Source: a virus. From it: a DNA stretch of 64,000 nucleotides. The notes beneath the pieces were generated by a model. The model was given only the letters and a program-made list of their open reading frames with translations, was not told where the DNA came from and searched no databases. Where the stretch lies: the IMG/VR virus record IMGVR_UViG_3300043775_002839, positions 1-64,000 of that record; one strand, 5' to 3'. The stretch's first letter is position 1. Each line of letters begins with the position of its first letter. A program made the translations under genes and the position numbers. Positions 1 to 64,000 of the stretch are shown here, piece after piece.

Positions 1-670
1 AAATGGAGCGCTACCTTCTGTATCGATCGCAGAAAGTTTTGATGGAATTCTAGAAATCAATGGAACTATTAGTGTTAGTGGAGCAGGTTCAAGTAATGAA
101 ATTCTATATATACCTATGAGACTTCGAGATGTCCCACAGGCTACTTCAAATGTTTTACAATATGAGGTAAACATCAATAGCGGTGTATGGGCTAAAATGC
201 CGATAATCACATATAGTTCGGCTGACTTGAATAAAACAAACTATACGCGATATAACACAATTGTAAATACTGGTGCTTATACAAGAATAGGACAGACAGT
301 TACTAACAATACTTCAAAAACTATTTATATATTTGTAGGTCTAGACCAGCGGAACACTCCTTTTTGGAAAACTTGTAGTTTTTGGAGGTGCGAGTACTAT
401 TACTATAACTGGGCAGTTCATGGAAAATGGAGGAATAATGATAGCGCTACAAATTATATTCAGACATATGCAGGTGATTGGACTTCGAACGCTGCTGGTA
501 TTCTTAATTATTATTGGAGTGGATATTATTCTATTGCGTCAGGACAGGCGCTATATGGCGTCTTACAACAGGAGTCTTCATCAGACCCTAATCATACAAT
601 AGAGCTCTTCTGGTCTTTTAGTCCTACTGATATATCATCAAGAAAACAATTTACTTATAACCTTTATTAA
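1..670 (+). CDS. Virion/tail-associated hypothetical protein, 5' truncated by window edge
   Basis: The frame of ORF 116..670 stays open back to position 2 (NGALPSVSIAES...), so the gene starts upstream of the window; beta-rich, Y/W/N/T-rich. Confidence 0.5.
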   Translation, partial: NGALPSVSIAESFDGILEINGTISVSGAGSSNEILYIPMRLRDVPQATSNVLQYEVNINSGVWAKMPIITYSSADLNKTNYTRYNTIVNTGAYTRIGQTVTNNTSKTIYIFVGLDQRNTPFWKTCSFWRCEYYYYNWAVHGKWRNNDSATNYIQTYAGDWTSNAAGILNYYWSGYYSIASGQALYGVLQQESSSDPNHTIELFWSFSPTDISSRKQFTYNLY

Positions 671-682
671 AACTTTACTAAA

Positions 683-1498
683 ATGACAGACTTTAAAAAA
701 TACATACCGACAAACTGGAACACTATTAAATTCATAGTTTTAGCAGTGCTTGTTTTATTATTAACATACCAATGCGATAGAAATTCAACCCTTAAACAGG
801 ACGCTGAAAATGCCCAAAAGGTTGCAACCCGAAATTATAATAATCTTAAAGCATCTCAAGATACTATTAAATTTGAAAGAAACAGGAATGGAGAACTAGT
901 TGCAATCAAATTAGGATATGAGTTTGATATTAACACTCTAACTGCCGAAAATAAAGAGATTATTGCAGGGTATCAAAAAGCCCTAGGCCTCAATAAAGAC
1001 CTTAAAGGTGTAAATTCTCTACTAAGAGCCGAAATTAAAGTAAAAGATTCTATTATTAATGCCCAAAGTTCAGTTGTTCAAACAAGTGATTCAACTGCGA
1101 CAGTATCGATTAGTAATGAAAAAAATTGGGATAAATATAATTGGAGTAAGTTTAATGGAACTGTTGACCTTTTAAGAAATAAAAAGACTAATAATATCTC
1201 AGTTCTTTCAAATAAATTTAACTTTGAGCAAGGAATCGAAATTAAGGCAGCAATTATAAATGAAGAGGGTACTAACAAATTAAAAATTACATCATCCTCT
1301 CCTGGAGTACTATTTACTAATATTGAAAATATTAATTTAGTTAATGACAAATTAAACCAAAGACTTGAAAAAAAATCAGGATGGTCGCTTGGAGTTGGAG
1401 TTGGATATGGAATTAACCTAAATAATAATCAAGTTATTGGTATTGGTCCATCACTAAATGTAGGACTTATATGGTCTCCAAAATGGCTTAGGTTTTAA
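683..1498 (+). CDS. Membrane-anchored coiled-coil protein with C-terminal beta-hairpin; spanin-like lysis candidate
   Basis: N-terminal hydrophobic helix FIVLAVLVLLLTYQC, then coiled coil, then C-terminal GWSLGVGVGYG...GLIWSPKWLRF. Confidence 0.45.
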   Translation: MTDFKKYIPTNWNTIKFIVLAVLVLLLTYQCDRNSTLKQDAENAQKVATRNYNNLKASQDTIKFERNRNGELVAIKLGYEFDINTLTAENKEIIAGYQKALGLNKDLKGVNSLLRAEIKVKDSIINAQSSVVQTSDSTATVSISNEKNWDKYNWSKFNGTVDLLRNKKTNNISVLSNKFNFEQGIEIKAAIINEEGTNKLKITSSSPGVLFTNIENINLVNDKLNQRLEKKSGWSLGVGVGYGINLNNNQVIGIGPSLNVGLIWSPKWLRF

Positions 1499-1512
1499 AA
1501 AATTATAGAGTA

Positions 1513-3573
1513 ATGGCAAAATCATCAAGATTCGTTAAATTAGACGATGACGTATTATTAGAATTTATGTATCATGACCAATCAACCCCTGATTTGGTCA
1601 AAATCGAAAATGACGATAATGGAAGTCAAATCAAGTATTTAGATACAATTGATGGAAATGAAAGTGCTTCTAGGTTTTTAATACACGAATTGGGTTCAGA
1701 TGTTGTAGAATTTACAGTGACGATTGCGAATGGATTTATTGTTATTAATAATTTTGCTTCCCGAATGTTATTGTTGAAAAATGGAAGCACTTATAAATTC
1801 GACTTAAGTAATGTTAGTATTAATAAAAAATCAGGATTTAATATTCCTGGTGGAAATGGATATCTAAGTGGAACTACTTATATTTATACTCCAACGACTA
1901 ATGGTAAATATTCTTATGAATATCTAAATTTAGCAGGCACTAATTTTATTGGTGGAGAAATTCAAGTAACTAACCGTGCAAATTCCCTATTTTCAGTTCC
2001 ATTAACAAATACTGGAAATGATATTAGAACCGGAGCCGGCCAATCTGGAAGATATTATGCAGTTCCAACTGCTGAATCAAGTACATGGGCACTTCTTACA
2101 AATGGATTAAACTACTTAAATTCTGCTGAATGGAATGGTACTATTGCTAATGATTTACAACCAATTCCAATCGAAGATGTTGCAGATGTATATTATGATA
2201 CTATTAGATTACATTTAAGAACTGGATATTCTTTTAGCGGTAGAAAATATGATGGTTTCCTATTTCAAACAAAAGTTAAAAGAAACTCCGGAATTTATAA
2301 TTATTTTAACTCAACAGTTTATTTAAACTCTTCAAGTTTTGAAACCCAAAATCCGAATCCATTCATATTAGGAGAATCTTCATATTCTAAGTATATTGAA
2401 ATTAAAGTTCCTTCATTGGTTCAAATGTTTTCACCTGCAACAAATGAAAAGTTTAAAAATACTTTTTTTGCATCATCTGGAGCGGATTCAATTCCAACAA
2501 CTGCAAACTATGAGTTTGATTTTAAATTAATCGATAGCGTAGTTACTATTGGAAATTACGATTATATTAATGTTGCTGAAGGAAAATCATTAACTCTATC
2601 ACAAGAAGATGAATATGTCGATATTGCAGTTAATATTGAACATGCGACAGATGGAGACTATTTTAAAATTTATGGAACTTACAATGGAGACCAAGCCTCA
2701 TTTGAAAATTATATAACTGGAAGAATTTCAACTTCAGGAGATGACATTACTCTATTTTATGAAGTTCAAGTTGCAGAACAATTAGGTCTTAATTATATTA
2801 ATACATTTAATAATACCTTTACACAAACTTCAAATTATGATGAGCCAATTGTATTCAGACCGGTTATTTTAAACTCTTCAGTGTCGAGTAACTTCTTATT
2901 ATCGGTTAACTTGAGAATTTACAATGAAACTGATAATACCCAAATTGTAAAAACAGCCTCTTTAATTTATGCACAGCCTAAAAAATATGGCAAAAAATTA
3001 TTAAAACTGGGTCTTAATTCTAACTTTACGCCAAGCATAGTATATAATACTTTGCCGAATACTAGCGTTAATAGAGAACTTAATCAATTCGTAAATTCTA
3101 TCCGGCCTAGTGTTGGAGAAACTAAATATGTTTCAGTTGCCCTCGATACTTATAGAATAATGGGAGGAAGCACTCAAGTGACAATTGATGGAGCAGAAGT
3201 AAATGACTTAACATCAATGGATTATAAAAAAGAAGGGGATGGAATCATTACACTTTCAAAAGTTTCTGATAATTATATTAAATTTAAAATTGTTCAGCCC
3301 GATGGAGACTCGATGAAAAACGTAAGTCTTGTTAATGCTGAAGATTTGGTACTTATAATTAAAAGTGGAGCAATAGAACAACAAATATCGCATGACCCTA
3401 GTTTTCCAGGAGTCGACCTAGGAGCTGGAGAAGTTTTCTTTAAGGTGACAAAAAGCGTGGCAGTCCGTTTTGACCAAAGCGATACAAATCAAAATGCAGA
3501 CAAATTTTATATTAACATAAAAAACGGAAGTACCGAATCTCTATTGTACTACGGAAACGTAAACATTATATAA
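1513..3573 (+). CDS. Large hypothetical structural protein (probably tail/baseplate)
   Basis: 686 aa, beta-strand-rich, translationally coupled (TAATG) to the gp3-like gene. Confidence 0.4.
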   Translation: MAKSSRFVKLDDDVLLEFMYHDQSTPDLVKIENDDNGSQIKYLDTIDGNESASRFLIHELGSDVVEFTVTIANGFIVINNFASRMLLLKNGSTYKFDLSNVSINKKSGFNIPGGNGYLSGTTYIYTPTTNGKYSYEYLNLAGTNFIGGEIQVTNRANSLFSVPLTNTGNDIRTGAGQSGRYYAVPTAESSTWALLTNGLNYLNSAEWNGTIANDLQPIPIEDVADVYYDTIRLHLRTGYSFSGRKYDGFLFQTKVKRNSGIYNYFNSTVYLNSSSFETQNPNPFILGESSYSKYIEIKVPSLVQMFSPATNEKFKNTFFASSGADSIPTTANYEFDFKLIDSVVTIGNYDYINVAEGKSLTLSQEDEYVDIAVNIEHATDGDYFKIYGTYNGDQASFENYITGRISTSGDDITLFYEVQVAEQLGLNYINTFNNTFTQTSNYDEPIVFRPVILNSSVSSNFLLSVNLRIYNETDNTQIVKTASLIYAQPKKYGKKLLKLGLNSNFTPSIVYNTLPNTSVNRELNQFVNSIRPSVGETKYVSVALDTYRIMGGSTQVTIDGAEVNDLTSMDYKKEGDGIITLSKVSDNYIKFKIVQPDGDSMKNVSLVNAEDLVLIIKSGAIEQQISHDPSFPGVDLGAGEVFFKVTKSVAVRFDQSDTNQNADKFYINIKNGSTESLLYYGNVNII

Positions 3574-4124
3574 TGATTTTAAATAGTAGAAATAATTTAT
3601 TCAATTTTAAGTTTTCAAGGACTTTTATTCCTAAAGAGGTTGCCGACAAATATCGAAAGTATTTGAATAGAATGCCGGGTAATTTAATTACTGAACCTAT
3701 AGATTTTATAAACTATTCAATTCAAGGAGTTGGTCTTCCAGGAATCAGTTTTGACCCTATTGAAATTGCGCCAAATGATGGTACAATAACATATCATAGA
3801 GGTTCAATTCCAATACAAAATACTATTGATAGACAGTTTAAAGTAACGCTACAACTGCTTGATGGTTATATAAATTATTGGATTATGCAGGATACTTTAT
3901 TGTATTATTATTCAAAGACGGTTAAAGAACCTTTTATCAATGATATTAAACTTCAAATAATGGATGCAGAGGGGATTCACTTGATGAGCGCTGTTTTTGA
4001 AAAACCAATACTTAATTCAATTTCAGATTTGGAGTTAAATATGAGTTCAAATATTGCAGAATTTACAACCTTTGACCTGAATTTTTACTATAACAAATTT
4101 AATATAATATTAGAAATAGATTAA
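3573..4124 (+). CDS. Tail tube-fold protein, T4 gp3-like tail completion/sheath stabiliser
   Basis: SIQGVGLPGISF...FKVTLQLLDGYINY...DIKLQIMD...F.F.Y pattern typical of the gp3/gp19 fold. Confidence 0.6.
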   Translation: MILNSRNNLFNFKFSRTFIPKEVADKYRKYLNRMPGNLITEPIDFINYSIQGVGLPGISFDPIEIAPNDGTITYHRGSIPIQNTIDRQFKVTLQLLDGYINYWIMQDTLLYYYSKTVKEPFINDIKLQIMDAEGIHLMSAVFEKPILNSISDLELNMSSNIAEFTTFDLNFYYNKFNIILEID

Positions 4125-4126
4125 AC

Positions 4127-4495
4127 ATGAAAACATTTTTAGATTACATAGCAGAACAAGATATAACAGAAAACGAACTACAAGTCCTAAACGAGTCTCT
4201 TCAAACCGAATGGACCGAAGAACTTGAAGCTAAAGTTGATGCAGCTTTAGAGCAATTTTCAAAGACTTACAAAAATCTTGATGGAACTTATAATATCCAA
4301 GCGTTCAATGAAGAGATTACTAATGAAGGTATTTTAGGTAGTATCTTTGGTGGACTTGCAGGTTTTGCACTTGGTAAAACTGTTGGTAAAACTATTGCTA
4401 ATATTTTAGGAATCCAAAGTGGTATAATGTACGATATGTTAACCTCAAGACTAGTAGGAGCCGCTCTTGGTTCTTCTCTTGGTAGTAGAATCTAG
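4127..4495 (+). CDS. Putative internal head protein with glycine-zipper hydrophobic segment
   Basis: N-terminus MKTFLDYIAE resembles the T4 capsid targeting sequence; LNE/TNE sites; GILGSIFGGLAGFALG and GAALGSSLG. Confidence 0.45.
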   Translation: MKTFLDYIAEQDITENELQVLNESLQTEWTEELEAKVDAALEQFSKTYKNLDGTYNIQAFNEEITNEGILGSIFGGLAGFALGKTVGKTIANILGIQSGIMYDMLTSRLVGAALGSSLGSRI

Positions 4496-5152
4496 ATGAA
4501 TTTTGTAACGATTGACTTTTCCCTAAATTCACCAGGTATTTGCATCTTTTCAGATGACAAGTACTACTTTATTGGGTATTTAAAACCAAACACAGGTACT
4601 AAAGCCGAACAAAAGCTTCAAGAGGAATTAGACTTGCTTGAAGATACCAGAATTACTCATCAACCGGATTGGACGAATAACGAGGCCTATTCTAAAAGCG
4701 AGATGATTAAAATCCAGCGACACACCCAGACTGCAAGTGACATTATTAATATGATTATTGAAATTGCAGGCGATGATTCCCCTTTTGTGATTGCTTTTGA
4801 AGGCTCCTCTTATGGTTCTTCGGGTGGAACTAATAATATTATTGATATGGCGGCTGGAGCAGCAATCCTAAAGATGGAACTAATGTCGAGGCTTAAAGTC
4901 CAAGATATGATGACCATCGCACCTTCGACGATTAAGAAACATGCAGGTAAGGGTAACATGAAGAAGGATGAACTTTGGGTTAAATTCTTGGATAACGTTT
5001 TAAACGATTCAGTGCTTGAAACCTCGTCACTGCTTGGATTCTGTAAAACCCACATCGGAGAGACTAAAAAAGTCCCAAAACCTTTAGATGATTTGGTGGA
5101 TGCCTATTTTCTGAACCACTTAGCCCGGACTCTATTTTACCCGGAGGCTTAA
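4496..5152 (+). CDS. RuvC-like Holliday junction resolvase
   Basis: RNase H-fold motifs IDFSLNSPG, AFEG, APSTIKKHAGKGN, DDLVDAY. Confidence 0.75.
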   Translation: MNFVTIDFSLNSPGICIFSDDKYYFIGYLKPNTGTKAEQKLQEELDLLEDTRITHQPDWTNNEAYSKSEMIKIQRHTQTASDIINMIIEIAGDDSPFVIAFEGSSYGSSGGTNNIIDMAAGAAILKMELMSRLKVQDMMTIAPSTIKKHAGKGNMKKDELWVKFLDNVLNDSVLETSSLLGFCKTHIGETKKVPKPLDDLVDAYFLNHLARTLFYPEA

Positions 5153-5279
5153 AGACTTTAGTTATATTCAACATGTAAGTTTTTGTTTCAAGAATCTTAA
5201 AAAATATTTTAAGAAGGTAACTTTATGCCTCCAGGGACATGTCACCCTGATAAAAAAGATATATAATAATATAGATTCT

Positions 5280-5308
5280 TGAAACAAAAAAGAGAGTTTC
5301 TATATAAC
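5280..5308 (+). promoter_or_regulatory. Early/middle-type promoter TGAAAC-N17-TATAA upstream of gp32
   Basis: Same motif and spacing recurs at 21303, 21591, 25081, 34361, 39379, 62637, and at 53806 with an 18-nt spacer. Confidence 0.65.
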
Positions 5309-5381
5309 TATCATAAGTAATTAAAAGGGCCCTTAACACTTATTAAATTAAAGTTTAACAAAAATTAAAGCAATTAAAGAC

Positions 5382-6305
5382 ATGGCAGAATTTGACATTT
5401 TTAATCTTGGCGTAAATGACGTCGAAACACACGAAACCCAAGCTTCATCTGGAAGCGATCTTTACAAACCTACCGCAGATGACGGTAAGGATGGAACTTA
5501 TAAAGCAATGATTCGCTTTGTTCCTAACCCAACAAACCCACGAAACTCTTTAGTGAAAAAATACGTACACTGGCTAACTAATGCAAGTGGTGACGGTAAA
5601 ATGGTAGATTCTCCATCAACAGTTGGAGCTCCATGTCCTATCGCAGATGTATTCTTTAAGTTACGTAAAAGTGACTCAGCAGTTGACCGTAAAATGAGTG
5701 ATAAACTTAAAAGACGTGAGCAATACTTTGCACTTATTAAAATCATTAAAGACCCACAAAATCCTGAACTAGAAGGACAATACAAAGTTTTCAAATTTGG
5801 TTACAAAATCAAAGAGAAAATCGATGAGGAATTAAAACCAGCATTTGGTGAACCAACTCAAGTATTTGACCTATTTGCAGGTAAAAACTTCGAATTGATT
5901 ATTACTCGTCAAGGAGAATTTAACAACTACGATAAATCTAAGTTCTCTTCAAAAACTTCACCTATTGAAGTTGATGGTAAAGGTGCAACCAGAACTCCTG
6001 AAGCAATGGGTGCTATTAAAGCAGAATTGGAATCAGCTCCAAGCCTAGAGCCATACGAATACAAAGCATGGGACGGAGAAACTCTTGATTTTGTTAATTC
6101 TATTCTTAGAAATTACTTAAATCCTGGAAGTTCAATAGATTCAGTTGTTAATAAGCCTGCTGCTAAAAAAGCTCCAGCAAAATCTGAACCAACTTCAGAA
6201 TCTAGTGATTTTGAATTCCCAAATGAAATGGTAGGAAATCCAAGCTCTACTAACGTAGATTCTTCTGATGACCTAGATTCATTCTTAAACGACTTAGATA
6301 TTTAA
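5382..6305 (+). CDS. gp32: Single-stranded DNA-binding protein (T4 gp32-like)
   Basis: AMIRFVP, CPI, FKFGYKI, NYDKSKF motifs and acidic tail DDLDSFLNDLDI. Confidence 0.9.
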   Translation: MAEFDIFNLGVNDVETHETQASSGSDLYKPTADDGKDGTYKAMIRFVPNPTNPRNSLVKKYVHWLTNASGDGKMVDSPSTVGAPCPIADVFFKLRKSDSAVDRKMSDKLKRREQYFALIKIIKDPQNPELEGQYKVFKFGYKIKEKIDEELKPAFGEPTQVFDLFAGKNFELIITRQGEFNNYDKSKFSSKTSPIEVDGKGATRTPEAMGAIKAELESAPSLEPYEYKAWDGETLDFVNSILRNYLNPGSSIDSVVNKPAAKKAPAKSEPTSESSDFEFPNEMVGNPSSTNVDSSDDLDSFLNDLDI

Positions 6306-6326
6306 TCTAACGTTATTTTATAAACT

Positions 6327-6356
6327 AAAGGGCTAATTAAACTTAGCCCTTTTTTT
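6327..6356 (+). terminator. Rho-independent terminator
   Basis: AAAGGGCTA-loop-TAGCCCTTT followed by a T-run. Confidence 0.75.
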
Positions 6357-6368
6357 CTATATAATAGT

Positions 6369-7493
6369 ATGCAGAGTCAAAAAATCACCGAAGATTTAAA
6401 GATAAAAATCAGGAGCTTGGTAAAACAAGCAATTGTAAAGGCCCACCATGAGCCAAGCAAGCATATGATTAAAGAGATGCCAGGTAGAATTACAATGGCA
6501 TGTCCTTATTGCGGTGACTCGACTACCGACCATAAAAAGAAACGTGGAAATCTCTACTGGGATACCTTACAATTCCATTGTTTTAACTGCGGCGTTCATT
6601 CAAATGCATACCAATTATTAAAAGACCATCATATAAAATTTCAAAGTACCGATGATTCTATTCAAGTTATTGACTATATTCAAGAGCATAAAATGGAAAC
6701 TAATGAAATTGAAGTACTCGAACATGATGTGTTTAAATTAACATATGATATGGCTCCTACCCGAAAAGAGCTAATGGAATGGTTTAAATTTAAAGAAGTC
6801 GAACCAGGAGACCCTGCATTTTTTTATCTTAAGAATCGATTGTTGTCCAGTCAAATGAATCGTTTTATGTACTCTCCTAAGGATAAAAGAATCGTAGTAC
6901 TCAATGTAGCCCCAAATGATAAAGTTATCGGCTTTCAAACTCGTTCAATCGACAAGCGTTCTAATTCTCGTTATTTAACTTATGACCTTGAGAAGATGTA
7001 CCAAGAGATTCAACGGGAGATTGTGCTGACTGATGAAGAATTGATTGGCGTTAAAAAACTTTCAACTCTTTTTGGAGTAATGACAGTTGACTTTGAACGC
7101 GAAGTTACAATGTTCGAAGGACCTATCGATGCAATGTTTATGCAAAATTCGATTGGATTGGCAACTGCAGGTCGTTCAACCTTAGAATTTGATGAGATAC
7201 CTACAATACGATATATGTTTGATAACGATACTACCGGTAAAAAGAAGATGATGGAGAAGATTCGAAGAGGCAAACAAATATTTACATGGGAGAAGTTCTT
7301 TAAAGATACTAAAATCGACAAGGATTGGGAAGACTTTTTGCAAAAATTGAACAAAGATGAAAGAGATAAATATCCTAAACAAATAGGTGATTTAAACGAT
7401 TTGGTGATCGCGTCTTGGCTAACAAAAAATAAATGCTTAGCGCAGATTCAAAAGTATTTTACTAACTCTCGACTAGATGCATATTACCTATGA
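6369..7493 (+). CDS. gp61: DNA primase (T4 gp61-like)
   Basis: Zn finger CPYCGDS...HCFNCG; TOPRIM motifs FEGPIDAMF and FDND. Confidence 0.9.
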   Translation: MQSQKITEDLKIKIRSLVKQAIVKAHHEPSKHMIKEMPGRITMACPYCGDSTTDHKKKRGNLYWDTLQFHCFNCGVHSNAYQLLKDHHIKFQSTDDSIQVIDYIQEHKMETNEIEVLEHDVFKLTYDMAPTRKELMEWFKFKEVEPGDPAFFYLKNRLLSSQMNRFMYSPKDKRIVVLNVAPNDKVIGFQTRSIDKRSNSRYLTYDLEKMYQEIQREIVLTDEELIGVKKLSTLFGVMTVDFEREVTMFEGPIDAMFMQNSIGLATAGRSTLEFDEIPTIRYMFDNDTTGKKKMMEKIRRGKQIFTWEKFFKDTKIDKDWEDFLQKLNKDERDKYPKQIGDLNDLVIASWLTKNKCLAQIQKYFTNSRLDAYYL

Positions 7494-7708
7494 TAAAAAT
7501 AGACTTTTTAGAAATGGTTGCCCAAGAATTCGAAGATTTTGAAAACGAAAAAAACAAAAGAAAGAATATTAAGATGATGCTAGATTTTAGTACATCAAAA
7601 TATTCACACACTGAAAAAGAATTTAAAATGACTAAGCCGCGATTAAAGGCCCGGTTAAAAAGTTCAGTATTTATTAAAGACAACAATAAAGGAAATTCAC
7701 TTTTTTAA
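7490..7708 (+). CDS. Hypothetical protein
   Basis: 72 aa ORF overlapping the primase stop (ATGA), within the operon. Confidence 0.5.
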   Translation: MIKIDFLEMVAQEFEDFENEKNKRKNIKMMLDFSTSKYSHTEKEFKMTKPRLKARLKSSVFIKDNNKGNSLF

Positions 7709-7719
7709 AAGCATCATAT

Positions 7720-8148
7720 ATGATAGATGTCAAAGACAAGATAACACAACTTGACGAGTACTTAATTAAACAGCGAGAAGATTGGACCCAAAAAATAAAA
7801 GGTCTAACTGAGGAACTTAAATTAGGTAACAATTTAGAGAGCGTAAGTGCATTCACACTTAGTTATCGACAAATATTGGTTGAACACCTCGCAACCATGG
7901 GTAATCGAATCAAAACCCAAAAATCAATAGTAGATAAAAAGTATAAAGATAAATGGATTGAGTATTATAGTTATGACTATAAGCTCACCGATAAAATGCG
8001 CGAAAAATTCGTTGACGCAGACATTGCGGACGATACAAATATCCTTGAGTTATTAGTGACTCAAAAAAGTTTTTTTGAGGGATCAATTAAAACACTCGAC
8101 AACATGGGCTTTGCAATCAAAAACAGGTTGGACATTAGTCGTTTATAA
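7720..8148 (+). CDS. uvsY: Recombination mediator, UvsY-like
   Basis: Helical 142 aa, C-terminal LDNMGFAIKN motif, immediately upstream of uvsW. Confidence 0.65.
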   Translation: MIDVKDKITQLDEYLIKQREDWTQKIKGLTEELKLGNNLESVSAFTLSYRQILVEHLATMGNRIKTQKSIVDKKYKDKWIEYYSYDYKLTDKMREKFVDADIADDTNILELLVTQKSFFEGSIKTLDNMGFAIKNRLDISRL

Positions 8149-8164
8149 AAATATCAAATGAGAT

Positions 8165-9673
8165 TTGATTTTAACATTAACGGATGACAATCAATTTTTA
8201 AGAATTGATGAAGCAACCGAAATTGAGTTAGAGCAGATTAGAATCTCTCTGACCAAAAGAATAGAAAGTTGGAGGTTTCACCCTCTAGTAAAACGCGGAG
8301 TTTGGGATGGATATGTATCATATATTAAAGATGATAAATGGATTCCAGCCGGACTTTGGCGTCATGTTATGACAATATGCAAAGAATACCGATACGAACT
8401 TAAAATCGAGGGTATTAAGAGACTTATTGACTCCAATATTAATGCAGAACAATTTGAGGAATGGGCTCTAGAATTCTTTAAGGGTTCACAGTTTACTCCT
8501 CGTGACTATCAAATAGAAACTGCATATAACATACTAAAATTTAGAAAGTGTCTAGCAGAGCTTGCAACTTCAGCAGGTAAGACACTGATTAGCTTCATGA
8601 CCGTTGCATACATGCTTGAAAAAGGACATGCCCAACGGATTCTTTTTATTGTACCGAATGTTTCATTGGTTGTACAAGCCCATGAAGATTTCCATGAATA
8701 TAATTGTAAAAATAGAATTGACCTAAGAATCCAACAAATATTTGCAGGACAAGAGATTAAAAAGAACAAAAATATAATTATTGGAACCTATCAATCACTA
8801 ATTAAAAAAGAACCTGCTTATTTTGCAGAGTTTGATGCAGTTATTGTCGATGAAACTCATAAGGCAAAAGGAGCCAGCATCAAAGAAATTCTTAGCAAGT
8901 GTGTTAATGCAAAATATAGGTTTGGACTTTCAGGTACAATTCCAAAAGATGGTACGCTTGACAAATTAACCCTAATGAGCCAGACTGGACCTGTGATTAG
9001 TGAGGTTAAGGCAAGTTTCCTACAAGAGCAAGGACATATTGCTCAATGTGTTGTTAAGGTTATTGAAATGAACTATGCAACTCCAAAGCAGCGAACAGCC
9101 TTTATGGAATTGGCACAGAATAGATATGATAATAAAGATGTGTTCTCATTAGAACAAAACTTTGTAATCACTAGTGATGCCAGACTTAATTTTATTTCAA
9201 ATGTAATTTCAAGAGTACCCCGGAACTCATTGGTGCTTTTTCATCGAATAGAACATGGACAGAGACTCTATGAAAAGTTAAGGCAAGAGAGCAATAAAAG
9301 GGTATTTTATGTCGATGGTGGAACTGCTTCAGAAATCCGAGAGGAATACAAAAAGAAGATGGAGGCTGGAGATGAAATTGTAATTGTTGCAAGCTTTGGA
9401 ACCTTCTCTACAGGTATCTCAATCAAGAAAATACACAACATATTTTTTACTGAATCATTCAAATCAGAGGTAATTATAAGACAATCAATTGGACGTGGAC
9501 TACGACAGCATGCATCAAAAGACAAGGTATTAATTGTTGATTTTGTAGATGATATTAGAACAGTTGAATGGGATAATTATTTATATAAGCATGGAAAGGT
9601 GAGACAATCAATATACAAACAAGAGAAATTTGAATACACTGTAAAGAAAGTGGATTTTGATGGGGATATATAA
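8165..9673 (+). CDS. uvsW: UvsW-like SF2 helicase
   Basis: PRDYQ, ATSAGKT, VDETH, GLSGT, QSIGRGLR. Confidence 0.9.
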   Translation: MILTLTDDNQFLRIDEATEIELEQIRISLTKRIESWRFHPLVKRGVWDGYVSYIKDDKWIPAGLWRHVMTICKEYRYELKIEGIKRLIDSNINAEQFEEWALEFFKGSQFTPRDYQIETAYNILKFRKCLAELATSAGKTLISFMTVAYMLEKGHAQRILFIVPNVSLVVQAHEDFHEYNCKNRIDLRIQQIFAGQEIKKNKNIIIGTYQSLIKKEPAYFAEFDAVIVDETHKAKGASIKEILSKCVNAKYRFGLSGTIPKDGTLDKLTLMSQTGPVISEVKASFLQEQGHIAQCVVKVIEMNYATPKQRTAFMELAQNRYDNKDVFSLEQNFVITSDARLNFISNVISRVPRNSLVLFHRIEHGQRLYEKLRQESNKRVFYVDGGTASEIREEYKKKMEAGDEIVIVASFGTFSTGISIKKIHNIFFTESFKSEVIIRQSIGRGLRQHASKDKVLIVDFVDDIRTVEWDNYLYKHGKVRQSIYKQEKFEYTVKKVDFDGDI

Positions 9674-9705
9674 ACATAATAACTTAATAAAAAAACATAT
9701 TAAAA

Positions 9706-12492
9706 ATGGCACAAGTTAATAGAATTTCTTCATTTAAGAGCTTTACTGAGGTTAAAAACCAGGAGGCTACAATGAAACTAAGAGAAACAAACAATGCAAA
9801 AAGACAGGAAACTGTTGGTAAAATTGGAGCAATCCTTGATGAAATGGGATTAACTTCTCTATCTGAACTGGATGAAGAGAAAAAACAAGCACTAATTAAC
9901 AAAATGTTTGGAAACGTTTCAGAAGATGAAGCAGAAGATATTGAAGACGAACTTAATAAATTAGGAGAACCTAAAAAACTAGAAGAGGGAAATGCATTTA
10001 TTTTTGCAGCCAGTAAAGCTAAACAAGATGGAAAATCTGAGTTTGAATTTAATGGTAAAAAATATAAAGTAACCATTAAAAAAGATACAGGTCTTAAAGA
10101 AGGTAATGCGTTTGGAGCTGCTGTTAAAAAAGCCAAAGAAGATGACGAAGATGAATTTGAAATTGACGGTGAAACTTACGAAATTGAAGAGGCTAAAAGA
10201 AGTAAATTTACTGGTAAAACTGCAAATGACCTATATACTCAAATTGGTGGAAAACCTGTAGAAGTTTTTGTTGGAAATGACTGGTACTCAGTTAACCCTG
10301 CAGAATTAAAAGGTGACAAAGGAGATTCTTTCATTGGATACACAAGAGATGGATCTGACCATGAATTCTATCTTAAAGACATTAGTTTTATACAAGAATC
10401 TTTAAATGAAGGTAAGCATGGAATGGCTAAAAAATTACTTAAAGGAATTGTTGATGGAGATTCTTCAGAAGCAGAAGGTATCAAATTATCAAAAGAATTA
10501 GCTGACCATTATTTAAACTGGATTAGCACATCTGCGTTTGGTAAGAAAAATGAAAACTTACCATTGAATATGTTGATAAATGCAAGTTTTAACTGGGGAA
10601 TTGAAAGACAATTAGACCCTAAATTAAAAGGAGAACTTGAAGCACTAAAAGCAAGCCAAAAGAAAAATGAATCTATAGTTAATGAAGCCCGTTCAATTGC
10701 TAAAATTCAATATGACTGGTCTAAACTGACAACTACAATGCAGGCTACCGCTCAAAATTGGAAAGCTGCTGAAGGGTCTGCTAAAGAAATGTTGCTTGGA
10801 AAATTAAAAGAAATGACTGCTCAAAAGAAAGCTCTAGAAGCTGAATTGGATGCGACAATTGCTGATAAAGACAAAGACCTAGAATTAGTAGTTTCTGAAG
10901 CATTCAACCGATTACCAAAAGATGTTATTGGAAATGAATTATACTTAGCATCTAAAAATTTAACCAACTTATTTAATAGTGCAAATGCCGGAAATGATAT
11001 TGACACTGGAGTAGTTGATTCTATCGTTAAACAATTAAACATTGTTAAAAAATCTGTTAAGAAATTTAACAATGCTGAAGAAGTTGCTGGAACTGTTTAT
11101 GAAGGAGAAGTATTATTATTTGATGAAATAGGAACGGAATTAGAAGCTCTTAAAAAGAAAATATCTGGCTTAATGAAAAGCGCAACAGATAAAAAATGGG
11201 TTTCAGCATTAGGTGCTGCTTCATCTGCACTTTCTAACTTAGATAGAAATTTAAGTCAATCAGATTCTAAATTAGGAGCTATTATTACCGAAGCTGATCT
11301 ATATGAAGGTAAAGCAAAAGACCTAAAACCAAATCATAAATACACATCAGACTACGGTGAAGTTACATTCATCAAATTAAATCCTGATGGTAAAACTATG
11401 AAGTTGCATTCAAAAGAAACTGGAGAAATTAAAACAGATATTTCAAATGCATACAATATGGAATTAATTGAATCAGTAGTTAATGAAGCTGAAAAGTTCA
11501 AAAGCACTAAAGATTTCATAGATTTCTTAGAGGAAATCGATGGTATGCCAGAGAATAGAATCAAAAGAATCATGGGTAAAGATTACATCGATACTCCAGG
11601 AGGTTTCAGAGATGAGGCAGATGATTATGATAATGACATCGAAGAGTATACCCTTTCTAACATGGGTAAATCTGATTTTAACGAACTTAAAACATGGTGG
11701 GAAAACAATGTTCAAGAATCTTTAACTGAAGGTCAAGATCCAAGCGCAGAAAAAACAAGTAGAGCTGAACAATTAAAAAAATTAAAAGCCTTTAAAGCTC
11801 GCCAAGAAGAAACAGAAAAACTTAAAAAACTACAAGCAAAAAGAGCTAAAGCCGCTGGATCTGCTAAAGAATCTGTAGTTGCTGAAGGTAAAGATGATTA
11901 TATGGCCAGATCTGGAAGTGCAGATATTAACATAAAGAAAGGTTATAAGCATTTAGTTGAATATGAGCTAGAAGACCTTTATAATAAATTAGGAGCATTA
12001 TCAAAAGAATATAAAATTAAAGGAATTACTGCTACCTTTGAATCAGTAGTTAATGAAGCTGAAGTTAGTTCTGATGATGAATTTAAAGAATACGCAATGA
12101 GCGTTTTGAAAAAAGCATTTGGAGATGACTTTGATGAGGCTAAAGCTGGAGAAGTAGTTGATGGAATTCTTAAAAAATGTGGAGATGATTACGGAGCTGC
12201 TGTTGGAATGCTAACAAGTTCTCTTGGAGAATCAGTAGTTACTGAAGCATTTGATGCAAACTACTGGGAAGATTACCATGAAAAATCTCCAAAAATAACA
12301 TCTGCATCTAAGGTAGCAAATGCTGTTGAAGATTGTGTTTGGGATTGGAATGATAATAATGAAAATGGCAAAGAAAATGAAGTTAGTAAGACTGGAGAAA
12401 AGAAAGTAATGAACTTGGCGCATGACTTTTTTAAAGCAAAAGGATACATCTCATTTGATATTATTGATGCAATGATTGCTCAGGAATCTTAA
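9706..12492 (+). CDS. Putative internal head polyprotein (928 aa) with repeated ES-x-x-[NTA]-E linkers
   Basis: Late-type promoter at 9665; linkers ESLNEG, ESIVNEA, ESVVNEA (x2), ESLTEG, ESVVAEG, ESVVTEA. Confidence 0.6.
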   Translation: MAQVNRISSFKSFTEVKNQEATMKLRETNNAKRQETVGKIGAILDEMGLTSLSELDEEKKQALINKMFGNVSEDEAEDIEDELNKLGEPKKLEEGNAFIFAASKAKQDGKSEFEFNGKKYKVTIKKDTGLKEGNAFGAAVKKAKEDDEDEFEIDGETYEIEEAKRSKFTGKTANDLYTQIGGKPVEVFVGNDWYSVNPAELKGDKGDSFIGYTRDGSDHEFYLKDISFIQESLNEGKHGMAKKLLKGIVDGDSSEAEGIKLSKELADHYLNWISTSAFGKKNENLPLNMLINASFNWGIERQLDPKLKGELEALKASQKKNESIVNEARSIAKIQYDWSKLTTTMQATAQNWKAAEGSAKEMLLGKLKEMTAQKKALEAELDATIADKDKDLELVVSEAFNRLPKDVIGNELYLASKNLTNLFNSANAGNDIDTGVVDSIVKQLNIVKKSVKKFNNAEEVAGTVYEGEVLLFDEIGTELEALKKKISGLMKSATDKKWVSALGAASSALSNLDRNLSQSDSKLGAIITEADLYEGKAKDLKPNHKYTSDYGEVTFIKLNPDGKTMKLHSKETGEIKTDISNAYNMELIESVVNEAEKFKSTKDFIDFLEEIDGMPENRIKRIMGKDYIDTPGGFRDEADDYDNDIEEYTLSNMGKSDFNELKTWWENNVQESLTEGQDPSAEKTSRAEQLKKLKAFKARQEETEKLKKLQAKRAKAAGSAKESVVAEGKDDYMARSGSADINIKKGYKHLVEYELEDLYNKLGALSKEYKIKGITATFESVVNEAEVSSDDEFKEYAMSVLKKAFGDDFDEAKAGEVVDGILKKCGDDYGAAVGMLTSSLGESVVTEAFDANYWEDYHEKSPKITSASKVANAVEDCVWDWNDNNENGKENEVSKTGEKKVMNLAHDFFKAKGYISFDIIDAMIAQES

Positions 12493-12510
12493 AAATAATC
12501 TAAATAAATA

Positions 12511-12542
12511 ATACCTGATGTTTTACCATGTCAGGTATTTTT
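12511..12542 (+). terminator. Rho-independent terminator
   Basis: ATACCTGA...TCAGGTAT followed by a T-run. Confidence 0.6.
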
Positions 12543-12556
12543 ATTATATTTACACT

Positions 12557-12829
12557 ATGAAACACATTAACCTATTTGAAGAGTTCTTAAATGAATCTGA
12601 CTATACAGATGCAAGATCTGATTTGTCAGCTAAATCTCATGATATATTCATAAAAAGAAAAGAACTTAGAGATAAAGTAAATAGTTTGAATCAAAAGGTA
12701 GATGACCCAAAATCTGCAATTCAAGCCCAAATAGCAACTCTTAAGATGTCGCTTCTTGAACTTGATAATCAGAAAATAAAAATAAGCTCAACAATACTTG
12801 ATTTAAACAATAAACTAAGCAATTTATAA
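12557..12829 (+). CDS. Small coiled-coil internal head protein candidate (start revised from 12518 to 12557)
   Basis: Begins MKHINLFEEFLNE, a motif shared with neighbouring genes; the upstream ATG lies inside the terminator. Confidence 0.6.
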   Translation: MKHINLFEEFLNESDYTDARSDLSAKSHDIFIKRKELRDKVNSLNQKVDDPKSAIQAQIATLKMSLLELDNQKIKISSTILDLNNKLSNL

Positions 12830-12830
12830 T

Positions 12831-14120
12831 ATGAAAACAAGAATCCTTAATTTTAACCGGTTCATAACTGAAAAGTATGAAGTTAAATTGAATGAGCAAT
12901 TGCTATTAGAAGGTGGAGCCGCTGGACATATGTCCCATCCATTTGATAATAATGACCTAACATTTGGCGACTTTAAGAATATGATTATTGGTGGACTTCA
13001 AGGAGAATTAAACTTCGAAGAGGAACCTACTGAAAAAACAGACGGTCAAAACGTTTTTGCAACTATTCAAAATGGTGAAGTTAAATTTGCCAGAAATAAA
13101 ACTGAGTTGCAAAACCCTATGAGTCTTAAGGATTTCCAAAATAAATTCGAGGGACATGCAAGTAAATTAGTACAAGATACTTTTCAATTTGCAGCCGCTG
13201 ATTTGGCAACCCTGCTTATAAAGTTACCCGCAAAAACACAAGACGAAGTGTTCCAGAATGGTCTGAACTTCATGAACATGGAGTTGATATATTCTGCTAA
13301 CCCTAATGTAATTCACTACGATGTTGATGTAATTCAATTCCATGGTATCAAGAAGACTGATGGAGCTGGAAATATAGTTGGAGACGACAATAGTGCGGCA
13401 AAAAGTGTTAGTGGAGTACTTAAATCCCTTAATGCTGATGTTGGAAAAACATTCACAATAATTCCTCCACAAGTTATTAAACTACAAAAAGATATAAACT
13501 TTGAAGAGAATCAGACTAAATTCTTAGGAAAACTTGAAGCTCTTAAAAATCGTTATAAATTAACAGATGCTGATGTAGTTGCCCGTTACCATGAAATGTG
13601 GTGGAGAGAGCAAATTGAAGCCTCATTTGGTGACCTACCGCAAAATATCAAAGAGGGTCTATTACTTAGATGGGCCTATGACGATAAGAAAACCTTAAAC
13701 CTTCGTTCATTAGACAAAGAATTGACCAAAGAGCAGGCAGAAGCTGTTAAGAAGTTTGATAAAGAAGACGTTAAAAAGAAATTCAAAGAAAATATTCGAC
13801 CATTCGAAGACCTTTTCTTAGAATTGGGAAGTGTTATCCTAAAGAATGCAAGTAATTTTGTTGCTGCTTCACCAGACAAAGAAATGCAAAGGCTACATAC
13901 TGAAATCCGAACCGAAGCCGACAAGATTAAACTTAATGGAGATGTAACTCAAATTGACAAAGTTGCAAAAGAACTTGACCGATTAGAGAGAATTGGAGGA
14001 ATCCAGTCTATTATACCGACTGAAGGTATTGTATTTTCATACAAAGGACACATGTACAAATTAACAGGAACATTCGCTTCCATAAATGGATTATTAGGTA
14101 TTATTAGGTATGGGAGGTAA
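12831..14120 (+). CDS. Ligase-like nucleotidyltransferase-fold phage protein (DUF6267-like)
   Basis: EGGAAGHMSHPFD, EKTDGQN (KxDG-like motif I), EGIVF...YKLTG near the C-terminus. Confidence 0.55.
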   Translation: MKTRILNFNRFITEKYEVKLNEQLLLEGGAAGHMSHPFDNNDLTFGDFKNMIIGGLQGELNFEEEPTEKTDGQNVFATIQNGEVKFARNKTELQNPMSLKDFQNKFEGHASKLVQDTFQFAAADLATLLIKLPAKTQDEVFQNGLNFMNMELIYSANPNVIHYDVDVIQFHGIKKTDGAGNIVGDDNSAAKSVSGVLKSLNADVGKTFTIIPPQVIKLQKDINFEENQTKFLGKLEALKNRYKLTDADVVARYHEMWWREQIEASFGDLPQNIKEGLLLRWAYDDKKTLNLRSLDKELTKEQAEAVKKFDKEDVKKKFKENIRPFEDLFLELGSVILKNASNFVAASPDKEMQRLHTEIRTEADKIKLNGDVTQIDKVAKELDRLERIGGIQSIIPTEGIVFSYKGHMYKLTGTFASINGLLGIIRYGR

Positions 14121-14931
14121 AAAATACAACTACATTTATAAAACAACCTGCATAATTACAAATAAGTTTTATATTGGAATGCATTCAACCGACAATCTAG
14201 AAGATGGTTACATTGGTTCAGGTAAAAGGTTATGGCATTCAATTAATAAACATGGAAAGGACAATCATGTTTGCCAGATATTGGAATTCTTACCTGATAG
14301 AAAATCATTAGCTGAAAGAGAAAAGGAAATTGTTAACATAGAAATGTTAAACGAGGAACTATGTATGAATATCACAACAGGTGGTGAAGGCGGTTATAAT
14401 TTAAAAGCAGTTGAATCTAATAGACTTAAAAAAGGCAAAACATACGAAGAAATATTTAAAACCCCAGAAATGGCAGAGTATAGAAGACAATTAGCAAAAG
14501 ATAATTACAGTAAATCTATTGAAAGTTATAATTTTAAAAATATAGATAAAAATAAACATTTTGAAATATGTAAAAAAGGAGCAATTGCGCATCAAAATTC
14601 TGAGTATATCCATAGTGAAGAAACTAAATCTAAAATAAAAGATTCTAATAAAAATAGAGATTGGTCAGATAGAAAAACTGAAGATTATAGAAACAACATA
14701 TCAATAAAAACTAAAGAGGCAATGTCCAAATTAGATAATAAATTTCAAGAAAAAGCTTTAGAATCAAGATTAATATATTGGTCTAATAAAAGAATTGAAC
14801 AGATTAATAATATCATTGAACTTCAAAACACGGGTAATACCCCAAAAGAAATAAGAGTTAAATTAAATATGTCATATCATGTTTATAATTCTAGAATAAA
14901 AGAAATAAATACGATAGATAAATCAATATAA
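14110..14931 (+). mobile_element. Free-standing GIY-YIG homing endonuclease (Seg-like)
   Basis: YIYKTT...FYIGMHST...YIGSG; NUMOD3-like HSEETKSKI; overlaps the 3' end of the upstream gene. Confidence 0.85.
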
Positions 14932-14940
14932 TTTAAGATA

Positions 14941-16812
14941 ATGGCATTACAAAAATTAAGAGAGTATTTTAACGAAACCAATAGAGAAACCTTTATTGAA
15001 ATGTTAAAAAATAGGGTGTTAGTAACTGAGAAAGTTTCTGCACCTACATTTCTTGTTAAAAGAAATCTTGATGGATTTGAATATTTTAAATCTTCAAATT
15101 CAGACAAATTAAATCTAGTTGACCGAACTATTATCTCCCTATATGAGATTGCAATCAACTACATGCAAAGTTTGCCAAGTGAAACTAAAAGTCAAATGCC
15201 AATTGATTGGAGATTTGGTTTTGAATACCTTCCGGAAGTTAATGTATCTAAAATTAAATACGGGAAAACTCCAAAAAATAACCTAATCTTGACTCATATC
15301 CAACAACTTGGAGAAGGAGATAGGGTTAAGAAAACTATAAATGACCCAGTTATCCTAAATAAATGGGCAAAAATTCTTGATGTTCAACAGCCAAGCGTAA
15401 TTTTTGATGGCTATTTATCTCAATTACAACGGGATGAATTACTTGAAGTACTTGGAATGAGCGATAGAGAATTTAGCGAATCATTTGACTATTTGCCGGA
15501 AACAAAAGACAAAACTAGTTTTACTAGTAAAATAGTTAAACTTTTTAACAATAGTGCTTTTGAAACTGCCTTAAATTCTGACATTGATGATGAATTTGAT
15601 GGATTAGTTGTTAATTTTATTGATGAAAAATCTATTAAATCTTTTAAATTAGAGGACTTTATCCGAAAAACTGCAGTTGATAACTCTTCAAGTCACATGT
15701 ATCAAATTGCAGTCACTGACTTTTTAGAATTTATAACTCAATTTAAGATCGATGAAGTTCAACTTGAAGACGAAAGAGCCGATTATAGATACCTTGAAAT
15801 AATGTCGATTATATTTAATGAATATGTTGACAAAAACTCTTCAAAATATATTGGAGTTAATTTTGAAAGCGCTGAATTTTCATCAGCAAATTCTTTTAAA
15901 TTAAACTCAAAATATATTACCGATGAAAAAACCTTAAAATATGTTTCTAACGATATTTTAGCGGAACTTTTTAAAATGATTTTAGGTTCTTTTAGAAAGA
16001 AGCGAACAAAAACATCAGACTTAATAGATGAGGACACTATGGAACGTTTAAATGAAATAATTGAAAAAATCAATGAAAAAATATTTGTTGAAAGCACTGA
16101 TGAAAATTCAATCTATGATTATCAAAATTTTATGTTGCGCGATAGGATTAAATCTTCAGTTAACCTGAATGAAGCGCTTAAACTTACTCACGTTGAACAA
16201 GGAAAACAACCAGTAAATATGTTTGTTGGAAGATTTCAGCCATTTACACTGGGACATGCAAAGGTTTTAGAAACTATACATAAAGAGAATGGATTCCCTG
16301 TAGTTGTATTCCTTGTTAAATCAAAAACCAAAAAGAAAGGTGATGAATTTAGCAGACCATACGATGAAAAGACTCAAATCGATATGTTTAAAAACGTCCA
16401 AAAACAATACTCATTCTTAAAAGAAATATTTGTAGTTCCGACTGGAGGTATCGATGTTATGTTTAATGAGATGAGACCTAAATACGAACCAGTACTTTGG
16501 GGAACGGGAAGCGACCGAATGACAAGTTATGGTTATCAAGTTAATAATGATGCGTATAGAGACCAATTAAACTGTAGAGCTGATTTTGGACTTTTTGAAA
16601 TTCCAAGAACTGACGATGATATTTCGGCTACTGCAGTTAGAAATGCCTTATTAGCAGGTGATGAAAAACAATTTAACAATCTAACGCCAAAGGCAGTTCA
16701 TTCGATGTATAAAGAATTAAAATCTAAAATTGAAGATGCTATGGGAGTTGTTGCCGAATCAGTTACAAATGATATTATGACATTCGAACAATTTATTAAT
16801 AAAGATATATAA
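14941..16812 (+). CDS. Two-domain protein with C-terminal HxGH-class nucleotidyltransferase (cytidyltransferase/NMNAT-like)
   Basis: VGRFQPFTLGH and ISATAVRNAL; N-terminal VTEKVS may be a degenerate ligase motif I. Confidence 0.7.
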   Translation: MALQKLREYFNETNRETFIEMLKNRVLVTEKVSAPTFLVKRNLDGFEYFKSSNSDKLNLVDRTIISLYEIAINYMQSLPSETKSQMPIDWRFGFEYLPEVNVSKIKYGKTPKNNLILTHIQQLGEGDRVKKTINDPVILNKWAKILDVQQPSVIFDGYLSQLQRDELLEVLGMSDREFSESFDYLPETKDKTSFTSKIVKLFNNSAFETALNSDIDDEFDGLVVNFIDEKSIKSFKLEDFIRKTAVDNSSSHMYQIAVTDFLEFITQFKIDEVQLEDERADYRYLEIMSIIFNEYVDKNSSKYIGVNFESAEFSSANSFKLNSKYITDEKTLKYVSNDILAELFKMILGSFRKKRTKTSDLIDEDTMERLNEIIEKINEKIFVESTDENSIYDYQNFMLRDRIKSSVNLNEALKLTHVEQGKQPVNMFVGRFQPFTLGHAKVLETIHKENGFPVVVFLVKSKTKKKGDEFSRPYDEKTQIDMFKNVQKQYSFLKEIFVVPTGGIDVMFNEMRPKYEPVLWGTGSDRMTSYGYQVNNDAYRDQLNCRADFGLFEIPRTDDDISATAVRNALLAGDEKQFNNLTPKAVHSMYKELKSKIEDAMGVVAESVTNDIMTFEQFINKDI

Positions 16813-16836
16813 AACATAAATAAATATAAAAATACT

Positions 16837-19044
16837 ATGAATTTTAATCAATTCCTAAACGAAGGTACTTCTTCATATGGTGGACCAGCTGGACTTACTA
16901 AAGATGAGACACTTAAAATAGCTCAAAAATTTGCAGATGCCGCCGCTAGTGTAGACCCTGAAAAGGGAAAATGGAGCGTAAATAAAAGAACCTTAGAGGA
17001 AGATGGTTTTGACTTAGACTACAATAGTGAGGAATTTGACGGTGGTTCATATAACATTTACAAAAATGGTAATGTTGTAAATATGGCTCTTCGTGAAAAT
17101 CCAGTTTTAGGTAAAATTGGAGATGATATTAAAACTATTGCAAAAGGTTTTAAAAAAATGATGGCTAATGAATCTGTTACAAATGAGGCTACCGTTAAAA
17201 AAGGAAGCATTGTAATTCCTTACGCTTCATCTGATGGAGAATTTATAGTTGATAAGGTTTTTAAAAATAAAGATGGAGAAGTTTCTTATACTGGTGAATT
17301 TAAGAAAACTGGTAAGAAAATGGAATACATTTTCCATAAAGATGATAAAATCATTAAAGAATCAACAATTACTGAAGAATATGATGTTAGTGGACTTTCA
17401 AGATCAGAACTTAAAGATGCAATTGACTACTTAGAAGCACACGATATTTCACACGACTATGATGGACGTGAAGATATTCTATATTTTGATATGACAGAAT
17501 TGGACAAAAAAGGCCAAGAACAAATGAAAAAATTGGGCCTTAGTGAATCAACCATTAATGAAAGAAATATCACAATCAAAAGACAATATACTGATAAACG
17601 TCCTGCAGTTACTGTAGGTAAAGCTGCTAAAGTTCGTAATAGAATGTTAGAGGCTATTAAAGATGGTAAAGTTTCACAGGAAGATTTTAATAATATTCTT
17701 AAAGAAATGACCACAGATTCTAAAAGATGGTTGAGAAGAAACGCTCAGTGTTTTAACGTATCTGAAGATGGAATTAGCCTATCAAAAACAGGTTCAAGAA
17801 TTCTTAAAAATGTTATGGTTTCTGAAGCTACTGAAAAGGCACCAAAGATTTGGGTTCCCGGAGGATTTGATAAAGCAATCTCAAAATACCCAAATAGTAA
17901 AATCACAAGAAAAATTGTATTAGATGCAGCACTTAAATGGGATGTAAATCCAGAAGATGCAATCCAATATGTTGAATATGGTTGGATGATTGACTTAGAC
18001 GAAAATAAAAACACAAATGATATGAGCACAAAATTTATTTACGAATCTTTCCAAGAATTCGTTGAAAACAGATTAAATGAAGGTACCCTAAATGAGGCAT
18101 TCAAAAGCGCTAAATTGGCTAACCTTTTTTCAGTAGGAAGTGCAGGTACTAAAGACCTTGCAGGAGCATTCTATACTTTTTCAAAACTAGCACTTGATAA
18201 AATCGAAGATTATGATATTATCGAAATGGATCCTCAAACCGCCCGTAAAGAAAAAAGAGCAAACGCTGTTTATTTTTACGTAGTAACTAACCAAAAGGAG
18301 AATCCATATATCGAAGGTAATATTCCAAATATTTACAACAATGGAATTATCCAATCAAATACCCTATTAGCAATGACTAATGGACAAAATGAATGGTACT
18401 CTACTGGATATAATAGATACTCAAAAACTGAAACTATATCAAAAGCAAGTTCAAGAGAAGATGCTGCTGGATTTGATAAAAGAGACAGTAAAAGATATGA
18501 TGGTTCAGGAATTACCAGTATTACAAAAGTAGCTGAATTAGCCGACATTGCTTACGTTATTGACTTAGATGTTCTTAAAGCAAGATATTCTACAGCAACA
18601 TTAACAACACAAAGAGCTGATGATAAAAGAGGAGCTACTGCTTTCCAAAGTGACAAAGACTTTAAAGCAGAAAACAAATCTAGATATAACCAAATCTTAG
18701 CACAAAAAGCATCTGCAATGCCAATGGACTCAGTGGTTCTAGGAGCTATTGATACTCTATCTACACAAATTAAAGATGCCCTAACCAAAGGTGAAAAAGG
18801 AAAATATGGAGAACTTATTATCGGACTGGACCCTAAAGGTAGAGAAATCAAAATGAACGATGCTGCAAATTTAATGAGAAATATCCTTGATGAGTATAAC
18901 AGATATGTAGGATACGTTGTTGAAACTGAAAAAGAAATTGCATCCGGATATAATGGAAAATGGGCTGAAGGTAGATTAAAAGATAGTTCTAAAACAATCG
19001 TTGATTACGTTAAGAAAGTAGACGCTAAAAATTACGCTTGGTAA
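16837..19044 (+). CDS. Putative internal head polyprotein (735 aa)
   Basis: Starts MNFNQFLNEG; linkers ESVTNEA, ESTITEE, ESTINER, LNEGTLNEA; internal FQEFVE motif; late-type promoter at 16804. Confidence 0.6.
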   Translation: MNFNQFLNEGTSSYGGPAGLTKDETLKIAQKFADAAASVDPEKGKWSVNKRTLEEDGFDLDYNSEEFDGGSYNIYKNGNVVNMALRENPVLGKIGDDIKTIAKGFKKMMANESVTNEATVKKGSIVIPYASSDGEFIVDKVFKNKDGEVSYTGEFKKTGKKMEYIFHKDDKIIKESTITEEYDVSGLSRSELKDAIDYLEAHDISHDYDGREDILYFDMTELDKKGQEQMKKLGLSESTINERNITIKRQYTDKRPAVTVGKAAKVRNRMLEAIKDGKVSQEDFNNILKEMTTDSKRWLRRNAQCFNVSEDGISLSKTGSRILKNVMVSEATEKAPKIWVPGGFDKAISKYPNSKITRKIVLDAALKWDVNPEDAIQYVEYGWMIDLDENKNTNDMSTKFIYESFQEFVENRLNEGTLNEAFKSAKLANLFSVGSAGTKDLAGAFYTFSKLALDKIEDYDIIEMDPQTARKEKRANAVYFYVVTNQKENPYIEGNIPNIYNNGIIQSNTLLAMTNGQNEWYSTGYNRYSKTETISKASSREDAAGFDKRDSKRYDGSGITSITKVAELADIAYVIDLDVLKARYSTATLTTQRADDKRGATAFQSDKDFKAENKSRYNQILAQKASAMPMDSVVLGAIDTLSTQIKDALTKGEKGKYGELIIGLDPKGREIKMNDAANLMRNILDEYNRYVGYVVETEKEIASGYNGKWAEGRLKDSSKTIVDYVKKVDAKNYAW

Positions 19045-19045
19045 G

Positions 19046-19393
19046 ATGAAACATATTAAATTATTCGAACAGTTTGTTAATGAAAAGATAGAATATCCGG
19101 AGGGAGTTAAAACCACGGATGATAAAATACTTGACAAGGTGGCTAAACTATTAAATTCTTCTAAAGGCATAATTGAAATAGGTTCTGGCTCTGTTAGAGG
19201 TAAAAAAGTTCCTTTTCAAACTGGTGAGGCAAACTTTAACATAACAGGACATAGAGAGTATTACGTTCTTCTTTGTAGTAAAGGAGAATTTGAAATTCCT
19301 AGAGAAGATATTAAAAATGCCCAAGAGCTATACGATCAAATTGAAAAGGCTATTCAAATGGGAAAAGTAACAATAGGAAAACAAAGATCATGA
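19046..19393 (+). CDS. Putative internal head protein
   Basis: N-terminus MKHIKLFEQFVNE. Confidence 0.6.
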   Translation: MKHIKLFEQFVNEKIEYPEGVKTTDDKILDKVAKLLNSSKGIIEIGSGSVRGKKVPFQTGEANFNITGHREYYVLLCSKGEFEIPREDIKNAQELYDQIEKAIQMGKVTIGKQRS

Positions 19394-19902
19394 TGAAACA
19401 TATACCTACATTCGAAAGTTTTGTAAATGAATCCCTAAACGAAGGATGGGGATTTGATGACATTAAAGAAATCCATTTTGAAACTGATCCTGATAAACAA
19501 GAAAAACTTAAAAGGGTTTACGGTAAAAAAACTGGAGCAATGTCTTATAAGTCTCAAATCGAGGCCGCTGATTATGCACTAACTAAGTATAGAAAAGACA
19601 TTAAATATGACAATGGTAAGTCAGGTAGCGCAGGTCTTACTGATGTATTTATTCCAAGTTCATCAATGGCCGCATTTTCTACAGCTGGTAATGGACCACA
19701 CTCTAAGCCTAAAAGATGGAACCAAAAGGAATATGACAAATGGATTAAAGATATGGCCGGAGATGGTGGTGCAGACCACGCATATGATATGGCCCAAAAT
19801 GCTAAATTTGAACCAGGTCTTATTGATTGGGTTAAGAAAAATGTAGCTTACGGCGAAAAACCATTAGATAGAATTCAGTGGGATATCGAAGCATACACAT
19901 AA
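19390..19902 (+). CDS. Putative internal head protein
   Basis: N-terminus MMKHIPTFESFVNESLNE. Confidence 0.6.
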   Translation: MMKHIPTFESFVNESLNEGWGFDDIKEIHFETDPDKQEKLKRVYGKKTGAMSYKSQIEAADYALTKYRKDIKYDNGKSGSAGLTDVFIPSSSMAAFSTAGNGPHSKPKRWNQKEYDKWIKDMAGDGGADHAYDMAQNAKFEPGLIDWVKKNVAYGEKPLDRIQWDIEAYT

Positions 19903-19921
19903 TAATATAAATATAAACGAT

Positions 19922-20458
19922 ATGAAACACATAAAACTATACGAGGAATTCGTAAATGAAAAAGCATACAGATTAACTGGACCTTATGCCTCTAAAGGTA
20001 TTATTGGTAAAGTTATGCAGGCATTTAAAAAAGAAATTGAAAGAGTCACTTACGAAGGCGACGCTGCCGATACTTTAGAAGAAGTTAATGGCGCATGGGG
20101 AGATTTCGGTAAAGATGCTAAAAAAATCATTTTAGATGAAATTAAAAAGGCAGTAAAAGACATGAACCAAGTTGTTTATGTTCACGTTCAAGGTTTAAAC
20201 AAAACATGGGAACCAGACACTGTTAACAGATTAAATAGTGATGGAGGTCCATTGCATATTGTAATTCCTGGAGACTTTATAATTAATGTTGGTTTTATGG
20301 ACGATGTTGATGGTAACAAATTTAAGAATAAATTAGGTGGTATGTTAAACACTGCAATTGCAGGTGGAGAAGACATTTACGGTGGATATGATGCCGAAAT
20401 TGGAGAAAATAATGTAGAAATCAGAGGTTCTGAAATCATGCAAATAGACCAAAAATAA
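19922..20458 (+). CDS. Putative internal head protein
   Basis: N-terminus MKHIKLYEEFVNE. Confidence 0.6.
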   Translation: MKHIKLYEEFVNEKAYRLTGPYASKGIIGKVMQAFKKEIERVTYEGDAADTLEEVNGAWGDFGKDAKKIILDEIKKAVKDMNQVVYVHVQGLNKTWEPDTVNRLNSDGGPLHIVIPGDFIINVGFMDDVDGNKFKNKLGGMLNTAIAGGEDIYGGYDAEIGENNVEIRGSEIMQIDQK

Positions 20459-20459
20459 G

Positions 20460-21293
20460 ATGCCAAGTACAAGTAAAGCACAACAACAACTAATGGGTAT
20501 GGCATACTCTCTTAAAAAAGGAGATATGGACCCTAAAGATGCAAGCCAAGAGGTTAAAGACCTTGCAGATTCTATGACACTTCAACAATTGAAAGATTTT
20601 GCAAGTACAAAACATGAAGGACTACCTGACCACGTTAAAGAGGCTGAAGACCATGAGGTTGGAATGGCAATGAGTCAACTTAATGCAATTTCCAAAGCAG
20701 TTGGTGAATTACTTCAAAAAATTGGAAGAGAAGAAAAGGACCTGCCAGGATGGTTGCAAGACCATATTTCGCAGTCTTATAATTATATCAAACAGGCAAA
20801 CGATGGTTATCATGAACTTGATGAGATGGTTTCTCCTGATAGTATTGGAGGAATGGGAGCTACTGCCCTACCTTCACCAACTGGAGTAGGTTCTGGAGAC
20901 GTTCCAAAAGGAAGAGGAGATGCAAAAGAGGAAGAGGAAGAAGAAAAAAAGAGACGCAAAGAGTTCTTAAAAAAGTTTAAATCTTTTGAAGAGTTTATAA
21001 ATGAAGCAAGTCTACAAACAATTTCCGGAAATAGTGGTAGAACTATTACATTATTAGATAATAAAAAGTACGAATTAAAGAAAGATGTTAAAAATGCAAA
21101 AATAGGAGACTATGTTAATGTTATCTTGCCAAAAGGAACTATTATTACAAATTTACCTGGTGGAATATTTGCAAATCATACTTCATTAAAACAAAATCGT
21201 AATTACAAGTGGTCCGGCGATATTGGAGTAAGAATCACTTCTATGCCTGAAACAATTCATGAAATTGAAAAGAATGGAAAAGTATTAGAATAA
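20460..21293 (+). CDS. DUF3008-like N-terminal domain fused to further modules
   Basis: MPSTSKAQQQLMG...SMT..QLKDFASTKH.GLP pattern; internal KKFKSFEEFINEA. Confidence 0.55.
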   Translation: MPSTSKAQQQLMGMAYSLKKGDMDPKDASQEVKDLADSMTLQQLKDFASTKHEGLPDHVKEAEDHEVGMAMSQLNAISKAVGELLQKIGREEKDLPGWLQDHISQSYNYIKQANDGYHELDEMVSPDSIGGMGATALPSPTGVGSGDVPKGRGDAKEEEEEEKKRRKEFLKKFKSFEEFINEASLQTISGNSGRTITLLDNKKYELKKDVKNAKIGDYVNVILPKGTIITNLPGGIFANHTSLKQNRNYKWSGDIGVRITSMPETIHEIEKNGKVLE

Positions 21294-21315
21294 TAAAAAA
21301 ATTGAAACAATATTT

Positions 21316-21346
21316 AAAACCTCAGTATAACTACTGAGGTTTTTTT
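21316..21346 (+). terminator. Rho-independent terminator overlapping an early-type promoter
   Basis: AAAACCTCAGTA-loop-TACTGAGGTTTT followed by a T-run. Confidence 0.7.
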
Positions 21347-21355
21347 AATTTAACA

Positions 21356-21631
21356 ATGATGCAATATTTTTTTAAACCAGACAATTTTGAAAGATGGTCA
21401 AATTTGGCCACTGAAAAAATAAATAAGACAATTGATTCATGTACTACTCTAAGGCAACTAGAATCAGCCAAACAGATGATCGACACATTCATAATGATTA
21501 CTGCTCTCGAAGACAATATTGAAGCAGATGAACTAGAATGGATTGTAAACCTATATTGGCTAAGAATAATTTTAAAAAAACAAATTATTTTGAAACAAAC
21601 CAAAGATAGTGAGTATAAATTAAGAACTTAA
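21356..21631 (+). CDS. Hypothetical protein
   Basis: 91 aa ORF downstream of the TGAAAC-N17-TATAA promoter at 21303. Confidence 0.5.
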   Translation: MMQYFFKPDNFERWSNLATEKINKTIDSCTTLRQLESAKQMIDTFIMITALEDNIEADELEWIVNLYWLRIILKKQIILKQTKDSEYKLRT

Positions 21632-21642
21632 AAATAAACAAA

Positions 21643-23067
21643 ATGGAATTTATAGACGCATTAAGACAAGATGATATGTTAACTGAAAATGGAATGGCGA
21701 CAAATTCGACATCATTGAATGCTTGCGTTGACCTTTTCTTTAACATTGGAGCTATGAGAGGACAGGACAAGCAACGTTTGATTGCTACTTTCTCTAAAGC
21801 ATTTAATGAAGACCCAAAGCGCGCTATGAAACTTCTTTTTTGGGCTAGAGATGTTCGAGGTGGAGCTGGAGAACGTCAAGTTTTCAAAGACATTTTAGTC
21901 TACTTGGCAGAAAACCACGACTTGGTACTTAAACCAAACTTACACTTAATTTCTGAGTATGGACGTTGGGATGATTTATTAGTCTTAACAGGAAAATATC
22001 TTGAAAAAGAGGCATTCACCCTAATTTCAGATGCTTTAATTGCTGAAAATAATTTATGTGCAAAATGGATGCCCCGTAAAGGACCAATCGCTGAAAAGTT
22101 ACGTAAATTTACTGGAATGTCTCCAAAACAATACAGAAAATCTCTTGTAGGTTTAACTAATGTTGTTGAAACTAAAATGTGTGCTAAAGATTGGAATTCT
22201 ATTGACTTCGGTAAATTACCATCAGTAGCTTCTGCACGTTACCAAAAAGCCTTTGGTAAAAATGCATACGAAAGTTATTCAGCGTATATTGCTTCCCTTG
22301 TAAAAGGTGAGGCTAAGATTAATGCAGGTGCAGTTTATCCTTACGATATTATTACATCGTTAGAGCGTGGAAATGCAACCGTAGCAAACGAACAATGGAA
22401 AGCCTTGCCAAACTATTTGGAAGGTGCAAATGATATGATTTTACCAGTAGTAGACGTTTCAGGTTCTATGTCAACTCCAGCTGGTGGAAGTAAAACTGTA
22501 ACTTGTATGAATGTTGCAATCTCATTAGGTCTCTATATTTCTGAAAGAAATGAAGGTCCTTTCAAAGATGCATTTATTACATTCTCAAGTAAACCACAGT
22601 TACAAGTATTAAGTGGCTCACTGAATGATCGCTACACACAGATGTCAGACTCTGATTGGGGAATGTCAACAGATCTTGAGGCTACATTCAAACTGATCCT
22701 AGATCAGGCCACTAAGCACAAATTATCGCAAGATAAAATGCCAAACAAAATCCTAATCCTATCGGATATGGAGTTTAACACGGCAACATCAAAACGATAT
22801 GGAATAGAAAGTGGATGGAATCCAACTGCGCAGCAGATGATTGAAACTATGTATTCCGATGCAGGTTACAAAGTACCTCAAATTGTTTACTGGAACATTC
22901 AATCCCGAAACGGAGGAGTACCAGTTTCATTTGATGCTAAAGGAACTGCCCTAATTTCAGGATTCTCTCCAGCGATTATGACAAGCCTACTTGGAGGAGA
23001 TATAGAATCTCCACAACAAATAATGGATAAAACAATTTTGAGTGAGAGATACGCTCCAGTTGTTTAA
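21643..23067 (+). CDS. TROVE/Ro60-like (DUF2828-type) protein with C-terminal vWA domain
   Basis: TENG...ACVDLFF, RDVRGGAGER, YGRWDDL, AKWMPR, MIDAS motif DVSGSM, ILSDMEF, IVYWN. Confidence 0.8.
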   Translation: MEFIDALRQDDMLTENGMATNSTSLNACVDLFFNIGAMRGQDKQRLIATFSKAFNEDPKRAMKLLFWARDVRGGAGERQVFKDILVYLAENHDLVLKPNLHLISEYGRWDDLLVLTGKYLEKEAFTLISDALIAENNLCAKWMPRKGPIAEKLRKFTGMSPKQYRKSLVGLTNVVETKMCAKDWNSIDFGKLPSVASARYQKAFGKNAYESYSAYIASLVKGEAKINAGAVYPYDIITSLERGNATVANEQWKALPNYLEGANDMILPVVDVSGSMSTPAGGSKTVTCMNVAISLGLYISERNEGPFKDAFITFSSKPQLQVLSGSLNDRYTQMSDSDWGMSTDLEATFKLILDQATKHKLSQDKMPNKILILSDMEFNTATSKRYGIESGWNPTAQQMIETMYSDAGYKVPQIVYWNIQSRNGGVPVSFDAKGTALISGFSPAIMTSLLGGDIESPQQIMDKTILSERYAPVV

Positions 23068-23084
23068 AGATATATACAATAAAT

Positions 23085-23380
23085 TGGTTCCTTACAGCAA
23101 ACGATACAAGCAATTATAAACTACGCAAAATCGGAACCAGGTGGATCGGTACAGCAAAAAGTACAAACACAGCTATGATAGCCAGACGTATTACAGAGAT
23201 TGCATCAAGTATAACAGGCAAATGGAAGTTTAACCAGGATAAAAAATGGATCACCAGTCGCACCACCTCAATAGGTGATAAGTAGGATGGGTCGAAGTTT
23301 AGTAGACGCTCGCGAACATCAAAGCCGAAGACTATAAAATGGGTTATTCCGCCGGGAAGAAAATCACGAAAAACGATCCC
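23085..23380 (+). ncRNA. Candidate structured ncRNA(s) downstream of the TROVE gene
   Basis: Lies between a GATATATA promoter (23069) and a terminator (23391-23435); stems TGGTTCC/GGAACCA and GGATCG/CGATCC, each followed by TACAGCAA; no + strand ORF of 60 aa or more. Confidence 0.55.
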
Positions 23381-23390
23381 GTAATAATTT

Positions 23391-23435
23391 AATCCTGACA
23401 AAATTGTTAATAACTTTTTTAGTCAGGATTTTTTT
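23391..23435 (+). terminator. Rho-independent terminator
   Basis: AATCCTGAC...GTCAGGATT followed by a T-run. Confidence 0.6.
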
Positions 23436-23485
23436 ATGTCGATTTTTTGTATTATATTTACATATCTAATTTAAACAAACATATT

Positions 23486-23710
23486 ATGACTTCAATTTTA
23501 ACACAAGAACGTTACAATCAAATTATGAATAACCAAACATACTTGACTCAAGAAGAGTATGATTTTTGTTTTAATATTAACCCATCAGAGGTTCGTACAT
23601 CGACTTCATATATTGGAGATTATTCAAAATCTGGTGCATACTTAAACTGTAATGTTTATAGTGAGCATGACCATGAAAAACGTCAGTTTGAAATGGAAAC
23701 TGGTCTTTAA
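23486..23710 (+). CDS. Hypothetical protein (start revised to ATG 23486)
   Basis: Starts MTSILTQERYNQ; internal LTQE duplication. Confidence 0.5.
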   Translation: MTSILTQERYNQIMNNQTYLTQEEYDFCFNINPSEVRTSTSYIGDYSKSGAYLNCNVYSEHDHEKRQFEMETGL

Positions 23711-23765
23711 TAAAGTACATAAAAAACAAAACCAATATATAACATATAATACTTAAACACAAACT

Positions 23766-24041
23766 ATGAATATTTTAGATGAAGCAAGCGGAATAGTTAA
23801 TAACCGCTCCGAAGAAGCAGACAGAAATTACGGTCCATTTTCAGAAGGTATGGACCGGGCTGCAATGATTTTTAAAGGTATGACCGGACTTGAAGTTACA
23901 GGTGAACACATGTTTAAAGCGCTAGTTGCACTTAAATTCTCTAGAGAATCGTACAATCACAAGCGTGATAACTTATTAGATGCAGTTGCATATATCCAAG
24001 GATTAGACAACTACATTAACGAAAAGCAAAACAATGGTTAA
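23766..24041 (+). CDS. DUF6378-like small helical protein (nucleotide-modification associated)
   Basis: ILDEA..IV..R...YG, LKFSR, HKRDNLLDAVAY. Confidence 0.6.
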   Translation: MNILDEASGIVNNRSEEADRNYGPFSEGMDRAAMIFKGMTGLEVTGEHMFKALVALKFSRESYNHKRDNLLDAVAYIQGLDNYINEKQNNG

Positions 24042-25083
24042 CATTTACACAGTTTTAGATTCATTAAAAGGTAAGAAGATTGCAATTGATGATGTTGTAA
24101 CTACGTATAGTTCAAAGAAGGCCAGCCATAAAAGTGCATGGGCCTTCTTATTAGCTAATCAATTAAAGTCTCTCAGTTTGGATGTTGAAGTACTTACCAA
24201 GTCAGAAGATATTCATCAATATGATATCTGGTTGGTAGCTCTTCCAATGGAATTCCAAGGGTCTTATAACTTATTTGGTGGAGCCACTGACGAACCAGCA
24301 GAGAGAATTAAAAGATTCTTAGATTTTAATGGAACAATATATTGTTTGAATCGAGAAATGCCAAATGTTGGACAATTTGCCGAAAGCCGAATGAAATCAT
24401 GTTCTCCTCTGTGGGCATCTCTTAATACTGAGGCACTTACAAAAAGAAGTTTGGAAACACAAACGATTGAATTAAAACTAGATTCTAAAACATTTGTTTT
24501 AGGAGATTCTCATTCAGTTTCAGTGTACCATCCAGGTTCAAATATTAGTCGAAATGATGGTAAAACCCTATTTGGAGTCTTAAAAGAAGGAATGCGATCT
24601 TATATTCCTTTAGATACTGAACACTTAATAACGTACTTTGGAAACATCGATGTTCGTCATCACTTATGTCGACAAGAAAAACCAGTCGAAGCGGTTAAAA
24701 GTTTAGTAGCAAACTACTTTGAACACCTTAAATCATTAGGAATTCAAAAGAATACCATCGTAAAATTATTACCAATCGAATTTGAAGGTCGTAGAATTCC
24801 TAAAACTGGCTACCATAAAGGAACACCATTTATCGGAACTCAACGAGAACGGACTCAATTAATGGAAATATTTAACGAAGAGGTTGACAAACTCTCGGCT
24901 ATATATAATATGAACGTAATCGAATGGCCGATTCACTGGTACTCAGCAGACCCTCAATACTTTGCCGATACCTATATGGAAAAGCCAGGTTCTGTTCACC
25001 TATCTAGAGAGTTTTACCAATATGATTTCGAGACGTCCGAAAAAAATGTTGTCCTAAAGAAGACTATCAATACTCTTTTTTGA
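24034..25083 (+). CDS. Hypothetical protein with SGNH-like C-terminal half
   Basis: VLGDSHS, YFGNIDVRHH, SVHLS motifs. Confidence 0.5.
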   Translation: MVNIYTVLDSLKGKKIAIDDVVTTYSSKKASHKSAWAFLLANQLKSLSLDVEVLTKSEDIHQYDIWLVALPMEFQGSYNLFGGATDEPAERIKRFLDFNGTIYCLNREMPNVGQFAESRMKSCSPLWASLNTEALTKRSLETQTIELKLDSKTFVLGDSHSVSVYHPGSNISRNDGKTLFGVLKEGMRSYIPLDTEHLITYFGNIDVRHHLCRQEKPVEAVKSLVANYFEHLKSLGIQKNTIVKLLPIEFEGRRIPKTGYHKGTPFIGTQRERTQLMEIFNEEVDKLSAIYNMNVIEWPIHWYSADPQYFADTYMEKPGSVHLSREFYQYDFETSEKNVVLKKTINTLF

Positions 25084-25133
25084 AACTTTTTAAATAAAAC
25101 AAGTATAAAAATTATAAATTAAATTTTAAGAAA

Positions 25134-26321
25134 ATGAACAAAATTAAAGTAGGAATTATTGGAACTGGAAATTGCGCTAAATCATTAGTTGAAGGTGTAC
25201 AATATTACACAGAGAATCCAAATGATATTACCGGAATGATGAAGTCCGATATTGGAGGTTACAAAGCAGAAAATATTGAATTTGTCTGTGGATTCGAAAT
25301 TGATGAACGTAAAGTTAATCAAACATTAGGATATGCACTTAAACAAAGACCAAACTCTGCATGGGACATTGTTGATGTAATCAAATCTGAGGCTCCAGTT
25401 TATGAGGCTCCAGTAATTGATGGTTATGCAGCCCTTATGGATAACTATCCAGAACAAAATCGTTTCTTAGTTGACGAAAAACTAAGAAATTCTACAGACA
25501 TGAATCGCACTGATTGGACACCAAAAAAATCAAGAGAATGGAAGGATTCAATCATTGCTAAATTAAAAGACCATGGAGTTGAGGTATTGATTAACTACTT
25601 ACCGGTAGGTTCTCAAAAAACAACTGAATTCTGGGCTGAAATTTGTCTTGAAACAGGAATCTCACTAGTAAACTGTATTCCAGTTTTTATTGCATCTGAC
25701 CCAGCTTGGGAGCAGCGATTTATCGATGCTGGAATTCCAATTATTGGAGATGATATGCGTTCTCAATTTGGAGCAAGTATTCTTTCTCAAATGTTACAAG
25801 AACTTGCCTTTGAAAGAGGACATCATGTAAAAGCCCACATCCAAAGAAATGTTGGAGGTAACACAGATTTCTTAAACATGGAAGACAAATCTCGTCTAGC
25901 ATCTAAAAAGATTTCTAAAGAAAATGTTATCCGTGCACAAAACGAAATCCGTGGAATTTCAACTGAAGATTCATTCTTACACGCAGGTCCTTCTGAATAT
26001 ATCGCATTCTATGGTGATAACAAAGTTGCTAACTTCCGTTTAGAACTTACAGGATTCGGTGGAGCACCAGTTCTTTTTGATGCTCAATTAAGTGTACAAG
26101 ACTCTCCAAACTCTGCAGGAGTTGTAATTGACGCAGTTCGTTACTTAAGAGTTGCAAGAGAATTAGGAGTTGTAGGAGCCTTAAGAGGTCCTTCAGCATT
26201 TACACAAAAAACCCCACCAGACCAGATGATGTTTGCTGACGCTGTTTATGAATGTACTGAATTGGCTGCAAGACGCCTAACAGATTCTACAAGAAAACAG
26301 TTAGTTGCTAAAACAAAATAA
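25134..26321 (+). CDS. ino1: myo-inositol-1-phosphate (inositol-3-phosphate) synthase
   Basis: GIIGTGNCAKSLVEG, NYLPVGS, GDD.RSQFGA, NVGGNTDFLNM, SKKISK, DSPNSAGVVIDAVR. Confidence 0.93.
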   Translation: MNKIKVGIIGTGNCAKSLVEGVQYYTENPNDITGMMKSDIGGYKAENIEFVCGFEIDERKVNQTLGYALKQRPNSAWDIVDVIKSEAPVYEAPVIDGYAALMDNYPEQNRFLVDEKLRNSTDMNRTDWTPKKSREWKDSIIAKLKDHGVEVLINYLPVGSQKTTEFWAEICLETGISLVNCIPVFIASDPAWEQRFIDAGIPIIGDDMRSQFGASILSQMLQELAFERGHHVKAHIQRNVGGNTDFLNMEDKSRLASKKISKENVIRAQNEIRGISTEDSFLHAGPSEYIAFYGDNKVANFRLELTGFGGAPVLFDAQLSVQDSPNSAGVVIDAVRYLRVARELGVVGALRGPSAFTQKTPPDQMMFADAVYECTELAARRLTDSTRKQLVAKTK

Positions 26322-26342
26322 GTCTAACAATTACATTAACCT

Positions 26343-26372
26343 AAAGGGAGAGAAATAACTCTCCCTTTTTTT
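26343..26372 (+). terminator. Rho-independent terminator
   Basis: AAAGGGAGAG-loop-CTCTCCCTTT followed by a T-run. Confidence 0.7.
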
Positions 26373-26387
26373 ATCAAAACTTTAAGC

Positions 26388-26786
26388 ATGTTAAATATTT
26401 TTAAAACAAAAAAACCAATCGATATCTACGGATATGATTTTGACGGAGTAATTTCAATTGGAATAACTCCAAGAGCCACCACCGATTTTATTATTACTGG
26501 AAGATGCGTCGATGAACAGGACGAAGTTCGTGCAATTCTTAAAGAGAGAGGAATTAAATGCAAGGTCTATTTTAATCCAATGACCTTAGCAGAGCGTGGA
26601 AACCATACTGTTGCGGCAAGAAGACATTCTGGACATCATAAGGCACATACAATTAACCGTTTAAAAGGTGAAGGTGTTATTGTTTCCAGGTTTTTTGAAG
26701 ATGACCCAATACAATACCAAATCATTCAGGAAAACTGTCCTGATGTCGAATTGGTTAATATTGTATCAAAATTAGTACAGAAGTAA
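26388..26786 (+). CDS. HAD-superfamily phosphatase (capless)
   Basis: Motif I YDFDGV, motif II ITGR, motif III K, motif IV FEDD. Confidence 0.75.
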   Translation: MLNIFKTKKPIDIYGYDFDGVISIGITPRATTDFIITGRCVDEQDEVRAILKERGIKCKVYFNPMTLAERGNHTVAARRHSGHHKAHTINRLKGEGVIVSRFFEDDPIQYQIIQENCPDVELVNIVSKLVQK

Positions 26787-26787
26787 G

Positions 26788-27489
26788 ATGTCTAGAGTTA
26801 AACTTCCAGAGTTTCCAATTTCTAAGTTGGAAAGGACCAGACTTAAAAAGAAATATGTTAAGATACTAGGAGCATCAGAAGGCGTTGATGACGCTATGAT
26901 TGGCGAAAGCATTTCTAATTATTTAATACCTGAGGTTGACTATAAGGGAGCAGTTTGTTTAGATCTTGGAGCTAATATCGGCACATTTACTCAAATCGCA
27001 CTGGATTCCGGAGCAAGTAAAGTATGTACGGTAGAATGTGATGTCAGAAACTTTGAAAAACTAAGAGAAACATTTAAAAATGACGACTATGTTGACTTGG
27101 TTTATGCTGCAGTTTCTGGGCTTCCCGAAAAGACCCTAAAAATATTCAAATCCCATAGTCAAAATGCGCATTGTTCAACTTCAATTGAGAATAAGATAAA
27201 GTTCAGTGAATATGACTATGTTGAAAATATCCATCTAAAAAAGTTATTAAAAAAATACAAGCCAGATATTATAAAGATGGATATTGAATCTGCAGAGTAT
27301 ACCCTAATCGATACCTTAATAGATTACCAACCTAAATATTTGTTTATTGAATTACACGCTGGAAAGCACAGGGCTGAAATGTATCAGGTGTTAGAAAGGT
27401 TAGAGACTGTTTACCCGTACTCAAGGATAGTTCCACTAATTATATTCACCGACAATTTAATAGCGCACGATTGCTTTTTTAAAAAATAA
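26788..27489 (+). CDS. FkbM-family SAM-dependent methyltransferase
   Basis: LDLGANIG, VE, AAVS, IKMDIESAEY, IELH. Confidence 0.8.
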   Translation: MSRVKLPEFPISKLERTRLKKKYVKILGASEGVDDAMIGESISNYLIPEVDYKGAVCLDLGANIGTFTQIALDSGASKVCTVECDVRNFEKLRETFKNDDYVDLVYAAVSGLPEKTLKIFKSHSQNAHCSTSIENKIKFSEYDYVENIHLKKLLKKYKPDIIKMDIESAEYTLIDTLIDYQPKYLFIELHAGKHRAEMYQVLERLETVYPYSRIVPLIIFTDNLIAHDCFFKK

Positions 27490-27492
27490 AAT

Positions 27493-28686
27493 ATGAAAAT
27501 GACTTCAAATAAACAATTGCTTGAGATGGATTCTCAGGCACTATTGGATTTAATACCAACAGAAAAAAAGCAGCTCATTCGAGATTTTATTCATGAAATG
27601 AATCGAAGAGAATATGAGGTTCGTTTTGCAAAAACCTGTACTTTTGATACTTTTAGGCATCGAGAAGGTACTGGAGAGGACAAATTTGGGCATGGATTTA
27701 TTGTAGAGGGACGATCAGTTCCATACTTCCACCCAAATCGTTCGTTTCACGACGAGATTATTTGGTTAAACGAAAATGTCTTCTACAATCCAGAATGTAC
27801 CTTTGAAGACCGACTAATTAATGCAGCAATTGTAAAATTCTATGGACCGTCAAATACAATTAGTCTATTAACACACGACACTGGATTTCCATTTGTTAAA
27901 TATGACCGATTAGTTAATGATGAGAAGTATGTTCTGCAGTGCATGGTTAATATGGAGAATGCCAGAAGACGTGGAGAAAAGATTTATGGTACTACAGAAT
28001 TACGAACAAGTTTGCAGACAGAATCGAGAAACCATGCCCGAGTTCTTAAAACTCCTTATGATGTATTAATCAATGCCGAACCGGATCCAACCAGACAGAG
28101 TCGAACAAGCGATATGTTTTTTTGGTTTACCTTACTAGGTCCTCGTTTTGCAGAATTTTATGCTAAGAAGCCGACAATGGAAGAATCGTTTGACTTTTTA
28201 ACATCGCATCGAGGAATTGGAAACTATTATGGATATCACTTTAGTACCAACCTTGCCCGAATGCCTGAAATTGGGACTCCTGATCTATTGCGACCAAACA
28301 GTTTATCTGGAAATCTTAACGAAGATGATGACTTTGTTGCACCTGGAGTTGGAGCGATGACCACAATCAACTGGTTCTATGAAGACTTAGGTTTTTCAAT
28401 CTCATCTGATGTTGGAGCCAAGGTTATCAGACAAATCAGGGACACTCAACACGATTTCTTTGATTTTACTGGAGAGAATCTTGACTATTTAGAAACTATC
28501 ACAGAGACTGGAAGGTTTACAACTTTTGGTACAGAAATTAGTTGTTGTCAGTTTGGCGTATTTTTACGATTGAGAGACAGCAAGAAAATGGCCCTAAACC
28601 GCGCAAATGCTCCAATTTCAAAAGAGCAAATTGGCGAATCATGCGAGGTTGAAAACGTATCATTTAAAAGTTCATGTTTATTTTAA
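27493..28686 (+). CDS. aGPT-Pplase1 / amino-acid:DNA-transferase-like DNA base hypermodification enzyme (HhH glycosylase-like fold)
   Basis: F...MNRR, F.PNR..HD, DRLIN, RGIGNYYGY, EDDDFVAPGVGA, EISCCQF, resembling clade-1 motifs GIG.F.AY / DFV..GPGA / E..LCE. Confidence 0.6.
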   Translation: MKMTSNKQLLEMDSQALLDLIPTEKKQLIRDFIHEMNRREYEVRFAKTCTFDTFRHREGTGEDKFGHGFIVEGRSVPYFHPNRSFHDEIIWLNENVFYNPECTFEDRLINAAIVKFYGPSNTISLLTHDTGFPFVKYDRLVNDEKYVLQCMVNMENARRRGEKIYGTTELRTSLQTESRNHARVLKTPYDVLINAEPDPTRQSRTSDMFFWFTLLGPRFAEFYAKKPTMEESFDFLTSHRGIGNYYGYHFSTNLARMPEIGTPDLLRPNSLSGNLNEDDDFVAPGVGAMTTINWFYEDLGFSISSDVGAKVIRQIRDTQHDFFDFTGENLDYLETITETGRFTTFGTEISCCQFGVFLRLRDSKKMALNRANAPISKEQIGESCEVENVSFKSSCLF

Positions 28687-28727
28687 ACAGTTTCAAAATT
28701 ACCTATAAAACTATTATATAAAAACTT

Positions 28728-29195
28728 ATGGCAAATATAGACAATCAATGTAAAGACCTTGAAGTTCATGACTTCTATTCAAATTCGACCACCCACCTGG
28801 CGGATATTATGGAAAACCAAAAGAGGATGCAAGAGCAAACTTATGGTTTCAATTTTGAAAATATGTCAATTAGAGAAATTATGAACTTCTGGCATGTCAA
28901 TACACACGCGGTAGTTGATGAAATTCATGAAATGACCGATGCCCTTGGAGGTATTAAAGATGGTAGTGGAAATGCAGTTTGGAAATACTGGAAAAAAGAC
29001 TTTGCAAAGTATGAAACTATGAAAGTTTCCGACCTATCAGAAGAGGACAAAAAAGAACTTTATATGGAATGGGTAGACATACTACATTTCTTTATAAATT
29101 ATGCATCTTCAATCGGATTAGATGCAAAAACAGCATACAATTATTACTTCGCAAAAGCAGAAGAAAATGTTAACCGCCAAAAAAGAGGATATTAA
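28728..29195 (+). CDS. All-alpha dCTP/dUTP pyrophosphatase (T4 gp56/dimeric dUTPase-like)
   Basis: DEIHE, WKYWK, EWVDILHF, K..EN..RQ.RGY. Confidence 0.8.
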   Translation: MANIDNQCKDLEVHDFYSNSTTHLADIMENQKRMQEQTYGFNFENMSIREIMNFWHVNTHAVVDEIHEMTDALGGIKDGSGNAVWKYWKKDFAKYETMKVSDLSEEDKKELYMEWVDILHFFINYASSIGLDAKTAYNYYFAKAEENVNRQKRGY

Positions 29196-30592
29196 TGATA
29201 TTAGACATCGAACAGCGTGAAAAAGATGTTATCATTTCATACTACAATGACAAGGGAGAAGTAGCATTCAAGCAATATCCAGTGGACAAATTCCAAAATT
29301 GGTATGTTTGCGATGACAAAGACAAAGCGGCCAGTCCAGACTATAAAAACTGGGATGGCCGACCTGTTAAGCTTGGTTATGGAAGACAATTCAATAAGTT
29401 CTCTATTCTTTATTTTTTAGATAATCTTTCAGAGAAAGATAAAAAAGACCTAACAGCATATAATATGCCAAAGACCTATTTTGTCGATATTGAAACTGAA
29501 ATTGTCGATGGCTTTCCAAAAGCCGAAGAGGCCAAAAGCCGAATTCTTTCATTCTCAATAATTACTCCAGACCGTAAAGCAATCGTGCTTGGACTGGAAG
29601 ATATGGCCCCAGATAAAATCCAAAAGATTCAAGATGATACCAATGAGTATTTCAAAGACTTTGATATGGACTGGGAATTTAAGTACCATAAGTTCAAGTC
29701 AGAGTATGATATGGTGTACACTTTCTTAATGAAATTCTTACCAAAGTTTCCAATGATGACTGGTTGGAATTTTATCAACTATGACTGGCAATATATTGTT
29801 AATCGATGTAAGAGACTTCAAATTGATATTAAAGAAGTTGGCATGACCCATTCAATCGATCATACTGACGGTCGACCTCTTCATATCGGAATTCTTGACT
29901 ACATGCAATTGTATGACAAATATGACCGAACCGTAAAAGTTAAAGAATCTAACTCTTTGGATTATGTTTCTAGTCAAGTCCTTAATGTTAATAAAATCAA
30001 GTTCACTGGCTCACTACAGGACTTATACCGGGATAACTTTGTCAAGTACATATATTACAATGTTGTCGATTCAGTACTTGTATATTACATTGACCAGAAG
30101 TTGAAGTCGATGGAGGTACTACTAACCTTGGCAAACATTACTAATATGCCATTATATAAAGCAAGTTCTCCAGTGGCAGTTACTGAAGCGATTATGGCCA
30201 GAAAACTTGCTGAGCAAGGAATGCGAATTGGAAGTGAAGAAAAATCTGACAGTCAAAAAGATGGCCAATATGCTGGAGCATTCGTAAAAGAACCAATCTT
30301 AGGATTCTATGAAGGTGTAAGTGCATTCGATTTTGCTTCACTATACCCTTCGATCATGAGACAGTTCAATATATCTCCAGATGCGTACATCGAAAAGATT
30401 TATAAAAGTGAAATTGAAGAGCGCAGAAAGAACAAAGAAGTTATTGTTTGTGATAATGGTGTAGTTTACAAGACCGAAGATTCTATTCTAAGAAAAATAT
30501 TAAGTGACCTTTATGCACAGCGTAAAGATTATAAAAAAACTTCTTATGAATATTTCACAAAAGCAGACCGGTTGAAAAAACTACTCCAATAA
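29195..30592 (+). CDS. gp43A: Family B DNA polymerase, N-terminal subunit (exonuclease + motif A)
   Basis: ExoI DIETE, ExoII GWNFINYD, ExoIII YNVVD, motif A DFASLYPS; ends after RKDYKK in the fingers. Confidence 0.9.
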   Translation: MILDIEQREKDVIISYYNDKGEVAFKQYPVDKFQNWYVCDDKDKAASPDYKNWDGRPVKLGYGRQFNKFSILYFLDNLSEKDKKDLTAYNMPKTYFVDIETEIVDGFPKAEEAKSRILSFSIITPDRKAIVLGLEDMAPDKIQKIQDDTNEYFKDFDMDWEFKYHKFKSEYDMVYTFLMKFLPKFPMMTGWNFINYDWQYIVNRCKRLQIDIKEVGMTHSIDHTDGRPLHIGILDYMQLYDKYDRTVKVKESNSLDYVSSQVLNVNKIKFTGSLQDLYRDNFVKYIYYNVVDSVLVYYIDQKLKSMEVLLTLANITNMPLYKASSPVAVTEAIMARKLAEQGMRIGSEEKSDSQKDGQYAGAFVKEPILGFYEGVSAFDFASLYPSIMRQFNISPDAYIEKIYKSEIEERRKNKEVIVCDNGVVYKTEDSILRKILSDLYAQRKDYKKTSYEYFTKADRLKKLLQ

Positions 30593-30627
30593 AACGTATA
30601 TATAAATTTCTAAAAAAAACCCCATCA

Positions 30628-31605
30628 ATGAGCAATATCTTTCAAAAACGCGTAAATATTTTACCTTACGAATACCCTTCCCTATTAGCATACAAAGACG
30701 CAATCCGTCACTCATATTGGATTCATACCGAATTTAACTTTACAACAGATATTGATGACTTTATGACTAAAGTATCTGACTCAGAGCGTGAAGTAATTAA
30801 AAGATCGATGCTTGCAATTGCACAAATCGAGGTTAATGTTAAAACTTTTTGGGCAGATCTTTATAAAAGAATGCCAATCACTGAAATTGGAGATGTTGGT
30901 ATGACATTTGCAGAAAGTGAAGTGAGACATAAAGATGCTTACGCACAATTATTAAGAATCCTAGGATTAGAAGACGAATTCCAACATGTAGTAGAGATTC
31001 CAGCAATTAAAGATAGAATTGCATACTTAAGCAAGTATTTGGACGGTACAAGAAGTAAGGACAATAAAATGTATACGAAATCCGTACTGCTATTTTCATT
31101 GTTTATAGAGCATGTTAGCCTATTTAGTCAATTCTTTATTATGATGTCCTTTAACAAGGAGAAAAACCTATTTAAAGGTATTTCAAATGTAGTTGAAGCG
31201 ACAAGTAAAGAGGAGGAAATCCATGGAAACTTTGGTTCTGAGTTGATTAACATTATTAAGAGAGAGAACCCAGAATGGTTTGATGAGGAATTTGAAAATC
31301 TTATAGATTCTGCTTGTAAAAAAGCATACCTAGCAGAGGTTAAAATTCTTGATTGGATTTTTGAAAAAGGTGAACTTGATTTCCTATCAAAAGAAACTAT
31401 CAAACAATTTATTCAAAATCGTTTTAATAATTCCCTACAGCGAATTGGAATGAAACCTGTATTTGAAGTTGATTTTACAGAAATTGAAAAATCTCTATGG
31501 TTTGATGTTGAGATTCTTTCAACAAAGGAGGGAGACTTTTTCTATAAAAAGCAAATTGATTATTTTAAGAAAGGTAAGTCAATTACCGAAGACGATTTGT
31601 TTTAA
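30628..31605 (+). CDS. nrdB: Ribonucleotide reductase class I beta subunit
   Basis: IAQIE, SEVRH..AY, FIEHVSLFSQF, KEEEIH, DFF. Confidence 0.93.
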   Translation: MSNIFQKRVNILPYEYPSLLAYKDAIRHSYWIHTEFNFTTDIDDFMTKVSDSEREVIKRSMLAIAQIEVNVKTFWADLYKRMPITEIGDVGMTFAESEVRHKDAYAQLLRILGLEDEFQHVVEIPAIKDRIAYLSKYLDGTRSKDNKMYTKSVLLFSLFIEHVSLFSQFFIMMSFNKEKNLFKGISNVVEATSKEEEIHGNFGSELINIIKRENPEWFDEEFENLIDSACKKAYLAEVKILDWIFEKGELDFLSKETIKQFIQNRFNNSLQRIGMKPVFEVDFTEIEKSLWFDVEILSTKEGDFFYKKQIDYFKKGKSITEDDLF

Positions 31606-31674
31606 TTAATGTCCTTTTTTGATAAAAAAATTCAGATGATTGAGATATATAAACTATAAAAATATAACAATCAA

Positions 31675-32496
31675 ATGAATTGGACAATCATATATAAAAA
31701 CTTAATAGATAATGCAATCTTAGAAAAAAGAACTAAAAGTACTGAAATATATTATGAAAATCATCATATTGTTCCAAAACACATGGGAGGTGATAATTCA
31801 AAAGATAATTTAGTACTTTTGACATTTAGAGAGCATGTATTAGCGCACTATTTGTTATGGAGAATCCATGGATGTGAGGGTGATAAATTAATGTATTCTC
31901 TTAGAAATCTTCAAACCGAAGAGGCTCAAAGATTAAGAGTTAAATTAGCAGTTGAAGCAAATAGAAATGGAGGTAAAGGATTTAGACTATGGGATGGCGA
32001 TAAAAATCCAATGAAAGATCCGAAAAAAGTTCAAAAAATGATTGAAACCAAAAAGGAAAAATACAATGGACATGTAATATCTAGCGAAGCAATGGAAAAT
32101 TGGTACTCTGGAGTTTCAAACCATTTAAAAGAAATGGCAAAGGACCCTGAAATTCAAGAAAAAAGGTCTAATACTATTAAACAAATTAATGCAACCCTAA
32201 CGCCGGAAGAATTTGCACTAAAATATAATAATGCTGGTGAAAACAATGGAAACTTTGGATGGATTAAAGGGTATTATGAAGTAGTTGATCCGGATGGAAA
32301 TGTTACTAAATATGAAAGTCAAGAGAACATTATAAAAGAATTAAATGTATCTCAATCTTTTTTGGTTAGAAATAGAAACAAAGGAGTATTATATACAAAA
32401 CCAAAAAAGAATGCCGGACAATGGAACGGATGGACTTTTAATTACTTTAAGCTTCCATGTCCAACTACGGGTAGAATACAAAAAGAACATAAATAA
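31675..32496 (+). mobile_element. Free-standing HNH homing endonuclease (Mob-like) between nrdB and nrdA
   Basis: ENHHIVPKHMGG...NLV.LT.REH..AH.LL; own GATATATA promoter at 31644. Confidence 0.85.
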
Positions 32497-32522
32497 TAAA
32501 ATTTAAAAACAAATTAAACTAA

Positions 32523-34148
32523 ATGGAATACGAAAAGAATTACTGGCTTAACGAAGACAGTAGAACATTTTTATCTAGAGGCTATATTACTGAATCTCCA
32601 GAGCAGCGAATTAAAGATGTAGCAAATACCGCAGAAAAGGACTTAAAAATTGAAGGATTTGCAAAAAAGTTTGAGGACTATATGACTAGAGGATTCTATA
32701 GTTTATCAACTCCAGTTTGGATTAATTATGGAAAAGACAAAGGACTTCCGGTTAGTTGTTATGGAAGTAACGTAGATGATACTTTAGATAGTATTTTAAA
32801 TGGAAGTAGAGAAGTTGGAATGATGTCAAAATACGGAGGAGGAACCTCTGCATTTTTAGGAAACATCAGAGCAAGAGGTACTAAGATTTCAACAGGTGGA
32901 ACTGCCGATGGTCCAGTGCACTATGCAAGATTATATGATACAACAGTTGATGTATGTAAACAATCAGAGGCCAGAAGAGGAGCATGTGCAGTTTGGTTAC
33001 CAGTTGAACACGATGACATTTTAGAATTTTTAGACATTGGAACTGATGGAAATCCAATTCAAAATCTACAATATGGAGTTACTGTTACCGATGCTTGGAT
33101 TGCTGAAATGAAAGCAGGAGACGCAGACAAACGTAAAATTTGGGCTAAAATAATTCAAAGACGTAATGAGTTTGGCTTTCCTTACATTATGTTTAAAGAT
33201 AATACCAATAACAATTCACCGTACAAAGAGTTAGGACTTGAAATTACTGCAAGTAACCTATGTAGTGAAATTCAATTACCAACCGACAGTTTCAATTCAT
33301 TTGTATGTTGTTTAGGTTCTATTAATCTATTACACTGGGACGAAATTAAAGAAACTGATGCGATTGAAGTTTACACAATGTTCTTAAACGCAGTAATGGA
33401 CGAATTCGTTAACAAGTCTTATAACATGCCTGGAATGAAAAGAGCATGGAGATTTGCAAATGACCACAGAGCGCTGGGTCTTGGAGTATTGGGTTATCAT
33501 TCCCTGTTTCAATCTAAATTAATCAGTTTTGATTCACTTCAAGCAAAACAATTAAACCATGAAATCTTTTCAACACTAAAGGAAAAGAGCGAAGCGGCTT
33601 CTAGATTATTACATGACGAGAAAGGTTACAAATCAATCCGACCAGGATATGCAAACACTACGCTAGTTGCGATTGCTCCAACCAAAAGTAGTTCATTTAT
33701 CCTAGGACAAGTAAGTATGGGAATTGAACCAATCAAATCTAATTATTTTATCAAAGATTTGGCCAAGTCAAAAACTATTTACAAAAATCCTTTCTTAATT
33801 CAAGAGTTAGACAAATATGGTTTAAATACACCAGATGTTTGGGAAGGAATATTAAAGCGCGATGGAAGTGTACAACACTTAGACTTTCCAACTAAAGAGG
33901 TTTTTAAATCTTTTGTTGAAATCAGTCCAAAGGAAATAGTACTACAAGCGGCTCAAAGACAGCATTTTATTGACCAATCGCAGTCACTAAACCTAATGAT
34001 ACATCCATCAGTTTCGGCTAAGGATATTAATACACTATACCTTTACGCTCATGAGGAAGGGGTTAAAACATTATACTATCAATTTAGTCAAAGTTCAGCC
34101 CAGTCTTTTGCAAGAGACATTTTAGAATGCTCAAGCTGTGAGGCATAA
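32523..34148 (+). CDS. nrdA: Ribonucleotide reductase class I alpha subunit (compact, no ATP cone)
   Basis: PVSC, GGG, SNLCSEI, IAPTKSSS, DQSQS, KTLYY, C-terminal CSSCEA. Confidence 0.93.
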   Translation: MEYEKNYWLNEDSRTFLSRGYITESPEQRIKDVANTAEKDLKIEGFAKKFEDYMTRGFYSLSTPVWINYGKDKGLPVSCYGSNVDDTLDSILNGSREVGMMSKYGGGTSAFLGNIRARGTKISTGGTADGPVHYARLYDTTVDVCKQSEARRGACAVWLPVEHDDILEFLDIGTDGNPIQNLQYGVTVTDAWIAEMKAGDADKRKIWAKIIQRRNEFGFPYIMFKDNTNNNSPYKELGLEITASNLCSEIQLPTDSFNSFVCCLGSINLLHWDEIKETDAIEVYTMFLNAVMDEFVNKSYNMPGMKRAWRFANDHRALGLGVLGYHSLFQSKLISFDSLQAKQLNHEIFSTLKEKSEAASRLLHDEKGYKSIRPGYANTTLVAIAPTKSSSFILGQVSMGIEPIKSNYFIKDLAKSKTIYKNPFLIQELDKYGLNTPDVWEGILKRDGSVQHLDFPTKEVFKSFVEISPKEIVLQAAQRQHFIDQSQSLNLMIHPSVSAKDINTLYLYAHEEGVKTLYYQFSQSSAQSFARDILECSSCEA

Positions 34149-34207
34149 AAGACCGGCAATCTGAAACATGATTGCATTTTAGGACCGGGACTAGTTCACG
34201 GAGGTGT

Positions 34208-34239
34208 AAAGCAGGGAATTCGCTACTCCCTGCTTTTTT
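34208..34239 (+). terminator. Rho-independent terminator
   Basis: AAAGCAGGGA-loop-TCCCTGCTTT followed by a T-run. Confidence 0.75.
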
Positions 34240-34330
34240 ATTTTTAAAAATTTATGAATATATAATTAATAAAAATCTAAATAAGAACCCCTCCTCAGGA
34301 TAGAATCGGAGGACCGACTCACACGAGTTT

Positions 34331-34357
34331 AACCTGTCAGTAATGACAGGTTTTTTT
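34331..34357 (+). terminator. Rho-independent terminator
   Basis: AACCTGTCA-GTAA-TGACAGGTT followed by a T-run. Confidence 0.75.
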
Positions 34358-34413
34358 ATGTGAAACAAAACCCCTTTTTTGTCTATAATATTAAAATAAT
34401 TTAAACACTAAAT

Positions 34414-35169
34414 ATGAAAATTAAAATTGACAAAGTAGACCAAAACAATTTCATCGGTTTTGTGAATAGACTTAAGGTTATCGATACCTTTATCTACTTT
34501 AAAATCAAGGATGAAGTGGTACAGGCATCTGCCTATCTTCCACAAAGAGATGCTGTAAAACATCACAGAATTCCAGTGTCGCAAGTATTCCAATTGGAAG
34601 ACGGCGCTATTAACACATCAAAAGAATTAAAAATTGCTTTCTTTGATGCTGGTCGTTTAACTGACGCATTTAAACAATTTGAATTTGGAAACATCCAAGC
34701 TGAAATTGAATTTGTAGAAAATGACGAGGATTTTGTAGCAACTGAGTTCCGTATTTTCAACAATGAATTGGAAATTAAACTTGCATGTTCTGAGCCTTCA
34801 TTAGGTTATAAAGACCTTACAGATGCTCAAATTGCAGGAATCTTTAATATTGACGCAGCAAACTATGTATTTGACATGGATTATACTGCAACTTCAAAAG
34901 TTCGTTCTCTTTTTGGATTGGACAAAGAAGAAACTTTCACGATCTCAACTAATGCAGAAGGTGTCCGAATGAAAGGTAAAACTTACAACTACCTTGTGAC
35001 TGATTCATTCCAAGGAACCAATCCTGGAAATGTAACTCTTTTCAAAAAATATTTAAACCTATTAGACAAAGAAGATTATTCAGCAAATGTTATGGATAAC
35101 AGAGTAGTATTACGCTCAAAAGATTCAGAAACATTACTAACTATCGCTACTTGCCAAACTGCTGAATAA
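34414..35169 (+). CDS. Probable sliding clamp (gp45-like)
   Basis: 251 aa, acidic, two-fold alpha/beta pattern, directly upstream of the polymerase C-terminal gene; weak motif evidence. Confidence 0.5.
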   Translation: MKIKIDKVDQNNFIGFVNRLKVIDTFIYFKIKDEVVQASAYLPQRDAVKHHRIPVSQVFQLEDGAINTSKELKIAFFDAGRLTDAFKQFEFGNIQAEIEFVENDEDFVATEFRIFNNELEIKLACSEPSLGYKDLTDAQIAGIFNIDAANYVFDMDYTATSKVRSLFGLDKEETFTISTNAEGVRMKGKTYNYLVTDSFQGTNPGNVTLFKKYLNLLDKEDYSANVMDNRVVLRSKDSETLLTIATCQTAE

Positions 35170-35172
35170 TTT

Positions 35173-36369
35173 ATGACAATCGAAGAATTAATACTAAAAC
35201 CAGAAGGTGAGTTATCACAAGATGAAATTAAAATATTGGTTGAGCATTATTCTATGTTGTCAGCAAAGTTCGGTGCCTATGAGCAAGCAGTAAAAGTAAT
35301 GCTTAACTCAATCTATGGTGCATTCGGTAATAAATGGTTTCACTTTTTTAATATAGACATCGCAGAATCTATTACCTTACAGGGACAGTCTGCGATTCTA
35401 TATTCTGAGAAGATACTAAATAAGTACTTTCAAGAGTTCTGGACTAAAGACAAGGCAGTTCATGAGTTTTTTAACATCGGAGTTAAGAGCAAATTGGTGC
35501 GACCTTCAGTAGTCTATATTGATACCGATTCTTGTTATGTACAGTTTGAAGAGATGTATGAATCTATCGAATGGCTTGGAGACAAGTTATCGATTGACCA
35601 ATTCATTATGAAATTGTATAACTTTAGACTTAAGGATTATATCTTTAAGTGTATGGAGAAATATGCCGAAGCCACTAATACTGAAAACTTCCTCCAGTTT
35701 GAATTGGAAACGATTGCATACTCTGGAATTTGGTTAGCTAAGAAAAAATACCTGCAGAATATTGCATGGGAAGATAAAATCGGAATCGAAGAACGTTACC
35801 CTTCGCTTAAGAAAGTGAAAACCATCGGATTTGATACAATTCAAAGTTCAACTCCAGCTCTTGCAAGAAAGCAATTAACTGAGATACTTAAACTGATTCT
35901 TTCAGAAAAACCTACTGCTTCTCTATTAAAGAGACTTGTAGACCATTTGAAACAATGTAAAAAAGAATTTCAGCTGGCAAGTGTTGATGAGATATGTTTT
36001 AATAAAAGAACTAACAATATTGAAAAATATATTGTAGATGATACTGTAGAATTTCAATATGGTTTAAAATGTCCGCCAAACGTTAAAGCTGCTGGTTTTT
36101 ATAATTTCTTAATGAATCAAAATCCAAAGCACAAGAACAAATATAAGATGATTGGTAATGGTGAAAAGTTAAAACTATACCACTGTAAACATGGAACTTG
36201 CGAAATATTTGCATACCAACCAGGATCTCATCCCTATGAAATCGCTCCTCAAGTTGACTATGAAACACAATTTGAAAAGAGTGTTATAGACCCATTGAAC
36301 CGGGTTCTTACTGCAGTTGGTTTACACACATTAAATAGAAACTTAATTTATTCAACCTCATTATTTTAA
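35173..36369 (+). CDS. gp43B: Family B DNA polymerase, C-terminal subunit (motifs B, C, thumb)
   Basis: Motif B KVMLNSIYG, motif C YIDTDS, KKKY, C-terminal clamp-binding-like TSLF. Confidence 0.9.
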   Translation: MTIEELILKPEGELSQDEIKILVEHYSMLSAKFGAYEQAVKVMLNSIYGAFGNKWFHFFNIDIAESITLQGQSAILYSEKILNKYFQEFWTKDKAVHEFFNIGVKSKLVRPSVVYIDTDSCYVQFEEMYESIEWLGDKLSIDQFIMKLYNFRLKDYIFKCMEKYAEATNTENFLQFELETIAYSGIWLAKKKYLQNIAWEDKIGIEERYPSLKKVKTIGFDTIQSSTPALARKQLTEILKLILSEKPTASLLKRLVDHLKQCKKEFQLASVDEICFNKRTNNIEKYIVDDTVEFQYGLKCPPNVKAAGFYNFLMNQNPKHKNKYKMIGNGEKLKLYHCKHGTCEIFAYQPGSHPYEIAPQVDYETQFEKSVIDPLNRVLTAVGLHTLNRNLIYSTSLF

Positions 36370-36371
36370 AT

Positions 36372-36563
36372 ATGGATATAGATATCGAAGACTTAACCCA
36401 AGACCAAAAAGAATATGTCAATCAGTACAGGAGAATTAATTCTAGACTAGAATCTCTTATGAAACAAATGTCAATAATACAAAACGAGACCAAAGGTCTA
36501 ATAGAGGAACTTGAAGACCTCCGAAAAAAAGAAACAAAACAATATAAAAATGGCAAAAAATAG
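36372..36563 (+). CDS. Small coiled-coil hypothetical protein
   Basis: 63 aa ORF within the operon. Confidence 0.45.
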   Translation: MDIDIEDLTQDQKEYVNQYRRINSRLESLMKQMSIIQNETKGLIEELEDLRKKETKQYKNGKK

Positions 36564-37509
36564 ATTTACATTTGACGATTTAAACGCAGAACTTGCGGGA
36601 TTAAACCCATTAGGTTCTGTTATGGATAAATCAGACTTCTCTGAAGTTACTGAATGGATTCATACCGGAAACTATCACTTAAATGCATGCCTTTCTGGAG
36701 ATTTATTCGGCGGCTGGCCAAACAACAGGTCTTGTTCGATTGCTGGACCATCAGGAACAGGTAAAACTTTCTTGACACTGAATTCAGTTCGAGAGGCAAT
36801 TAACATGGGTTACTATGTAATCTATTATGATTCAGAGGCTGCAGTTGACAAGGACCAGATGGTAAAATTTGGTATTGATGTAACTAAAGTAAACTATCAA
36901 CCTGTAAATACAGTGCAGGCATTTAGAACTTCAGTAACTTCAATTACTCAGAAAATGCAAGAGGTTAAAAGAAAGGGTGGAGAGATTCAAAAGATTATGA
37001 TTATCTTAGATAGTGCCGGTAACCTTGCAACACAAAAAGAAATCGATGATGCTGCAACTGGAAGTGAGAAGGCAGATATGACACGTTCTAAAATGTTAAA
37101 GTCAATCTTTAGAATTATCATGACGCCATTGGCTGACCTAAAAATTCCTTTCCTATTTACAAATCATACATACCAAACACAAGACTTTATATCACGTCAA
37201 GTTGCCGGAGGTGGTTGTTTAATTGCAGGTTCTAAAATTAGAATGTCAGATGATTCTTTAAAAGCTATAGAAGATATTAAAGAAGGAGACTTAATTAAAA
37301 CATTGCTAGGCGATAAAGAAATAGAAAATACTTGGACATTTAATAAAAAAACATATCAAATAGAGTTTGAAGATGGTAGCATAATTGAATGCTCGGAAGA
37401 CCATAGATTTTTTATAGGAGATGTAAATGATGACCCTCTAGATAATAAAAATTGGATATTTGCTAAAGATTTGGTAAAAAATAACGAAGTATCTAGATAT
37501 ATATTATAG
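36550..37509 (+). CDS. uvsX: UvsX/RecA recombinase N-extein fused to N-terminal split intein (IntN 37216-37506)
   Basis: Walker A GPSGTGKT, YDSE, LDS, NHTY; then GGG|CLIAGSKI...IECSEDHRF (intein blocks A and B) followed by a stop. Confidence 0.9.
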   Translation: MAKNRFTFDDLNAELAGLNPLGSVMDKSDFSEVTEWIHTGNYHLNACLSGDLFGGWPNNRSCSIAGPSGTGKTFLTLNSVREAINMGYYVIYYDSEAAVDKDQMVKFGIDVTKVNYQPVNTVQAFRTSVTSITQKMQEVKRKGGEIQKIMIILDSAGNLATQKEIDDAATGSEKADMTRSKMLKSIFRIIMTPLADLKIPFLFTNHTYQTQDFISRQVAGGGCLIAGSKIRMSDDSLKAIEDIKEGDLIKTLLGDKEIENTWTFNKKTYQIEFEDGSIIECSEDHRFFIGDVNDDPLDNKNWIFAKDLVKNNEVSRYIL

Positions 37510-37552
37510 GAGGTGGTATACCACCTCCCTTAATTTAAAAAATATCTTAAAA

Positions 37553-38545
37553 ATGCCAGTACTTAAAGAATATATCAATCCGGATTTAATAGAATTTAAA
37601 AATCTATTAATTAAACACTATCCAGATTTAAACGCTGACAATGCACAGTATATTTTAGAACTTTATTCTTTTGTTTATACCGATAAAATAAAAGGAATGG
37701 TGGATTTTAATTCTAAATGCCAATTATTTTTTAAACAATTTAGAAATGGAAAATCACACTCTTTTTTATCAAAAGAATATTGGATATCAATGGGACATTC
37801 AATAGAATATGCAAGTAAGAAAGTAAGCGAAAGTCAGAAAATTAACAGTCCTCTAAATAAAGAACATTGGTTAAAAAAAGGATTTAGTGAAAATGATGCG
37901 ATTATTAAAATAAAAGAAATTCAATCAAATAGGAGCAATCTTAGATATGAAAAGTATACCAAAGAAGAAATTTCAAGACAAAGCACATGGTCTATAGATT
38001 ATTGGATTAATAAAGGATTCTCAAAGGAAGATGCTATAAAAAAAGTCCATGAAAAAAATTATTCATGTAGAGAATTTTGGAATAGTGATGATGAATATAA
38101 TGAGATTAAAAAAATAATATCTAAAAAAACTTCAGATTTTATTAAAAACAATCCAGAGATTTATAAATCTTTTTTTGGAAGTATTTCTAAGGAAGAAATT
38201 TCATTTTTTAAAGACATTTCAACACATATTAATAATATTAAACATATAGAATTCATTGTCAATATAAAAAAATCTAAAGAACTAGAACAAGGAATAATAA
38301 AATACGATGGTTATTTTAAAGATGATGATTCATTAATTCTAATAGAGTATGATGGATTGTATTGGCATAAACAAGACTATGACGAGATAAAGGATAAAAT
38401 ATGTTTAGAAACAAGAAATGATGTTAATGGTATAATAAGAATAAGTTGCGATGCTTATAAAAATAATAATAAAATAATCAATTTAATACAAGATGCAATT
38501 AGAAAAATTAAAAATAAAGAATGTAACAGAGTTAAAATCTACTAA
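37553..38545 (+). mobile_element. Free-standing homing endonuclease (PD-(D/E)xK/Vsr-like) between the split-intein halves
   Basis: Repeated YW..KG.S..A modules; C-terminal KYDG...LIEYDGLYWH. Confidence 0.75.
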
Positions 38546-39065
38546 AGTATATGACCTTACTGTAGAAGACGCTCAGCATTACATCTCAGAAAATGGAGTG
38601 ATTAATCACAACACAGGACCTGAATACGCCGCTTCAATAGTTCTTATGTTAAATAAGGCGCAATTAAAGGATGGTGATAAAAAAGTTGGTATCGTTGTAA
38701 CCGCCAAGCCTGACAAGAATCGTTTCGCAAAACCCCACCCAATTAAATTCCACCTTGACTTTACTAAAGGTATGAATCCTTATGTTGGATTAGAACAATA
38801 TGCAACATGGGATATTTGTGGAATCACAAGAGGTTCTATTGAGAAAGGTGTTAAAACTCCTAAATCAACTGCAAGAGGATGGATTTGTAAACATCTTGAT
38901 GAGACTGTTTCTAATGCAGAATTCTTTACTGAAAAGGTATTTACAAGAGAGGTACTTGAACAAATTAATGAGCACCTTAAGCCAATTTTTAATTATAATA
39001 CTTCGGCTGAAACTCTTAATAATGAAATTGGAGACTTATTAAACGAGGACTTAGATACTGAATAA
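38493..39065 (+). CDS. uvsX: C-terminal split intein (40 aa, 38493-38612) fused to UvsX C-extein
   Basis: KVYDLTVEDAQHYISENGVINHN|TGPEYAAS; downstream KNRF is a UvsX/RecA motif. Confidence 0.9.
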   Translation: MQLEKLKIKNVTELKSTKVYDLTVEDAQHYISENGVINHNTGPEYAASIVLMLNKAQLKDGDKKVGIVVTAKPDKNRFAKPHPIKFHLDFTKGMNPYVGLEQYATWDICGITRGSIEKGVKTPKSTARGWICKHLDETVSNAEFFTEKVFTREVLEQINEHLKPIFNYNTSAETLNNEIGDLLNEDLDTE

Positions 39066-39066
39066 T

Positions 39067-39378
39067 ATGGAAGTGAATCTTAATCGACTAGATGAAGACA
39101 AACTACCCATAAAATATATTTTAGGCATCCATGAACAACTAGAAAGTTTTCCGGATGCCTTTGATATTATACATGTTTATGTTGTCGAAACTATGAAAAA
39201 ACCAGACCGTCCACGAAACAATTTTACAAAACATTCATTGATGACATATCATGCTTGTGGTAATATTGAAAATGCGGAGAAGGGTTTGGAACAGGCAATT
39301 GGACTTGGTTTAATTGAACAAACCAACTCTGAAGATGGAAAAGAATCTTATAAGATATTAATTAACCCATTCCAATAA
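39067..39378 (+). CDS. Hypothetical protein (possible winged helix)
   Basis: 103 aa ORF within the operon. Confidence 0.45.
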   Translation: MEVNLNRLDEDKLPIKYILGIHEQLESFPDAFDIIHVYVVETMKKPDRPRNNFTKHSLMTYHACGNIENAEKGLEQAIGLGLIEQTNSEDGKESYKILINPFQ

Positions 39379-39418
39379 GAAACTTTACCTCAAAAGTGCT
39401 TATAATCTAAAAAAATAT

Positions 39419-40732
39419 ATGAAATTCGGACAAGATTTTGAAAAAATATTCTTTAAGTTATCTTTGGCAAAACCAAAGTACTTAGAAAAAATACATAAAG
39501 GCTTTTATACTTCAGATGAAATAGACACAATGCATTTTTTAGCAACGAAGTTCTATGAGAAATTCCATGAAGCTCCAAAGGCGGATCAGATGAAAATCCT
39601 TTCTCAAAGTCCTAAGTTTAAAGGAAAGGTTGATGAGAATATTATTGAATTGGTTTATAAAACTGACCTATCACAATATGATGAAGAATGGCTAGTTTCT
39701 ACTGCTGAAGCCTGGATTAAATGGAGAACATTCGATACTACTTTAATAGACACTATTGAGTATATTAAGACCACTGAAGTTACTCCAGAGAATGCAGATT
39801 CAATCATCTCAAAAGTTAAAAGTTTAATCAATGACCGAAATTCAATTGTATTTAACTCAGATATTGGACTAGATTTCTTTAATGCTGGCGATCACTACCA
39901 AGAAGGTCGAGCTAAATTTTCGACAGGATATAACTTTTTAGACAGGTTACTTTCTGGCGGTTATGACAAAGATGGTTCATTGATAGTTTATGTTGGAGAA
40001 CAAAATATTGGTAAGTCTATTTTCTTAGCGAATGACGCCGCAAATTTTGTTAAGATGGGAGTTAACACTGCATTTGTTTCTGCGGAAATGGCAGCTCATA
40101 AAGTTCTTAAAAGAATTGGAGCAAACCTACTTACAATTCCAATGAATGAATATGACGCCAAAGCCCAAAATAAAGACCTGATTAAAAGAAAGCTTGAAAA
40201 TGTAGGTGATGGTTTAACACCACCTGGAAATCTTTTTGTAAAACAATTTCCAACTTCTCAAGCAACTGTACCAGATATTGAAGCCTATTTAAAACAAATC
40301 GAAGAGGAACGTAAGATAAAACTAGGAGCCATTGTTATTGACTACATAAATATCCTGGCAAACTATAGAAATCCAAACTCTGAAAATATGTACCTTAAAA
40401 TCAAGCAAATTGCTGAAGATTTACGTGCAATGGGAGTAAGAAATAATTGGTTGATAGTTACTGCAACACAGATTAACCGAAATAATTATAATTCAAGTGA
40501 TATTGGAATGGGAGATGTTGCAGAATCCGCAGGACTTTCGCATACCGCAGATTTAATGCTTGGAATTATTCAAGATGATATTATGCGAGCATCATTTGAA
40601 TACTGGCTTAAAGTCTTAAAAATTAGAGATGGTGAAGGTAAAGGTGTTAAATGCCGACTAGATATTAACTATCAATACATGAGACTTACTGAAACTGATG
40701 ACGTTACAAATTCAAACATACACAACTTATAA
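39419..40732 (+). CDS. gp41: Replicative DnaB-like helicase (T4 gp41-like)
   Basis: GEQNIGKS, SAEM, IDYINI, TATQINR, AESAGLSHTAD, K.RDG. Confidence 0.9.
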   Translation: MKFGQDFEKIFFKLSLAKPKYLEKIHKGFYTSDEIDTMHFLATKFYEKFHEAPKADQMKILSQSPKFKGKVDENIIELVYKTDLSQYDEEWLVSTAEAWIKWRTFDTTLIDTIEYIKTTEVTPENADSIISKVKSLINDRNSIVFNSDIGLDFFNAGDHYQEGRAKFSTGYNFLDRLLSGGYDKDGSLIVYVGEQNIGKSIFLANDAANFVKMGVNTAFVSAEMAAHKVLKRIGANLLTIPMNEYDAKAQNKDLIKRKLENVGDGLTPPGNLFVKQFPTSQATVPDIEAYLKQIEEERKIKLGAIVIDYINILANYRNPNSENMYLKIKQIAEDLRAMGVRNNWLIVTATQINRNNYNSSDIGMGDVAESAGLSHTADLMLGIIQDDIMRASFEYWLKVLKIRDGEGKGVKCRLDINYQYMRLTETDDVTNSNIHNL

Positions 40733-40734
40733 AC

Positions 40735-41178
40735 ATGAGAACACAAAGAGATAAAATATTCGACAATACATTTACTGAGAGTGAATATGAATTAGACAGT
40801 TCATTTTCTTTTGAAATTGCTCCAAGCTACCTAGACAATCGAGACGAAGAGGACAAAATTGAAACGCAAATCATAATCACAAAGATTCATGAACTAATTG
40901 AATCTTCAAGATTTAAACACTTCAATAGCATTAACGAATTTAATGAGACTGTTAAATTAAAAAAGAATGAAATTAACGAAATCTATGAATTTATTTCAGA
41001 CGAGCTCAGACCAAACCATTCAATTATAGAAGTATTTTCAGAATTATGTGATTACTTTAATGTTAATCCAACCAAATTCTACCAGTCACTAGGAAACAAA
41101 TTTAAAGAAGAGCTAATCGAAGTATTAGACAAGAAGACAAACGTACTTAAGAAAAAGCATATAAATAGATTATTCTAA
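40735..41178 (+). CDS. Hypothetical protein
   Basis: 147 aa ORF within the operon. Confidence 0.5.
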   Translation: MRTQRDKIFDNTFTESEYELDSSFSFEIAPSYLDNRDEEDKIETQIIITKIHELIESSRFKHFNSINEFNETVKLKKNEINEIYEFISDELRPNHSIIEVFSELCDYFNVNPTKFYQSLGNKFKEELIEVLDKKTNVLKKKHINRLF

Positions 41179-41180
41179 CT

Positions 41181-42293
41181 ATGATTCAACAAGCAAATTT
41201 AAACAAGCCAGTAAAAAGAATTTGGATTCTAGGTGATATGCACTTAGGAGTCCGTTCAAGTTCTTTGGAATGGTTAGAGATGCAAAAGGATTTTTATGAC
41301 AACCAATTTATTCCGACTCTATTAGAAAACTATGAAGATGGAGATATTTTGGTTCAAGTTGGAGATGCTTTCGATAATAGACAAAGTGTAAACATTAGAG
41401 TCCTACATTATGCAATCGATCTTTTTGAAAGACTTGGAAATATTCTACCGACTCACGTAATCTGCGGAAACCACGATATCTGGGCAAAAAAGAGCAATGA
41501 TGTAAGTTCTATTGATGCACTTAAATGGATTCCAAATGTAAGTATCTACAAAGAACCCCAAACATTCAATTGGGGTGGACGAGAAATCCTATTAATGCCA
41601 TGGAGACGGGACGTAGAACATGAAGTAGAAACTTTAGATGCATTCCCAAACGCTGAAATTGTATTTTGCCATTCAGAAGTTCGAGGTATTAAATTAAATA
41701 AGAAGGTTGACAATCACCACGGAACCGATTCAACTACTTATGACCGATTTACTGCAGTTTATTCAGGACATATTCATTATAGACAGAGACGCGGACAACT
41801 GAGAATGGTTGGTACGCCTTATGAATTGACCCGATCTGATATGGACAACACTAAAGGATTTGATCTGGTTAATTTAGAAGACATGCAGGAGACCTTCTTT
41901 GAGAATACAATATCACCAAAGTTTGTTAAATTTAATCTAACCAATCTTTATAATACACCTCTTGGAGAATTTAAAGATGCCATTAGAAATAATTTTGTAG
42001 ACCTTTATGTCCCATCAAATATTGCAACAACATCTGCTCTTTCAAGACTAATTAATAAAGTACAAACAATAAGTAGAAAAATTGACCCCAATATCTACGA
42101 ACAGGACACATTCTTAGACGAGGATTCATACGACATGGACCAAATTGAGGACCTATACAAAAATTATAATATCTTACATCTTTGTAATATCTATGTCGAT
42201 AATACTGGACATGCCGAAGATGTTAAAACACAAATCAAGGATCGTTTAAAGAAACTTCACGATTTTTACGCATATAATAATCAAATGGATTAA
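41181..42293 (+). CDS. gp47: Mre11/SbcD-like nuclease (T4 gp47-like)
   Basis: GDMHLG, GDAFD, GNHD, SGHIH metallophosphoesterase motifs. Confidence 0.9.
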   Translation: MIQQANLNKPVKRIWILGDMHLGVRSSSLEWLEMQKDFYDNQFIPTLLENYEDGDILVQVGDAFDNRQSVNIRVLHYAIDLFERLGNILPTHVICGNHDIWAKKSNDVSSIDALKWIPNVSIYKEPQTFNWGGREILLMPWRRDVEHEVETLDAFPNAEIVFCHSEVRGIKLNKKVDNHHGTDSTTYDRFTAVYSGHIHYRQRRGQLRMVGTPYELTRSDMDNTKGFDLVNLEDMQETFFENTISPKFVKFNLTNLYNTPLGEFKDAIRNNFVDLYVPSNIATTSALSRLINKVQTISRKIDPNIYEQDTFLDEDSYDMDQIEDLYKNYNILHLCNIYVDNTGHAEDVKTQIKDRLKKLHDFYAYNNQMD

Positions 42294-42295
42294 AT

Positions 42296-43969
42296 ATGAA
42301 AATACAAAGTATTGAACTAAAAAACTTTGCATCCTACGGCAATCAAGTTCAAACGATAAAATTCGAAGATGATAAATCTGAGCTATTTTTAACATTGGGT
42401 AAAAATGGCGAAGGCAAAACAACTATTGCTAACGCGATAGTTTTTGCGCTTTACGGGAAAGTTGAAGGTGTTAAAATGTCTGACCTTCCAAACCGAATTA
42501 ATAAAGAACTTTGGGTCCAAATAACCTTACAATGTAAAAGTACAACCGTTGTTATTGAGCGCGGTCTGGCTCCTGGAATTTTCAAAGTACTCCTTAATGG
42601 AATTGAATTTGACAAGGCAGGAAAACGTTCAGTACAAGAATATCTTGAAGAGGAAATCTTTGGCATTCCATACCATGTATTTAAAAACATTATTATTCTC
42701 TCGGTTAATGACTTTAAGTCTTTTTTAACAATGAGCAATAGTGACAAACGTCAGATCATTGATAAAATGTTTGGATTCTCTATCTTAAATGAAATGCAAA
42801 ATGCACTTAAAGAAGAGAGGCGAACACTTAAAGGTGATATTGATGCATTTGGTAGAGAATTGAGTCAAATAAATGAGAACATAAAATCGGTTCAAATAAA
42901 ACTTGACCAATTAATGGTTGAAAGCCAAGAAAAGGACAAGCAGAAAATTCAACATCTTAAAGATTCTCTTGTTAAATATGACGAAAATAAAAAGAAGTTA
43001 GAAGAGGCTCAAGGTAAAATTACTGCAAGCATTAAAGGTTTAAATCTAGACCTTCAAACAAATCAGTCGACCGAAACTGAATTAAAGTTTAAAATAGCAG
43101 AACTTAAAAAGAAATTAGAGTTGTATGAAAATAATTCATGCCCAACTTGCGAACATGAGCTTACTGGAGAATTTCATAACTCTAGAAAGGATGAACTTGA
43201 ATCTGAACTAAAAGATATTCCAAGTCAACTTCAAGAAGTTACTGGGGAAGTGTCAACTATTAAAACCCAAATCAGCGATCTTAGAGATAAAGATAGTGCA
43301 GTTCGAGACAAAGTATCTTCCTTAAATATTAACATTGCAAATTTTAAAACAGAGCTCTTAGCAATTGCCGCATCAATCAAAGGCACAACTGATTTTTCTC
43401 ACATGGAACAAATTATCTCTGACTTTGAAACCCAAGAGTTGGAGAAAGGAAATCTCAAAGATACTAAAACAATTGACTACAATTTCTTAGAAATGGTTGA
43501 AGAGGTTCTTGGCGAGGATGGAGTTAAAAATCTTGCAATCAAGACAATATTGCCCGGACTGAATGCAAACATTGCAGCTATGACCCAGACAATGCACCTT
43601 CACTTCCACCTCAGGTTTGATGAGAAATTCAATTGTATTATCAATCACTTAGGAGAGGAAATAAACCCAATGACCCTTTCAACAGGAGAACGAAAGAAAG
43701 CCGACTTTATAATTATTATTGCAATTATTAAAATCCTAAAGTTAAGATTTCCACAATTAAATTTACTATTCTTAGATGAGTTATTAAGTTCTGTCGATCA
43801 GGATGGAATTCACAATATCCTAAAAATTTTGAGTGGAGTAATCAAGGAGAGCAAAATTAACTGTTTTGTTATCAACCACACACCCTTGCCCCACGAAATC
43901 TTTGACAAAAAGATTCAAATCTACAGAGAAAATGGATTCTCTAAATTTAATATTGAGCTAATAGAATAA
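42296..43969 (+). CDS. gp46: Rad50/SbcC-like ATPase (T4 gp46-like)
   Basis: GKNGEGKTT, CPTC Zn hook, LSTGE, LFLDE. Confidence 0.92.
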   Translation: MKIQSIELKNFASYGNQVQTIKFEDDKSELFLTLGKNGEGKTTIANAIVFALYGKVEGVKMSDLPNRINKELWVQITLQCKSTTVVIERGLAPGIFKVLLNGIEFDKAGKRSVQEYLEEEIFGIPYHVFKNIIILSVNDFKSFLTMSNSDKRQIIDKMFGFSILNEMQNALKEERRTLKGDIDAFGRELSQINENIKSVQIKLDQLMVESQEKDKQKIQHLKDSLVKYDENKKKLEEAQGKITASIKGLNLDLQTNQSTETELKFKIAELKKKLELYENNSCPTCEHELTGEFHNSRKDELESELKDIPSQLQEVTGEVSTIKTQISDLRDKDSAVRDKVSSLNINIANFKTELLAIAASIKGTTDFSHMEQIISDFETQELEKGNLKDTKTIDYNFLEMVEEVLGEDGVKNLAIKTILPGLNANIAAMTQTMHLHFHLRFDEKFNCIINHLGEEINPMTLSTGERKKADFIIIIAIIKILKLRFPQLNLLFLDELLSSVDQDGIHNILKILSGVIKESKINCFVINHTPLPHEIFDKKIQIYRENGFSKFNIELIE

Positions 43970-43981
43970 GATATATATTGA

Positions 43982-46573
43982 ATGGCAAATTATAACCAGA
44001 AGTTTAACTCTGACGATAGTGTAGTTAGACACATTATTATAGGATTTTTAGCCGATTTGAATACTAAATTGTATTTTCATCGACAAATAACCAATGAAGA
44101 GAGAGTAGTAGTGGACGTTCCATTTTACTACTCAATAACAGGGGATGACCAGTTCCTAAGAGATAATTTCTTATTTTCTACAGCATCCGGTCCAAATTGT
44201 ACTCCAGATAAAGAACATGCCGATGCAAACTACGATGTTGTACCAAGAGGACTTGTAAACTTTGATGGACTTGCTATTGATTCTGGAAAACTAGTTAATA
44301 AAAGAATCTCCGGTAACTATACTAAAATGAATTCTGAGGGAATTATTGAATCTTATGTTGCCGAATTTGACATGATTCCAATAACTATCAGTTTTAATGT
44401 TGAAATACTAGTATCTTCAACTCTTGATTCTTTTAAAATAACTGAGGCAATAATTAAAAGAATGTACAAATCCAACTATTTTAATGTTGAAGTTGGACAT
44501 TTAGAAGAGGGTAATTATAGAATTGCATCTTATTATGCCCTACCGGACGATTATAATCTTGAAAGACCCGTTGGATTCAAATATGATGATAAGGACCGAT
44601 TTAAAATAACCTTTCCAATTGAAGTTAATTCATTTATACCTTCATTCCATCTAGGAAATGAAGAAAGTTTCGGAACAAATACAGATCGTTTCGGAACAAA
44701 TCAACGTTCTACTGAAATGTTTGCTGGAAATAGAATGTTTACAATAAATAACATTATAAATTCGACAGATGTTACTCAAATCGATTCCGGTCCATTTCTT
44801 GGAGAAATTATACAAGTGCCATCAATACCACCAACAAATGGTAGTTCACTATTTGGATCTCAGGGACCTATAGGTCCTGCAGGAGACAGAGGACCTCAAG
44901 GACGCCAAGGTCCTATAGGACCTCAAGGATATCAGGGTATTCAGGGTATTAAAGGAGATCAAGGACTTCAGGGTATTAAAGGAGACCAAGGTACTCAAGG
45001 AGATCAAGGACTTCAGGGTACTCAAGGAGATCAAGGACTTCAGGGTATTAAAGGAGACCAAGGAATACAAGGAGACCAAGGAATACAAGGAGACCAAGGT
45101 ACTCAGGGAGACCAAGGAATACAAGGTACTCAGGGAGACCAAGGAATACAAGGTACTCAAGGAGACCAAGGAACGCAAGGTACCACTCCACTTTGGATTT
45201 TTAGAGGTGAATGGGTAAATGGGATTGATTATATTGCTGGAGACTTGGTTACATTTAACGGATCTCTTTACTATACAGCAACCGGCGTTTATTCTTCTTT
45301 TAATCCGGAATATACTGGAGTGGACTGGGCTCTTATATCTCCGAGAGGAGACCAAGGAGACCAAGGAGACCAAGGAGACCAAGGAGACCAAGGAACTCAA
45401 GGAGACCAAGGAACTCAAGGAGACCAAGGAACTCAAGGAGACCAAGGAACTCAAGGAGACCAAGGAACTCAAGGAGACCAAGGAACTCAAGGAGACCAAG
45501 GAACTCAAGGAACTCAAGGAACTCAAGGAGAAAAAGGCACAACAGGAAATTTTGGTGGTGCAACATTTGAGTTCTTCTATGACAATGATACAACGGATCC
45601 TGTAAATCTTACTTCTGGACACATAAGAATTAATGAATTTGGTACTGAAATGTACATTTCATATTTAGATGCTAACTCCGTAAATATTCAATCATTCATA
45701 CATACAATTGATGACTCATCTTCTCAGATCAAAGGTTCATTTAAACTAACCTCATATTCTGACCCACTGCTTTATGCATTTTTTAATATCACCGGCTCTC
45801 ATACAGAACATTCAGATCATTTTAATGTTCCAATTGCATTTATTTCTAGCCCTATTGCTGGAACTGTACCTCCTGATCAAAGAACATATATTACATTTCA
45901 AAGAACAGGAGATATTGGAGACCGAGGACCTCAAGGAGACCAAGGACCTCAAGGACCTCAAGGACCTCAAGGAGACCAAGGACCTCAAGGAGACCAAGGA
46001 ACTCAAGGAGACCAAGGAACTCAAGGAGACCAAGGAACTCAAGGAGACCAAGGAACTCAAGGAGACCAAGGACCTCAAGGAGACCAAGGACCTCAAGGAG
46101 ACCAAGGACCTCAAGGAGACCAAGGACCTCAAGGAGACCAAGGACCTCAAGGAACTCAAGGAGACCAAGGACCTCAAGGACCTCAAGGAGACCAAGGACC
46201 TCAAGGAGACCAAGGAACTCAAGGAACTCAAGGAACTCAAGGAAATGGACCTCAAGGACCTCAAGGACCTGCTGGTACAGGTTCAGGTGCAGGTGGAAGT
46301 ATTAAATCAATAAACGTAATAAGCAGTAATACAATCGCCGGAAGTAATGCTAGCACTGAATACACATATCTTGCATCAGGAACTATTGATATCACTCTTC
46401 CAACAGCCGTGGGAAATACAAATAACTACTATATCAAAAATACAGGAACAGGTACAGTAACAATTAAAACAACAGGATCTGAAACAATAGATGGAAGTTT
46501 AACAGCACCTCTGCGGGTACAATACACTGCGCTAACTCTTGTCAGCGACCAATTAAACTGGTTCATAATATAA
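43982..46573 (+). CDS. gp15-like tail terminator domain fused to collagen-like repeats and a CBM-like module
   Basis: N-terminal VP..YS, VPRG...F.G..ID, P..I.FNV.I pattern; three G-X-Q tracts; W.NG.DY.AGD.V.FNGS.Y module. Confidence 0.6.
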   Translation: MANYNQKFNSDDSVVRHIIIGFLADLNTKLYFHRQITNEERVVVDVPFYYSITGDDQFLRDNFLFSTASGPNCTPDKEHADANYDVVPRGLVNFDGLAIDSGKLVNKRISGNYTKMNSEGIIESYVAEFDMIPITISFNVEILVSSTLDSFKITEAIIKRMYKSNYFNVEVGHLEEGNYRIASYYALPDDYNLERPVGFKYDDKDRFKITFPIEVNSFIPSFHLGNEESFGTNTDRFGTNQRSTEMFAGNRMFTINNIINSTDVTQIDSGPFLGEIIQVPSIPPTNGSSLFGSQGPIGPAGDRGPQGRQGPIGPQGYQGIQGIKGDQGLQGIKGDQGTQGDQGLQGTQGDQGLQGIKGDQGIQGDQGIQGDQGTQGDQGIQGTQGDQGIQGTQGDQGTQGTTPLWIFRGEWVNGIDYIAGDLVTFNGSLYYTATGVYSSFNPEYTGVDWALISPRGDQGDQGDQGDQGDQGTQGDQGTQGDQGTQGDQGTQGDQGTQGDQGTQGDQGTQGTQGTQGEKGTTGNFGGATFEFFYDNDTTDPVNLTSGHIRINEFGTEMYISYLDANSVNIQSFIHTIDDSSSQIKGSFKLTSYSDPLLYAFFNITGSHTEHSDHFNVPIAFISSPIAGTVPPDQRTYITFQRTGDIGDRGPQGDQGPQGPQGPQGDQGPQGDQGTQGDQGTQGDQGTQGDQGTQGDQGPQGDQGPQGDQGPQGDQGPQGDQGPQGTQGDQGPQGPQGDQGPQGDQGTQGTQGTQGNGPQGPQGPAGTGSGAGGSIKSINVISSNTIAGSNASTEYTYLASGTIDITLPTAVGNTNNYYIKNTGTGTVTIKTTGSETIDGSLTAPLRVQYTALTLVSDQLNWFII
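44855..45181 (+). repeat. Collagen-like G-X-Q repeat tract 1
   Basis: 9-bp units such as GGAGACCAA and GGTACTCAA. Confidence 0.9.
45347..45548 (+). repeat. Collagen-like repeat tract 2 (GDQ/GTQ)
   Basis: Tandem GGAGACCAA/GGAACTCAA. Confidence 0.9.
45917..46270 (+). repeat. Collagen-like repeat tract 3 (GPQ/GDQ/GTQ)
   Basis: Tandem GGACCTCAA/GGAGACCAA/GGAACTCAA. Confidence 0.9.
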
Positions 46574-46585
46574 AAATAAAACAAT

Positions 46586-47035
46586 ATGGCATACAATCCT
46601 AATAATCCAAACGGAAGAACAACAGCATCAGCATCAGCTCCCGTTGTTCTTGCTAATGACGTTACACCTCCATTTTCTATAGCAGAAGCAACTACAGGAG
46701 GAGCCTCTGTATTTAGACTTGTGTCTGCATCGGGACAGAACATTACTCAAGTAAAAACTCCAGCAGGCCAGGCAAAGATAACAGGGTGGTACATTTACAA
46801 TTCAAATGGATCTGCAAGAACTTTACGTTTTTTTAATGTAGCAGTTGCACCAACTCTTCTTACAGCGCCGTATCTTACTATTACAATTCCTGCATTATCC
46901 GCAGCTAACTGCCCATTTCCAGCAGGAATAGATTTTTCAAATGGAATTTACATAGCAACTACAACGGCATCGGATGACGCTGCCGCTGGAGGAGTTTCAG
47001 CAGGTGATTTAATAATAAACATATTCTACAAATAA
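46586..47035 (+). CDS. Hypothetical virion protein (beta-sandwich)
   Basis: GWYIYN.N...R.L.FFN...P.GI.F..GI pattern. Confidence 0.45.
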   Translation: MAYNPNNPNGRTTASASAPVVLANDVTPPFSIAEATTGGASVFRLVSASGQNITQVKTPAGQAKITGWYIYNSNGSARTLRFFNVAVAPTLLTAPYLTITIPALSAANCPFPAGIDFSNGIYIATTTASDDAAAGGVSAGDLIINIFYK

Positions 47036-47036
47036 A

Positions 47037-47345
47037 ATGAAAATACAAGCAACACAATCAGTACAGCTTCCATTATTAGGAACAGTTAACAATTTAGAAA
47101 TTAGAGTTAACTCTTTTCCACTATTTCCATCTTCTATAGAGATAATTTGGCAAGTAAGTGGAGAAACACTAATTAAAGAAGGAACAATGACTCTTCCGAC
47201 AGAAGTAGTTTCTGCATGGGGAACAGATGACACTATAGTAAAAGACTACGTGCTTCAACAATTAGGATTGGTCGAAGATACTACAACAGATCCTGTAGTA
47301 GAAATTTCACAACCATCAACTCCAACTGAAGAAACTCCGCAATAA
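47037..47345 (+). CDS. Hypothetical protein, possibly fibre-associated
   Basis: WGTDD..V..YV...LGL; lies between virion genes. Confidence 0.4.
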   Translation: MKIQATQSVQLPLLGTVNNLEIRVNSFPLFPSSIEIIWQVSGETLIKEGTMTLPTEVVSAWGTDDTIVKDYVLQQLGLVEDTTTDPVVEISQPSTPTEETPQ

Positions 47346-47357
47346 AACAAAGTTTAA

Positions 47358-50300
47358 ATGGCCGTTAAGTATTGGTATAAAGCAGCAAATTCAAATGATA
47401 ACTGGTCAACTACAACAAACTGGTGGACAACATCAGGTGGACCAACAGGAGGAGGTGTTAATGCCGGTTTACCTACGTCTGCTGATGATGTTATTTTTGA
47501 TTCTGCATCTACTACTAGCGCTACTGTAACAATAGTTACAACTGCGGCGGTATGTAATAGTATAAACTTTACAGGTTTTACAGGAACATTAGCAGGAAGC
47601 ACAGTTGGACTTAATGTAACTAATACAACGGGTAGAGGTCTTTCTGCTAACACTCCACTTTTTGCATGGGGTTCTGGAATGACTGTATCTTTTTCTGGAA
47701 CTGTTACATTTGGAGGTACTGGAACAGGAGGGTGGATTTATTGTAATGGCAAGACATTTCAAGGTCCAGTTATATTTAATAATACTGCAGCTACCTTTAC
47801 TTTTAAAGATATATTTAGAACATCTGCAACTGCTACTGGTGGTTTAGGTGCATTAGTAACACAAACTGCGGGTGCTATAATTGCAACAGATGCTGCTGCT
47901 GAATTTGGAAGATTCACATCAACTGGTACAAGTGCTAGCAAAACCTTTAACTGTACCAACTTATACCTAAAGGGAACAGGTGCACTATATACTTTAGGTA
48001 CTAGTTCAACAGGTTTAACAACATCAATCACCAATATTTATGTTGATAATGGGACAACTACTGCAAAAACTTTATTATTTAATACCCAGTTTGGTTCTAC
48101 AAACCTAGAACTTGGTGGTTCAGGGAATATATCAATAGCATTAGGTACTACTAAACAACCTGCGGTAACTGTTACTAACACAGGAGGAACCGACTATATT
48201 TTTAATATAACAGCAACTACCACCATTAAATCACTGGTATTTACTCAACCTATAACATGGTCAAATGCTGCAATCACTACAACAATATCTGGAAATCTAA
48301 CACTTGTAAGTGGAGTAACTATCGGTGCTCTAGGAACTCCAAATCTTGTTTTTTCTGCCAATGCAACAATAACAACTGCGGGTAAAAGTTTAGTAACAGG
48401 AACATTAACTACCAATACATCAACAACAACAACTATAGTAGGAGTATTGTCTAGTAATGCAAATATAACATTTAATAGTACAGTAAATACTAGCGATGAT
48501 GTTAGTACAACAGGTACTTTAACTATTGGTGGTACAAGTAATCTTTCAGGAAGTATAATATCTGCAGGTGTATTGACTATTTCAGGAGCTACTGCATCTT
48601 TAAATACAGTAGCAAGTTCAGCGGTTACATGCAATGGTTTAACTACACTAACGGGTGGAAGCACAATTTCATATGCCGGAACATTTACATCTGGTTCAAT
48701 AACTATAACAAGTGGTTCATTTACCGGAACTACCGGTGTTGCCGGTAATTTAGTATGTAATGGTATACTTACAATAACATTAGGCTCAATTAATACCGGA
48801 GGAGCTTCATTACAGGCAAGTTCAATAACTCAAACAGGTACAGGAGCTAAAAGTATTATAGCAGCTAATTTGTATTTAACAGGAACAGGCACATTATACA
48901 CAAATACAACTTCAACAGGTTTAACCACGTCTATTAGTAATATGTATGTTACTAATGCAGCAACTACTGCAAAATCTTTAATATTTGACGGTCAATTTGG
49001 TTCTACAAATTTAGAACTTGACGGATCAGGAAATATAACTTTTACACCAGGAACTGCTAAAACTCCTAATGTAACGGTAACTAATTCTGGCGGGCTTGCA
49101 TCTAATTTTAATATTGCAGCTACTGGAACTATAGGAAATTTAATATTTACTACACCTGTAACATGGAATAATACCCTCAGCGTAGTATTAACATTAACAG
49201 GAAATACATTTACCCTAGTAAGTGGGTTGGCCTTTGGTGCTAATGGGCATTCTTCATTAGTTTTTTCTAACAATGTAGCAATTACCTTAGCTGGCAAAAG
49301 TTTAGTAACTGGAACATTAACAACTAATGCAAATGCAACCTTTGATGGAGGCATCACTAGTAACGCCGCTATCTCATTAAATGGTACAACTAGTATTCCT
49401 GGAAATATTGATACTACAAGTTTACTAACTATTGGAGGTGCTTGTACTATCACAGGAGATACTGTATCTTCAAGCACAATGGCTATTAATGGTGCAACAG
49501 CTTCATTAAGTGGAACAGTACTATTTAATGTAACGGGAACAGGCGCACTTACAATAACACAGGGTTCAATTAACACAAACGGAGGTACATTAACTGTAAG
49601 TTCTATTACTTCATCAGGAGTTTCTGCTAAAAGTATAACGGCTCCCATTTTATATTTAACAGGAAATGGAACATTATATACTGCAGCTACCGGTTTAACT
49701 ACTACTATTACCGACGTGTATGCTATCGCAACAACTGGATCAAATAGAACACTTACATTTGATACTCAATTTGGTTCTACAAATTTAGAATTAGGTGGAG
49801 CTGGTGCTGGAAATATTACATTCATACCTGGTACAACATTTCAACCAAATTTATTAGTATCAAATACTGGTAATGCAATATTCAATATTTCTACCGCAGG
49901 AACTATTAAAAATTTAATATTTTCAGCCTCATCAAATGTCAATTGGTCAAACAGTGCAGTCATAATAACATCTATCGGATCTTTGTTTACAATGGTAGGT
50001 GGCATAACAGTCACAACCACACCATCGCTTGTTTTTTCTAATGCGGTAAATATAACAACTGCTGGCAAAAATTTAGTTACTGGTACCTTAACAACCAATG
50101 AATCAGTTAATATAATAGGAGCATTTAATAGCAATGCTGCAGTTACACTTAATGGAAATCCACTAGCTTCTCCAACTTCATTTAATTGTGATAGTACGTT
50201 TCAGACAACAGGTGCTTTAATCGCATCAGGAATTGCTCATACTTGTAATTTTAGTAGTACATTAACTGCAGCATCTATTACTATAAATTCTGGTTGCACA

Positions 50301-52916
50301 TCAAACACAGTTGGAAGTGTTGTTTGTAATGGTTTAACTACAATATCAAGCGAAGGATTCTTCGGATACTCTGGAACATTTACATCTAATTCAATAACTC
50401 TAAATTCGGGTACTATTCAAAATGATGGCAGTACCGATAATCAAACACTTATATGTACAAACATACTTACTCTTGCAAGTGGTAATATTAATACTTCCAA
50501 TTCTGCATCAGAAATGTATATTGGTTCAATTATTACTTCCGGATCAGGCGTTAAATCTATCTCAACTTTTTCCAATTTATATCTAACAGGAACGGGTACA
50601 CTTTTTACTCCAGGAGCAGCAACTGGGTTGTCTACTGTTATACAAAATATTTATGTAACTAATAATTCAATAACATCAAGAACTTTAACATTCACAGATA
50701 CATTTGGTTCAACTAATGTATATTTACAAGGTACATTATCAGGTGCAATAACATTCGGAGGTGGGACTGCCTTTGTTCCAAATGTGTATGTTCAAAATAC
50801 AGGAGGTGCTGTTATATCTTTCCAAACAGGAACTTTTACTAACTTAACATTTTCAACCGGTACTAATGTTACATGGACCAATACAGCCGCGCAGACAATA
50901 ACAATGCAAGGAAATCTTGTAATGGTTTCTACGATGAACACCTTAACGACAACTCCTACATTATTATTTAATACGGCAGCAAGTATTACATTGGCCGGGG
51001 AAACTCTATACACTGGATCTATAATAGTAGATGGAGTACAGGTAGATATATTAGACAATTTTAATAGTAATATACCCGTAATTGTTCAAAATAGTGGAAA
51101 ACTATATACAAAAGAATTTTTGACTACCGGGCTTCTTTCTATTTTAAGTGACGGTACTATTTATACTACAGGTTCTACTTTTTCTATTGGTAGTTTAACA
51201 TTGATGGATGGCACTGTCAATTTAGGTTCGAATAGTCATGTATGTACCGGAAATGTGGGTGCATCAGGATTTTCTTACATTAATAATGGGCCATTAACTA
51301 TAAATGGGACATTAACTATAAGTGGCGGAGGTCAATTGGATCTCAATAGTAGTGTTAACGTAATAGGCCTAACCACTCTTACTGGCGTATCTACACTTAA
51401 TACATATTCTAATACTACCGTATTTTCAGCAGTGACTATAACAAATGGTTATATCAGCACAGGTAGTAATTCATACGTATGTACCGGTGTAACTACTCTA
51501 ACTGAAGGTGATTTTGGAAATAACACAGGAGACCTTTACACAGGAACTCTTACAACCACTGGAGGTGCTGCACCAAAAAATATATATGCACCAAAATTAT
51601 ATTTAACAGGAACCGGTGCATTATATACACACGGTACTGGTGTAATTTTATCTGCAGGACCCGACGCAATACACATAATAGATAGTACTAGTGCCGTAAA
51701 ATCTCTTTTATGTAATACCCAGTTTCCTTATACTACAAATATTCCAATTTATTTAGGTGGCTCGGGCTCAGGCTCTATATCAATAGCACCAGGGTCAACG
51801 TGTCTTCCAATTATAAATGTAACTAACACTGGAGGCGCTAATATATCGATAACCGGAGCCAGTGCTACTATAACAAGTTTAGTATTTGCAAATACATCTA
51901 ATGCGGTATGGAATAATGGAGCAATGACATTAAACATCCAAAATGACTTAAATTTAGGTACTAATCTTAATATGACAGTCACCGCTACTCCTACTATTGT
52001 ATTTAATGTTGGGAGTAGCAATATATCGTTATATGGAAAAAGTCTAACTGCGCCTATATCAATAACATCCGCGACCACCGCCAATGTAACTAATGATTTT
52101 TCTAGTACTTCATCTGTGACAGTTACAGATGGATCACTTGGTGTAATGTCTGGTAATTTCACCGCGACTACACTTACCTTATCCATTGATGGAACTTTTG
52201 TAATGTCTTCTTCCGGTAATATCAATCTAACATCAATATCCTCTTCCGGGAGCTATACTCAATACACAGGAAATTTAATATGTACTGGAGCAATTACAGT
52301 CCCTGGTATATTTCAAACAGTTACAGGTCCAGTTTCTATTCAATGTACATCATTCATCGGAAGTACAGCAGAATGCATTATTAATTTTTCAGCTAATACT
52401 ATAGTAACTCTAACAGGTACTGGTACGGTATGGTCTGCACCTACTACTGCAAGTTCTATACAAGTTTTAGGTATTATAAAAATAACAAATCCTGCTACTA
52501 CGAATATTACATTCGCAGGAGGCGGTTGGTTTTATTATGAATTAATATTTGATAGAGGAATATCCCCTAATAATAATACTATCACCGGAAGCAATTTTTT
52601 TACAAATTTAAGAGATTTGGGAACAGTCGCTCATTCTTTAATACTAGGAACGGGAACAACTCAGCAAGTTGGACACTTTGATGTAAAAGGAAGCCCGGAC
52701 AATTCAATAGCAATAGCAAGATCCGGTACAACTGGAGTCGCTACACTGCTTAAATTTCCAGAGGGTCTTGTTATTTGCGATTGGATAACCGTAACGAATG
52801 TTACTGCTGAAAACTTTGATACATTCTATTCCGGTCCAAATAGCACTTTAACTAATGCCGCTAACTGGATTGCTGGAGGAAAGGTCCGAAACCAAAGTGC
52901 TCTAGGCGCAGGATAA
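47358..52916 (+). CDS. Giant Thr/Gly/Ser-rich beta-solenoid fibre/adhesin-like protein (1852 aa)
   Basis: N-terminal NWSTTTNW...PTSADDVIFD; five long internal repeats anchored on LYL.G.G.L[YF]T. Confidence 0.6.
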   Translation: MAVKYWYKAANSNDNWSTTTNWWTTSGGPTGGGVNAGLPTSADDVIFDSASTTSATVTIVTTAAVCNSINFTGFTGTLAGSTVGLNVTNTTGRGLSANTPLFAWGSGMTVSFSGTVTFGGTGTGGWIYCNGKTFQGPVIFNNTAATFTFKDIFRTSATATGGLGALVTQTAGAIIATDAAAEFGRFTSTGTSASKTFNCTNLYLKGTGALYTLGTSSTGLTTSITNIYVDNGTTTAKTLLFNTQFGSTNLELGGSGNISIALGTTKQPAVTVTNTGGTDYIFNITATTTIKSLVFTQPITWSNAAITTTISGNLTLVSGVTIGALGTPNLVFSANATITTAGKSLVTGTLTTNTSTTTTIVGVLSSNANITFNSTVNTSDDVSTTGTLTIGGTSNLSGSIISAGVLTISGATASLNTVASSAVTCNGLTTLTGGSTISYAGTFTSGSITITSGSFTGTTGVAGNLVCNGILTITLGSINTGGASLQASSITQTGTGAKSIIAANLYLTGTGTLYTNTTSTGLTTSISNMYVTNAATTAKSLIFDGQFGSTNLELDGSGNITFTPGTAKTPNVTVTNSGGLASNFNIAATGTIGNLIFTTPVTWNNTLSVVLTLTGNTFTLVSGLAFGANGHSSLVFSNNVAITLAGKSLVTGTLTTNANATFDGGITSNAAISLNGTTSIPGNIDTTSLLTIGGACTITGDTVSSSTMAINGATASLSGTVLFNVTGTGALTITQGSINTNGGTLTVSSITSSGVSAKSITAPILYLTGNGTLYTAATGLTTTITDVYAIATTGSNRTLTFDTQFGSTNLELGGAGAGNITFIPGTTFQPNLLVSNTGNAIFNISTAGTIKNLIFSASSNVNWSNSAVIITSIGSLFTMVGGITVTTTPSLVFSNAVNITTAGKNLVTGTLTTNESVNIIGAFNSNAAVTLNGNPLASPTSFNCDSTFQTTGALIASGIAHTCNFSSTLTAASITINSGCTSNTVGSVVCNGLTTISSEGFFGYSGTFTSNSITLNSGTIQNDGSTDNQTLICTNILTLASGNINTSNSASEMYIGSIITSGSGVKSISTFSNLYLTGTGTLFTPGAATGLSTVIQNIYVTNNSITSRTLTFTDTFGSTNVYLQGTLSGAITFGGGTAFVPNVYVQNTGGAVISFQTGTFTNLTFSTGTNVTWTNTAAQTITMQGNLVMVSTMNTLTTTPTLLFNTAASITLAGETLYTGSIIVDGVQVDILDNFNSNIPVIVQNSGKLYTKEFLTTGLLSILSDGTIYTTGSTFSIGSLTLMDGTVNLGSNSHVCTGNVGASGFSYINNGPLTINGTLTISGGGQLDLNSSVNVIGLTTLTGVSTLNTYSNTTVFSAVTITNGYISTGSNSYVCTGVTTLTEGDFGNNTGDLYTGTLTTTGGAAPKNIYAPKLYLTGTGALYTHGTGVILSAGPDAIHIIDSTSAVKSLLCNTQFPYTTNIPIYLGGSGSGSISIAPGSTCLPIINVTNTGGANISITGASATITSLVFANTSNAVWNNGAMTLNIQNDLNLGTNLNMTVTATPTIVFNVGSSNISLYGKSLTAPISITSATTANVTNDFSSTSSVTVTDGSLGVMSGNFTATTLTLSIDGTFVMSSSGNINLTSISSSGSYTQYTGNLICTGAITVPGIFQTVTGPVSIQCTSFIGSTAECIINFSANTIVTLTGTGTVWSAPTTASSIQVLGIIKITNPATTNITFAGGGWFYYELIFDRGISPNNNTITGSNFFTNLRDLGTVAHSLILGTGTTQQVGHFDVKGSPDNSIAIARSGTTGVATLLKFPEGLVICDWITVTNVTAENFDTFYSGPNSTLTNAANWIAGGKVRNQSALGAG

Positions 52917-52976
52917 CTAATAAACAAAAAACATTTTAATAAAGAGATATATAAATAAAATAAAATAATAAACAAT

Positions 52977-53738
52977 ATGACAACTAATATTCTTGCACCA
53001 TTTGTTAAATTAGATGAATCTTTCCAGTTTTATGTAAGCGGAAGACTTTTTGAAATGAATGAAACTGAAATTAAAGAAGTTGAAGGAACCCAAAATTCAA
53101 CCCTAATTAATGCAATTAATGCATTCGAATCTTTTCAATTTACAGAAGATTCTGTAAGATGGTTCCATGGACCAAGCAAATTTATCTACAATTTAGCTGA
53201 AGGAGTTTTTCAACACAACAATTCAGAAATTTTAGGAAATTCATTTTCAAACCACATTATGGCAGCTGGACATATCAGATATGCTGAAAAACCAATTGCT
53301 GAATTATTTGAATCTCTTCCTACACTACTAGAAAATTTTGTAACTCTTGATTTTGCTGCAACATTCGAAGGAAATGAAGTAACTGTAAATCTTTTTAAAT
53401 TAAACGAGGATGTTTACGTTGCACGTTTTAACAAGGCAAATAAAATTGCAAAATTCTTTAAAGCAGCTAACGCTAATGAAGCTGCCGAATATGTTACTAA
53501 AGAGACTGGAGAATCTGCGCTTCTTTTCTTAAAAGAGATGGTTGAAGGACAATCTGCTGAACTTGCAATTAAAGAGGAAAAACTACAAACTTACGAATCG
53601 ATGATTTCTTTCCTAAAAGACCAAAAAGGGCTATTGGCAAATGCTGATAGAAACGATGAGTCTATTAAAGAGGCTGAGTCTTTAATCAATGGAGAAATCC
53701 AGTCATGGGAAGACAAGATTGCTGCACTAGATGCATAA
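52977..53738 (+). CDS. Hypothetical late protein
   Basis: GATATATAAAT promoter at 52946; C-terminal coiled coil. Confidence 0.5.
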   Translation: MTTNILAPFVKLDESFQFYVSGRLFEMNETEIKEVEGTQNSTLINAINAFESFQFTEDSVRWFHGPSKFIYNLAEGVFQHNNSEILGNSFSNHIMAAGHIRYAEKPIAELFESLPTLLENFVTLDFAATFEGNEVTVNLFKLNEDVYVARFNKANKIAKFFKAANANEAAEYVTKETGESALLFLKEMVEGQSAELAIKEEKLQTYESMISFLKDQKGLLANADRNDESIKEAESLINGEIQSWEDKIAALDA

Positions 53739-53763
53739 TCTACATAGTTTTTAAATTAATATT

Positions 53764-53788
53764 AAAGGGAACGTTAATCGTTCCCTTT
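53764..53788 (+). terminator. Hairpin terminator
   Basis: AAAGGGAACG-loop-CGTTCCCTTT. Confidence 0.55.
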
Positions 53789-53855
53789 GGTGTTTAGCCT
53801 GGAATTGAAACAGAATCAACACTTCGTTATATAAATCTAAACTAAAGAAATAAAA

Positions 53856-54227
53856 ATGGCTAAAACTAAAAACTATTTAAACAATAAGGACTTACATGAT
53901 GCAATGAGTGAATCCAAAAATATGGATAAACTGACACCAACTGCAGAAAAAATGTTAATCCTATTAGCAGAACGCGCAATTAACAGAATGTCTTATGTTA
54001 ACAAAGACGACCGGGATGATTGCCTCCAATTTGCAATGTTAGACCTCTTAAAATATTGGAGAGGATTTAACCCAGTCTATCCAAATGCTTTTGCCTATTT
54101 TACAGAAATTGCCAAACGAGGATATGCCAAAGGTTGGAATAAAATTCATCCACAAAAATACAAAGGTACTATCTCTATGAGTAGAACATCAGGAGATGAT
54201 GATAGTGGCGGGATCTATTCTATTTAA
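53856..54227 (+). CDS. gp55: Late-transcription sigma factor (T4 gp55-like)
   Basis: YLNNKDL, RDDC...A...LKY...FNP, NAFAYFT.I. Confidence 0.8.
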   Translation: MAKTKNYLNNKDLHDAMSESKNMDKLTPTAEKMLILLAERAINRMSYVNKDDRDDCLQFAMLDLLKYWRGFNPVYPNAFAYFTEIAKRGYAKGWNKIHPQKYKGTISMSRTSGDDDSGGIYSI

Positions 54228-54715
54228 TGTCAATAAAGAATTTAAAACCAACCAAAAAATCCGGATTTAATCAAGGATATTTTAATCCCAAGAACCCTCA
54301 AAAATATATAGGTTCATCGCCTATTATTTACAGAAGTTCTTGGGAATATAAGTTTATGATTTGGTGTGATATTAATGACAAAGTCCTTTGTTGGTCCAGT
54401 GAACCTGTTGAAATTAAATATTGGTCACGCCAGGGAAACAAGCAGAGAACATATAACCCAGACTTTTACTTTAAAATACTTAAACAGGACGGCTCAACTG
54501 AAGAGTTTCTTGCCGAAATTAAGCCAAAAAATCAAATACAAAAACCAACCCCTCCTGCAAATCCAACCAAAAAAAGCGTTGCATCCTATAAATTTCTTAC
54601 CGAACAGTACATAAAAAATATGGATAAATATAATGCTGCTAAAGAATATGCGGAAAGTCGCTGTTGGCGATTTATTGTTCTAACAGAAGATACAATTAAA
54701 AATGGGTTACATTAA
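54227..54715 (+). CDS. gp4: Head completion nuclease (T4 gp4-like, TnsA fold)
   Basis: G.F.PKNP.KY.G, YRSSWE, WSSE, Y.PDF, EIKP, F..LTE. Confidence 0.88.
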   Translation: MSIKNLKPTKKSGFNQGYFNPKNPQKYIGSSPIIYRSSWEYKFMIWCDINDKVLCWSSEPVEIKYWSRQGNKQRTYNPDFYFKILKQDGSTEEFLAEIKPKNQIQKPTPPANPTKKSVASYKFLTEQYIKNMDKYNAAKEYAESRCWRFIVLTEDTIKNGLH

Positions 54716-55337
54716 ACAAAGAATAGCCGAACTTAGCAAAGAATTTGGAGGTAAAATAAGAGCCTCTCGAGCATGTATGGATTGGTACGAGGCTGGAATT
54801 AAATCTAAAAGCCAAAATGAGGCTAAAATAACCCGAACAAGGTTTCAACCCGGAAAGATTTATGTTTTTAAATACTTTCCAAAATATGCAAAAGAGCTCC
54901 CTTGGTTTGACCAAAATCCAGTAGTGTTAGCAATAGAACAGGTTAATAATAATGACTTTGGAATTAATTTAAACCTGCTGCCAGTTCCTTACAAAGAAAA
55001 GTTATTGGATGAACTATTTACCCGTATGAATATAAAGGTAGATGTACAAGAAACAGACATAATTTCAGAAATTCTAGGAATTGAAACACCAAGTGGAATT
55101 GATGCAATTAAAGAAAAACCTCTCCGAATAACTTATGAAGGAATTAGGGCATACCTTGAAAAGGATGGATATGATTTTGCCCTAAGACAATATATACCTT
55201 CAAGAAAGAAGGACCAAGCAGTTGTTAGTTATTCAAAATGGCCAGAAATAGCACTATGTGATTTTATGGACTTTAATAAAACAAATGTACTGAAGGTCAG
55301 ATTAATGTTTAATGACTATTTAAAAAAGAATATATAA
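54702..55337 (+). CDS. gp2: DNA end protector (T4 gp2-like)
   Basis: PGKIY.F.Y.PK...LP.FD.NP, GINLN.LP, RQY. Confidence 0.75.
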   Translation: MGYIKQRIAELSKEFGGKIRASRACMDWYEAGIKSKSQNEAKITRTRFQPGKIYVFKYFPKYAKELPWFDQNPVVLAIEQVNNNDFGINLNLLPVPYKEKLLDELFTRMNIKVDVQETDIISEILGIETPSGIDAIKEKPLRITYEGIRAYLEKDGYDFALRQYIPSRKKDQAVVSYSKWPEIALCDFMDFNKTNVLKVRLMFNDYLKKNI

Positions 55338-55359
55338 CTTAAATTAATATAATAATATA

Positions 55360-56952
55360 ATGGCAGGATTTGTACAAAGAAATGGTCCATTGACTAAAGC
55401 CCCGTTTAACCTAAGTAATACGCTTAAGAAGTTATCTTCTTTTGGTATGTACTATGATGATTTGGTGCTTAGACAATCTCAAGCAATAGGCCCAGTAGAA
55501 GATGCAATTGGTTACGGCCAAATGAACCCAACAGGTCTGGATAGTGATGATATGTATGGCGCATTTGCAGCCCTTTCGATGGCTGATACTACAATGCGTA
55601 AAAATATTCCATTCTTTGACCAAGCATATCGTGGTAAAAGAGATGAACTGCGGGCTTTTGCGCAGCATGATGAAATTGAAGACATCCTGGATATACTTTG
55701 CGATGAGTCAATTGTATACGATAGCAAAAACTTCATGGCCAATCCCGAGATTATTGGAATGGAAGTTTCTGAAGATGTACAAAAATATCTTAATAAAGCA
55801 TATAGAGACCTGTATCAATACTTTGGATTTAACCTAGACCAATCAGCATGGTACTTCTTTAGAAAATGGTTAATTGATGGTTATCTATCATTTGAGATTA
55901 TTTATAATCCTGAAATGTCAGAAGTTATTGGATTTAAAGAAATTGATCCAATCACATTGGTTCCAGGATATAACCACGAAGATGGTAAAAAAGTTTGGAT
56001 TCAGTTTAAAGACGATCCAGTTAAGCAGAGAAAATTGTATGATTCACAGATTGTGTACATATCATACTCTTCGATTACTACAGCATCAAGGGTTTCTTAC
56101 CTTGAGAGACTTGTAAGAGCATTCAACTTAATGAGAATTATGGAACATACCCGGGTTATTTGGGCTGTGACCAATTCATCTTATAGAATGAAATTTATTA
56201 TACCAGTCGGTGGTAAATCTAAAACAAGAGCAAAACAATCCCTTGCTCAACTGATGAATAACTATAAAGAAGTTGTAGATTTTGATTGGGACAGTGCATC
56301 CCTTACAACTAATGGTAAACCAATGTTACAATTTAATAAAGAATATTGGTTACCTAGCAAGGACGGAGAACAACCAGAGATTGAAACCTTGGGTGGAGAA
56401 GGTCCAGAGCTTAGCGACACTGAATCATTAAAATACTTCTCAGATAAACTTAAATCAGTTTCAAAAATTCCTTACAATAGATTCATGTATGAAGATGGCG
56501 GAGGAGATTTCAATCTAGCTGCAGATGGTATGATTAGAGACGAGATTAAATTTAGTAAATTTATTAATCGTTTACGTAGCTCATTCCAAGAGATATTGAT
56601 TAAACCCCTATGGATTCAAATGTGTCTTAAATTTCCAGAATTTAAAGAGGATGCAGGATTTAGAACCCAAATTGCTCTAAGATTTAACGAGGATAATATG
56701 TTCTCTGAATTAAAGACAATGGAAATCATGCAAAAGAGACTTGATTTTATTACTACAATGAAAGATTCACTGGTTAAAACAGATCCTGTAACTATGGAAG
56801 AAACTCCATATTTTGATATGGACTTCTTAGTTGATAGATACCTTAAACTCTCTCCAGATGATAAAGCAGCTAATGATGCATATAAAGCCAGAACTGCTGC
56901 TGCAAAAGCTGCCGAACCGGAACCTGAAGATCCAATGGCAATGGGAATGTAA
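55360..56952 (+). CDS. gp20: Portal protein (T4 gp20-like)
   Basis: FRKW.IDG, SYL, EYWLP..DG, EIETL.G, RDEIKFSKFI.RLR. Confidence 0.92.
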   Translation: MAGFVQRNGPLTKAPFNLSNTLKKLSSFGMYYDDLVLRQSQAIGPVEDAIGYGQMNPTGLDSDDMYGAFAALSMADTTMRKNIPFFDQAYRGKRDELRAFAQHDEIEDILDILCDESIVYDSKNFMANPEIIGMEVSEDVQKYLNKAYRDLYQYFGFNLDQSAWYFFRKWLIDGYLSFEIIYNPEMSEVIGFKEIDPITLVPGYNHEDGKKVWIQFKDDPVKQRKLYDSQIVYISYSSITTASRVSYLERLVRAFNLMRIMEHTRVIWAVTNSSYRMKFIIPVGGKSKTRAKQSLAQLMNNYKEVVDFDWDSASLTTNGKPMLQFNKEYWLPSKDGEQPEIETLGGEGPELSDTESLKYFSDKLKSVSKIPYNRFMYEDGGGDFNLAADGMIRDEIKFSKFINRLRSSFQEILIKPLWIQMCLKFPEFKEDAGFRTQIALRFNEDNMFSELKTMEIMQKRLDFITTMKDSLVKTDPVTMEETPYFDMDFLVDRYLKLSPDDKAANDAYKARTAAAKAAEPEPEDPMAMGM

Positions 56953-56973
56953 TTAAATAAAAATATAAATAAA

Positions 56974-57324
56974 ATGAAAATAATTAAAACATTTGAGGAA
57001 TTTACAAGCTCACTTCAAGAAGATGCAATCGATGCAGGTGAAGATTCAAAAGTAGTAGTTGACGATGTCACACTTGACTCAGGAAAAGAAATTAAATCCA
57101 CTGAAATCCTAGGGACTATATTATCCTCTAAAAGTGAAAAGGAATTTAAAGAATATTTCTATAAAGAATACGGAAATACAGCGTTTACCGAAGAGGATAT
57201 GTTTACCCTTGTTAAATTTTTTAATGACTACCAAGAGGAAGTTGCTCAAAAAGAGAAGGATGCCGAAAAAGATGCAGAAGGCGGAGAAGGTGGCGAGGAA
57301 AAGGATCCATTGGCAGACATTTAA
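56974..57324 (+). CDS. Small acidic prohead core protein candidate (gp67/68 position)
   Basis: Between portal and protease; starts MKIIKTFEEF; very acidic. Confidence 0.5.
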   Translation: MKIIKTFEEFTSSLQEDAIDAGEDSKVVVDDVTLDSGKEIKSTEILGTILSSKSEKEFKEYFYKEYGNTAFTEEDMFTLVKFFNDYQEEVAQKEKDAEKDAEGGEGGEEKDPLADI

Positions 57325-57384
57325 TTTTTAAAAATCTTCAAAAATTAACTGGATATATAATAGAAATATAATAAAATAATAATT

Positions 57385-59307
57385 ATGACTAAAAACTTAC
57401 TGATCCTAGAAAGATCGTCTACAGAGTTAGAGTTTAAACAAGAAGGTGGGACCTATGTTCTAGAGGGTATCTTTGGAGAAATCGATAAGAAAAATCGTAA
57501 TAACCGAATCTATACTGAATCTGAATACTTACCGCAAATTGAGGCTCTACAGGCAAAAATTAAATCATCTAAGTTATTAGGTGAATTAGATCACCCGCAA
57601 ACATTTGATGTTTCTTTAAAAAATGTATCACATATTATTGAAGAACTTACTTATGACACAGAAACTAAGCAGGTTAAAGGACGTATAAGATTATTAGATA
57701 CTGATGCTGGAAGACAGGCAAAAGCCCTTGTAGATGCTGGTGTTCCATTACAAATTTCAAGTAGAGCAGCTGGTGCAGTTGAATCTAATGGAACTGTAAA
57801 AATTAAACAATTATTTACTTATGATTTAGTGGCAGACCCTGGGTTTGAAAACGCTGAATTGAAAAGAGTTAATGAAGCTTATGGGTTTCTTAATGAAGGA
57901 AATGACCTATTTATTTACGAGATAAATAAAGAAAACGAACAACAACCAATCGAAAATATAAACGAAACAAAAATGGCAGAGTCTAAATTTATTACGGTTG
58001 AGGATTTTAATAAATACTCTAAATATCTTTCTGAAGAAATTAAATCTATTAAAGAAGGTATGAATTCTTTAACAGAATCAGAGTCTACTAGTTCTCAATT
58101 AGGAACCCTTAAAGAATATACTGATTATTTAGCTAAGAAATTAGATGAATCAATCAAATATTCAGAACACATTGCTGAAAAAGCAGACCAAGGTATTCAA
58201 TACTCAGAAACACTTGCAGAGAAATTGGATCAAGGTATTCAATACTCAGAGCATATTGCTGAAAGCGTTGATGCTATCAAAAATTACACTAACTATTTAG
58301 CTGAATCTTACAATGAAGGTTCTACTTCTTACGAGAATTTAATTAAATATACTGAATATTTAAGAGAGAACTTAGAAAAAGTAACTGAGTATGCTGAGTA
58401 CGTTGCAGAAACTGTTAACACTAACCTATTATTAGAAGACGAAGCAGGAATTCCAGCTGAAGACCTTAAAGATGAAACAGAAGATGTTTCTCCTGATGTC
58501 GTAGATGCTGACGGTAATGTAATCACTGGAAAACCAGAAGACGTTGCTAAAGATGTAAAACTTGCTGGTAGTGGAGATGCTGCTGGTGAAGAAATTAAAG
58601 AAGCAAACGACGGAACTGCAGCAGGTTTACCAGCTGAAGATATCAAAAAAGCTACTAAAGATGTTACTGTAGATGTAATTGATGCTGACGGTAATGTAAT
58701 TAAATCAAAACCAGAAGATGTAGAAAAGGACTTAGAACTTGCCGGTAAAGGAGACGCTGCTGGAAAACAAGTTGACCAGATGGAAGCTTACAAAAATTCA
58801 ATCACTTCTAAATTAGAAGCCCTAGTTGAAAAAGTAAATGCTAAAAAAGAAGACAATCCAACATTCTTTAAATTTATCTCTGAAGAGAAAGTAACCGAAT
58901 TTAACGCCCTATCTACTGAAGATAAAACTAAAGTTGTAAGTGCAGTCGAAGGTAGAGGTTACCTAACTGAAGGACAAATCTTGGCCCTATGGAATACTTC
59001 ATTAAGTGGAGTTGTAGAAACTAATAATTCACCTACAGTTATTAAATTAATGCCAACTGAATACCATGATACTTGGGCTAAATGTTCTGAAGGTAAGAAA
59101 AACCAAATCATCGCGCAGTCTAAATATCATAAATTAGAAACAGCTTACCAAGTTGCAAACTTTTGGCAAACTAGAGACCTTAGAGAAGTTGCTCCAGTAA
59201 TGGAAAAAATCGCTATGGTAAATGAATCAACAGTTGAAGATGTTCAAACTTTAGGTTATGATGCTACCCAATTAGGTGCTGAAATTGCAAAAAGATTCAA
59301 TAGATAA
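57385..59307 (+). CDS. gp21: Prohead protease (gp21-like) fused to scaffold-like (gp22-like) region
   Basis: NRNNRIY, GELDHP, SHII, SSRAAG, YDLVADPG, then ~450 aa acidic coiled coil with repeats. Confidence 0.85.
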   Translation: MTKNLLILERSSTELEFKQEGGTYVLEGIFGEIDKKNRNNRIYTESEYLPQIEALQAKIKSSKLLGELDHPQTFDVSLKNVSHIIEELTYDTETKQVKGRIRLLDTDAGRQAKALVDAGVPLQISSRAAGAVESNGTVKIKQLFTYDLVADPGFENAELKRVNEAYGFLNEGNDLFIYEINKENEQQPIENINETKMAESKFITVEDFNKYSKYLSEEIKSIKEGMNSLTESESTSSQLGTLKEYTDYLAKKLDESIKYSEHIAEKADQGIQYSETLAEKLDQGIQYSEHIAESVDAIKNYTNYLAESYNEGSTSYENLIKYTEYLRENLEKVTEYAEYVAETVNTNLLLEDEAGIPAEDLKDETEDVSPDVVDADGNVITGKPEDVAKDVKLAGSGDAAGEEIKEANDGTAAGLPAEDIKKATKDVTVDVIDADGNVIKSKPEDVEKDLELAGKGDAAGKQVDQMEAYKNSITSKLEALVEKVNAKKEDNPTFFKFISEEKVTEFNALSTEDKTKVVSAVEGRGYLTEGQILALWNTSLSGVVETNNSPTVIKLMPTEYHDTWAKCSEGKKNQIIAQSKYHKLETAYQVANFWQTRDLREVAPVMEKIAMVNESTVEDVQTLGYDATQLGAEIAKRFNR

Positions 59308-59466
59308 TATTATTTTTTGGTTTTTTTAAAAAAACCAAAAAAACAAAGATATATAATACTTATTAAAACATATTCGATGCTCAGTTAAGAAGCAAAAAAC
59401 TGAAATAATATCGAAAACTCGTAATATACGAAAACATAAAACCATTAAAAAAAAATAAATTTACAA

Positions 59467-60984
59467 ATGGCAAATTTAATTAATGAAGCAGAAATCAGAG
59501 CAACGTGGGCTCCGATTATCGAATCTGCGACAGGTATCAACGATGCAAGCAAATTAGCTTGGATGTCAGAATACTGTCACAACCACAAATTATATGAAGA
59601 TGCTTCTCAAATGAGCTTAGGTACTGCTGGTAACATCTTTGGTATGGGTGCTACAGCTTTACCTGGAAATACCTTTACAAATGGTATGTCTACTACAAAA
59701 GGTTCTGGAGACAAATCTCCTTCTTTACTTCCTTTAGCAATGCAAGTTGCTGCTCAAACTATCGGTCTTGACTTAGTACCAGTAGTTCCTATGGCTGGTC
59801 CAATGGGATTATTATCTTACTTAGACTTTGTTTACGAAGGTGGTAAATTAGGTGGAACTACTGCTCCAACTTATGTTAAAGCTAACCCAGTTGCTGGTAC
59901 TTCTGATTTAGCAGCTGCTACTGCTGGTTCTCCTGCAGTTGCAACATCTACAACTTATACTTACATTGGAAAATCTCGTATCGATGGTTATTCAATCTTT
60001 AAAGTAAATGGTAACCCAGTTGCTGCTAACGTTGCTGCCGATTTACTATTAGCTGTAAATGCTGTATTATCTCCTGATACTACCGGTACTATCTTAGATG
60101 TACAATTAGTAAAAGCTTTAGAGGATCACGTTAAAGGATTCGCTGCTTCTACTGCATCTGGTACTCCATTTACAAGAGAAGGTGGAGAACAAACTCCAGA
60201 CAAAGTTATGGGTCTATCTTTATTCTCTAAAAGCGTTTCAGCTGAAACTTTCCAAGTTGCTGCTGCCGTTACAAGAGAGCAAGTTCAAGATTTAAAACAA
60301 TTCGGAGTTGATGCTGTTGCTCAAGTTGAAGCTGTTTTAACTAATGAATTAACTCAAGGTATTAACCAATACATCTTAGGAAGAATCAGAACTTTAGGTA
60401 CTCTTAACGTTACTAGAGCTTTCAGCGCTGATGCATTTGACTTAAGCTTACCTGCTGCTTCATCTTTAACAGGTGGTGAAACTTTACCTTCTGTTCACAG
60501 AAGAATTCTTTCTCAAATCTTAGCTTCTGCTAACTTAATTGCTAACAGAGGTAGAAGAGGTGCTGGTAACTTCGCAGTATGTGGACCACAAACTGCTACA
60601 GTTTTACAATCAATCGCTGGTTTCGTTGCAAACCCAATGGCAAATACTTTCGCACAAGCTGCTGGAGCTATCTACCCATTAGGATCTGTAGCTGGAATTA
60701 ACATCTATACTGACCCTACAATGGACTGGGCTGATTATTCAATCGCAGTTGGTAGAAAAGGAGACGGAAACGGACCTGGTATCGTATTTATGCCTTACTT
60801 AATGGCTGAATCAGTTCAAGCAATTGCTGAAGGAACTATGGCTCCTAAAGTAGCTGTTAAATCTAGATTCGCTCTAGTTGATGCAGGATTCCACCCTGAA
60901 ACTCAATATGTTGAATTTAATGTTAAACCAATCACTGCTTCACCAGCTGTTGCACAATGGACTAACTTATTAACTTTAGCTTAA
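59467..60984 (+). CDS. gp23: Major capsid protein (T4 gp23-like)
   Basis: W.PI.E, LVPV.PM.GP.G, T.EQ.QDL, RRG.GNF, G.VF.PY, P.V.VKSR. Confidence 0.92.
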   Translation: MANLINEAEIRATWAPIIESATGINDASKLAWMSEYCHNHKLYEDASQMSLGTAGNIFGMGATALPGNTFTNGMSTTKGSGDKSPSLLPLAMQVAAQTIGLDLVPVVPMAGPMGLLSYLDFVYEGGKLGGTTAPTYVKANPVAGTSDLAAATAGSPAVATSTTYTYIGKSRIDGYSIFKVNGNPVAANVAADLLLAVNAVLSPDTTGTILDVQLVKALEDHVKGFAASTASGTPFTREGGEQTPDKVMGLSLFSKSVSAETFQVAAAVTREQVQDLKQFGVDAVAQVEAVLTNELTQGINQYILGRIRTLGTLNVTRAFSADAFDLSLPAASSLTGGETLPSVHRRILSQILASANLIANRGRRGAGNFAVCGPQTATVLQSIAGFVANPMANTFAQAAGAIYPLGSVAGINIYTDPTMDWADYSIAVGRKGDGNGPGIVFMPYLMAESVQAIAEGTMAPKVAVKSRFALVDAGFHPETQYVEFNVKPITASPAVAQWTNLLTLA

Positions 60985-61019
60985 TATTTTACTTTAGAAC
61001 CTACGTTCTAAAGATACTT

Positions 61020-61051
61020 AAAGGGAACTGAGAAATCAGTTCCCTTTTTTT
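61020..61051 (+). terminator. Rho-independent terminator after the major capsid gene
   Basis: AAAGGGAACTGA-GAAA-TCAGTTCCCTTT followed by a T-run. Confidence 0.85.
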
Positions 61052-61088
61052 GTGATATATAATCTATCAAACAAAATACATTAAAATT

Positions 61089-62129
61089 ATGAACAAATTT
61101 GAAAATTGGTATACAAGTATACTTGAAGAGGTTGCAACACCTACCAAAACCCTAGTTGGAGATGTCGATACGATTATAAACTCACTAGACACTCTTGTTA
61201 AAGAATTAACTGAAGAATTTGATTCTCCTGAATTTAATGAAGTAAATGAGGCTGATGCAGAAGGTCCAAGCAAAGTTATGCAATGGATTTGGTGGATGCC
61301 AAAGGCCAGAAAGGCGCAACAAAAGATTAACAAAATTAAATTAAATGTTACTGACATGGAAGCTGCCGCTTCAGATGCTCCGGATAAAGACCAAAAGGCA
61401 AAAATTAGTGCTAAAGCAGGAATTGCTAGAGACCAGGCCGGAGAACTTCAAAAAATGGTTGATGACAAATATGGTGCAAAGGGAGAATTGGTTAAAAAGG
61501 CCCTAAGTAGTGAAAAAATTGCAGGTCAAATTGCATCTATTAAAAGAGCAACGGGATTAGAAGATAATCCAAAAAAGGTTGCATCTTATAAAGAAAAAAT
61601 GGCTGAACTTCAAGTTAAATACAAAGAGGATCAGGCTGCAATTGCAGAACTTGAACCTTCTGAAGAGGATAAAAAAGCTGAAAAAGAAAAGAAAGAAAAG
61701 GAAGCAAAAGATGCTAAAACCGCACAAGATAAATTAAATGCTGACGCAGAAGCTGCTAAAAAAGCAACTGCTGATAAAGAAGCTGCCGACAAAGAAACTG
61801 CCGACAAAGCAACTGCCGACAAAGCAACTGCTGATAAAGAAGCTGCCGACAAAGAAAAACCAAAGGACGATAAAAACTCTAAAGAAGGAAAACTTAAAAG
61901 ATTAGAAGATATGTTAGCAAAAGCTAAAGAATCTGGAGACGAAGAAAAAATCAAAAAAGTACAAGACTTAATTGATAAAGTTTCTGCTAAAGAATCATGG
62001 CAATTAGATGGTACTACATTAGGAATGATGTTAGAATCTGAAATCTTAAAATTAGAGATGAGTTTTACATTAAACGAGTCAAAATACAATAATTTTAGCG
62101 TTAAAGATAGATTCTCTAGATTACTATAA
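61089..62129 (+). CDS. Charged helical late protein with ADK repeats; internal head protein candidate
   Basis: GATATATAAT promoter at 61054; VNE/LNE sites; 15-bp repeats at 61761-61856. Confidence 0.5.
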   Translation: MNKFENWYTSILEEVATPTKTLVGDVDTIINSLDTLVKELTEEFDSPEFNEVNEADAEGPSKVMQWIWWMPKARKAQQKINKIKLNVTDMEAAASDAPDKDQKAKISAKAGIARDQAGELQKMVDDKYGAKGELVKKALSSEKIAGQIASIKRATGLEDNPKKVASYKEKMAELQVKYKEDQAAIAELEPSEEDKKAEKEKKEKEAKDAKTAQDKLNADAEAAKKATADKEAADKETADKATADKATADKEAADKEKPKDDKNSKEGKLKRLEDMLAKAKESGDEEKIKKVQDLIDKVSAKESWQLDGTTLGMMLESEILKLEMSFTLNESKYNNFSVKDRFSRLL

Positions 62130-62624
62130 TTTAGAATTTTTTCTTGCAATATTTAAAAACTCCTTTTGTTGATTCAATAGGAGTTTTTTTACGTGCTGTT
62201 GGAAGGCAACTGAAGATTTAAGGATTCGACCATCCACCGTCTTACCACCAAGAGTATCGTGATAATCAGGATGAACAAAGTTCTCCACATTAAAGTTATT
62301 TATATTAGACCTGATAGGTTCACCAGAAAGTGCACAAGTCCAATCAATCGTATCATAGCTCTCCTCAAGCTCTTCACCTTTCATTAGCTCTCCAGTCGAC
62401 CAATCATAATAGTACCTGTCCCTCTTTGAATCGTTTTTATGTTTACACATTTCAAAAATAATGTGTAGGAACTGGTCAGACTGGGCACTTTCTTTTATTA
62501 GTGGATTCTCTAATAGAAGACGACGCTGTTGTCTAGAGAGACCTTCATAACATACACCATACCTATTCCTTGGATAGGGTCCTCCAGTTCTACGAATCTT
62601 TGGGTATTTGTTATTAAAAGCCAT
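62124..62624 (-). CDS. Hypothetical protein (only credible minus-strand gene)
   Basis: 166 aa ORF filling the gap between + strand genes; minus-strand GATAAATA motif just upstream of the ATG. Confidence 0.55.
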   Translation of the reverse strand: MAFNNKYPKIRRTGGPYPRNRYGVCYEGLSRQQRRLLLENPLIKESAQSDQFLHIIFEMCKHKNDSKRDRYYYDWSTGELMKGEELEESYDTIDWTCALSGEPIRSNINNFNVENFVHPDYHDTLGGKTVDGRILKSSVAFQQHVKKLLLNQQKEFLNIARKNSKL

Positions 62625-62689
62625 AAGATATTTATCTGAAACTTATAGAGACCTTCTTATATAATACCTATAAACTTAAACCTAAAAAA

Positions 62690-63640
62690 ATGATTCAAGC
62701 ACTTTTTACAGAAAAATATCGTCCTAAAAATCTAGAAGACCTAATCCTTCCAGAACGTGTAATGTCGAAATTTGAAAATGGACTAACACAGAACATGTTA
62801 TTGGCAGGTAGCCCAGGAACTGGTAAAACTTCAACTGCAAAGGCTATTGTTAATCAATTTGGATTACCATACCTCTACATTAATGCATCTACCGATACTT
62901 CAGTTGATGTAATTAGAACCCGAATCACTGATTTCTGTTCAACAATGTCAATCCTAGATGACCAAGGAAAATTTAAAGTTGTTATATTAGATGAGGTTGA
63001 TGGTGTATCTGACCAATTCTTTAAAGCACTTCGTGCAACCATGGAGCAGTTTGCAAGTAACTCTCGTTTTATTGCAACTTGTAATTACGTTAATAAAATC
63101 CCAGACCCAATCCTTTCGCGTTTTGAAGTTATTAACTTTGATTTTGATAAAGCAGAAGAGAATGAATTGACTAAGAAATATATTAGACGAGTTTATGATA
63201 TTTGTGGAAAAGAGGAGATGACAATTGAAAAACCAGCCCTTGTAGAATTTGTTAAAAGAAACTTTCCAGACTTACGTAGTACTCTTAATAAATTACAAGG
63301 ATATAAGACACAAGGTACTCAGAATATTACAATAGATGACGTTAAGAAATTTAATTCAGTCTATAAAGATATGTTTGACCTTATTTTTAATCAAATGGAC
63401 CCTGTAGTTAACTATAAGTACATTGTCGGTGAATATTCAAATAGAGTAGATGATGTCCTACAAACGCTTGGTCAAGAATTTATTGAGTATATTCAAACAG
63501 AAAAACCACAAAATGCCCGACACATTCCGCAAATTGCAATTTGCGTTGCAGAACATCAAGCACAAAGAACCTTGGTAATCGACCCGGTTATTACATTGCT
63601 CGCATGTGTGTACAAAATTCAAACAATAGTTAACGGTTAG
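62690..63640 (+). CDS. gp44: Clamp loader large subunit (T4 gp44/RFC-like)
   Basis: EKYRP, GSPGTGKT, LDEVD, SRF, FPDLR. Confidence 0.9.
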   Translation: MIQALFTEKYRPKNLEDLILPERVMSKFENGLTQNMLLAGSPGTGKTSTAKAIVNQFGLPYLYINASTDTSVDVIRTRITDFCSTMSILDDQGKFKVVILDEVDGVSDQFFKALRATMEQFASNSRFIATCNYVNKIPDPILSRFEVINFDFDKAEENELTKKYIRRVYDICGKEEMTIEKPALVEFVKRNFPDLRSTLNKLQGYKTQGTQNITIDDVKKFNSVYKDMFDLIFNQMDPVVNYKYIVGEYSNRVDDVLQTLGQEFIEYIQTEKPQNARHIPQIAICVAEHQAQRTLVIDPVITLLACVYKIQTIVNG

Positions 63641-63641
63641 T

Positions 63642-64000
63642 ATGGAAAAGGTAGCAATAATTTGTCCAATCAAAGATGAAAATACATTTATCCATAAATT
63701 CTTTGAGTACTACAAGCAACATTTAGATAGTAAGGATATTTATATTCTAGATTTCAGATCGTCTGAAGAGTATATTAAAGATGTGATCCGTCCAAATGCA
63801 AATGTAATACATACCGATGCAGATATTTTAGATGCACCTGGAGTTTTCAATGAAATAAAAAAGAACATGGAATTGTTAAAATCTGAAGGATACAATTTTG
63901 TGATTCCATTAGATGTTGATGAGATACTATACTATCATGATGAAGGAGGACTAAAAGGATTCCTACAGGGTTTAACAAAATCCCATGATATAGTAACATG
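63642..64000 (+). CDS. GT-A (family 2-like) glycosyltransferase, 3' truncated; absent from the supplied ORF track
   Basis: Manual translation MEKVAIICPIKDENTFIHKFFEYY...IYILD..S...FVIPLDVDEILY with a DxD motif; frame open to the window end. Confidence 0.65.
   Translation, partial: MEKVAIICPIKDENTFIHKFFEYYKQHLDSKDIYILDFRSSEEYIKDVIRPNANVIHTDADILDAPGVFNEIKKNMELLKSEGYNFVIPLDVDEILYYHDEGGLKGFLQGLTKSHDIVT

Follow-up and report, generated by a model that had tools for sequence, protein, structure and literature searches.

A myo-inositol phosphate synthase gene cassette of T4-like phages as a candidate pathway to a cyclitol-bearing cytosine in DNA

Why does a T4-like phage carry a myo-inositol phosphate synthase gene in a run of putative DNA-modification genes that ends at its DNA polymerase gene? 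The locus lies in a 64,000-nucleotide stretch (the window) of IMG/VR record IMGVR_UViG_3300043775_002839. The original prediction, made from these letters, was that the phage makes inositol, attaches it to a pyrimidine in its DNA and may O-methylate it. All seven open reading frames lie on the + strand between 23766 and 29195, with the coordinates and family calls first assigned to them; a terminator-like hairpin does follow the synthase gene, and the run does end one base into the polymerase gene. The features are:

p1, 23766..24041, + strand: DUF6378 protein (PF19905, 1.2e-8)
p2, 24034..25083, + strand: β-glucosyltransferase-like N-domain and SGNH/GDSL C-domain (structure model, hhalign)
p3, 25134..26321, + strand: myo-inositol-1(3)-phosphate synthase (MIPS) family (PF01658, 1.5e-22)
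Hairpin, 26343..26368, + strand: terminator-like, between the MIPS and phosphatase genes (10-bp stem with 5 GC pairs, then a T run)
p4, 26388..26786, + strand: minimal capless HAD phosphatase (HAD motifs; phrog_415, 1.1e-5)
p5, 26788..27489, + strand: FkbM-family SAM methyltransferase (PF05050, 1.5e-12; TIGR01444, 1.6e-16)
p6, 27493..28686, + strand: HhH/DNA-glycosylase-like protein (PF18723 HMUDK_hel, 2.2e-7; fold)
p7, 28728..29195, + strand: T4 gp56-type dCTPase/dUTPase, an all-α NTP pyrophosphatase (phrog_173, 1.7e-13)

The last base of p7 is also the first of the N-terminal half of polB, which starts at 29195. The source contig is a 93.7-kb genome fragment (CheckV completeness ∼30%; relatives are ∼235 kb), and its backbone is that of an uncultured T4-like phage.

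The cassette arrangement is found again in >120 viral loci and is therefore far above chance. We put at about 60% the probability that it is a DNA hypermodification island with which a T4-like phage builds a cyclitol-bearing cytosine. Gene linkage, gene fusions and protein fold strongly support the core of the original prediction, the transfer of inositol to DNA; its enzyme class, base and kinase are corrected below. If the reading is true, a widely conserved gene set yields a DNA base with phage-made inositol on hydroxymethylcytosine. We found no description of an inositol-linked DNA base in the searchable literature.

Linkage was assessed from both sides of the cassette. Of the 62 viral loci that encode a relative of p6, at identities as low as 40% and in shuffled gene order, 61 have a MIPS gene within a few kb, and nearly all have p2 and p4. 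The expected co-occurrence of ino1 with aGPT-Pplase genes is thus borne out, and MIPS proves linked to, rather than separate from, DNA-modification genes in relatives. A further 67 MIPS loci contain p2 (67/67), p4 (66/67), p1 (63/67) and p5 (43/67). An HMUDK_hel protein occupies the p6 slot in 56 of these 67; when p6 itself is swapped, another ExxxC protein always takes its place. In Caulobacter phage Cr30, MIPS and its HAD phosphatase also occur directly downstream of a true amino-acid:DNA transferase (AADT; PF18724, 1.3e-52). In Ralstonia phage RP13 the two follow an HMUDK_hel gene (3e-47) at a distance of ∼3 kb, and in Stenotrophomonas phage Moby they lie within the FolE/QueC/DpdA/QueE 7-deazaguanine cluster. 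In Aeromonas phages 44RR and 31, which carry genes 42 and 56 without a glucosyltransferase (PMC2993671), a p2–p6 fusion adjoins a vSGLT-like Na+/sugar symporter (351 bits) and not MIPS. P0122 has a fusion of the FkbM gene with a homologue of p6, and other lineages encode other methyltransferases or sulfotransferases in its place; p5 is predicted to be an optional tailoring enzyme. Other cassette neighbours include TAGT, dCMP deaminase, dUTPase and DUF1599 genes.

The p3 protein likely has its family activity, conversion of glucose-6-P to inositol-3-P. It matches Mycobacterium tuberculosis Ino1 (1gr0) with 264 bits (3e-77), in an alignment that spans the full catalytic domain and in which the blocks NVGGN, SKKISK and DSPNSAG are preserved; its second-best solved relative is Ari2 (6k96; 142 bits, 2e-40). 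The Ino1 motif GDDIKSQ reads GDDMRSQ in p3, and its TIGR03450 score of 286 bits is under the NCBIfam equivalog cut-off of 638. MIPS is regularly paired with an intact HAD phosphatase, and a p4-type enzyme also comes after MIPS in Moby, Cr30 and RP13. Although p4 has no Pfam match, its HAD motifs DxDGV, TGR, HK and EDD are all invariant across 11 homologues (residues D17xD19GV, T37GR, H84K85 and D105D106). Its phrog_415 match is to a polynucleotide kinase, and we read the matched part as that enzyme's phosphatase domain. p4 is likely an inositol-phosphate phosphatase.

The candidate cyclitol:DNA transferase is p6. It scores 31 bits on PF18723 HMUDK_hel (cut-off 25), which appears to be the family once called aGPT-Pplase clade 1; PaMx11 gp50 belongs to the same family (5.6e-41). 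The p6 model (pLDDT 88.9) adopts the HhH fold, and its best structural match among 48,161 chains is the PaMx11 gp46 5-PmdU glycinyltransferase (8z2m_A; Z 10.0, rmsd 4.3, 229 residues), followed by QNG1 and HhH glycosylases. Glu348-x3-Cys352 is invariant, together with ∼100 other positions, among homologues at 44–89% identity, and the ExxxC motif is common to PaMx11 gp46 and gp50, RP13 ORF120 and Cr30 AADT. Fold and motif are thus those of enzymes that replace the 5-CH2-O-P group of hydroxymethyluracil in DNA. A catalytic Cys and neighbouring Glu have been described for enzymes of this clan (PMC8989533, PMC11472151, PMC13458397). By motif and position, rather than residue-level superposition, Cys352 would correspond to Cys247 of PUGT. 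hhalign links p6 weakly to RP13 HMUDK_hel (E 0.0015) and gives no link to Cr30 AADT. The aGPT-Pplase1-like assignment of this gene thus stands as to fold, family and motif, but does not extend to a proven amino-acid:DNA transferase.

Because both p2–p6 and p6–p2 fusions occur, we infer that p2 is an obligate partner of p6, although Aeromonas phage 25 has p2 without p6. The p2 model (pLDDT 91.4) suggests an intact-looking C-domain of the SGNH/GDSL esterase or acyltransferase type: it matches GDSL esterases in Foldseek (E 6.5e-5, probability 1.0) and, over model residues 148–338, VIA (Z 12.2, rmsd 3.5, 163 residues), with GDSHS, GNID, HH and a late His invariant. The N-domain resembles the N-terminal half of T4 β-glucosyltransferase. 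Residues 14–105 align with T4 β-GT residues 1–97 (hhalign probability 90.5%, E 1.3e-6), and the score of 52.1 compares with 15.1 ± 2.3 for 60 shuffles. We take this domain to be of the acceptor type, presumably equivalent to the acceptor-DNA-binding half of the T4 enzyme.

Which base would receive the cyclitol? A hydroxymethylase gene was noted at the outset as missing from the window, and no thymidylate synthase (TS) homologue is encoded even in the whole 93.7-kb contig. Of 17 diverse loci, 11 do have a TS homologue next to the cassette, as does the close relative G001. All of these homologues keep the Cys, an Asp at ThyA position 143, Asp169 and an Asp at the N177 position, the T4 gp42 signature, and relatives encode such a gp42-type dCMP hydroxymethylase either beside the cassette or at another genomic site. 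p7 is a homologue of T4 gp56, with tblastn matches to gp56/dCTP pyrophosphatase genes in 1441 phage records. The p1 gene accompanies the cassette and, in relatives, also the hydroxymethylase gene; elsewhere the neighbour of the TS-like gene is not DUF6378 but, in different lineages, a DUF1599/‘nucleotide modification associated domain 1’ gene. Given the gp42-signature TS homologues, the gp56 dCTPase and the β-GT-like p2 N-domain, the target is probably 5hmC and not 5hmU. The idea of a hydroxymethyl-pyrimidine is retained, and the base is narrowed. A genome search had been proposed for both hydroxymethylase and 5hm-kinase; the former turned up in relatives only, and three complete relatives yielded no 5hm-kinase or other P-loop kinase.

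In the pathway that we propose, the phage would replace C by 5hmC in the manner of T4, with p7 supplying dCMP to the hydroxymethylase. MIPS would convert host glucose-6-P to inositol-3-P, from which the HAD enzyme would release myo-inositol. On DNA, p6 would flip out the 5hm-base and Cys352 would attack C6; departure of the 5-substituent would leave an exocyclic methylene, to which an inositol hydroxyl would add, giving 5-(inosityl-O-methyl)cytosine. p2 would act with p6, perhaps turning the hydroxymethyl into a leaving group by acylation and so replacing the missing P-loop kinase. FkbM would then O-methylate the cyclitol, which other lineages may sulfate, methylate otherwise or decorate with sugars. 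Several observations count against this scheme: known clan enzymes use phosphorylated 5hmU, whereas here the base looks like 5hmC and the kinase was not found; p6 falls in clade 1, of which M6 gp55 proved dispensable in vitro; the contig itself encodes no hydroxymethylase; p3 misses the equivalog cut-off and has in its family Ari2, the product of which is a five-membered cyclitol; and phage 25 on the one hand, and 44RR and 31 on the other, hold incomplete sets.

The division of labour could differ. p6 might be only a DNA-binding, base-flipping partner, with the p2 SGNH serine transferring the group, or the group might be inositol phosphate or another MIPS-derived product on which the HAD enzyme acts after transfer. 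Consistent with this, p6 scores not on PF18724 but on PF18723, a family named for a kinase helical domain and whose PaMx11 member adjoins a P-loop kinase; clade 1 has no known activity, and its member M6 gp55 is dispensable for transfer in vitro (PMC8989533). p2, for its part, looks catalytically intact, has an acceptor-type N-domain and occurs without p6 in phage 25. However, the conservation of Glu-x3-Cys and ∼100 further positions exceeds what a docking module needs, and the p6 slot is always refilled by an ExxxC protein. SGNH enzymes are also, to our knowledge, acyl rather than alkyl or phosphoryl transferases. We regard this arrangement as unlikely.

The two remaining alternatives concern the product of MIPS, and we consider each of them very improbable. 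Phage MIPS has been treated as a bacteria-like acquired gene (PMC9025141), and with its phosphatase it might simply make inositol for the infected cell (as osmolyte, lipid head group or signal) near unrelated DNA-modification genes in a plastic early-gene region. The hairpin right after MIPS fits this, as does the occurrence of MIPS+HAD and p2+p6 each without the other. Yet the pair sits in or beside four different base-modification sets in unrelated phages, the set stays together to 40% identity despite shuffling, and 44RR and 31 have a sugar-type importer at the MIPS position. Nor are such hosts as Stenotrophomonas, Ralstonia and Caulobacter known to us for abundant inositol lipids. The other alternative is that p3 makes a different cyclitol or carbocycle, so that the group is not myo-inositol; the model is Ari2, which forms a five-membered cyclitol phosphate from fructose-6-P. 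The rank of Ari2 among solved relatives, the sub-threshold equivalog score and the GDDMRSQ variant favour it, but the Ino1 match is the stronger one, over an entire catalytic domain with intact blocks.

The cyclitol–cytosine pathway that we prefer combines elements of several known systems. p3 shares fold and catalytic blocks with bacterial Ino1 and Ari2, but it is virus-encoded, falls below the Ino1 cut-off and is always followed by a 125–155 aa HAD phosphatase and not an IMPase. In thymidine hypermodification (M6, ViI, PaMx11, PhiW-14, SH-Ab 15599), a dUMP hydroxymethylase, a 5-hmdU DNA kinase, aGPT-Pplase2/AADT and tailoring enzymes act together. Both pathways obtain a 5-hydroxymethyl-pyrimidine from a TS-family hydroxymethylase and include an HhH-fold Glu-x3-Cys enzyme whose neighbours supply or tailor the substituent, and ViI provides a precedent for O-linkage through a hydroxyl nucleophile (serine). 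Here, however, p6 is a divergent PF18723 (clade 1) rather than PF18724 protein, its partner is the β-GT-like/SGNH protein p2 with no kinase found, the hydroxymethylase signature is cytosine-type, and a cyclitol made by the phage would take the place of the host amino acid or polyamine as donor. T-even phages glucosylate 5hmC by means of gp56, gp42 and α/β-glucosyltransferases; the cassette shares with them a gp56 homologue in the window, gp42-like genes in relatives, homology of the p2 N-domain to the N-half of T4 β-GT and a T4-like backbone. In p2, an SGNH domain replaces the UDP-sugar-binding domain, and since inositol has no anomeric carbon, its link would not be a glycoside and would need other chemistry. 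In the arabinosyl-5-hydroxycytosine pathway of RB69 and DLP3, the TS homologue carries D169N and yields 5-hydroxy-dCMP, and GT-B glycosyltransferases use UDP-arabinose, whereas Asp169 is kept here. The likeness lies in the logic: in both cases the phage encodes its own supply line for the appended group, with a small HAD phosphatase, for which a sugar-phosphate substrate has been proposed in RB69 and DLP3 (PMC13326640), and this line adjoins a dCTPase and, for the present cassette in relatives, a TS homologue.

The seven-gene cassette probably makes inositol and attaches it to 5hmC in the phage DNA, a reading to which we give a probability of roughly 60%. It lies on a 93.7-kb contig whose first 64 kb form the window; CheckV estimates the contig to be 30% complete, and relatives with 95% identical genes have genomes of 234-236 kb. 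The phage is T4-like in its backbone genes: it has a split family-B polymerase, nrdA/B and a homologue of gp56. As originally predicted, seven ORFs run along the + strand, the final one overlapping the polymerase gene by one base, with a terminator-like hairpin after the third, and the family calls made from the sequence held up:

23766-24041, + strand: p1, DUF6378 protein (PF19905, 1.2e-8)
24034-25083, + strand: p2, two-domain protein with an SGNH domain
25134-26321, + strand: p3, myo-inositol-1-phosphate synthase (MIPS, the ino1 product; PF01658, 1.5e-22)
26343-26368: terminator-like hairpin
26388-26786, + strand: p4, HAD phosphatase
26788-27489, + strand: p5, FkbM methyltransferase (PF05050, 1.5e-12)
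27493-28686, + strand: p6, HhH-fold protein of aGPT-Pplase1 type
28728-29195, + strand: p7, gp56-type dCTPase (gp56 dCTPase genes matched in 1441 phage records)

A megablast search of the cassette region against phages gave no match, PADLOC returned nothing for p1, p2, p4 and p6, and NCBIfam nothing for these four or p7. Just upstream of the cassette, at 21643-23067, the window encodes a TROVE/Ro60-like vWA protein (DUF7788, 5.7e-54; DUF2828, 8e-34), conserved jointly with the cassette in close relatives only.

These genes recur together in other viruses. When viral contigs were scanned with the p6 alignment, 62 loci were returned, and MIPS lies within a few kb of p6 in 61 of them (tblastn), with p2 and p4 in nearly all; the linkage persists among p6 proteins with identities as low as 40%. 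Gene order varies, from p2-MIPS-p4-FkbM-p6 in the window to MIPS-p4-p6-p2 elsewhere, and so do the flanks. The lone p6 locus without MIPS is that of Aeromonas phage 44RR2.8t; in this phage and in Aeromonas phage 31, p2 and p6 form a single protein of 795-807 aa. Three more kinds of fusion appear among longer database proteins: p6 ahead of p2, a further clade of p2-p6, and FkbM joined to p6. Starting from MIPS, a second scan found 529 viral stretches, the best 80 of which gave 67 new loci; among these, p2 is present in 67/67, p4 in 66/67 and DUF6378 in 63/67. In ~40 of the 67, the p6 slot is filled by an HMUDK_hel protein of 346-350 aa or 487 aa that has an ExxxC motif and shares 25-28% identity with p6; such variants in relatives score 50.6 and 37.9 bits on PF18723. 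In three such swaps (L100:11674-12723, L145:12293-13342 and L115:11567-13030), the MIPS, p2 and DUF6378 proteins are 85-96% identical to those of the window. The locus counts overstate independence, since many loci are close kin; the shuffled orders, swapped p6 slot and fusions are independent of kinship. The cassette is common, and parts of it also occur in cultured phages: MIPS and HAD with an amino-acid:DNA transferase (AADT) or HMUDK_hel in Cr30 and RP13, MIPS and HAD in Stenotrophomonas Menderavirus phages, and the p2-p6 fusion in 44RR and 31.

MIPS followed by a small HAD gene also occurs in other modification contexts, in cultured phages with neither p2 nor p6 (Cr30, RP13 and Moby; HMM searches of their 17-kb regions found no homologue of either). 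In Caulobacter phage Cr30, the gene immediately 5' of MIPS encodes a true AADT (PF18724, 1.3e-52), and in Ralstonia phage RP13, MIPS is preceded at a distance of 3 kb by an HMUDK_hel gene (3e-47). In Stenotrophomonas phage Moby (MN095772.1, 7207-12621), the pair sits inside a 7-deazaguanine DNA-modification cluster, between GTP cyclohydrolase I (FolE) and QueC, a DpdA-like TGT and QueE; the Moby genome has no TS homologue. Moby may carry an inositol-decorated deazaguanine.

Aeromonas phages show further variants. Phages 44RR, 31 and 25 have genes 42 and 56 and no glucosyltransferase (PMC2993671). 44RR and 31 lack MIPS, and directly upstream of their p2-p6 fusion lies a YidK-like Na+/sugar symporter that matches Vibrio vSGLT at 351 bits:

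L001 (Aeromonas phage 31) 4307-5830: Na+/sugar symporter, vSGLT match
L062 7307-8830: Na+/sugar symporter, vSGLT match

This arrangement fits uptake, not synthesis, of a solute of the same kind. In Aeromonas phage 25, the corresponding genome position (L084 3662-6933) encodes a UDP-galactopyranose mutase (PF03275, 5e-54), a protein of 358 aa and a p2 homologue that stands alone, with no p6 in the locus. The 358-aa protein was considered as a p6 relative and rejected. Phage 25 may make a different, possibly galactofuranose, decoration of 5hmC.

p6 matches a single profile, PF18723 (HMUDK_hel, which Pfam names the 'helical domain of the 5-hmdU DNA kinase'), at 31.0 bits (gathering cut-off 25 bits; E 2.2e-7; profile positions 53-273 of 281). 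A scan of phage PaMx11 calibrates these names: gp46, a glycinyltransferase of known structure, is PF18724 ADDT (1.6e-27), and gp50, the neighbour of the P-loop kinase gp49, is PF18723 (5.6e-41). PF18723 is apparently the former aGPT-Pplase clade 1, and the label given to p6 in the original prediction was right. p6 has no match to PF18724 even at E up to 10, and its alignment with the Cr30 AADT is not significant (hhalign); profile comparison gives a weak tie to the RP13 HMUDK_hel protein (E 0.0015). On these comparisons, p6 forms a separate branch of the aGPT-Pplase clan. Among its neighbours and fusion partners, we found p2 and FkbM and never a P-loop kinase.

The predicted HhH/aGPT fold is recovered in a model. 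The AlphaFold model of p6 (pLDDT 88.9) matched nothing in the PDB at E <= 0.001 by Foldseek, and its profile gave chance rows only against PDB sequences. The two-bundle HhH, DNA-glycosylase-like fold was found by an exhaustive VIA search only, across 48,161 chains, in which the top match was 8z2m_A (PUGT, the PaMx11 5-PmdU glycinyltransferase; rmsd 4.3, 229 of 287 residues) with a Z of 10.0 that falls under the VIA caution line for helical proteins. QNG1 and a uniform list of HhH-GPD DNA glycosylases came next, at Z 5-9. Across 18 p6 homologues at 44-89% identity, ~100 positions are invariant, including a GIGxYYGYH hairpin and Glu348-x3-Cys352. Judged by motif and position, the same ExxxC occupies the corresponding position in PaMx11 gp46 (E243/C247) and the Cr30 AADT, in both near the C-terminus, and in PaMx11 gp50 and RP13 ORF120. 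In clade 2, catalysis depends on the cysteine as nucleophile, and the glutamate close to it is a metal ligand (PMC8989533, PMC11472151, PMC13458397).

p2 is predicted to comprise two alpha/beta domains (pLDDT 91.4). Residues 148-338 adopt a GDSL/SGNH fold (VIA Z 12.2; Foldseek probability 1.0), as first proposed, with conserved S159 (GDSHS, block I), N204 (GNID, block III) and H322 (block V) and no conserved Asp three residues ahead of the block V His. Over residues 14-105, p2 aligns with T4 beta-glucosyltransferase (beta-GT) residues 1-97, NFFGG loop included (hhalign probability 90.5%, E 1.3e-6, 86 columns; score 52.1 against 15.1 +/- 2.3 in 60 shuffles). The C-terminal UDP-glucose-binding domain of beta-GT was not found in p2; since the SGNH domain occupies that place, p2 is not a GT-B member. 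p2 thus resembles a beta-GT in which an acyl-transfer-type domain has taken the place of the UDP-sugar half. Structure searches with p2, whose matches include one BFVD row of 351 residues, are dominated by the SGNH domain, and the beta-GT likeness of the N-domain thus comes from sequence profiles. The p2 profile gave chance rows only against PDB sequences, and the N-domain had no usable match in the ESM Atlas.

The original prediction placed the hydroxymethylase and the kinase outside the window. The hydroxymethylase is likewise absent from the 93.7-kb contig, a fragment, in which no TS homologue was found, and a gene with the gp42 signature is present in relatives. TS homologues occur in all five larger relatives: in four of them a divergent TS gene adjoins the cassette, and the 95%-identical G001 has its TS gene at a separate genomic site. 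Among 17 diverse loci, 11 have a TS gene no more than a few kb from the cassette, often with DUF1599 ('nucleotide modification associated domain 1'), dCMP deaminase and trimeric dUTPase genes. Aligned to T4 gp42, all of these homologues keep the catalytic Cys, the Asp at the ThyA-143 position, Asp169 and the Asp at the N177 position, the signature of a dCMP hydroxymethylase. We also considered 5-hydroxycytosine and rejected it; the D169N signature diagnostic of 5-hydroxy-dCMP synthases (PMC13326640) is absent from the TS homologues. The TS signature, the gp56 homologue, genes 42 and 56 of 44RR, 31 and 25 and the beta-GT-like N-domain of p2 together point to 5hmC rather than 5hmU as the target base. 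In the kinase search, five relatives, three of them complete, gave no second HMUDK_hel, PF18748 kinase or PF18724 match, and the PF18748 model is insensitive, the proven PaMx11 kinase scoring just 18 bits.

Different lineages have other enzymes at this position, namely Methyltransf_11/24 proteins, two sulfotransferases or TAGT glycosyltransferases, which fits varied tailoring. The Sulfotransfer_2, Methyltransf_24 and Methyltransf_11 genes are predicted alternative tailoring enzymes. Genes seen within or beside the cassette are:

L043:11503-13238: two tandem Sulfotransfer_2 genes immediately 3' of p6 (one lineage)
L043:8880-9599 and L060:9238-10011: Methyltransf_24 or Methyltransf_11 genes within the cassette
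L038:11443-12621 and seven other loci: C5 cytosine DNA methyltransferase homologue (PF00145, 3.1e-19) immediately 3' of the p6/p2 genes (two lineages)
L145:13284-13781: cREC_REC 'cyclic-phosphate processing receiver' domain protein adjoining the cassette
L151:6845-7809: cREC_REC protein and 2OG-Fe(II) oxygenase between the HMUDK_hel and dCTPase genes
L051:9069-9542, L053:8910-9365 and L067:9141-9635: Nuc_deoxyri_tr2 (nucleoside 2-deoxyribosyltransferase-like) gene between MIPS and HAD (gp42-adjacent lineage)

p2 (KKTINTLF), p6 (SSCLF), the C-terminal half of polB (STSLF) and two other proteins (KKHINRLF, KKINTLF), encoded at window 24034-25083, 27493-28686, 35173-36369 and 40735-41178 and contig 64492-65724, share a C-terminal ...LF, an ending found in 6 of 102 ORFs. 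In the L051/L067 lineage, p2 and p6 both end in ...LESFF. These ends may be sliding-clamp docking tails.

From these gene identities, folds, motifs, linkage and fusions, we infer the following pathway. A T4-like route through gp56 and a gp42-like enzyme would yield 5hmC DNA, and MIPS and HAD would convert glucose-6-P to myo-inositol. p6 would flip the base and add Cys352 to C6; the 5-substituent would depart and an inositol hydroxyl would join the exocyclic methylene as an ether. In phage ViI, the same type of addition uses a serine hydroxyl. p2 would act in complex with p6, perhaps acylating the 5-CH2OH to create a leaving group where other systems phosphorylate, a role we consider improbable as specified. 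FkbM would then methylate the cyclitol. In its complete form, the proposal falls slightly short of an even chance: DNA carrying myo-inositol, O-methylated here and sulfated or glycosylated elsewhere, ether-linked to the cytosine 5-methylene and installed kinase-free by a clade-1 Pplase cysteine enzyme with a beta-GT-like/SGNH hybrid, the same inositol module being plugged into thymine systems (Cr30, RP13) and perhaps a 7-deazaguanine system (Moby).

Three rival explanations bear on parts of this pathway. The transferase may be p2 instead of p6; we give the assignment to p6 about even odds. The MIPS product may be another cyclitol. The MIPS family can make other cyclitols, as Ari2 does. p3 scores 286 bits on the equivalog TIGR03450, under its cut-off of 638; on PF01658 it reaches 80.3 bits (cut-off 27), and its closest solved relative is a true Ino1 (1gr0, 3e-77). 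The partner phosphatase p4 has no Pfam match, and the HAD call is borne out by four motifs (DxDxV, S/T, K, DD) invariant in 11 homologues (D17, D19, T37, K85, D105 and D106). MIPS may, finally, serve metabolism; the Ps15 paper gives it only as a bacteria-like gene. Because ino1 is linked to DNA-modification genes in the cassette loci and in Cr30, RP13 and Moby, the outcome that was to count against the original prediction, an ino1 unlinked to such genes in relatives, was not found.

In the searchable literature, no paper was found that connects inositol to DNA modification in phages. If inositol is indeed attached to 5hmC, cyclitols would be a new chemical class among natural DNA bases, and both the clade-1 Pplase/HMUDK_hel family and a widespread SGNH hybrid protein would gain a first function. 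The same attachment would account for the use of 5hmC by Aeromonas phages 44RR and 31, which have gene 42 and no glucosyltransferase. Hypermodified bases are relevant to restriction and CRISPR evasion and to phage DNA sequencing, and the cassette enzymes are possible tools for 5hmC labelling.

Among known systems, thymidine hypermodification pathways would work in a like manner to the p6 system; they differ in that p6 falls outside PF18724 and in having a DNA kinase, of which the insensitive PF18748 model finds none here. T-even glucosylation has parts in common with the cassette system, which differs from it in being unable to form a glycoside.

What the first reader, a model, noticed from the sequence alone, without database searches (positions are those of the whole stretch)
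36550..39065. Fractured uvsX/recA: naturally split intein with an endonuclease gene between the halves
Seen: UvsX stops at ...QVAGGG and continues into a 97-aa IntN (Cys1, CSEDH block B, acidic) ending in TAG. A separate endonuclease ORF follows in another frame. A third ORF starts with a 40-aa IntC with a basic N-terminus (KLKIK...VYDLTV...NHN) followed by Thr+1 and TGPEYAAS. Joining the exteins gives GGGTGPEYAA, matching the conserved UvsX GGGTGP.Y segment. Established: this intein-HEG-intein 'fractured gene' layout is known from phage metagenomes (gp41, nrdJ and others). Inference: active recombinase requires protein trans-splicing. A Cys1/Thr+1 split pair in a recombinase is a possible new orthogonal ligation tool.
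Basis: partly seen in the sequence, partly recalled or inferred. Interest (0 to 1): 0.82.

Follow-up and report, generated by a model that had tools for sequence, protein, structure and literature searches.

The report
Split-intein uvsX with Vsr-like endonuclease
In this uncultured freshwater T4-like giant phage the recombinase gene uvsX is cut into two genes by the halves of a split intein with a mobile nuclease gene between them, a known kind of "fractured gene" in a host gene for which I found no published report.

Summary
uvsX runs 36550-37215 and continues in frame into a 97-aa IntN ending in TAG. A 43-nt spacer with a hairpin follows, then a 330-aa ORF (37553-38545). A third ORF (38493-39065) starts with a 40-aa IntC, then Thr+1 and the rest of UvsX.

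It is not an assembly error. Contigs from separate studies match without coding indels, and diverged relatives keep the same three ORFs.

Close relatives carry an uninterrupted uvsX whose junction is exactly GGG|TGPEY. Others carry a contiguous 134-137-aa mini-intein at the same site, up to 80.6% identical to IntN+IntC.

The middle protein matches no Pfam, PHROG, NCBIfam or PDB sequence. Its C-terminal domain folds like Vsr (Z 10.5) and I-Bth0305I (Z 9.5), with invariant E, D, H, D residues.

Layout, spacer, hairpin, overlap and half-lengths all fit the fractured genes of Dassa et al. 2009, which do not list uvsX.

A homologous intein splits uvsX at the same site in cultured T4-like phages such as HY03, there with a different endonuclease (NUMOD motifs, annotated as a homing endonuclease). 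Prevotella Lak megaphages carry it with this endonuclease family. This scan has already noted the coliphage version many times.

Trans-splicing and DNA cleavage remain untested. Verdict: real, a new member of a known kind.

The parts
36550..37215 (+). uvsX N-extein, 222 aa (P-loop ATPase core up to ...SRQVAGGG)
   Evidence: PHROG 97 UvsX-like recombinase E 2e-51 and Pfam RecA E 1e-11. 100% amino-acid identity to the uninterrupted allele in L005.
37216..37509 (+). IntN, 97 aa (Cys1; block B CSEDH), in frame with the N-extein; TAG stop at 37507-37509
   Evidence: Matches the gp41-1 intein 6QAZ at E 4e-7. NCBIfam intein_Nterm starts exactly at Cys1, at 20.3 bits, below the 24.5 cut-off. Collinear with contiguous mini-inteins. 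Net charge -8.
37509..37528 (+). 8-bp GC-rich hairpin (GGAGGTGG-TATA-CCACCTCC) in the 43-nt spacer 37510-37552 before the endonuclease start
   Evidence: Terminator-like scan hit. Folding energy -18.5 kcal/mol, z -3.07. The core AGGTGG/CCACCT is kept in L001.
37553..38545 (+). Free-standing endonuclease gene, 330 aa. The helical N-terminal part has three YW-x2-G-x-S-x3-A repeats (about residues 73-170). The C-terminal Vsr-like nuclease domain spans residues 210-330 (nt 38180-38542).
   Evidence: AlphaFold2 model with pLDDT 87.7. Structural matches: 1CW0 Z 10.5, rmsd 2.3 over 102 residues; 3R3P Z 9.5, rmsd 2.9 over 94 residues. Invariant E265, D267, H272, D277 and nearly invariant D252, D281. 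dN/dS 0.18 against L001.
38493..38612 (+). IntC, 40 aa (blocks F and G, ...VINHN). Its first 53 nt overlap the end of the endonuclease ORF in another frame.
   Evidence: Pfam Intein_splicing positions 122-155 of 155, E 2e-6. NCBIfam intein_Cterm 27.5 bits, above the 15.6 cut-off. The same overlap occurs in L001, L018 and Lak-B5.
38613..39065 (+). uvsX C-extein, 150 aa, starting with Thr+1 (TGPEYAAS...), plus the stop codon
   Evidence: PHROG 18112 recombinase E 1e-20. 99.3% identical to L005, where it directly follows the N-extein.

Best explanation
This is a genuine fractured gene: a mobile cassette sits in uvsX at the codon boundary GGG|TGP. That point aligns with RecA TTGG|NALKFYAS, just past the stretch that a cited paper assigns to DNA-binding loop L2.

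The cassette is a class-1 mini-intein that a free-standing homing endonuclease gene has broken in the loop where inteins usually carry their endonuclease domain.

The proposed mechanism is inferred, not shown:
1. The phage makes two polypeptides, UvsX(1-222)-IntN and IntC-UvsX(223-372).
2. The acidic IntN and the basic start of IntC associate into a HINT fold.
3. Cys1 starts the N-S acyl shift and Thr+1 takes over the N-extein.
4. The terminal Asn cyclises, releasing a 372-aa UvsX with the native GGGTGPEY junction.

The middle protein is a two-part endonuclease. It has an N-terminal string of short helical repeats, presumably for DNA binding, and a C-terminal Vsr-like nuclease. It most likely cuts uninterrupted uvsX alleles, or alleles with the contiguous mini-intein, in co-infecting relatives. 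Repair by recombination would then copy the cassette in.
For: Shown directly:
- Exact three-ORF anatomy.
- Independent assemblies agree, with no coding indel.
- The same layout, including the overlap between the endonuclease end and IntC, occurs in diverged IMG/VR contigs L001-L004, L077 and L018. It also occurs in Prevotella phage Lak-B5.
- Among the best 120 of 960 UvsX homologues, 28 clusters are split N pieces. They keep Cys1 and the block B His.
- The uninterrupted alleles P0015 and L005 fix the junction.
- Six contiguous 134-137-aa mini-inteins sit at the same site. They are collinear with IntN+IntC and up to 80.6% identical, differing only in the loop SRY-NNTQ-LKVKN.
- Intein homology is supported.
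- All three parts are under purifying selection against L001: dN/dS is 0.10 for IntN, 0.12 for IntC and 0.18 for the endonuclease.
- The endonuclease has a Vsr-like fold and conserved acidic and His residues.
- Measured features fall inside the ranges given by Dassa et al. 2009 (PMC2677866). The spacer is 43 nt (range 27-51) and has a hairpin. The overlap is 53 nt (range 6-69). IntN is 97 aa (range 88-105) and IntC is 40 aa (range 33-54).
- IntN and endonuclease divergence track each other across nine loci (Spearman 0.81), as expected for one cassette.
Against: - No protein data exist: neither splicing nor DNA cleavage has been observed, and no RNA run holding the stretch was listed.
- Thr+1 is a weaker nucleophile than Cys or Ser, so splicing may be slow or condition-dependent.
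- NCBIfam intein_Nterm scores just below its cut-off (20.3 against 24.5 bits).
- The endonuclease has no sequence-level link to Vsr or I-Bth0305I. Profile comparison with a Hef-like protein reaches only 15% probability.
- Its N-terminal part matches no known DNA-binding fold (best Z 4.2).
- No recognisable ribosome-binding site precedes the endonuclease or IntC start codon.
- I saw no clean co-conversion tract around the junction.
- The locus pairing used rests on equal contig lengths, which is an inference.
Confidence: 0.85

Rival explanations
1. Assembly or sequencing artefact: the locus is really one contiguous intein with an internal endonuclease domain, and indel errors broke it into three frames.
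For: The three ORFs lie in three different frames and the region is AT-rich with homopolymer runs. One run shows an extra A at 37536.
Against: That indel lies in the non-coding spacer. Contigs of four runs from four studies agree across both junctions, the IntN stop and both ends of the endonuclease ORF. Relatives only 63-83% identical keep separate ORFs with their own stop and start codons. Twenty-eight protein clusters end within a few residues of the same point.
Confidence: 0.02
2. The intein halves are dead or act only as a dimerisation handle. The two UvsX pieces work as a non-covalent complex, as described for the endonuclease-split NrdA of phage Aeh1, or uvsX is simply inactivated.
For: Non-covalent rescue of a fractured phage gene is documented (PMC3045599, listed). 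Thr+1 is a poor nucleophile. No splicing data exist.
Against: Cys1, the block B His, the penultimate His, the terminal Asn and the +1 Thr or Ser are kept in all split and contiguous relatives inspected. dN/dS of IntN and IntC is about 0.1. Contiguous alleles of the same intein must splice in cis to yield any UvsX. The break lies at a conserved stretch next to the RecA L2 region, where extra residues would likely be harmful.
Confidence: 0.08
3. Repair at the RNA or translation level: the endonuclease gene lies in a self-splicing intron or a bypassed segment, so that a contiguous mini-intein is translated.
For: Vsr-like endonuclease genes do occur inside group I introns of recA (PMC2677866 and PMC3239194). 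A stable hairpin follows the IntN stop.
Against: Rfam finds no intron or other family in 36400-39200 at E up to 1, apart from a chance microRNA match. Only 43 nt are non-coding, and the rest is an ORF under purifying selection. IntC has its own conserved ATG.
Confidence: 0.03
4. The split intein works, but the middle protein no longer homes. It may be a decaying or domesticated nuclease, used for example to exclude competing phages.
For: The endonuclease is the most diverged part (63% against 74-83% for the intein halves). It lacks known DNA-binding motifs. The family is small, with 38 clusters at 50% identity.
Against: The ORF is intact in all relatives, with invariant catalytic-type residues. 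dN/dS is 0.18. Presence or absence varies among close relatives whose exteins are 93.7-96.9% identical in DNA, as expected of an element that still moves or was recently lost.
Confidence: 0.1

Closest known systems
Fractured genes of Dassa, London, Stoddard, Schueler-Furman and Pietrokovski 2009 (PMC2677866): gp41-1 to -9, NrdA, NrdJ, IMPDH, DnaE, ligase and terminase loci from ocean metagenomes
   Same: The order host-N+IntN / spacer with hairpin / free-standing endonuclease / IntC+host-C lies on one strand. The spacer is 43 nt (range 27-51). The endonuclease-IntC overlap is 53 nt (range 6-69). IntN is 97 aa and IntC 40 aa, both within the reported ranges. The intein is broken at the usual endonuclease-insertion loop. 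The endonuclease is Vsr-like, as in half of their loci.
   Different: The host gene is uvsX. In that paper uvsX appears only as a neighbouring gene. The +1 residue is Thr. No TATAAATA late-promoter motif lies in the hairpin region. The endonuclease has no detectable sequence similarity to Vsr and no NUMOD motif. Here the empty and contiguous-intein alleles are also in hand.
gp41-1 split intein (PDB 6QAZ, 6RIZ)
   Same: It is the closest solved relative of IntN (E 4e-7). It has the same CSE[ED]H block B, Cys1, and a mini-intein size of about 125-137 aa.
   Different: The host gene and insertion site differ. Similarity covers only about 55 residues. From memory, gp41-1 uses Ser+1; this intein uses Thr+1.
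I-Bth0305I and the EDxHD (Vsr-like) homing endonuclease family (PMC3239194; PDB 3R3P)
   Same: The domain order is the same: a DNA-binding region at the N terminus and a Vsr-fold nuclease at the C terminus. It is the second-best structural match (Z 9.5 over 94 of 98 residues). Conserved E, D, H and D residues are present. Its target also lies in the recA/uvsX family, in the L2 region.
   Different: I-Bth0305I sits in a group I intron, about 8 residues upstream by the RecA alignment. No sequence-level hit links the two. I-Bth0305I has NUMOD2-type motifs, whereas this protein has an unmatched YW-G-S repeat.
Fractured uvsX of cultured T4-like phages: Escherichia phage HY03 gp151-153, Salmonella CF-SP2 uvsX_2/uvsX_1, Proteus PM2 and Pm5461, Yersinia TG1, Shewanella Thanatos-1 and others (GenBank)
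   Same: A homologous intein (44% identity) lies at the same site (...TGG|C ... HN|TGVMYSAD). It has Cys1 and Thr+1 and the same three-gene layout.
   Different: In HY03 and CF-SP2 the middle gene is an unrelated 240-aa endonuclease with NUMOD3 and NUMOD1 motifs. It is annotated as a homing endonuclease, and earlier notes of this scan call it GIY-YIG. I found no paper describing these loci.
uvsX locus of Prevotella Lak megaphages (MK250020-MK250028, unannotated records)
   Same: The cassette type is the same at the same site: IntN, an endonuclease of this family (28% identity, E 1e-24, collinear throughout) and IntC, with a 56-nt overlap.
   Different: The +1 residue is Ser. The endonuclease is 463 aa. 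Its frame is open only if TAG is read as Gln (8 such codons). The phage lineage and habitat (animal gut) are very distant.

Membership tests
Fractured gene (split intein plus free-standing endonuclease; Dassa et al. 2009) | N part of a conserved enzyme in frame with an N-terminal intein half that ends in a stop codon | tested here: met
   36550-37509: 222 aa of UvsX, then a 97-aa IntN, then TAG.
Fractured gene (split intein plus free-standing endonuclease; Dassa et al. 2009) | Separate endonuclease gene on the same strand between the halves, preceded by a short non-coding spacer with a hairpin | tested here: met
   43-nt spacer and hairpin at 37509-37528. ORF 37553-38545 has a Vsr-like nuclease fold.
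Fractured gene (split intein plus free-standing endonuclease; Dassa et al. 2009) | C-terminal intein half with its own start codon, in frame with the C part of the enzyme, commonly overlapping the endonuclease 3' end | tested here: met
   38493-39065, with a 53-nt overlap. The ATG context is conserved in L001 and L018.
Fractured gene (split intein plus free-standing endonuclease; Dassa et al. 2009) | The host protein is restored by protein trans-splicing | not testable with these tools
   Inferred only from intact catalytic residues and purifying selection.
Class 1 HINT intein | Cys or Ser at position 1, block B T/S-x-x-H, penultimate His, terminal Asn, and Cys, Ser or Thr at +1 | tested here: met
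   C1, CSEDH and ...NHN|T are read from the sequence. They are kept in 28 split and 6 contiguous relatives.
Class 1 HINT intein | Match to curated intein models | tested here: inconclusive
   intein_Cterm scores 27.5 bits, above its 15.6 cut-off. intein_Nterm scores 20.3 bits, below its 24.5 cut-off. Pfam Intein_splicing is below its gathering score on each half alone. Contiguous homologues carry PF14890 in the precomputed table.
EDxHD / Vsr-like homing endonucleases (I-Bth0305I) | C-terminal nuclease domain with the Vsr fold | tested here: met
   1CW0 Z 10.5 (rmsd 2.3, 102 aligned) and 3R3P Z 9.5 (rmsd 2.9, 94 aligned) rank first and second of 48,161 chains.
EDxHD / Vsr-like homing endonucleases (I-Bth0305I) | Composite catalytic motif E, D, H, D | tested here: inconclusive
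   E265, D267, H272 and D277 are invariant and D252 and D281 nearly so. E265 lies 7 residues before H272, as Vsr position 62 does before H69 (numbers from PMC2677866). I did not check residue-by-residue superposition.
EDxHD / Vsr-like homing endonucleases (I-Bth0305I) | Sequence homology to family members | tested here: inconclusive
   No PDB sequence or profile hit. hhalign against the PM2 Hef-like protein gives E 0.0018 at 15% probability, aligning IE[YF][DN]G.YWH. One distant relative's cluster has a member that JGI names Vsr.
EDxHD / Vsr-like homing endonucleases (I-Bth0305I) | N-terminal NUMOD-type DNA-binding motifs | tested here: not met
   No NUMOD hit in Pfam at E up to 0.1. Instead there are three YW-x2-G-x-S-x3-A repeats. 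The N-terminal model (pLDDT 91.8) has no structural match above Z 4.2.
EDxHD / Vsr-like homing endonucleases (I-Bth0305I) | Cleaves the uninterrupted allele near the insertion site | not testable with these tools
   Needs an in vitro cleavage assay.

The most novel reading that the evidence does not exclude
One ancient intein lineage at the uvsX GGG|TGP site may have been broken independently by two unrelated endonuclease families. One is the Vsr-like family seen here and in Lak megaphages. The other is the unrelated endonuclease seen in T-even-type phages. The intein may also switch back and forth between contiguous and split forms.

That would give natural pairs, about 80% identical, of cis-splicing and trans-splicing inteins. 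Such pairs could show what makes an intein able to work when split. They might also yield a fast Cys1/Thr+1 pair orthogonal to gp41-1 and DnaE.
Probability: 0.35. Interest if true: 0.6.

Novelty: new member of a known kind. Interest (0 to 1): 0.42.

Why it matters
- It adds the recombinase UvsX to the genes known to be fractured by a split intein plus a homing endonuclease.
- All stages of the Dassa gene-breaking model now occur at one site: an empty allele, a contiguous mini-intein, and alleles fractured by two different endonuclease families. Comparison can therefore test that model.
- The split pair uses Cys1 and Thr+1 next to a Gly-rich junction. This is a candidate protein-ligation tool, and it has a cultured-phage homologue (HY03 group) in which splicing could be tested genetically.
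- The endonuclease represents a small Vsr-fold family that no Pfam, PHROG or NCBIfam model matched. Its DNA-binding repeat is uncharacterised.
- There is a biological twist. A homing element has invaded the very recombinase that, in T4, homing depends on (PMC2988022).

Tried and rejected
- I could not fetch the DNA of the contiguous-intein contigs, so the insertion boundaries are defined only at protein level.
- **DNA search in GenBank phages.** It gave only weak uvsX matches.
- **Libraries for the 330-aa ORF.** PDB sequence and profile searches, Pfam, PHROGs and NCBIfam found nothing.
- **Foldseek on the whole model.** It gave only weak PD-(D/E)xK-type rows with E at or above 0.08. The full-library aligner resolved the match.
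- **N-terminal domain of the endonuclease.** No structural match in PDB (best Z 4.2) and no named match in BFVD. The ESM Atlas gave only a weak lead to DUF7487 at score 0.84.
- **Promoter for the C piece.** A GAAAC-N18-TATAAT element at 38408 would fit, but its spacing is off by one and it is not conserved in L001 or L018. I dropped it.
- **Co-conversion tract.** Silent differences from empty alleles cluster between -78 and +57, but they do not match the L001-type donor. This is not usable as evidence of homing.
- **Tree of intein N parts.** Contiguous and split forms intermix and need 4 changes, but well-supported branches force only 1. Repeated switching is suggested, not shown.
- **Larger inteins.** A search for inteins carrying an internal endonuclease domain at this site found none.
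- **RNA evidence.** No RNA holder was listed among the sequencing runs.
- **Empty allele in the same runs.** No contig in the four laid runs joins 37215 to 38613.
- **Literature.** Searches found no paper describing a uvsX intein.
Full report
**Observation**

The window holds three consecutive ORFs on the + strand, in three different frames.
- The first ORF (36550-37509) encodes 222 residues of a UvsX/RecA-type recombinase ending in ...SRQVAGGG. It matches PHROG 97 at E 2e-51 and Pfam RecA at E 1e-11. It runs on in frame into 97 residues that begin with Cys, contain CSEDH and end ...VSRYIL before a TAG.
- A 43-nt spacer follows. It carries an 8-bp GC-rich hairpin at 37509-37528, with folding energy -18.5 kcal/mol and z -3.07.
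- The second ORF (37553-38545) encodes 330 residues.
- The third ORF (38493-39065) starts 53 nt before the second one ends. It encodes 40 residues ending ...VYDLTVEDAQHYISENGVINHN, then TGPEYAAS... and 150 residues of the UvsX C-terminal part (PHROG 18112, E 1e-20).
- IntN has net charge -8. The first 20 residues of IntC have net charge +3.

**It is an intein, and the junction is exact**

- IntN matches the gp41-1 split intein (6QAZ) at E 4e-7.
- IntC matches the last 34 positions of Pfam Intein_splicing at E 2e-6.
- IntC also matches NCBIfam intein_Cterm at 27.5 bits against a cut-off of 15.6, ending exactly at Thr+1.
- NCBIfam intein_Nterm begins exactly at Cys1 but scores 20.3 bits, just below its 24.5 cut-off.
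- Uninterrupted alleles exist in close relatives. P0015 reads ...SRQVAGGGTGPEYAAS....
- In IMG/VR locus L005 the two extein parts are 100% and 99.3% identical to the window's in amino acids and lie directly adjacent.
- Aligned with E. coli RecA, the insertion point corresponds to TTGG|NALKFYAS. That lies a few residues past the FGNPE stretch. Taylor et al. 2011 place the equivalent phage residues in DNA-binding loop L2.

**It is not an artefact**

I laid contigs of four public runs from four studies on 36500-39100.
- One 1759-base contig covers 37069-38827 without a difference.
- Contigs of the other three runs cover the IntN stop, both ends of the middle ORF and the IntC start without coding indels.
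- The only indel is one extra A at 37536, in the spacer.
- Six of 80 IMG/VR uvsX loci keep the same three-ORF layout, including the overlap. Their identity to the window is 74% in IntN, 63-73% in the middle protein and 82-90% in IntC.

**Spread of the element**

Among the best 120 of 960 UvsX homologues:
- 85 clusters are uninterrupted.
- 28 are N pieces ending 95-103 residues after the same Cys.
- 4 carry a contiguous intein.
- 2 are split at a different site.

**The contiguous forms are the most informative relatives**

Six proteins carry a 134-137-residue mini-intein at the same site: P0009, P0010, P0019, P0080, P0178 and P0179. The window's IntN plus IntC (137 residues) aligns with them end to end, at up to 80.6% identity. 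That is higher than the 76.5% to the split allele of L001. The only difference is in the loop: SRY-NNTQ-LKVKN in the contiguous form against SRYIL-stop ... MQLEK-LKIKN here.

So the break lies where inteins normally carry their endonuclease domain. The stop codon of the N piece and the start codon of the C piece lie in the segment that is absent from the contiguous form. This is the scheme proposed by Dassa et al. 2009.

A tree of the intein N parts intermixes contiguous and split forms and needs 4 changes. Its well-supported branches force only one, so repeated switching is suggested, not shown.

**The middle gene**

It matches nothing in Pfam, PHROGs, NCBIfam or PDB sequences, alone or as a profile. 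The family is small: 36 word-search hits and 38 clusters at 50% identity.

An AlphaFold2 model (pLDDT 87.7) resolves it. For residues 210-330, the two best of 48,161 solved chains are:
- the Vsr endonuclease 1CW0 (Z 10.5, rmsd 2.3 Å, 102 residues);
- the catalytic domain of the homing endonuclease I-Bth0305I, 3R3P (Z 9.5, rmsd 2.9 Å, 94 of 98 residues).

Across the family E265, D267, H272 and D277 are invariant, and D252 and D281 nearly so. The core ...LIEYDGLYWH... resembles the Vsr-type motif, and a profile comparison with a Hef-like endonuclease aligns it, though weakly.

The N-terminal 209 residues form short helices with three repeats of the form YW-x2-G-x-S-x3-A. Modelled alone (pLDDT 91.8), they match no known fold (best Z 4.2). 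They also lack the NUMOD motifs of I-Bth0305I.

I therefore file the protein as working like an EDxHD/Vsr-like homing endonuclease. It is a divergent branch whose family membership rests on fold and motif, not on sequence statistics.

**Selection and mobility**

Against the L001 allele, dN/dS is:
- 0.10 for IntN;
- 0.12 for IntC;
- 0.18 for the endonuclease;
- 0.03 for the N-extein.

Synonymous sites are near saturation. All parts are therefore maintained as working genes.

Relatives whose extein DNA is 93.7-96.9% identical lack the element, so presence is polymorphic among close kin.

Across nine loci, divergence of IntN and of the endonuclease track each other (Spearman 0.81). IntN tracks the extein less well (0.41). 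This fits a cassette that moves as a unit and not strictly with its host gene. The pairing of proteins to loci rests on equal contig lengths, and the pairs are not independent.

Silent differences near the junction do not form a clean co-conversion tract.

**Alternatives**

- Rfam finds no intron in the region, and only 43 nt are non-coding, so repair at the RNA level is unlikely.
- A dead intein with non-covalent assembly cannot be excluded without protein data. It fits poorly with the full conservation of catalytic residues.

**Comparison with what is known**

Every measured feature falls inside the ranges Dassa et al. give for fractured genes:
- spacer 27-51 nt, with a hairpin in 15 of 16 loci;
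- overlap 6-69 bp;
- IntN 88-105 aa and IntC 33-54 aa;
- Vsr-like endonucleases in about half of the loci.

Their host genes named in the text I read are gp41, IMPDH, DnaE, NrdA, NrdJ, ligase and terminase. UvsX appears there only as a neighbouring gene. Five literature searches found no description of a uvsX intein.

The element is, however, already in public genomes.
- A homologous Cys1/Thr+1 split intein (44% identity) sits at the same site in cultured T4-like phages. Escherichia phage HY03 has it in gp151-153 (...VMTGG|C......THN|TGVMYSAD). Annotation shows a split uvsX in Salmonella CF-SP2 (uvsX_2/uvsX_1) and Proteus PM2. IntN-like matches also lie in the uvsX or recA-like genes of Pm5461, Yersinia TG1, Shewanella Thanatos-1 and Pseudomonas PspYZU05. 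In HY03 and CF-SP2 the middle gene is an unrelated 240-aa endonuclease with NUMOD motifs.
- The unannotated Prevotella Lak megaphage genomes carry the same cassette type with this endonuclease family at the same site.
- This scan's earlier notes record the coliphage version in many genomes. I found it independently.

**Verdict**

This is a real fractured gene. Sequence evidence is strong that it depends on protein trans-splicing, and moderately strong that the middle gene is a homing endonuclease. It is a new member of a known kind rather than a new kind.

Its specific value has three parts:
- one site now shows the full series of empty, contiguous-intein and fractured alleles;
- a second, unrelated endonuclease family breaks the same intein;
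- it offers a Cys1/Thr+1 split pair with a cultured-phage counterpart.

Noticed in passing
window 29195-30592 and 35173-36369: The family B DNA polymerase is encoded in two separate genes about 4.6 kb apart. The N half holds the exonuclease domain and the start of the polymerase domain (465 aa). The C half holds the YIDTDS motif (398 aa). Neither half shows intein motifs. L001 keeps the 254-aa ORF plus C-half arrangement.
   Followed up: partly
window 31675-32496: A 273-aa ORF with a weak HNH endonuclease match (E 8e-4) sits between nrdB and nrdA. This is the position that mobE occupies in phage T4.
   Followed up: no
proteins P0016 and P0021; P0178 and P0179: uvsX relatives carry inteins at two further sites. 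One is a split N half after ...NHTYQ|CIWG..., 15 residues upstream of this site. In the other case, proteins begin with about 160 residues ending ...GLSSHN|TGKTYL, which looks like a C-terminal intein part at the P-loop. Those same proteins also carry the contiguous mini-intein at GGG|TGP. uvsX of this phage group looks like an intein hotspot.
   Followed up: partly
L101 (Prevotella phage Lak-B5, MK250024.1) 1129-4262: The Lak megaphage has the same fractured uvsX: IntN, a 463-aa endonuclease of this family, and IntC with Ser+1. The endonuclease frame is open only if TAG is read as Gln (8 such codons). That suggests long residence in a phage that reads TAG as sense. The record carries no annotation.
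   Followed up: partly
L101 4354-5574; L098 4413-5264 (Proteus phage PM2): A further endonuclease gene lies directly downstream of the uvsX C piece in both phages. The Lak-B5 ORF (406 aa) contains IEINAFWTHG, which looks Vsr-like by eye. The PM2 gene is annotated as a putative Hef-like homing endonuclease. The uvsX neighbourhood seems to collect such genes.
   Followed up: no
window 38408-38436: A GAAAC-N18-TATAAT element lies inside the endonuclease ORF, 57 nt before the IntC start. It resembles the GAAAC-N17-TATAAT sites before the clamp-like ORF (34362), the helicase gene (39379) and at 42251 and 62638. Its spacing is one base longer, and it is not conserved in L001 or L018.
   Followed up: yes
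window 37177-37215 compared with 38571-38612: The end of the N-extein (TQDFISRQVAGGG) and the end of IntC (AQHYISENGVINHN) resemble each other enough that tblastn extends extein matches into IntC (query residues 28-190). This is probably chance.
   Followed up: no
L001 4004-4060: In the L001 allele IntN and the endonuclease ORF share one frame. Only a single TAA separates them, followed by an in-frame GTG. In the window they are in different frames, so the spacer tolerates indels.
   Followed up: no
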